IMG/VR virus record: IMGVR_UViG_3300037634_007128
Coordinates: 1-25,896 of that record
Length of the DNA: 25,896 nt
DNA from: a virus
Lineage: Duplodnaviria > Caudoviricetes
Reading direction: 5' to 3' (one strand)
Positions 1-25,896 of the stretch are shown one piece after another; position 1 is the first letter of the stretch, and the number at the start of each line of letters is the position of its first letter. The position numbers and the translations under genes were made by a program. The notes beneath the pieces are model-generated. The model was not told the DNA's origin. It ran no database searches and saw only the letters and a program-made list of their open reading frames with translations.

Positions 1-215
1 ACTTCACCATAAATTTTAATTATTTGACCTGGGCGTACAGGCTTGTTGAAGACAACTTCTGAAATCTTCTTTGTCACCATCCTTGGTGTATCGCATGCTT
101 GGCATGCGAATATGGCGCCGGCCTCATCGAGCCAAGCGAGCAATGAGCCACCGAAAAGATTGCCATGGTAGCCAACGTTGGCGGCTTTGCAAAAATGAGT
201 TGAGATAAGTTCCAT
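1..215 (-). CDS. Hotdog-fold acyl-CoA thioesterase (YciA-like), 3' end runs off the window
   Basis: Not in the ORF track. Manual translation from ATG at 215 gives MELISTHFCKAANVGYHGNLFGGSLLAWLDEAGAIFACQACDTPRMVTKKISEVVFNKPVRPGQIIKIYGE, with the HGNLFGGxLLxWxDE and FxKPVxxG motifs of YciA-type thioesterases. Confidence 0.85.
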   Translation of the reverse strand, partial: MELISTHFCKAANVGYHGNLFGGSLLAWLDEAGAIFACQACDTPRMVTKKISEVVFNKPVRPGQIIKIYGE

Positions 216-223
216 GATATTAC

Positions 224-231
224 TAATTAGT
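224..231 (-). promoter_or_regulatory. Putative late promoter ACTAATTA
   Basis: Copy of the ACTAWWTA motif, 8 nt upstream of the thioesterase ATG; part of the palindrome ACTAATTAGT (222-231). Confidence 0.6.
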
Positions 232-235
232 TGTT

Positions 236-1423
236 TTATAGCCTTAGTTTATAAAGAGATCCAAAATTCTTACCACCTTTGATATTAACCTTGAATGTTC
301 CCAAGTCATTCTCGGCAAACATCTTTTTTATCTCCGGTATTAGATGCCTTTCATCATCAGTGAAGTCTATAATTATAGAGTCATGTACGCAAAATGCAAT
401 ATGTGATTTATAATTTTCAAGAAATTGATCAATTTTGATTAATTGCCTCAGCAAGACATCGTTAAAGGTGCTTTGGATTATGTAGGATATGCTGAAGTGC
501 TCTGTGGCGGGTATAGCGCGATTATACCGCGTTCTAACTGTGTTTCCGTCCCAATACTCCTTCTTGACCTTGGAGCGATTGTAAAGGCTCTCAGCCTTTT
601 TATCGTATGACCCTGGGTTGTACAACCAGGAGAAGATCTTCTTTTTAGCCTCTTCGCGAGTACAATTATTAAATACGTTTTTTGCATTCCAATCGTGAAT
701 GTCTTCGTCGGGCTGCTCCTCTCCGCACAATGCAAGAAGAGTTCTCAGCTCAGCGCCATTGTAATCCAATTCTACAAACCAATCGTTTGTCGGCTCAACA
801 ATTGTGCGAAAATCCTTCTCCATTGTTAGAAGAGGGAACGTGCCGGGAATATTAATTAGTCTCCCGGTTTTTGATCCAAAAATGCTATACTTGCAATAAG
901 GATCGTATTTCTTATATTTTATAAAAGCCGATTTTCCTCTTTTCGAAATTATTTTGGATCTACCGTTTGCTAGATTAATGTTCAATTTTCGATGCCCGAT
1001 GTCGGTCATGACTTTTGTTAAGTCAAGCAAAAAATCATAATTCTCTGGTTTTTCGTGCGTGCCTATAACATGTTCGGTAATCTGATTCATCAAGTCAAAA
1101 TATTCCAACAAAAAATCTTTTGGAACTAGATCGAAAAAACAATGGTCGCTTAACGAGATCCGACCTAATTTAAAAGATCTATAAAATGCTCTTAATTTTC
1201 TAAGAGATTTATCAAATTCATCTCTAATGTGATCCGGACAAACGAGTTCGGGCGCTTTGCCACTACAATATAGCTTGGCATACTGGACGGTATCCCGGTC
1301 TTTTAAAAATTGCGCATACCTCCAAGCAGCAGACAAATCACTAGGAATAGAATCAAGTAGAATATCACCATCGTAGTAAATTCCAACGCAACTCCCCTTA
1401 TCATCTAAAGGTTGAAATATCAT
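236..1423 (-). CDS. Minimal family-A DNA polymerase-like protein (395 aa)
   Basis: TGRL (aa 186-189), motif A DYNGAELR (D220, E225), DIH (241-243), motif B REEAKKKIFSWLY (R256, K260, F264, Y268), SYIIQS (Q317), motif C VHDS (H347, D348). SD GAGGT upstream of the ATG. Confidence 0.85.
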   Translation of the reverse strand: MIFQPLDDKGSCVGIYYDGDILLDSIPSDLSAAWRYAQFLKDRDTVQYAKLYCSGKAPELVCPDHIRDEFDKSLRKLRAFYRSFKLGRISLSDHCFFDLVPKDFLLEYFDLMNQITEHVIGTHEKPENYDFLLDLTKVMTDIGHRKLNINLANGRSKIISKRGKSAFIKYKKYDPYCKYSIFGSKTGRLINIPGTFPLLTMEKDFRTIVEPTNDWFVELDYNGAELRTLLALCGEEQPDEDIHDWNAKNVFNNCTREEAKKKIFSWLYNPGSYDKKAESLYNRSKVKKEYWDGNTVRTRYNRAIPATEHFSISYIIQSTFNDVLLRQLIKIDQFLENYKSHIAFCVHDSIIIDFTDDERHLIPEIKKMFAENDLGTFKVNIKGGKNFGSLYKLRL

Positions 1424-1433
1424 TTATACCTCT

Positions 1434-2897
1434 TTATAAATCAGTCTCATAAGGATCGTAGCCCAAATCACTATCATCAAAATCCGCATCTGCGTGATGA
1501 TCATAGTCGTAAGAACCGGGCATTGCCCCATACGGACCGGTCGCATGTGGCACTACATCGGCCATGTTTGTTTGCCGGCGTCTCCTTATAGTAACATCTT
1601 TTGCCTCATTAATCAACCTTAATTCTATCTCTTTACTTGTTAAGGAGCCTTGTTTTGTATGATTTCTCGACAATCGACTCTCTAAGTACAACAGTCCATT
1701 CGCCATATTGTATCTGGACAGCTGGGGTCCGTTTCGACTGGGAAGCATATGTCTCTGATAGGCCTGATTAGCCATATCATCAACTTCGGTTCTTGAATAG
1801 AGGCCCTCCTCTTCTATGTTTCTAATCTTGGCGTATAGTTTGAGAAAATATAACTCATCCTTTCGCGAAAAAATTAGACTTCTTGGCGTCGGCAACAATC
1901 TTTCCACCCTAGAGACAGTTGATCCATTTGTGCATGCTGAATAATCGCCACGAAAGGGCTTATAATCATGATATGTGTAATATATATTCAACAAAAATCT
2001 TTTGAACAATTCATATCCAGGAATATGTGCGCGATTGTAGTTGGCTCTAAAAAAGCTATCTGGACTGCTTTGGTTGTGATACCTGTACATTTTAGGTACA
2101 GTCACATCGCAATTAACATCCAAATATAAGCGCCACGGTACGAAACGATCAATATGAAACCCATGCTGTTTAGCGGCAGTTAAAAAGAATTGATAGTTTC
2201 TGCTGTTGATGAACGTATCATATTTTTCCTGATCGACAGAATTGTCCAAATCAGCAATATCCACAACCAGAGCCGATATATGAGGCATGCTAAACCGTGA
2301 TCTCATAAAACCACTTAACGTAATGGGTTGAACGCGAGCGATTCGCTCAAGGGCCAACATCACCTGATCAGTAAACTGGTCGAAATTATTAAAGATGAAT
2401 CTTTTATCCAAATGTAGATCTAGTTGTGGCATATATTTATACACAACTGCCTGACCAATTGCTCGCGAATAACTACCATATGCTTCCTTGTAATTAACCA
2501 TTCCACGATATGCCTTTAATTCCGACAAATACGGATGATCAGCGTCGATCTTTTTGCATGCGACTGCTTTTTGAAACTCTATTGTCAAATTCCTAAATGC
2601 GCGCTCGACCATACGAAAAACTCGGGCCGGTCGTTTCGTATCTGCAGAATTCTTAATCGATACGATTTTTGGAGTGACTGTGCTGGGCCGGTCATATCTC
2701 GGGCATATTGGTATATGAAACCTATCTACTTTTCCATAAAGTATCTTCTCTGCAAAGTGATAATCTTTAAGGGTGCTCTTGCTATCCGCGGTGCCAATGA
2801 TGGAATCATATGCGTGTGCACGATATTTAGTTCTATAAATATAATTGTGGCGCGCCGATCTATTATTTTCTCCCAAAAATGATCTGTATATTGGCAT
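1434..2897 (-). CDS. Hypothetical phage protein (487 aa), basic and aromatic-rich body with acidic Tyr-rich C-terminal tail
   Basis: Long ORF with SD GAGGA before the ATG and a 10-nt gap to the polymerase gene; no family recognised. Confidence 0.8.
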   Translation of the reverse strand: MPIYRSFLGENNRSARHNYIYRTKYRAHAYDSIIGTADSKSTLKDYHFAEKILYGKVDRFHIPICPRYDRPSTVTPKIVSIKNSADTKRPARVFRMVERAFRNLTIEFQKAVACKKIDADHPYLSELKAYRGMVNYKEAYGSYSRAIGQAVVYKYMPQLDLHLDKRFIFNNFDQFTDQVMLALERIARVQPITLSGFMRSRFSMPHISALVVDIADLDNSVDQEKYDTFINSRNYQFFLTAAKQHGFHIDRFVPWRLYLDVNCDVTVPKMYRYHNQSSPDSFFRANYNRAHIPGYELFKRFLLNIYYTYHDYKPFRGDYSACTNGSTVSRVERLLPTPRSLIFSRKDELYFLKLYAKIRNIEEEGLYSRTEVDDMANQAYQRHMLPSRNGPQLSRYNMANGLLYLESRLSRNHTKQGSLTSKEIELRLINEAKDVTIRRRRQTNMADVVPHATGPYGAMPGSYDYDHHADADFDDSDLGYDPYETDL

Positions 2898-2937
2898 TCT
2901 TGTTCCTCTGTGTATAAGTATTTAGCTAAACTATTTT

Positions 2938-2945
2938 TAATTAGT
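2938..2945 (-). promoter_or_regulatory. Putative late promoter ACTAATTA
   Basis: Motif overlaps the stop codon of the hub gene (AAC TAA TTA), 40 nt upstream of the 487-aa gene start. Confidence 0.55.
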
Positions 2946-5900
2946 TTTGGCCATCCCACGAATCTTCAACACCGAGCATGTCGCCAATAGCTGTCCCCTC
3001 GATCAGTTCAGCTCCGACTCCAGTTATCCCTCGGGCGATGGCCTCTCCGCCACCGATCTCACCAGCCTCATATTGATCAATAACATCAAGAGTTTCTTTA
3101 ACGGGACCATCGTCAGGTCGACGCCTCTCTACGGTGACGCCCGACGACGACCCTGGGCCGGATGTTTTCTCGTCAGGATCTTTGAGATATTGATCTGCTA
3201 CCGTGCAAGTCGTCACTAGTGGGTCTTCAAATTGCGAATCAAGCTGCGCAATTGGAGATCCATTTTGCGTAAAGGTACAATGTAGGTTTGTGACAAATTT
3301 ACCAGCTTCAACCGAGTTGGTTACTCGGGTAATCATATAATAGCCACCAATACCCATTAAAAACGCCATCGATTCTTCATCTGCTGGGGAACCCATATGT
3401 GGTGACATTCCACTTGGGTCAATGAACACCATCTGGCCTGGAAACAATCTGGCGTTTCCAAACAGCTCAACATCTGCATTATAAATATCCTTAAACTGTC
3501 TGAACTGCTGGTCGGCGCCAGATTTATCCGTGGCAGCCCACCGACCCTCTCGCATATATTTTGCATCAATTCTAGAAAATTTAATTGTCTTAACAAGCCC
3601 CTTGTTGGATCCAATTCTAAAGTGTGGGATCCCTTTTTCCTGATCGTCGTCCACATCGCCCTTTAAGTCATTGGTGACCATGCCCTCGGCGTAAAAAATG
3701 AAGAAGTTAGTATTCTTGTTGGCTGGTATATATGGGGTTCGTGAATTTTCTGTTTTCAAAACGGGCAATTGTTTTTTAAATTTCGACTTGCCAGTTAACA
3801 GGTTTAAATAAAGCCTGTTTTTTGGTAAACTAGCATTTTTTCTTATCTCGCTATTTTGTTTGAAAATCCAACCTTGAATCGCGTTCTCATTATTTCTACC
3901 ATCGAGCGCGTCGGGAAGAAGATCAGCCTCATCCAAGTCCAATTGAGCCCCAGTTGCACTAACATTGTTCAGTCTAACCTTCAGGCCCGGGTATGATGCA
4001 AAGCAGCTGGTCTGTGAATCCTCCAAGACATCAACAACCATGCCCTTTATCACCTCTCTGACAAAATCAACTAATGCATAGGATTTAAGATTTCTGCCAG
4101 AGACATTTGTCATCCACCACTGCAAGAAGAACGTGTAAGATATTGGAATATCTGCTAGGTTAACCTGCATCAATTCTCCTGTTTTGGGCTCGCGAATATT
4201 AATGGGCCCCAAAATAATTGAAACATTGTCCAAAAGGGCCTTATAAGCAGAATGGCCGCCGCGTTCCTTCATCGCCTCAGCTACGATTTGATATGCCGCA
4301 TACACTATATCGCCTAAATAAAAGAAAAAGATTTCATGCGAATGCGGATCATCGTCGGCGTATGTGCCGGCTGTCCAGGCCAACATTTGATTGGTTGTCA
4401 CTTCGCCATCAATTTCGACATATTCAGTATCATTCTCATCCTGGCCGGGCGCAACAGCCTTGCTTAAGCTGAACTCTGTGATTTTTGCACCATTCTCATC
4501 AACGGCGCCGGTCTGGGCAGCTAACGTTAAAGTTGTATTGGTAAAAATATCACCACTATTATCATATTTGGGTGCTGAGTGGATTGTGGGAAGGTCGATC
4601 ATCAACCCCGTACCATCCAGGTCATGCTCCATATTACCGAAGGCATTTTTCCTCATGTTCTTATGACTCGCGGTATTGCCCGAACCTACCTGGTTAGCCC
4701 AGCTACCCACGCCTGATCTATATACGTTATCGGATTCGTCATCTTCATACGTGGCCTTGGTATTGATAGACATATCCGTCCTCGTATGCGTAGCATTTTC
4801 TGGATCCACGACCTGAATGGCGCCATGGCCTGCATTCTGGCGCGACTTCTCAGAATTGAGGTCGGGATCAGCAATAACCATCCCATCTTTGTCTCTTTTG
4901 ACAGACATGGCCGGGTCTTCTTGTTTGCCGAAAGGACCAGCAGATTTCCAAGAAATAATATCATCAATGCCTACAACCAATTTTAAAAGAGTGGGTTGGG
5001 TCAATGTACGTTGAACCACAACATCATGAGGTTTCTGTTTCGCGATGCCGCCACTTTTTGTCTCAGTTGCAGGATCCTTATTTTTTGTATCGTATATATT
5101 ATCATATTGCTCAACCCCGCCAAATTGTAGCCACTGAAAAAGGGCAGAATATGCCTCGGTCATGTCATTTTCGGCTTCCTCTTGTTGCTGTTTCTTAAGC
5201 TCCTTAAGGCTTTCATTGTCGTCTGGGCACAGACTCTCAAATTCGGCGAATATTGCATCTCTTTGTTTTTGTTTTCTTACCCTCCTTGATGTCATTAAAA
5301 TATCAGCCTTTGCATCACTTAAGACTCCATAAATACTTCCTATATAATCGATCGTCAATTCAACAGTGTTGTCGTCGCGAATATCCCACTCATGTTGTGT
5401 CGGCGTCAAATAGAACGAATTAAAAGAATTCTTTACCGCCTCGATCTCAGACGGCGTCATCCACTGTTCCTCCAACCAACCAGCAGTGGTATCCGGAAAG
5501 GCCCAACCACATACTGCTTTAATTTTAAAATTAATCGGAGTAGCGTCATCCGCGGATGGGCTTTTTATCTTCTTATATTGCGTCATAGTAATCAAGTCAA
5601 TATACTTAAAAGGGTAATTCCTTTTATCGTTTGGGTTCCTGGCCCATCGAGCTTTCAAAATATCATTAAAATCATGAAAAAACAATTTTAATTTTGCCTT
5701 GATATCTCTTCTGGAGGAATACGGATTTTTTCCAAAAAAGTCCCAATCAAACGATATAATCCCAGCGCCGACTCCCCTGGAACCTTCATCGGAAAATATG
5801 GCCCGCTCTATAGCATCGGCACCTTTACCAAAAGCAGCAGCAGTGCCGCCGGGATATCCTCCCCCGAGGGCGCCCGCGGCGCTCTGTGCTGAAGATAGAA

Positions 5901-8259
5901 TATTATTAAAAAATGGTACCTCTAACTCAACTGGGGTGCCGGCTTCGAAGCCAGAGCCATATTCATACGGAAACACTTTATACAACCTAATCATAGGCAA
6001 CAATTTAGATAAAGTAGCAGGACTCATACTATCGAATCCATACGACTTTTCTTCGTCGTCGTCCCATGGTCCAGAAAAGTTTGGATTATACACCAAGCCG
6101 TTTACAAGCGTGCTAGGCGATCCATGCACCATGTAAATTCCACCGCCGCCTTTCCGGCCAGTGTTTCCCCTGCGTAAAGTATAGGGTGACATATAAGAAT
6201 CAAGAGTCTCACCATCAGCTGTTTTGCCTAATCGGACCATATTATAGGCAGCTAGCTGGCCCATTCGGGCCAGCAAATAACACTGGTCCTGAAAGCGCGC
6301 TTTTGCTGCAGCCTCTGCAGCCTCAACATCGGGAATACCTTCATAGTCACTTTTGAAGGCGTCACCAACATCTCCTGCATCAGAATATGCTTGAGCTGTT
6401 TCTGCGGCAGTAGCGGCCGCCTGAAGGGCTGCCTCCTTTGCTTCTTCATCGTCGCCGGCAATTATCTCACCATTGGCTTCAATGGAGGCGGCCAAATATG
6501 AAGAGGCCATCTCATCTGCGACACGCGCTCCGCCGCCAAAGCCTGCGGTCTGCTGGCCATCGTCCATGTCTGCCATGGTTTCGATATAAGCGCGCTCTAA
6601 AGCCCCGCGATATTCAAAATATTGCTGAAGCTCCGCAAGATACTTATACTGATCTTGCAAGTTCGTTATTATACCCGCGAGTTCCTGCTGAACCGGTCCA
6701 GGAGCTTCGGCAGTACCCCAAGCAGTCCATACGGCCTCGTTCTCATTGACCACGGCAGTAACGCCTGTTTTAAAACCGACACCGGGGTACCATGCAAATG
6801 GGCCCGCGGGAGCGTCATCGATCCGGTCAAATTTTGCTCGATCATATTGAATAGCCTGCAAGGTGCCTTTCTGATGATTATAGCCTGGAGACGAGATCCA
6901 TTTTACAACAGCCGACGTGGCGCTGGGGCCCAAATATGAAGATGGGAACCTGCTCATATCGATGGCGGCGGCCAAATCATACCAATCCGTCCAGCCGGTT
7001 TTTTGACCAGCTTGCGAAACATAGTCCGGATTGGCATTCATCTCATCGCGTGCTTCAATGATATCATTAATCATCCCTTTCACATATGCCAATTGTTCTT
7101 TCACAGGATATCGTGCAATTATCTCACTTGGCGTGAGGCCATACATATTTTTCCAATTACCTATGCGCTGGCCGTCAGTGATGCCGTCTTCGACGGTGTG
7201 GGCAGTCGTATCGATGCACCACAAGCGCTGCTCCACAATCGACTCCTTCATTCCAGATTTGGTAGTGAGGACTTGCATGCCATTGAAGGCATTTCGAGAT
7301 GAGTTTATGCCGCTCGAAAACCACGACTCGCCAGTCGACTGTCCTTGCCAGCAATCGTGTTCCAAGTTTCCATTAACCTTTAAATTCCAATCAAAATATC
7401 CATAATAATCGCCGCCACTGCTGCTTTTGTTCGCAAAACTATCTGGTCCATAAAAATTAGAGCCACCAGTTTTTATACTCTCCCAAAACGCTCTAAGTTC
7501 GTTGTTGTTACAAAACGTTCCATGATATTTATATTTACTTGATTCAAAGAAATCAGATATCAGGGCCGGGTCTCTCCAAATTGGCACATAACTGTCCCCG
7601 TGGCTCGACATCGCAACCCGATCGTCCGCGGGGGAGGAGGAAATCTCTTCACTAAGCTGTGCATGAACATTAACTGCGTCCAAGCCGCGGCCGCGAAACA
7701 ACAATTCATCATTGGGCTTATAGCCATTGACTTCTGCGTCAACATCTGAATTTGCTTTTATACTATAAATGTATCGCTGTGGACTGACATCAGGGAAAGC
7801 CATTCCGTTGGCATATCGACGCCCGCCCGGTGCAGCAATCTTAGTTATAGCATATGAGCCGGCCTTGTTGACAACCTGATCTGTTATTGTGTACGTGCTG
7901 TCTTCGGACAGGTGTGTGGTTGAACCTATCACGCCATATGACACAGTATCGTCAAACCAATCCTGCTCCCAGGTGTCGGACGCGTAATGCTCGGCGCGCC
8001 TTTCGATACTCCACTTTTTGTGGCCGAAGGAGTCATGATAGGCTGTCTCGGAGATCTTGGGCCCATTGGTATACATTGATAAGCCCATCATAGCGTTCGC
8101 AACGCTGCCATTCCCATCGGACTCGTTATCAGATGACCGCAACAGCTCAAAAGTACATTGAGTTGTTTGAGTAATTTTGGCATGCCCGCCAGAGCCAGGA
8201 CGGTTACCTTTTGCGGGCAGTCCATAATACGTCAATAGTATTGATACACCCTTTCCCAT
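2941..8259 (-). CDS. Baseplate hub-like protein (T4 gp27 / P2 gpD-like C-terminus) with very long N-terminal extension (1772 aa)
   Basis: Follows the LysM gene. The C-terminus YNADVELFGNARLFPGQMVFIDP...GIGGYYMITRVTNSVEAGKFVTNL fits the hub/late-control-D pattern. SD GAGGT. Confidence 0.65.
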   Translation of the reverse strand: MGKGVSILLTYYGLPAKGNRPGSGGHAKITQTTQCTFELLRSSDNESDGNGSVANAMMGLSMYTNGPKISETAYHDSFGHKKWSIERRAEHYASDTWEQDWFDDTVSYGVIGSTTHLSEDSTYTITDQVVNKAGSYAITKIAAPGGRRYANGMAFPDVSPQRYIYSIKANSDVDAEVNGYKPNDELLFRGRGLDAVNVHAQLSEEISSSPADDRVAMSSHGDSYVPIWRDPALISDFFESSKYKYHGTFCNNNELRAFWESIKTGGSNFYGPDSFANKSSSGGDYYGYFDWNLKVNGNLEHDCWQGQSTGESWFSSGINSSRNAFNGMQVLTTKSGMKESIVEQRLWCIDTTAHTVEDGITDGQRIGNWKNMYGLTPSEIIARYPVKEQLAYVKGMINDIIEARDEMNANPDYVSQAGQKTGWTDWYDLAAAIDMSRFPSSYLGPSATSAVVKWISSPGYNHQKGTLQAIQYDRAKFDRIDDAPAGPFAWYPGVGFKTGVTAVVNENEAVWTAWGTAEAPGPVQQELAGIITNLQDQYKYLAELQQYFEYRGALERAYIETMADMDDGQQTAGFGGGARVADEMASSYLAASIEANGEIIAGDDEEAKEAALQAAATAAETAQAYSDAGDVGDAFKSDYEGIPDVEAAEAAAKARFQDQCYLLARMGQLAAYNMVRLGKTADGETLDSYMSPYTLRRGNTGRKGGGGIYMVHGSPSTLVNGLVYNPNFSGPWDDDEEKSYGFDSMSPATLSKLLPMIRLYKVFPYEYGSGFEAGTPVELEVPFFNNILSSAQSAAGALGGGYPGGTAAAFGKGADAIERAIFSDEGSRGVGAGIISFDWDFFGKNPYSSRRDIKAKLKLFFHDFNDILKARWARNPNDKRNYPFKYIDLITMTQYKKIKSPSADDATPINFKIKAVCGWAFPDTTAGWLEEQWMTPSEIEAVKNSFNSFYLTPTQHEWDIRDDNTVELTIDYIGSIYGVLSDAKADILMTSRRVRKQKQRDAIFAEFESLCPDDNESLKELKKQQQEEAENDMTEAYSALFQWLQFGGVEQYDNIYDTKNKDPATETKSGGIAKQKPHDVVVQRTLTQPTLLKLVVGIDDIISWKSAGPFGKQEDPAMSVKRDKDGMVIADPDLNSEKSRQNAGHGAIQVVDPENATHTRTDMSINTKATYEDDESDNVYRSGVGSWANQVGSGNTASHKNMRKNAFGNMEHDLDGTGLMIDLPTIHSAPKYDNSGDIFTNTTLTLAAQTGAVDENGAKITEFSLSKAVAPGQDENDTEYVEIDGEVTTNQMLAWTAGTYADDDPHSHEIFFFYLGDIVYAAYQIVAEAMKERGGHSAYKALLDNVSIILGPINIREPKTGELMQVNLADIPISYTFFLQWWMTNVSGRNLKSYALVDFVREVIKGMVVDVLEDSQTSCFASYPGLKVRLNNVSATGAQLDLDEADLLPDALDGRNNENAIQGWIFKQNSEIRKNASLPKNRLYLNLLTGKSKFKKQLPVLKTENSRTPYIPANKNTNFFIFYAEGMVTNDLKGDVDDDQEKGIPHFRIGSNKGLVKTIKFSRIDAKYMREGRWAATDKSGADQQFRQFKDIYNADVELFGNARLFPGQMVFIDPSGMSPHMGSPADEESMAFLMGIGGYYMITRVTNSVEAGKFVTNLHCTFTQNGSPIAQLDSQFEDPLVTTCTVADQYLKDPDEKTSGPGSSSGVTVERRRPDDGPVKETLDVIDQYEAGEIGGGEAIARGITGVGAELIEGTAIGDMLGVEDSWDGQN

Positions 8260-8280
8260 CTTATATTAACCTCTTTTTTG

Positions 8281-8607
8281 TTATTTCACTATGCGGAGAG
8301 CATCTTGAAGTGGGATCGGGATATAAATTAAATCGCCAGCTTGGACATGAAATTCTGTTGGCGCCAAATTATATCTAGCAATAACCCACCAGAATTCAGC
8401 ATTTCCGTAATAATTTGCAGCCAATTTCCAATATCTATCACCAGGAGTCCAGACATGCTTCACCTTTTGAACCAAAGTTCTATGGCCGGCCCTAATTGGA
8501 ACAAACACTGGGGTTGTATATTGCTCAACCGATGGTTTCCCCCTAGACTGTCGCAAGTCTGAATAGTGAGAATCTGCATTGGTGATTACTTTTTTATATC
8601 TTGACAT
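8281..8607 (-). CDS. LysM-domain baseplate protein (P2 gpX / T4 gp53-like), 108 aa
   Basis: HVWTPGDRYWKLAANYYGNAEFWWVIARYN...GDLIYIP is a LysM-type motif. Start re-called at ATG 8607 (MSRYKK), preceded by GGAGGT and adjacent to the upstream stop. Confidence 0.8.
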   Translation of the reverse strand: MSRYKKVITNADSHYSDLRQSRGKPSVEQYTTPVFVPIRAGHRTLVQKVKHVWTPGDRYWKLAANYYGNAEFWWVIARYNLAPTEFHVQAGDLIYIPIPLQDALRIVK

Positions 8608-8608
8608 T

Positions 8609-9715
8609 TTAACCTCCGTCGCCGCCGCGTTCGCGGGCAGAAAGATCAGCCGCGAATTTATCGAGTCGTGCGGTGGCCTCATCTATTGCGCCCTGCATCC
8701 TTTCTGCGCGGCGAGAAGATACATTATCTTTCATTGAATCAACCATTGTGCGCACCCCCTGCTTAACACCGCCGAGCATGCTCTGAGTCGTTGAACCCAC
8801 ACCCGCCTCTTCTGCCTGTGTCTGGGCCAGACCCTCAGAAGTCTGCGACGGACCCGGGGAAGCCTCTGCAGAGAGATTCTCCTTTGTGGGCGCGGGGGTG
8901 TTATAAGATAGCGATGGAAGATTTCCGCCAACAGCCCATGTCCGGGCTTGAGATTGCGCAGTTGTGACATTTTGATCGCCGCCAACTCCATATGGAAATT
9001 GCTGCGGTCCAATCCATGTGCCGGGCTTGTTTGCACTATAGCCTATTTTGTGCTGGTGCAACACACCAAAATCAAAAGACACTTCAATCAATTTTGGATA
9101 AATTGTTGCTTGATACTCATCGAAGACGCCAGAATCAAATTGAGGCGTGATTGTTAAGCTTCGAATCACGCCCAATAATCCACCATTCTTTGCGCTGGCG
9201 ACATTTCCTTTGTTTATTTGATGCTTAAATTGGTTCTGATCGGCAATAAAATTACCCAATTTCAATTGAACTAACGGAGGCGAAGTCATTGATGTGGAGT
9301 TCTGAAATGGGTACGTGTAAGCCGGATAAGCAAACTTGGTTAAATAACCAACATTTTCCAAATTTGACATTGCCTCCCACAAAGTGCTGGCCACAACCTG
9401 AAATGCAACTGAAATGGTCCTTGTGGTGCTCTTAAAAGTGTACACTGGGTCATTTCGACCAAACATTTTCTCCTCATTCCAATCAGAGGAATAAGAATCA
9501 GACAGACTCATAATAAATCCATGAAAATTAACTGTCTTTTTCGCATTAAAAGAATAAAAACTTAAAAACAATTGTTTAGATGCGGCATAGCCCATCGCGG
9601 AGTCAGCATAGCCCGTCTCAAAACTTTGATCCATAGAGCTTTGCGGCAAAGTTTCATTGTCTTTCGCAGTACCAACGGCTTGAACCGCGGTGATTCCTCC
9701 TGGAAATATTCCCAT
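8609..9715 (-). CDS. Baseplate tail-tube initiator protein (T4 gp48/gp54 or P2 gpU-like)
   Basis: Lies between the tape measure and LysM genes. Tube-like N-terminal part (SLSDSYSSDWNEEKMFGRNDPVYTFKSTTRTISVAF...PPLVQLKLG). SD AAGGAGG. Confidence 0.65.
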   Translation of the reverse strand: MGIFPGGITAVQAVGTAKDNETLPQSSMDQSFETGYADSAMGYAASKQLFLSFYSFNAKKTVNFHGFIMSLSDSYSSDWNEEKMFGRNDPVYTFKSTTRTISVAFQVVASTLWEAMSNLENVGYLTKFAYPAYTYPFQNSTSMTSPPLVQLKLGNFIADQNQFKHQINKGNVASAKNGGLLGVIRSLTITPQFDSGVFDEYQATIYPKLIEVSFDFGVLHQHKIGYSANKPGTWIGPQQFPYGVGGDQNVTTAQSQARTWAVGGNLPSLSYNTPAPTKENLSAEASPGPSQTSEGLAQTQAEEAGVGSTTQSMLGGVKQGVRTMVDSMKDNVSSRRAERMQGAIDEATARLDKFAADLSARERGGDGG

Positions 9716-9753
9716 GTTGTACTCCTCCTTGTATGTATATTATACGCTATTAA

Positions 9754-9761
9754 TATTTAGT
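9754..9761 (-). promoter_or_regulatory. Putative late promoter ACTAAATA
   Basis: ACTAWWTA copy in the gap after the tape measure gene, 38 nt upstream of ATG 9715. Confidence 0.55.
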
Positions 9762-9775
9762 TATTAAATCAACTT

Positions 9776-12700
9776 TTATGACATTGCATCGACTACAATA
9801 TCTTTTACAGCCTTTCCAACAACCTTCTTGTCGAGCATGACGGTGATCTCGGCCTTAATTGTTTTCTTTCCAAAGCCGCCACCGCCGCCGGCGCCGCCGC
9901 CTCCACCTCCACCTCCGGTAAAGCCCTCAATCAAGCGATGTAATCCACTAGTGGAGGACATTGGGTTGGAGAGGATAACGGCATCATCAAGTAGGGATTG
10001 GAATTTAATAATCTTTTCGTCTGGAATTTCTTCAATGGCCCGGGCGATTTGGGCAATGCCGTCGCTTAGAGAGTTGACAGTTGCGGTCTGCAGTTCGTTG
10101 ATTGTCTCTATTAAGCTAACAACGGCGTCCATAGCATCATAATTAACATCGATATCAATATCAAACTCAAGCTCTCCATCAAGATCGTCGGCCAAATCGG
10201 CCAGATCTTCTATGGAGCCAACAAAGTCTGGCAAACTACCCGTGCTCATCATGCCTAGGCCCATCAACATGTTGCCTAGAGCTTGAAGGTCTGCTGTGCT
10301 AATTGTCTGAAGCGCTAAGCCTATACCACCCAAACCAAGGGCAATGCTTCCAAGTCCTACGCCAGCTAATATTAGGCCTGGGCCGGCCAGACCAAGCTCC
10401 GCAAGGGAAGAGACCAGGGGCGGCAGCTGCTCCATCACGCCCATTATAACTTCGCCTACTGCTCTAATGCCTTCTACTAAGGCGTTAATGATGCCTATAA
10501 CCGTATCACCAATAACTGTGGCCAATTCAATAAGCTTGCTGGCCAGCATTTCAATCCACCCTATTACAGTCTCTATAATGGTTATAACCGAGTCAACAAT
10601 AAAATCAACCAACGGTATAAGAGCGTCATTCACAAGCAAGGCGACAGCTTGCGCCAATATGTTAATTGCATGCGCAGCGATCCACAGTGCTGTAGCTGCA
10701 GCCAACATAACAGCGACGGCTATCCACCCGACCGGGCCTAGGCCTGCAATTGCGCCAATCAATGCAACTAAAACAACACCCATAACAGCCAAAGCTACTA
10801 CAACGCCTATTATTTGCCCAGGAGAAAGTTGCGCGAAGGAATCAGCCATCAGTGCAATGCCGGCTGAGGCTATGTAAATAGCTATACCGACCGAAGCAAC
10901 AACAAGTGCCATAGACAACATTGCTGGAATAAGCTTTGTTACGTTTTTAACAGATTTTTTGCTCATTTTACCGATGGCCCAAATACCTGCAGCAACAATG
11001 AATAAACCAATATACAAAGGCGGGGAATTGCTCTTGGTCAGCATATACCACGCAAGCAGGCCCATGGCTAGCGCTAGTAAACCTATGATAATAAGAGTCC
11101 TCTTACTGGTGCCTTGTACGGCAGTCATGGCGCCACTGAAGAGACCACTGGTGAATGTGCCCAGCTTTGTCTTCTTGATCCATCCCCCGAGGGCCTTGAC
11201 GCCGGCCCAGAGGGTTGGCGCTACCTGTATGGCCTGCATACCGAGGGCCGCGTAAATGAACCAATTGGTTTTTTCAGCTGCATCAGTCATCGCATCCGCA
11301 AACCAGAGGCCGCGTTCTGCGCCGCCCTCGAGCGCGCCGGCGAAGTCTTCCCCGGGGGCGAGCGCTTCTAGGAGTGCATCTCTTACTTCTTCCATAACCT
11401 GAACTTGTGCTTCTTGTACATCGCGCGCGCGAGCAGCTGCCTCCTCTTGTGTCTTCTGCTCCTCAACAATTTGTTTTTGAGTTTTTGCGACAGAATCTCC
11501 CATCATATCATAATTGCCACTCATCATTAAGGCCAATTGGTTGACATCGGAGAGACCCATTGATTCAGCAACAGCTTGTCTTTGATAATATCCCATAGAA
11601 TCAAACGACATACCAGCCTGATCCAGAGAGCCTCGGAGCATGTCAAAACGTTCGGCCGGATTTGTTGCTTCCATCATGTCCATTGCACTAACAAAGTCGC
11701 CACCAAGCATAGCGTTCAACTTGCCAGTCGCTTCGGCGGCGCCTTCAAACGTGTCGAACTGGTCAGTCACCGACAAAATCTCTTCGACCTCCATTCCTGC
11801 AGCTCTTGCGCGCATCTCCAATTCCTTGAAGACTGTGTTCGCCTTGTTTCCAAACTTTCCTAATTGTGGCGTAAGTCTAACGAAATCGGCCATCACGGCT
11901 TTAGGATCGCCCATGGCGCGCCCAAAATCTATCATTGAGGCCGCGGCGTCTTTTGATTCTGTGACGGTCATTCCTTGAACTCTTTGGAAATATTGCATCG
12001 AATTCGCAGTATCGTCTATGGCAACACCCAACTCTTTACCCAGGGCAACTTGACCAACCATGATGCCAATTTGCTCTTCAGACATAGTGTTCAAGTTTGT
12101 AATATTAGATTGAAGTGATGCGCCGGCATCGATGAACTCTTCAGTGGTTATGCCTAAACGCTCCATTTCCGCAGATGTGTTAAAAATGGCTTTACGAAAA
12201 TTATCATTCGTATCTGTCAGCTCGACAACGCGCGCGTTCATATTCATGGCCCATTGGTGGGCCTCTTTTTCTTTATCAACCACCATCGCAAGCCCTTCCG
12301 CGGCCATGTTACCCAGCATGGCGAAGCCGGCGGCCGCTCCCTTCTTCGCACCCTCCATGGTAGTAAGCATGCCTTTCAGTTCGGTGCCAGTATTTTTCAT
12401 TTGCTGTGCCATCTTTTTCTGTGATTTTACTGCGTCCTCAGTCATTCCAATAAAAGAGAAAAGCGAGTCTGTAGTTTTTTCATTTTGTTCCTCCAGCTCT
12501 TCTTGCTTTCTTGTCACCTCTTCAAGCGCTTCGATCATCTGCTCTTGAACATCATAAAGATCTCCGGTGAGAACAATGTCTGATTTAATTGTCTTAAGGC
12601 GATTTTGGTACGCAATATCGAGAGTCACGCCCTTAGCTGTCAGTTCGGATGCAGCTTTAATTAGCGCTTCTTGGTTGGCTAGCAGCTTTTTTTGGTTTTT

Positions 12701-12802
12701 GAACTCTTTCTGCTGTGCTTCGGTAAGAGACTCTACAGATTGGATATACTGCTCTCTTAGTGCGAGTTCTTCTGCTAATTGTTCTGCTGTTTTTTCGGCC
12801 AC
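9776..12802 (-). CDS. Tail tape measure protein (1008 aa)
   Basis: GTG start. Ala/Glu/Met-rich helical N-terminal half, long hydrophobic membrane-like region (~aa 510-830), canonical position between tail chaperones and baseplate genes. Confidence 0.85.
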   Translation of the reverse strand: MAEKTAEQLAEELALREQYIQSVESLTEAQQKEFKNQKKLLANQEALIKAASELTAKGVTLDIAYQNRLKTIKSDIVLTGDLYDVQEQMIEALEEVTRKQEELEEQNEKTTDSLFSFIGMTEDAVKSQKKMAQQMKNTGTELKGMLTTMEGAKKGAAAGFAMLGNMAAEGLAMVVDKEKEAHQWAMNMNARVVELTDTNDNFRKAIFNTSAEMERLGITTEEFIDAGASLQSNITNLNTMSEEQIGIMVGQVALGKELGVAIDDTANSMQYFQRVQGMTVTESKDAAASMIDFGRAMGDPKAVMADFVRLTPQLGKFGNKANTVFKELEMRARAAGMEVEEILSVTDQFDTFEGAAEATGKLNAMLGGDFVSAMDMMEATNPAERFDMLRGSLDQAGMSFDSMGYYQRQAVAESMGLSDVNQLALMMSGNYDMMGDSVAKTQKQIVEEQKTQEEAAARARDVQEAQVQVMEEVRDALLEALAPGEDFAGALEGGAERGLWFADAMTDAAEKTNWFIYAALGMQAIQVAPTLWAGVKALGGWIKKTKLGTFTSGLFSGAMTAVQGTSKRTLIIIGLLALAMGLLAWYMLTKSNSPPLYIGLFIVAAGIWAIGKMSKKSVKNVTKLIPAMLSMALVVASVGIAIYIASAGIALMADSFAQLSPGQIIGVVVALAVMGVVLVALIGAIAGLGPVGWIAVAVMLAAATALWIAAHAINILAQAVALLVNDALIPLVDFIVDSVITIIETVIGWIEMLASKLIELATVIGDTVIGIINALVEGIRAVGEVIMGVMEQLPPLVSSLAELGLAGPGLILAGVGLGSIALGLGGIGLALQTISTADLQALGNMLMGLGMMSTGSLPDFVGSIEDLADLADDLDGELEFDIDIDVNYDAMDAVVSLIETINELQTATVNSLSDGIAQIARAIEEIPDEKIIKFQSLLDDAVILSNPMSSTSGLHRLIEGFTGGGGGGGGAGGGGGFGKKTIKAEITVMLDKKVVGKAVKDIVVDAMS

Positions 12803-12814
12803 TTAAACGATTTC

Positions 12815-13165
12815 CTATTTAAACGGCCATTTAAGACCCGTTGCTTTCGTAAATTTACTAATCGCCCCACTTAACATACCCTTGCTAGCATGTGTTCTTG
12901 GGTCATTAAGACCGTGTTTTTTATATGCCTCAATATATCGCTTTTCTCTTCCAAGCGCTTGGGCAAACGCTTTGATCTCACTTGGGCGGCCGCGAATTTT
13001 TACTGGCATAAAAATGTCTTCACCAAACATTCTTCTCAAAAGAAACTTGGTAACATTTCCAAATATTCTTAAAAAGCTTTCATTCAATTGGTTTTGTCGC
13101 AATTCTTCAAAATCAATTACTATTTCAGCAATTTCATCTTCTTTTAATAGCTGCTCTTCTTGCAT
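12815..13165 (-). CDS. Small hypothetical protein (116 aa), acidic N-terminus and basic C-terminus
   Basis: Start re-called at ATG 13165 (MQEEQLLKE) downstream of SD GAGGGTG; has its own promoter-motif copy. Confidence 0.75.
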   Translation of the reverse strand: MQEEQLLKEDEIAEIVIDFEELRQNQLNESFLRIFGNVTKFLLRRMFGEDIFMPVKIRGRPSEIKAFAQALGREKRYIEAYKKHGLNDPRTHASKGMLSGAISKFTKATGLKWPFK

Positions 13166-13184
13166 AGAAACACCCTCTAACAAA

Positions 13185-13192
13185 TAATTAGT
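13185..13192 (-). promoter_or_regulatory. Putative late promoter ACTAATTA
   Basis: Motif copy 19 nt upstream of ATG 13165, directly after a terminator-like hairpin. Confidence 0.65.
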
Positions 13193-13197
13193 TAATT

Positions 13198-13233
13198 AAA
13201 CAAAATGAGCCAAGACAAATTGTCTAAGCTCAT
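13198..13233 (-). terminator. Probable intrinsic terminator after the tail chaperone genes
   Basis: mRNA ATGAGC-TT-AGACA-ATT-TGTCT-TG-GCTCAT forms an imperfect stem followed by TTTGTTT. Confidence 0.55.
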
Positions 13234-13237
13234 GAGT

Positions 13238-13495
13238 TTATTGTTTACGACCCATCTGCGACCTGACACCTGGGGGCATACTGTTCATTCCATTGCTAGA
13301 AAGCTCATATGTTGATCTTCCGCCGCCCCCGGAAGCCCTTGATGCTTCCTCGGCTTTTTCGTTTTCGCGCCTAAGTTGTTCTGCTAGGCGATCAGTGAAC
13401 CAGTTTCTTAGCCCGACCGGCAAATTGTATGCTTCAATGAAGCTCCATCCGCCAACATACTTCAAATAAAAAAACTGCTCATAGACAGCTTCCAT
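13238..13495 (-). CDS. Tail assembly chaperone C-terminal extension (T-like ORF), possibly reached by frameshift
   Basis: MEAVYEQFFYLKYVGGWSFIEAYNLPVGLRNWFTDRL resembles the W-S-x-x-E-x-x-x-(L/M)-P pattern of second chaperone ORFs. The frame is open through the overlap with the upstream gene, and there is no SD before ATG 13495. Confidence 0.7.
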   Translation of the reverse strand: MEAVYEQFFYLKYVGGWSFIEAYNLPVGLRNWFTDRLAEQLRRENEKAEEASRASGGGGRSTYELSSNGMNSMPPGVRSQMGRKQ

Positions 13496-13499
13496 ATAT

Positions 13500-14393
13500 T
13501 TAGGACTTAGGCCAAAAAAATTCCGTTGTGAACGGAACCTCCAATTGTGACTCGTAGCCACACTCTTCGCATTCAAAATCTCGCATCAGGTTTATTGTTG
13601 GGTTGATTGCTTTGTACGCCTTTCTTAAATATCTTGCATCGGATGCTGGCATGTTGTCAATCAAATACGTGATGGACTGTTTCGAACGATCGCCATTGGC
13701 CGCAAGAATTGTCCATCTAAATTGCTGCGTTGCGTTCTTTTCGCCTTTATTGTTCTTTTTCAGTCGACTGTTCTTCTTCGACTGCTGCGCCTGTTCAACT
13801 ATCTTTGCCTCTTCATTGCCGGTCAAGAGACGAACCTCAACTTGAACTTGCGTTTTTGGAAGGACGATCAAGTATGTGCCGCTCTCGGTGGGAGCAATAT
13901 CATAATCCCCATAATCAGATCCATCATAAACATCAGCATCAAATAGGTCGAAGTCATCAACGTTTTTCTCACCGCATGCAGGACAATCTATCTGAGTCTT
14001 GTACATATTTCCATATCCGCTAATTCTCGCGGAGATGAGCATTGCATTTTTGTCGCCGATCAAAAGATCTTTTAATTTAATTCTTTTGTCAACGATAACA
14101 TTCTGCAGCATTCGATCTAATGCGACACCCTTCTTTAATAAAGTTCTAGATGTTAAAATATCCTCATCTTTTGCCGTCATATGACGAATCTCCACATGCT
14201 CTTGCATATGGAGGGGGTGGTCCTCGGGATAAAAAAGTCCCTTTGACGGTAGTTCAACAAATTCCGTTGGGACTACAAACGATAATGGCGCTACGCCGCC
14301 GGCAGCTGCCTGATCCATTGCGGGAGTAGTTGGGGGCTCTGTTGCTGCTGTATGTCGAGCCCCAACTCTGTCCTCATTATTTCTATGTGGCAA
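13500..14393 (-). CDS. Tail assembly chaperone / baseplate assembly protein (T4 gp26/gp51-like family), 297 aa
   Basis: TTG start after SD GAGGTG. VELPSKG...IRHMTAKDEDIL...GDKNAMLISARISGYG motifs, two CxxC pairs (CPACG, CEECG), located right after the tail tube gene. Confidence 0.75.
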   Translation of the reverse strand: MPHRNNEDRVGARHTAATEPPTTPAMDQAAAGGVAPLSFVVPTEFVELPSKGLFYPEDHPLHMQEHVEIRHMTAKDEDILTSRTLLKKGVALDRMLQNVIVDKRIKLKDLLIGDKNAMLISARISGYGNMYKTQIDCPACGEKNVDDFDLFDADVYDGSDYGDYDIAPTESGTYLIVLPKTQVQVEVRLLTGNEEAKIVEQAQQSKKNSRLKKNNKGEKNATQQFRWTILAANGDRSKQSITYLIDNMPASDARYLRKAYKAINPTINLMRDFECEECGYESQLEVPFTTEFFWPKS

Positions 14394-14439
14394 ATTACAC
14401 CTCTCTGTTTTAAATGCCTATTTTCTCAAAATTTAATTT

Positions 14440-15036
14440 TCAACCACCATTAGTTGCTGGGTCCCAAACTGTCGAGGTACCTTCCAATAGAAGACTGCCG
14501 CCGTCGACGCCTTGAAGGGTCGCCCAATCATAGCGAATTTCCATCTCGATCAAAGTAAAATCTTCACTATCATAATCTAGATCACCGAATTTCAAATCTT
14601 TAATCCAACAGCCTTGCAAAGTCCACGTTTCGAGGGCATTGGCTTGGGAATCGATCTGGGTAATTACAACATCGCCCAACGCGGCGACTGATGCTCCTTT
14701 AGAGATCGTAGTATACTGGTCGACCTTTGCTCCAGATGGAATATTGTATCCTGATGTCTTAATTACATTTGCAAACGATGTTGCGACATCTGGTTCGACT
14801 GGATCTACTAGCGTAATGCTGACAGTGTTCCATTCTACTTTGCCTGGATAATAGAACGTGTGGTTCAAAAATTTGTGAGGCGTTTCAGATACAGTAAAGG
14901 ATGGTTTGGTAACTTTTTTGCAATACCAAATCGAATCTTCGATACCTGTAAATTGTAAATAAAACTTATATGCTCTCTTTGGGTCGCGCGCGCCCTTCTC
15001 ACCGGCGGCGTTGGAATAATCGGTCCAGAATGTCAT
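14440..15036 (-). CDS. gp19: Tail tube protein (T4 gp19-like)
   Basis: YYPGKVEWNTVSITLVDP and WTLQGCWIKDLKFGDLDYDSED...IRYDWA motifs; immediately downstream of the sheath. SD AGGAG. Confidence 0.9.
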   Translation of the reverse strand: MTFWTDYSNAAGEKGARDPKRAYKFYLQFTGIEDSIWYCKKVTKPSFTVSETPHKFLNHTFYYPGKVEWNTVSITLVDPVEPDVATSFANVIKTSGYNIPSGAKVDQYTTISKGASVAALGDVVITQIDSQANALETWTLQGCWIKDLKFGDLDYDSEDFTLIEMEIRYDWATLQGVDGGSLLLEGTSTVWDPATNGG

Positions 15037-15060
15037 TTACTTAATTCTCCTGTTCATAAA

Positions 15061-15068
15061 TATATAGT
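15061..15068 (-). promoter_or_regulatory. Putative late promoter ACTATATA
   Basis: Motif copy in the sheath-tube gap, 24 nt upstream of the tube ATG. Confidence 0.6.
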
Positions 15069-15097
15069 AGCTTGGCTGATTAATGGTTGCTTTAATA

Positions 15098-18088
15098 TCA
15101 ATCATCGAAAGATGCTCCAGTACTGGCAACTGTAAAGTCAATTGCAATGTATTCAATTGCTCTGGCTGGTTTGACCATAATTTTTGCATACATGATATTC
15201 TGATCAACAAGGTCAGGTGTAGTTGTCGTTTCGTCCAAAATTAGACGATACTCTGTAATACCAAATCTGGCCTGGACACCTCTTAAGAGAGGGTTAACTA
15301 ATGACTTGAAGCGATTCCAGGTCGTAGTCACATTTTGGTCGAATAACACCTTGGTTGAAAGTCTTGAAATTTCTTTCTTCAGGTAAATCATCAGGCGTCG
15401 AACATTAATGCGATCGAGCGCCGAAGTGCGTGCCTGTAGAGTTTTCTGGCCAAAGATGACAATACCTTCTGACGGGAAGCTAGCAATCGGATTAATTCTA
15501 GAATCGTAGAGCTTGTCTCTATCTTTCGAGGTAAGGCGTTCGCGAACACCGGTGACTGCCAATCCTGCAGATCCCTCGGTTAAGCCTCCGCGGTTGAATC
15601 CTGCTGGAGCAAACCAGACAGCTGACCTTCTCTCGGAACTAGCAAAAGTCCCCAAAGCAACAACTGAGGGTGGCAACCAAACGGACTGGCCTGTTCCACT
15701 ATCATTAATCATGATCCAGGGATAATAAGCACAACCGTAGCTGCTGTCAATGTTTCTATTCTGTAGATTTGACACCACATCGGCTACGGAACCTCTTCGA
15801 TCCGATGGCGCGGTGGTATTTTCAGTGAAAGGCACATACCCGCCATCCAAATCAACGATCGCCAAGGCATCGCCGCGATTCTCACATGTCGATATAATGT
15901 GGTCTGTTAGCGTATTTTCTGTAAGGCCGGGCATCGTCAAAAGATTCATCTCAACAAATTCCGGATCTGCAACTGTATCAATTGCTCTCTTGATTGAATA
16001 ATAGGCGTAACTATTATATTCGGTACCAGAGGAGAGTCCAGTGTTTCTGAACGGCTCGGATTCTGTAATATCTAGTCCATCTGATCCGCCGAAAAATGGT
16101 GCCGTAAATTTATCATACCCCATTTCTAGACAGCGGCCGTAGCTAGAGCTGTTAACAGATGTACTGCGAGCGCGGGATCCAGACTCATACACAAGCACAT
16201 CGCCCAAGTTGCTCTCATGACGAAGATCGTCCAAAGAGAATACCCAAGAGAATTCCGTCAAGCCATCGCTTGAAGTGTTGAAAGTGTCGAACGCAGAGCA
16301 AACAGGGCGACAATGATCCGGAATACTTGGATCGTATTCGAGAGATGTAGCCGTCTTTGTGGTCTGGAATCCAAAGTATGCGTTTGTTGGGTCGGTGAGC
16401 GCTCCATCGGAAGACGAAACTCTCAATGGCACAGCAGGAAATTCAATGTTACCGGTAATTGCTAGATGGCCAACATTGACAAACAAGTCATCGATATCTG
16501 CCACAGCGTGTACTGCAGTGCCGCTACCACCACCACCAGGGATGTCTCCAGCAAATCTAGCAAAGACATTGAAGCCCTTATTGTTTGCTCCTGCGGATCC
16601 GCCGCCGCCTTGCCAAACTGAATCTACGCCGCTGCCGGCGGCGCCGCTGATGAAGGAGTACGATCCATATCTAACCGGACCATGAACACCATATGGTAAT
16701 AATACAGGGTTGGTCACGCCAGAATCGACATCCTCGTTCATCACAACTCGGATAAACTTAGAATTATTCTTGTATCTTCCATATGACCTAAGTCTTTTCT
16801 CAACATCGCTCCACTTAACATACATATTACCAATTCTACGTGCGATGTAGTTAGGAGATGTTGGATCCAAGCTTAAGTTGGAAAACCTCTCAACTAGCTG
16901 GACCGCGTTGTCGTTATCTTCGATCCTTCGAACCTCGATCGCAAAAGAGCCAACTGGGTCAATATCTGGTCTTGTTGACTTCTTAATATCGGTAATAGAA
17001 ACTTTAAGATTTCTCTGGAGCCATTCGCCATGACTTAAGCCAACAAGCTTAAAAAGCTTCTGCATGTCTTCTGGGGCATAGCTGGTCGCATTTGCTGTAT
17101 CAAGGTGCTGCGATATAAACCATCCAGTTTCACAATCTTGCATCGCTCTTTTTTGAAGTCCGTGGTGATTGCTACCACTACCAATTCCAGTAATCCAGCC
17201 ATGAGATGCGCCATCGTTGGTGGCTGTAACGTCACCCTTTGCCAGCACCTTTCTTAGAGCGTTATCATACGTCTCGCCAAGCCAGTATTTCTCTACCTGG
17301 GCGGTTCTCGTAACTGTTGTATTTGTCAAAATTGGGTTTGTGTTAAAGACTTTGCGAATATAAATATCGGAGGTATCATCAAAGTTGAAAGATGCCAACT
17401 TCACAGTGCTTCCATCAGCGTCCTTAATAATTGCCTTGAATTCGTGATTTGCGCCTTCGTTGTTCAACAGGATACCGGAACCAGAAAGCGCGACTTCATC
17501 CCCGCCGTGCAAGTGACCAGTATCACTACCGGTAAGTTCGATTGATCCCTCTTGCAGATACCAAACAGCAGCTAATGTACCGGACATCTGCTTGCCAGAA
17601 TGATCAGCGCCGGCATCAACACCCGGTGGGGCCGCAACTGCCGAAGAGCCCGACTCGATAATAAACAATCCATAGGCGCCGCCATTGCTGGCCCGTGACG
17701 CGTTGTGTGACGCGTCGGTCTTCCAGCCGGCTTTTCCGGATCCAGCAGAAGTTGTTTCATTGTCATGATAGTCGCCTAGTAGACGGATCATTGTGACTGG
17801 GCCGACTCCAGCTCTCAAATAAGCTTGTGCGGCATAAGCTGCATATGTGGGTCCAACGTAGTTTCCGTGGCGCCAAACATCGTTGTTTCTGCCCCCGGGA
17901 ATAGGCATACCGTAAACATCGACAAACTCTGAAAACGATGAAACTTTAACCGGACGGAGCCCGGGGCCGCGTTCGGTTCTTCCGATAATAACTGGGCCAA
18001 CGCCGGCGGGCGCTTTTGGCACGAAAGAATTATCGATTTCATTTACGAATATTCCTGGGGATACAAACTTAAATTTTTTAACTGACAT
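15098..18088 (-). CDS. gp18: Contractile tail sheath protein (T4 gp18-like, 996 aa)
   Basis: N-terminal FVSPGIFVNEIDNS; C-terminal YYPW, WFAPAGFNRG, INPI, GQKTLQ, LDRINVRRL and PARAIEYI motifs. SD AAGGAG. Confidence 0.95.
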   Translation of the reverse strand: MSVKKFKFVSPGIFVNEIDNSFVPKAPAGVGPVIIGRTERGPGLRPVKVSSFSEFVDVYGMPIPGGRNNDVWRHGNYVGPTYAAYAAQAYLRAGVGPVTMIRLLGDYHDNETTSAGSGKAGWKTDASHNASRASNGGAYGLFIIESGSSAVAAPPGVDAGADHSGKQMSGTLAAVWYLQEGSIELTGSDTGHLHGGDEVALSGSGILLNNEGANHEFKAIIKDADGSTVKLASFNFDDTSDIYIRKVFNTNPILTNTTVTRTAQVEKYWLGETYDNALRKVLAKGDVTATNDGASHGWITGIGSGSNHHGLQKRAMQDCETGWFISQHLDTANATSYAPEDMQKLFKLVGLSHGEWLQRNLKVSITDIKKSTRPDIDPVGSFAIEVRRIEDNDNAVQLVERFSNLSLDPTSPNYIARRIGNMYVKWSDVEKRLRSYGRYKNNSKFIRVVMNEDVDSGVTNPVLLPYGVHGPVRYGSYSFISGAAGSGVDSVWQGGGGSAGANNKGFNVFARFAGDIPGGGGSGTAVHAVADIDDLFVNVGHLAITGNIEFPAVPLRVSSSDGALTDPTNAYFGFQTTKTATSLEYDPSIPDHCRPVCSAFDTFNTSSDGLTEFSWVFSLDDLRHESNLGDVLVYESGSRARSTSVNSSSYGRCLEMGYDKFTAPFFGGSDGLDITESEPFRNTGLSSGTEYNSYAYYSIKRAIDTVADPEFVEMNLLTMPGLTENTLTDHIISTCENRGDALAIVDLDGGYVPFTENTTAPSDRRGSVADVVSNLQNRNIDSSYGCAYYPWIMINDSGTGQSVWLPPSVVALGTFASSERRSAVWFAPAGFNRGGLTEGSAGLAVTGVRERLTSKDRDKLYDSRINPIASFPSEGIVIFGQKTLQARTSALDRINVRRLMIYLKKEISRLSTKVLFDQNVTTTWNRFKSLVNPLLRGVQARFGITEYRLILDETTTTPDLVDQNIMYAKIMVKPARAIEYIAIDFTVASTGASFDD

Positions 18089-18160
18089 ATTGGGGATTCT
18101 CCTTAAGAGCCATATTGCTAGATATCATTTCATAAACATATATTATGACTTTTCATGTAG

Positions 18161-18168
18161 TAAATAGT
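18161..18168 (-). promoter_or_regulatory. Putative late promoter ACTATTTA
   Basis: Motif copy in the 125-nt gap upstream of the sheath gene. Confidence 0.65.
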
Positions 18169-18213
18169 TGGTTTCGCTTCTAAAGTCCCACAACATTTTA
18201 AAATTAATCAATG

Positions 18214-19317
18214 CTAAATACTAATAAATGATGGATCCGATAACTCAGTTCCGGTATCGGTCGCTGGGGAGGCCTCTGGGTTCTGAGATTGGGCTTGAGA
18301 AGCTGCTGATTGTTGATCAGCATAAGAGCGTGTCGTGTTTGCTGCAGGAACTGATGGCATGGCCTCTGGATTATTAGAAGTTTCGGCTGGATCTACCGCT
18401 TCAGGGTGCCTATCGCCCAATATGGTACGCTCCCGGGGTGGGGTAAATTCGACTGCATTTTCTCTAATTGTAATTTTCGGCCTCTCTTGGTTGTCGCCTT
18501 CTCCGATTAAGTGTCCAAGAACTCTAATATCAAATTTTGTCTCAAAAATCCTTTCCTCTTCGCCTATGTCACTCGCATTATTATTAGAGCCAAAATCTTT
18601 AGGCAAAAACCCTTCAAACCTGTGGCCGTCTGCATGAAGGTTAAAATTATTTATCTGGCCAGTTCTTACTAAGAATGGCGTCAGCAGCTCATTAATCTGT
18701 TGCTGGTATTCTGTCTTTAAGGTGATCGAATAATTCAAATTAACATAAACAGGTAAAGGTATAGACATTGTTTCGTAAACAATTAATTTATTGGCTCTAG
18801 GATAGTATTGCTGCGCATCGCCAACAGAACTGCTGGCAAAGGATCCAGGGGCAACATCATCAGAATTGTCGGTATCTCTTCCGCCGCCGACTTTGCGCGC
18901 AGCTCGATTCGATGCAAATAGCGAAGTTTTTTCTTGATTGATTTTTCGCCCTATTTTAACTGTACCGCCGCGGGCGTCATTAACAGGAAAAATATTTGCT
19001 GTCAATCTTCCATGCATTGTTGGATCCTTCACCACTGAAGTTCTTTCGATCGTAATAAGGGGTAGCTTAAGGTTTCCATTATCATCTCTTAATTCCTTAT
19101 TATTTTTAATTTGAAAAGCTCTTTCAGTGGAGACCCAAATGACAGGCACCCTTTTTCTTCCCTTGTTGGTCGTTGCAAAGATTCTTAATTCTTCATATAG
19201 CCAATTATATAATGCCTGATCTATCGTTTCCAGCGAAGATGGCTGAAATTCGATGGTTTTTATTGGCGCCAACTCTGGATGTTCCCAATCCGGTGGCTCT
19301 AGAAAATCAACTGCCAT
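18214..19317 (-). CDS. Tail completion / sheath terminator protein (T4 gp15-like)
   Basis: Lies between the neck genes and the sheath. VPVIW...ER, LPLITIER and PVYVNLNYSITL motifs. Start re-called at ATG 19317 (MAVDF) after GAGGG, overlapping the upstream stop. Low-complexity C-terminal tail. Confidence 0.7.
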   Translation of the reverse strand: MAVDFLEPPDWEHPELAPIKTIEFQPSSLETIDQALYNWLYEELRIFATTNKGRKRVPVIWVSTERAFQIKNNKELRDDNGNLKLPLITIERTSVVKDPTMHGRLTANIFPVNDARGGTVKIGRKINQEKTSLFASNRAARKVGGGRDTDNSDDVAPGSFASSSVGDAQQYYPRANKLIVYETMSIPLPVYVNLNYSITLKTEYQQQINELLTPFLVRTGQINNFNLHADGHRFEGFLPKDFGSNNNASDIGEEERIFETKFDIRVLGHLIGEGDNQERPKITIRENAVEFTPPRERTILGDRHPEAVDPAETSNNPEAMPSVPAANTTRSYADQQSAASQAQSQNPEASPATDTGTELSDPSFISI

Positions 19318-19795
19318 CAAAAAGACCCTCTCTTGCGCGTACACATCTAGCCACAATCTCCACTCTATGATCAATTTGGCCGAACAATTGTTTAGGTTCT
19401 GCTAGTGTTACTATCTCATAATATATATCACCATATAAAACAAAGTCGCCCTCGCGAACAAACAAATCTTGATCCTCAGTTAGTCTTCTCTTGTGGAAGT
19501 GTATATTAATGGCCACCTCTTTGTCTAAGGCGGCGCTAGCGGCGAACTTTGTTTTAATTCCCTCAAACTCAACCAAGGCATAAACGCGGACAGGGGGTAA
19601 AAATGTTTTTTCTATCGCTTCGCCATAGAGTGGGTGAAAATTTGTTCGACTAACATCAATTGGATAATAAATAATTTGCTGTCCAATTACACGTTCAATT
19701 AATTCGTCATTTACTTGTTTAACAAGATCGCGCTCTTTCTTTCCCAAGAAAAGCGGAGGCGGTGGGGCTTCTGGTTGTTTCCAATCGTCAGACAT
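19307..19795 (-). CDS. Head completion / neck protein (T4 gp14-like)
   Basis: ELIERVIGQQIIYY...HPLYGEA...REGDFVLY...YEIV pattern and position after the gp13-like gene. Confidence 0.7.
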   Translation of the reverse strand: MSDDWKQPEAPPPPLFLGKKERDLVKQVNDELIERVIGQQIIYYPIDVSRTNFHPLYGEAIEKTFLPPVRVYALVEFEGIKTKFAASAALDKEVAINIHFHKRRLTEDQDLFVREGDFVLYGDIYYEIVTLAEPKQLFGQIDHRVEIVARCVRAREGLFDGS

Positions 19796-19799
19796 TTAT

Positions 19800-21125
19800 T
19801 TACCCTACAAATATTGGCAACGGAGATTCCTTAAGAATCTTATTTGTCGCCTCAACAAGCTCTGCATCTCCTTTAATAAGGTCAGTATACTCAAGAAGAT
19901 CAAGGACTTCTTTAAGCTCTGTTCGCAGTTTATCCTGCTCGTCTTTTCCTTCGGTTATTAGCGCGGGCCCGTTTAATGTTACGGATTCGCCTGGAATTGG
20001 AACTGTGGAAAACTTGCTCCTAATCTGGCCAAGCGTCTCTTTTGTGAGAGCCAGCGCAAACCTTCGGATCCATTGTTTTCCAATTGCATTTATATTTTCA
20101 TATGGTACATTATCAAACGGCAATGTATTCATATTATTAACACCAGCAGTTCCAATGGTTGACTCGTTCGAATATTCATCCCAAACATTAGTTTGAATTG
20201 TGAACTCAACCCAAAAATATTCTGGGGCGTGAGCGTCTGGAATTGGGTACAGTCTTAATTTATTGTTCCTAAGATCATACGAATAGTGAGATATCCTTGT
20301 ATATATCGAGTCTTCATATGCCATGGCCTGCAGTTTATTTTGCCACGCCGGTATTAATTCAAACGTAGAATCGTCCGAAAATTGACCATATGTATTTAAA
20401 TTACCAACAACACCAATTCCACCATAATATCCATAGAACCTCCACATGGCTTGTGGTGTCTTATAATAAACTTTTCTAACTAGAATCTTTTTATATCCAT
20501 TATCATTACCATCTGTCAATAACCCGGCAAACGGAACACTTCCATTACCAGCAGCGTCAGAATTGTTAACTGATGCGGAAACAATCAGATCTTGCAAATC
20601 ATATTCTTGCTGAGACTTGACTGTTGCAATCGATGCAGAATAAAATGGCTGAGTACCTCCGATTCCCGCCTCATCAGAAAGACCATCGGCAACTCGGCGG
20701 GCGTATGCAAATTCGAATCTTGGATATTTTAAGTTTACACCTTCAGGGCCTGTAACTACATTTCCACGATGATCAAATGTTCCTGTTGTATTTCCAAGAG
20801 CATCAGACAAGATGTTTTTTGATTGATGTATATTAATTATATATGAATACTCTAAACACGCTTCTTCATAAGCTGCATAAACATTTGAGGCAGATAATTC
20901 AATATCTAATACTTCGCCACCTAATTTTCTATAAGTGTATTCAACCTGGGCAGCAGCACCTGATAAAAAAGATTCTGTTCCAGTTGTAAAAGTGTTGTTA
21001 TTTGAGTCTGTGTACTTTACATATGCACCAATTGCCAAAGAGCCGGATACGTCATCTGCGTTTCCCGTGACTGGCAAAATAGATTTGCTTGTTTGACTTA
21101 CTGGTGTTAGTGTTGGGCGCGCCAT
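19800..21125 (-). CDS. Neck / head-tail adaptor protein (T4 gp13-like)
   Basis: YRKLGGEVLDIEL at the N-terminus and WIRRFALALTKETLGQIRSKF...PG..VTLNG at the C-terminus. Start re-called at ATG 21125 (MARPT) after GGAGG. Confidence 0.8.
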   Translation of the reverse strand: MARPTLTPVSQTSKSILPVTGNADDVSGSLAIGAYVKYTDSNNNTFTTGTESFLSGAAAQVEYTYRKLGGEVLDIELSASNVYAAYEEACLEYSYIINIHQSKNILSDALGNTTGTFDHRGNVVTGPEGVNLKYPRFEFAYARRVADGLSDEAGIGGTQPFYSASIATVKSQQEYDLQDLIVSASVNNSDAAGNGSVPFAGLLTDGNDNGYKKILVRKVYYKTPQAMWRFYGYYGGIGVVGNLNTYGQFSDDSTFELIPAWQNKLQAMAYEDSIYTRISHYSYDLRNNKLRLYPIPDAHAPEYFWVEFTIQTNVWDEYSNESTIGTAGVNNMNTLPFDNVPYENINAIGKQWIRRFALALTKETLGQIRSKFSTVPIPGESVTLNGPALITEGKDEQDKLRTELKEVLDLLEYTDLIKGDAELVEATNKILKESPLPIFVG

Positions 21126-21146
21126 GCATAAATCCCTCCGTATCAA

Positions 21147-21154
21147 TAATTAGT
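21147..21154 (-). promoter_or_regulatory. Putative late promoter ACTAATTA
   Basis: Motif copy 21 nt upstream of ATG 21125, just downstream of a terminator. Confidence 0.65.
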
Positions 21155-21160
21155 TTTCTG

Positions 21161-21194
21161 AAATAGAAAACCCCGACCCACAATGGGGTCGGGG
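21161..21194 (-). terminator. Intrinsic terminator
   Basis: mRNA CCCCGACCC-CATTGT-GGGTCGGGG-TTTTCTATTT: perfect 9-bp GC-rich stem plus U-rich tail. Confidence 0.85.
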
Positions 21195-21232
21195 AAAAAT
21201 AAAGATTTTTTAAAACAAAATTAGAATATCAA

Positions 21233-21691
21233 TTATGACAAAGTAATGGCGTCATTCTGCTCGGCTTGAATTTGACAATACCAATTGGTGCCGTCAGTGA
21301 AGATTTCAATATAATCTCCAATCTGAGCTTTGCTAGCAACAAACGTAAGAACGTCAGTCCCGGTACCATTGGTCAAATCTCCAGCTCCACCTTCAGAATT
21401 CATAACGGATCCATACATGTTGTTACCATCGCCAGCAGTTGCGTTGACTAAATAAGCAGTCGTTGGTGCAACTTTGACGATAAAACGAGCCCACCACCCA
21501 GGACCAGCATCAGATGCATTTGGAAGAGTTACAGCGAACCCTCCAGCGGTACCAAGAGTGTAGACATGTCCACAATCATCTTTGTCAACAGTGGTAGCGG
21601 CAGTTAAAGCCACAACCTTTTTACGGTATGGAATTCCCGTATGATGTTTCATTATTTTTTTCAGTCTTGCGACATTCATTGAAATAGGCAT
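21233..21691 (-). CDS. Putative capsid decoration / fibre-like virion protein (152 aa)
   Basis: Directly after the capsid gene with its own promoter motif and SD AGGAGG. Beta-rich with VTLPNA...G...F and GDYIEIFTDGTNWY patterns typical of phage fibre modules. Function is inferred. Confidence 0.55.
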   Translation of the reverse strand: MPISMNVARLKKIMKHHTGIPYRKKVVALTAATTVDKDDCGHVYTLGTAGGFAVTLPNASDAGPGWWARFIVKVAPTTAYLVNATAGDGNNMYGSVMNSEGGAGDLTNGTGTDVLTFVASKAQIGDYIEIFTDGTNWYCQIQAEQNDAITLS

Positions 21692-21769
21692 ATTTTTTTC
21701 CCTCCTAAAGTATTAAATATAATCCCGATAAAAGATCCGCTGACCAGCAGCGAGTTCCCTCATCACTCT

Positions 21770-21777
21770 TAAATAGT
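21770..21777 (-). promoter_or_regulatory. Putative late promoter ACTATTTA
   Basis: Motif copy about 10 nt after the U-tract of the capsid terminator. Confidence 0.65.
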
Positions 21778-21787
21778 GCCTCAAAGC

Positions 21788-21815
21788 AAAAAACCCCCGC
21801 TCTTGCGAACGGGGG
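21788..21815 (-). terminator. Intrinsic terminator after the major capsid gene
   Basis: mRNA CCCCCGTTC-GCAA-GAGCGGGGG-TTTTTT: 9-bp stem with one G-U pair, GNRA tetraloop and U6 tail. Confidence 0.9.
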
Positions 21816-21837
21816 CTTCTTATTTTTGGTTTATCGA

Positions 21838-23706
21838 TTAGCTCTCGGAGCCGCTCTCACCAAGTAGGCCGCGTACAATTACGAGTCCATACATATCGGG
21901 ACGAACCATCTTCTTGGCGTACCGAGTCATCACACCCTTGCGGGGTACGAAGTCCTCGACACCGAAGATCGTAGGAGTCACCTGTAGAGGGACGTATGGG
22001 GCGTAAACGTAGCCACTTTCGAGGAAGCTACCACCCTGACGGCCAACTAGGACGACATTCCGAGGGAAGTAAGGATCGACGTAAACGTCGAACTTTCTAC
22101 TCAAAGAACCGGTCTTGACTGCACCAATCTGTCCCTTGTCATCATCGTGGGTAACGCTTGCGCGGAATCCAGAGGTGAATTCAAGGATGTTGGCAACCTC
22201 GGGGCTGCAAACGACATAATTAGCACCGCCACGTAGCGTCTTACGATGGATCTGAGCGGATACATCATTGATTGTCTCAATGAGAGTCTCATACCATTCG
22301 GACACTGTACCGGTGAAGTCGGGAGCCTTAGTGGCAGCACCAACTTCTGCGCCAGTCTCGCGCTCAACAAACATTCCAGGCATTCTTGCCCAGTAGTAAG
22401 TTGCGGCGGTGGCGCCCTGAACCAAGTCGTTGAGGATCTCGCGATCGATCTCAAGAGCAATTTGCTCAGAGAGGATGCTAGTAAGCTCAACTTCGGCATC
22501 AAGGTTGTGGTAAGCGTTAAGATCCTGTCCTAACTCTGGAGTCCACTTAGCCTTGAGCTTCTTGGTCTTGGCAGTTACAGCAACGGAGTCAACCTTCAGG
22601 TCGATCTCGGGAATGTTTTCTTCATTCTCCAGTCCCCAGGTGCTAGCACCTACAACGGAACCAATTGCTCCACCAGCCTGAAATTTGTCGTCAATTGCAA
22701 AAGTGACGGCAAGATCCTTAGCATTCAAGTGCGTCTTAACATCCTCGAAAGGTCCATCGTGAGAACCAGGATTACTTGCAGTACTCTCCCACACCATGAG
22801 GAAAGATGTGTCTGTAGCGTTGGTAACATCTAGATCGCGAGGGCCAGCATCTTTTTTATCGGCCGATCTTCCAATCAGCTGAGTCAAGCGCTTAACCTGA
22901 CGACATTTTGCAATGTCATAAGAGCTAGAAGAGCCTGCATTTGCGGCACCACTAGTACCCTGACCAGTAATTGAAATAAGATTGTCCAGATTAAGCTGGG
23001 ACACTCCCGAAAGGCCCGGCGCCGTGGTGATAACGACCGCAGAACCAGAAAGATCTGGGTCGTACTTAACAAGCTTGCTGAGCGAGGTTGCAACTTGGGA
23101 TCCCCCAATTGAGGCGACCGTTACAGCACCATCAACATCGTCGCCGGTACCAGAACCAACAACACCAGAAGCAACAACAACATGGTCAGTTGTAAAAGTA
23201 GCAGATCCAGTTGGGGAGGCGTAACCCTGTGCTAGAGAGTAAAACCCTCTTTCAAGATCATCGCCAGAAAGACTGACACCACCAGTGATTTCAGAAGCAA
23301 CACGGCCACCACCATACAGGGACACCTTACTGTTAGAGTAATTTGAACCGGTCTGGGTTAGACGGACGGAATTCATCTGGAAATCCATGAAGAAAATGAG
23401 TCCAGAGGGCAAGCTCATTGGCTGAACAGACACAAGGTCGTTAGCAATAAGACCACCGAAGACTCGACGGACGATGGGGAATGCGACTGCGGCAAAACCC
23501 TCAACGTCTCCACCGGACATTGTAGAAGCCTCTCGAAGAAGTTCCTTTGCCTGATTCTCTAGTAGACGAGCCATGCCGTTCTTTGTACGGTCATTGCCCA
23601 ATCCTTCTAGAAGACCAGTGCGCTCCCACTTACTGAGAAGCGCGGTACCTTCTTTCTTAAGGTCTCGATTTACAATGCCTTCAGTTAATTTATTTAAAAT
23701 AGACAT
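21838..23706 (-). CDS. gp23: Major capsid protein (T4 gp23-like, 622 aa)
   Basis: PIVRRVF...LVSVQPMSLPSGLIF, AKTKKLKAKWTPELGQDLNAYHNLDAEVEL, EIDREI, YAPYVPL and GVMTRYA are gp23-family motifs. SD AAGGAG. Confidence 0.95.
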   Translation of the reverse strand: MSILNKLTEGIVNRDLKKEGTALLSKWERTGLLEGLGNDRTKNGMARLLENQAKELLREASTMSGGDVEGFAAVAFPIVRRVFGGLIANDLVSVQPMSLPSGLIFFMDFQMNSVRLTQTGSNYSNSKVSLYGGGRVASEITGGVSLSGDDLERGFYSLAQGYASPTGSATFTTDHVVVASGVVGSGTGDDVDGAVTVASIGGSQVATSLSKLVKYDPDLSGSAVVITTAPGLSGVSQLNLDNLISITGQGTSGAANAGSSSSYDIAKCRQVKRLTQLIGRSADKKDAGPRDLDVTNATDTSFLMVWESTASNPGSHDGPFEDVKTHLNAKDLAVTFAIDDKFQAGGAIGSVVGASTWGLENEENIPEIDLKVDSVAVTAKTKKLKAKWTPELGQDLNAYHNLDAEVELTSILSEQIALEIDREILNDLVQGATAATYYWARMPGMFVERETGAEVGAATKAPDFTGTVSEWYETLIETINDVSAQIHRKTLRGGANYVVCSPEVANILEFTSGFRASVTHDDDKGQIGAVKTGSLSRKFDVYVDPYFPRNVVLVGRQGGSFLESGYVYAPYVPLQVTPTIFGVEDFVPRKGVMTRYAKKMVRPDMYGLVIVRGLLGESGSES

Positions 23707-23738
23707 AATTTTTTAATCTCCTTAATGATTTTTATTAT

Positions 23739-24830
23739 TTAATTTTTAATCCCCGCAAGACGCTTCATTCGATCAACGAATAAATCATCTGTATTTTGCT
23801 GGGGCTTACGTTTGGGGATGATTGAAGATGGACGAGAAACTGCTTCGCTCAGTGATTGTGGATTTCTTCTACTGTTAGTAGATCCCACTGTGCTCTGAAG
23901 GGTTTCGTAAATTACCTTCGCTTCATCAATTGAACCTGCTTTAGAAATTGCATCGACAATTTTGTTTTTTTGTCGCTCATTCAAGGAGACACTTCTCAAT
24001 GCTCGGTTCGTGTATAATAAGCGCGCATTTGAAAGATTCACATTTTCAAGCTCATCTTTCATTTGCATTAGCGCCTGTTTTAATTCATTCATATGCTGTT
24101 TCAAAACCTTTTTTTCTTCCTGGAGGTCTTCAACAGCTTTTTCAAATTCTTCTTTTTCTTCTTTATATTGGGTCGATTGTCTGCGGGCTACCTCAACCTC
24201 TTCGGCATAATCCAATTGTGCCTGGGGAGTGCCTGCCCAACCGCCCTTTTGTGGCTGCATATCGACAACCAATTCTTCGATAAGATCCGATAGATCGAGA
24301 TCATCTAAGTCGATTTCCTCATTCTGCTCTTCTGCATCATCTTTATCTTTGCCCTCTTTGTCCTCTTTGGACTCTTCTTTGGCTGCCGTAGCATACTCAA
24401 ACAGGCCCAACAGATCTTCATCGATTTCAATTTCCTCTTCTAATCCTAGATCTAACTCACCCTCTTCTTCGGTACCGGCAAGCGGCCCAAGATCCATGGG
24501 TTCATCGACTGGCAGCTCTTCTGCCATCTTTTTAAGGTCAGCAAGATCAATTTCAATCTCTGTGGCCTCACCCTCGTCTGGGCAGGGACAGGCGTTTTCG
24601 CCTTCTAGAGCTGCGGGGGGGACATCAAGTCCTAAATCTACATCTTGGCCGGCGCCGGCGGCGGCGCCAAGAGCGGCTTCTGCGCCCAGATCTGGCTGTT
24701 CCAACAATGTGGTCATAGCTTTTTTAATTTCTGGGGCATATTTTTCAATAATTGCAGATTCTGCGTTTTTTAATGCGGCCTCTTTTAAGGCTTTTGCATC
24801 AACAATTGCTTGTTCTAACAATGAGGACAT
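23739..24830 (-). CDS. Prohead core / scaffolding protein (T4 gp22-like, 363 aa)
   Basis: Immediately upstream of the capsid gene, very acidic with a coiled-coil region, many L/I-x-E sites, C-terminal RMKRLAGI. SD AGGAG. Confidence 0.75.
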   Translation of the reverse strand: MSSLLEQAIVDAKALKEAALKNAESAIIEKYAPEIKKAMTTLLEQPDLGAEAALGAAAGAGQDVDLGLDVPPAALEGENACPCPDEGEATEIEIDLADLKKMAEELPVDEPMDLGPLAGTEEEGELDLGLEEEIEIDEDLLGLFEYATAAKEESKEDKEGKDKDDAEEQNEEIDLDDLDLSDLIEELVVDMQPQKGGWAGTPQAQLDYAEEVEVARRQSTQYKEEKEEFEKAVEDLQEEKKVLKQHMNELKQALMQMKDELENVNLSNARLLYTNRALRSVSLNERQKNKIVDAISKAGSIDEAKVIYETLQSTVGSTNSRRNPQSLSEAVSRPSSIIPKRKPQQNTDDLFVDRMKRLAGIKN

Positions 24831-24864
24831 AAAAAGTCTCCTAATAATAAAATTTCGTCACAAA

Positions 24865-24872
24865 TAAATAGT
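24865..24872 (-). promoter_or_regulatory. Putative late promoter ACTATTTA
   Basis: Motif copy 34 nt upstream of the scaffold ATG; would drive scaffold plus capsid. Confidence 0.65.
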
Positions 24873-24901
24873 AGCTATAGCGTTAAAAATCCAATTTTAT
24901 A

Positions 24902-25246
24902 TCAACCGGCTATTTCAATAACTTGTGCGACATAAATTCTCATATCTTTAACAATATTAAAAAAGCCGGCAGTTGATCTAATCTTCAACACCGCTTCACC
25001 AGAATCGTCAAAACTTGTTGCAACGTCTCGTTTTTCCGCGGCGACACATATAATTTCATCATATTCTCCATCTTCTGTTACAGTCATGGAAATATACTTG
25101 GCACCTGGATTCTCAACAGAGTCCGCGTTATTTGAGAAAAAATCAGGATCTGTGTCTGCGTGGTGTTTCTTATATTCCTCTTTTTCCAGCATTTGGAAAT
25201 TATACTGATTAACGTCGTTCTCGACTATCACTATATTAATGCTCAT
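24902..25246 (-). CDS. Hypothetical protein (114 aa)
   Basis: ORF with SD GGAG, co-oriented and tightly packed with its neighbours; no family recognised. Confidence 0.65.
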   Translation of the reverse strand: MSINIVIVENDVNQYNFQMLEKEEYKKHHADTDPDFFSNNADSVENPGAKYISMTVTEDGEYDEIICVAAEKRDVATSFDDSGEAVLKIRSTAGFFNIVKDMRIYVAQVIEIAG

Positions 25247-25263
25247 CTTTTTTGCTCCATTGT

Positions 25264-25896
25264 CTATCCAGCTTCAAGTGGCAACATTCTGTTTATTGCC
25301 ACAGAGTACCAGTCTATGTCATTACCCTGACTAGAGGTTCCGAATGTCCATGTTGCACCGTCATCATCACTATAACCAAACTTTCCAGCATTGCCAACAG
25401 CAACCCAGCTGCCAGAACCATCGGATGCAATTCCGCTCATTTGTATATTGTGGCCAGGATCTAATTCCGTCCAGCTTGCGGCGCCATCCGTACTTCGATA
25501 CAGATCTCCGCTGCCGCCGACAAACATCCATACATTTGCAGTACTGTCGCCGGCGCCACCGAATGCAACATGCTGAATATTGTTGGTAGTTCCTGTTGAA
25601 ATATCTTCCCATGTGGAACCATTATTCGTAGATCGCTTCATTTTTCCGGAGGCGCCGGCAATCACCCAAACACCATTTCCATATGCAACTCCATTAATGG
25701 CCCGCGATGAGCCCTCTTGCAAAAACTTTGAACCTGAAACTTGTGTCCAGTTGTATCTTGTGTTGCTGTGTCCAGTTAATTGGCCAAGAACCAAATCTTG
25801 ATCAACAATTCCAACCATATTGTTTCCAGCTCCATCGGTACCCATTGAATGGAGATGGCCCTTGTCGGCGGATGCATCAGAATAATCGCTGTATGA
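25264..25896 (-). CDS. Asp-box (BNR) repeat beta-propeller protein, probably virion-associated; 5' end outside the window
   Basis: Three Asp-box motifs (RSTNNGSTW, RSTDGAASW, YSDDDGATW) with VAYG/IASDG..WVAVG blades. The frame stays open upstream of 25845 to the window edge (SYSDYSDASADKGHLHS). Confidence 0.75.
   Translation of the reverse strand, partial: SYSDYSDASADKGHLHSMGTDGAGNNMVGIVDQDLVLGQLTGHSNTRYNWTQVSGSKFLQEGSSRAINGVAYGNGVWVIAGASGKMKRSTNNGSTWEDISTGTTNNIQHVAFGGAGDSTANVWMFVGGSGDLYRSTDGAASWTELDPGHNIQMSGIASDGSGSWVAVGNAGKFGYSDDDGATWTFGTSSQGNDIDWYSVAINRMLPLEAG

What the first reader, a model, noticed from the sequence alone, without database searches (positions are those of the whole stretch)
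236..1423. Stripped-down family-A polymerase: intact active site, apparently no thumb and no exonuclease
Seen: all PolA catalytic motifs occur in only 395 aa (TGRL; D220 and the steric-gate-position E225; R256/K260/F264/Y268; Q317; HD348). The segment LTKVMTDIGHRKLNIN (aa 135-150), which I align by eye to the helix-plus-GVxID element opening the Pol I thumb, is only ~35 aa from TGRL, versus roughly 110 aa in Pol I. The fingers after motif B are also shortened, motif B ends YN instead of YG, and the N-terminal ~130 aa show no Exo I/II/III motifs. Established: the thumb grips primer-template and confers processivity, and short PolA relatives in mobile elements (TV-Pol family; SCCmec CCPol with partner MP) are linked to priming. 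Inference: this is unlikely to be the replicase. It may be a primase-like, protein-primed, end-processing or template-independent DNA-synthesising enzyme that needs a partner subunit. The retained Glu gate favours dNTP over NTP use.
Basis: partly seen in the sequence, partly recalled or inferred. Interest (0 to 1): 0.8.

Follow-up and report, generated by a model that had tools for sequence, protein, structure and literature searches.

The report
Miniature second phage DNA polymerase (divPolA1)
This phage gene encodes a cut-down but strongly conserved family A DNA polymerase of a type described in 2024 (divPolA1), which related phages keep beside a full-size replicase and which most likely fills short gaps during replication, although its activity is untested.

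Summary
All listed motifs are at the stated residues. The thumb is a stub of about 25 residues, not absent, and residues 1-128 are a shrunken, inactive 3'-5' exonuclease fold (model pLDDT 94.6; Klenow Z 21, 375 of 395 residues aligned). The gene is not decayed: hundreds of relatives of about 395 aa, D220 in 242 of 242, dN/dS about 0.09.

It belongs to divPolA1 (Yutin et al. 2024), shown by profile match to the Immutovirus type protein, shared deletions, a tree and the same gene order. Five of six near-complete relatives encode DnaE, and all six a DnaG-like primase, so it is probably neither the replicase nor the main primase.

Best guess (0.45): a distributive gap-filler working with the nearby stand-alone 5' nuclease, i.e. 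a split Pol I. The 487-aa neighbour weakly matches an M15-peptidase fold and is an unlikely subunit. Added here: a sigma-70-type promoter inside that neighbour's 3' end in 68 of 78 loci (not clear in this window), and a different active-site signature in the Immutovirus branch. The scan found this family before on other DNA.

The parts
236..1423 (-). divPolA1-type miniature family A DNA polymerase, 395 aa
1040..1423 (-). vestigial 3'-5' exonuclease fold (about aa 1-128), catalytic acidic residues not conserved
   Evidence: structural alignment starts at model residue 1 against Klenow 352 and Bst 316; conservation
902..976 (-). basic thumb stub (aa 150-174), two short helices
857..868 (-). TGRL motif (R188, equivalent of Pol I R668)
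   Evidence: R in 241 of 242
749..766 (-). motif A, D220 to E225 (catalytic Asp and steric-gate position)
   Evidence: D 242 of 242; E 216, D 23 of 242
617..658 (-). motif B, R256/K260/F264/Y268-N269
   Evidence: R 241, K 242, F 217, Y 238 of 242
380..385 (-). motif C, H347-D348
   Evidence: H 235, D 241 of 242
1428..1433 (-). ribosome-binding-site-like AGAGGT in the 10-nt gap before the start codon
   Evidence: read from the sequence
1588..1618 (-). weak promoter-like site (score 6.5, under the threshold of 12) where relatives carry a clear sigma-70-type site; doubtful in this window
1434..2897 (-). 487-aa upstream gene, last gene of the tail block; aa about 54-280 weakly resemble an M15/Hedgehog peptidase fold with the zinc ligands not conserved
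   Evidence: homologue present in 77 of 78 loci
3..215 (-). start of a 4HBT thioesterase gene, cut by the contig end; also follows the polymerase in the closest relative L001

Best explanation
The gene encodes a family A DNA polymerase with intact catalytic motifs, a thumb stub and an exonuclease fold that has lost its catalytic residues, and it most likely acts as a distributive, non-proofreading gap-filler working with the phage's stand-alone 5' nuclease, in effect a Pol I split into two genes. Shown: fold, motif conservation, purifying selection, fixed position ahead of gp32-RecA-5' nuclease-DnaB in relatives, and a separate DnaE and DnaG-like primase in relatives. Inferred: it is made early from a host-polymerase promoter, binds primer ends weakly, adds a few dNTPs at a time without displacing strands, and so replaces RNA primers or repairs short gaps that DnaE handles poorly.
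For: Pol I fold is the best structural match. Catalytic residues are near-invariant in 242 sequences. Median dN/dS 0.089 over 61 close pairs of relatives. A 5' nuclease gene lies downstream in 40 of 40 loci with at least 7 kb held, with gp32 and RecA in 40 of 40 and DnaB in 33 of 40; the same order holds in Immutovirus, phage Mel-JY01 and the 484-kb phage LR756508. DnaE in 5 of 6 relatives; primase homologue in G004 and 5 of 5 others. Promoter-like site of the gp32 class upstream in 68 of 78 loci against 0-2 of 44-66 for five structural genes. Thumb-truncated Pol I stays active with lower processivity and fidelity (Minnick 1996, as cited in Rice preprint 10.1101/2022.12.02.518924). Klenow S769, F771 and R841, tied to strand displacement (PMC10520511), have no conserved counterparts by sequence position.
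Against: No activity has been measured. Hosts have their own Pol I (general knowledge). Immutovirus has a full-size PolA and Mel-JY01 a PolB; T7 and T4 fill gaps with such replicases (recalled), yet these phages keep divPolA1, which suggests a job replicases cannot do. The polymerase and the nuclease are in separate predicted transcription units, since gp32 has its own promoter-like site. The gene most tightly coupled to it is a tubulin-like gene, not the nuclease (73 of 73 loci, median gap -4 nt). The Immutovirus branch has His at the gate, no motif B Arg and YD in motif C, so one job may not fit the whole family. The window itself shows neither the downstream genes nor a clear promoter.
Confidence: 0.45

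Rival explanations
1. A starter polymerase: it would add a short DNA stretch to DnaG RNA primers or to RecA-made D-loop ends and hand over to the replicase, as eukaryotic Pol alpha does; this would free the phage to swap its replicase between families A, B and C.
For: It is kept at a fixed place while the regular polymerase varies (PMC11348598 section 13; here DnaE, PolA and PolB in different relatives). Inactive exonuclease and predicted low processivity fit. RecA and gp32 are always nearby.
Against: No direct evidence. The primase gene lies far away in the genome. DnaE extends RNA primers itself (general knowledge).
Confidence: 0.2
2. A primer-independent DNA primase of the CcPol-MP (PolA-SSB) kind that would use gp32 or another partner for repriming or origin firing.
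For: [quoted passage not shown] An SSB and a helicase are encoded close by.
Against: A DnaG-like primase is present in 6 of 6 relatives examined. The exonuclease fold is kept from its first strand, whereas S. aureus CcPol lacks most of it. No small OB-fold gene was recognised next to the polymerase, and gp32 has its own promoter-like site.
Confidence: 0.13
3. A special job tied to the co-transcribed tubulin-like protein or to genome ends, for example finishing terminal repeats or positioning DNA.
For: The tubulin-like gene follows in 73 of 73 marine loci with overlapping stop and start. One complete relative has direct terminal repeats.
Against: No similar gene was detected beside divPolA1 in Immutovirus. 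In the window and L001 other genes intervene. The tubulin identity is only a lead here.
Confidence: 0.1
4. It is the true replicase, made processive by an unknown partner, and the regular polymerase is accessory.
For: Yutin et al. note that its neighbourhood is more replication-like than that of the regular polymerases.
Against: No proofreading residues and only a thumb stub, for genomes of 145-190 kb and one of 484 kb; a full-length DnaE with a PHP domain is present.
Confidence: 0.05
5. A single-subunit RNA polymerase or RNA primase, as suggested for divPolA2.
For: No sigma factor was found among 143 ORFs of G004. Motif C reads HDS as in T7 RNA polymerase (recalled). The sister branch has His at the gate.
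Against: E or D at the gate in 239 of 242. T7 RNA polymerase scores Z 9.8 against 21.0 for Klenow. HDS also occurs in canonical PolAs. No similarity to divPolA2.
Confidence: 0.03

Closest known systems
divPolA1 (Yutin, Tolstoy, Mutz, Wolf, Krupovic, Koonin 2024, Virol J 21:200, PMC11348598); type example Flavobacterium phage immuto_3-5A QQO91919
   Same: Conserved palm, truncated thumb, inactivated exonuclease fold, second polymerase beside a regular one, same gene order from tail sheath to DnaB, homologous over 280 columns with nearly the same deletions.
   Different: Only 26% identical to QQO91919 over 231 aa; 395 versus 441 aa; keeps TGRL, the Glu gate, motif B Arg and HD where the Immutovirus branch has SRP, His, Tyr and YD; followed by a tubulin-like gene in relatives. 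Probably the PolC-associated branch that the paper lists as cluster univ_PolA.17, whose sequences could not be fetched.
Bacterial Pol I large fragment (Klenow; Bst and Taq with inactive 3'-5' domain)
   Same: Best structural match; all polymerase motifs; inactive exonuclease fold as in Bst and Taq.
   Different: Lacks about 83 aa of thumb and about 34 aa of fingers; no fused 5' nuclease, which is a separate gene nearby in relatives.
CcPol-MP and PolA-SSB primases; TV-Pol group (Rice preprint 10.1101/2022.12.02.518924; Iyer 2008 known only through that text)
   Same: Short mobile-element PolA with shortened thumb, near SSB and helicase genes.
   Different: Exonuclease fold retained; no adjacent small OB-fold partner recognised; lytic phage with its own DnaG-like primase; no activity data.
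divPolA2 of barbaviruses and vibriophages (AUR84708)
   Same: Second, thumb-deficient PolA in a phage.
   Different: No sequence match (hhalign probability 0.2); the paper gives it a novel N-terminal domain and a variable context.

Membership tests
divPolA1 | Palm with main catalytic residues conserved | tested here: met
   D220 242/242, D348 241/242, K260 242/242
divPolA1 | Truncated thumb | tested here: met
   39 aa versus 122 in E. coli Pol I and about 36 in QQO91919; model
divPolA1 | 3'-5' exonuclease fold present but inactivated | tested here: met
   Alignment from residue 1 to Klenow 352; read without gaps this puts Q4 and L6 at D355 and E357 (inference); no Exo motifs conserved
divPolA1 | Homology and common descent with the described members | tested here: met
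   hhalign probability 97.1 to QQO91919 versus 33.4 to the same phage's regular PolA; 98.4 between profiles; tree splits 31 short from 12 canonical PolAs at 100/98 (long branches, small outgroup)
divPolA1 | Genome also encodes a regular polymerase of family A, B or C | tested here: inconclusive
   The window's own record is only 25.9 kb. Met in relatives: DnaE in 5 of 6
divPolA1 | Conserved replication genes downstream (gp32, RecA, 5' nuclease, DnaB) | tested here: inconclusive
   The contig ends 235 nt after the gene. Met in relatives including the closest, L001, for gp32, RecA and the nuclease
divPolA1 | Identity with the paper's PolC-associated members (QDP51333, QDP62079, QDP63370) | not testable with these tools
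   MK892784 is not in the collection; the other two were not tried; one search returned no matching accession
PolA-SSB primases (CcPol-MP) | Small OB-fold SSB gene next to the polymerase, ahead of a helicase, in a recombinase-bearing element | tested here: not met
   The next gene is a thioesterase, tubulin-like or other gene; gp32 lies further on under its own promoter-like site
PolA-SSB primases (CcPol-MP) | Primer-independent synthesis | not testable with these tools
   needs an assay
TV-Pol | Sequence signature and N-terminal domain of the group | not tested
   no TV-Pol sequence was fetched
divPolA2 | Sequence homology and novel N-terminal domain instead of the exonuclease fold | tested here: not met
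T7-like RNA polymerases | No acidic steric gate in motif A (Gly in T7, recalled) | tested here: not met
   E225; E or D in 239 of 242

The most novel reading that the evidence does not exclude
divPolA1 is a dedicated starter enzyme, either priming DNA de novo or acting as a phage counterpart of Pol alpha that extends primers and recombination ends. It would be the fixed core of the replisome that lets these phages exchange their main polymerase among families A, B and C, and its two branches (Glu gate versus His gate) could differ in making DNA or RNA starts.
Probability: 0.2. Interest if true: 0.75.

Novelty: new member of a known kind. Interest (0 to 1): 0.32.

Why it matters
The family was described from 14 genomes and has no measured activity in the papers found. 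It is far larger: 340 clusters at 50% identity match at E up to 1e-30, and it extends to a cultured Microcystis phage and a 484-kb phage. At 395 aa it is a natural minimal Pol I, useful for asking what the thumb and finger tips contribute, and cultured relatives make the function testable. This copy itself is an ordinary member.

Tried and rejected
Decayed deletion: rejected (length conservation, dN/dS, invariant residues). Longer or fused forms: a search of 708-2020-aa proteins gave only 18 weak hits (E at best 4.6e-10), all with ordinary PolA domain sets; weak evidence by the tool's own note. Complex prediction of the L001 polymerase with its tubulin-like neighbour: no answer, score 0.00, neither for nor against binding. 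The 487-aa neighbour was not tested in a complex. Tubulin identity of the downstream gene: ESM Atlas lead only; no PDB sequence hit and 1 of 53 members with a weak Pfam Tubulin hit; I did not fold it. Late-gene reading (gene at the end of the virion operon): dropped after the promoter scan. C-terminal clamp-binding motif: tails are not of the QLxLF type (recalled consensus), and no beta-clamp gene was found in 5 of 5 relatives. Toprim_2 missed the primase in 4 of 5 genomes; it was found by direct search. No PolB in G001-G006. Single-sequence PDB search was uninformative. No CcPol structure appeared in the fold searches, which does not exclude a relation. Literature searches found no functional study of divPolA1.

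Full report
Setting. The window is a 25.9-kb virus record holding the head and tail genes of a T4-like myophage: gp23 capsid, sheath, gp19-like tube and baseplate hub. The polymerase is the last complete gene on the minus strand, 10 nt after a 487-aa gene and 20 nt before a thioesterase gene cut by the contig end.

Observation. Against E. coli Pol I, the thumb interval is 39 aa instead of 122 and the motif B to Gln interval 49 instead of 83. The AlphaFold model is confident (mean pLDDT 94.6, pTM 0.92). It aligns along its whole length with Pol I large fragments: Klenow 1d9d Z 21.0, rmsd 3.3, 375 residues, model 1-391 on chain 352-928; T7 RNA polymerase only Z 9.8. So the N-terminus is a shrunken exonuclease fold and the thumb is a stub of two short, basic helices.

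Not a relic. The homologue search gave 2108 hits among 3804 candidates; the best 120 are all 393-404 aa. The profile search found 340 clusters at 50% identity with E up to 1e-30. I aligned the query with 241 of 270 fetched hits, leaving out 29 outside 360-420 aa: D220 242/242, K260 242, R188 241, R256 241, Q317 241, D348 241, gate E 216 or D 23. Nei-Gojobori dN/dS over 61 close pairs of related loci has median 0.089, similar to gp32 at 0.065; the window-L001 pair is saturated. The pairs are not independent.

Identity. A search for 'divPolA' found Yutin et al. 2024. I read the abstract, sections 13 and 14, a methods passage and searched rows of supplementary files 1 and 3 (file 1 was cut when stored; figures not seen). 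divPolA1 is described from 14 phages of 155-190 kb: conserved palm, truncated thumb, inactivated exonuclease, beside a regular polymerase of family A, B or C. The type protein QQO91919 matches our profile at probability 97.1 over 279 columns, nearly without gaps across the thumb; the same phage's regular PolA scores 33.4 and divPolA2 0.2. Profile to profile gives 98.4. A tree of 43 cores separates 23 marine and 8 Immutovirus-like proteins, as two sister groups, from 12 canonical PolAs at 100/98. Seven rows (T7, Zuko, P0413, P0416, P0426, P0177, P0226) were left out because my motif anchor failed, and long branches call for caution. Gene order agrees: sheath, tube, hub, tape measure, a conserved gene, small wedge gene, large gene, one more gene, polymerase, then gp32, RecA, 5' nuclease, DnaB in Immutovirus; the part from the small gene onward is also seen in Microcystis phage Mel-JY01 and the 484-kb phage LR756508 (read from ORFs, unannotated). 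The three marine PolC-bearing members of the paper form cluster univ_PolA.17; this protein probably belongs there, but I could not fetch them.

Context in relatives. Of the best 80 of 594 confirmed viral loci, a 279-aa gene follows in 73 of 73 with at least 1 kb held downstream, and gp32, RecA and a stand-alone 5' nuclease in 40 of 40 with at least 7 kb. DnaE-type polymerases of about 1140 aa occur in G002-G006; G001, the closest relative, is 85% complete and lacks both DnaE and DnaB, so the region is probably missing. The complete genome G004 encodes DnaE with a PHP domain, DnaB, an SbcCD-like nuclease and a primase; no ligase, clamp or sigma factor was seen among 143 ORFs scanned, out of 158 of at least 95 aa in the first 172 kb. 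The primase is 35% identical to the annotated Immutovirus DnaG and present in 5 of 5 other relatives.

Expression. Gaps before the polymerase are tiny (median 9 nt), which first suggested a late gene. A weight matrix trained on the TTGACA-17-TATAAT-like sites in front of gp32 finds a site scoring at least 12 within 300 nt upstream of the polymerase, inside the upstream gene, in 68 of 78 loci. Controls: 1/57, 0/55, 0/58, 2/66 and 0/44 for five structural genes, and 1/81 and 7/81 inside the polymerase. Caveats: many sites coincide with a D...YI codon pattern of the upstream protein, loci are related, and the window itself has only a 6.5 site; L001 has an 18.5 site about 408 nt upstream and L056 none. 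The inference is a separate unit read by host RNA polymerase together with the replication genes.

The 487-aa neighbour. It folds confidently (pLDDT 85.4). The top 12 PDB matches are all M15/VanX/Hedgehog-type peptidase folds over aa about 54-280, at Z 4.9-7.8, which is under the tool's reliability line but consistent. The H-x6-D and xxxH zinc ligands (motif recalled) are not kept: His206 in 3 of 53 and Arg at the last His position in 51 of 53. Three unnamed viral models match it at full length. It reads as a tail-associated inactive peptidase-like protein, not a polymerase subunit (inference).

Mechanism. Intact catalysis, an acidic gate, a thumb stub, short fingers and no proofreading predict short, distributive DNA synthesis from a primer. 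Thumb-truncated Pol I is active but less processive (Minnick 1996, seen only as cited in the Rice preprint, of which I read part 1 of 4 and passages). The steric-gate and strand-displacement residues are taken from passages of PMC10520511. With a constant 5' nuclease nearby and DnaE as replicase, a split Pol I is the most economical reading (0.45). The main objection is that phages with a regular PolA or PolB keep the gene too, and that the Immutovirus branch has a changed active site (SRP, His gate, no motif B Arg, YD). That leaves room for a starter role (0.2) or CcPol-like de novo priming (0.13). CcPol lacks most of the exonuclease fold (PMC10201439 passages), unlike this protein.

Verdict. 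A real and conserved gene, a new member of the described but uncharacterised divPolA1 family. Earlier notes of this scan reached the same family on other genomes; my identification came before that look-up. Searches found no functional study. Interest 0.32.

Noticed in passing
L001:12803-13642 and homologues in L002-L080 (beyond the window's end): Conserved 279-aa gene coupled to the polymerase, with an N-terminal GxGxxG motif; ESM Atlas suggests a tubulin/FtsZ-like fold. Earlier scan notes describe it.
   Followed up: partly
leaders of gp32 genes, e.g. L005 and L031 just upstream of gp32: A conserved hairpin with a GAGATTTG-like loop lies between the promoter-like site and the ribosome-binding site of gp32; possible translational operator.
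   Followed up: no
3' end of homologues of window 1434-2897 in L002-L080: Sigma-70-type promoter-like site embedded in coding sequence, often read as a D...YI protein motif.
   Followed up: partly
window 1434-2897 (-): 487-aa protein with a possible zinc-less M15/Hedgehog peptidase fold; function unknown.
   Followed up: partly
L090:5359-6717 (LR756508, 484 kb) and L091:11947-13173 (Microcystis phage Mel-JY01): divPolA1 with the same gene order in a huge phage (with DnaE) and in a cultured cyanobacterial phage (with PolB); neither is among the 14 genomes named in the paper's figure legend.
   Followed up: yes
L082:1-1326 and P0293-P0412: The Immutovirus branch has His at the steric gate, Tyr for the motif B Arg and YD in motif C; it may differ in sugar selectivity.
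   Followed up: partly
window 2941-8259 (-): 1772-aa gene with no Pfam or PHROG match; homologues range from about 700 to 1850 aa at a fixed place in the tail block.
   Followed up: no
G004, L097-L098: A block of about 20 sugar-biosynthesis and glycosyltransferase genes; elsewhere the genome has GroEL, ClpP, peptide deformylase and a Mom-like gene.
   Followed up: no
L005:11318-13693, L006, L007, L012: A 790-aa gene without a Pfam match is inserted between the polymerase and the tubulin-like gene in four loci.
   Followed up: no
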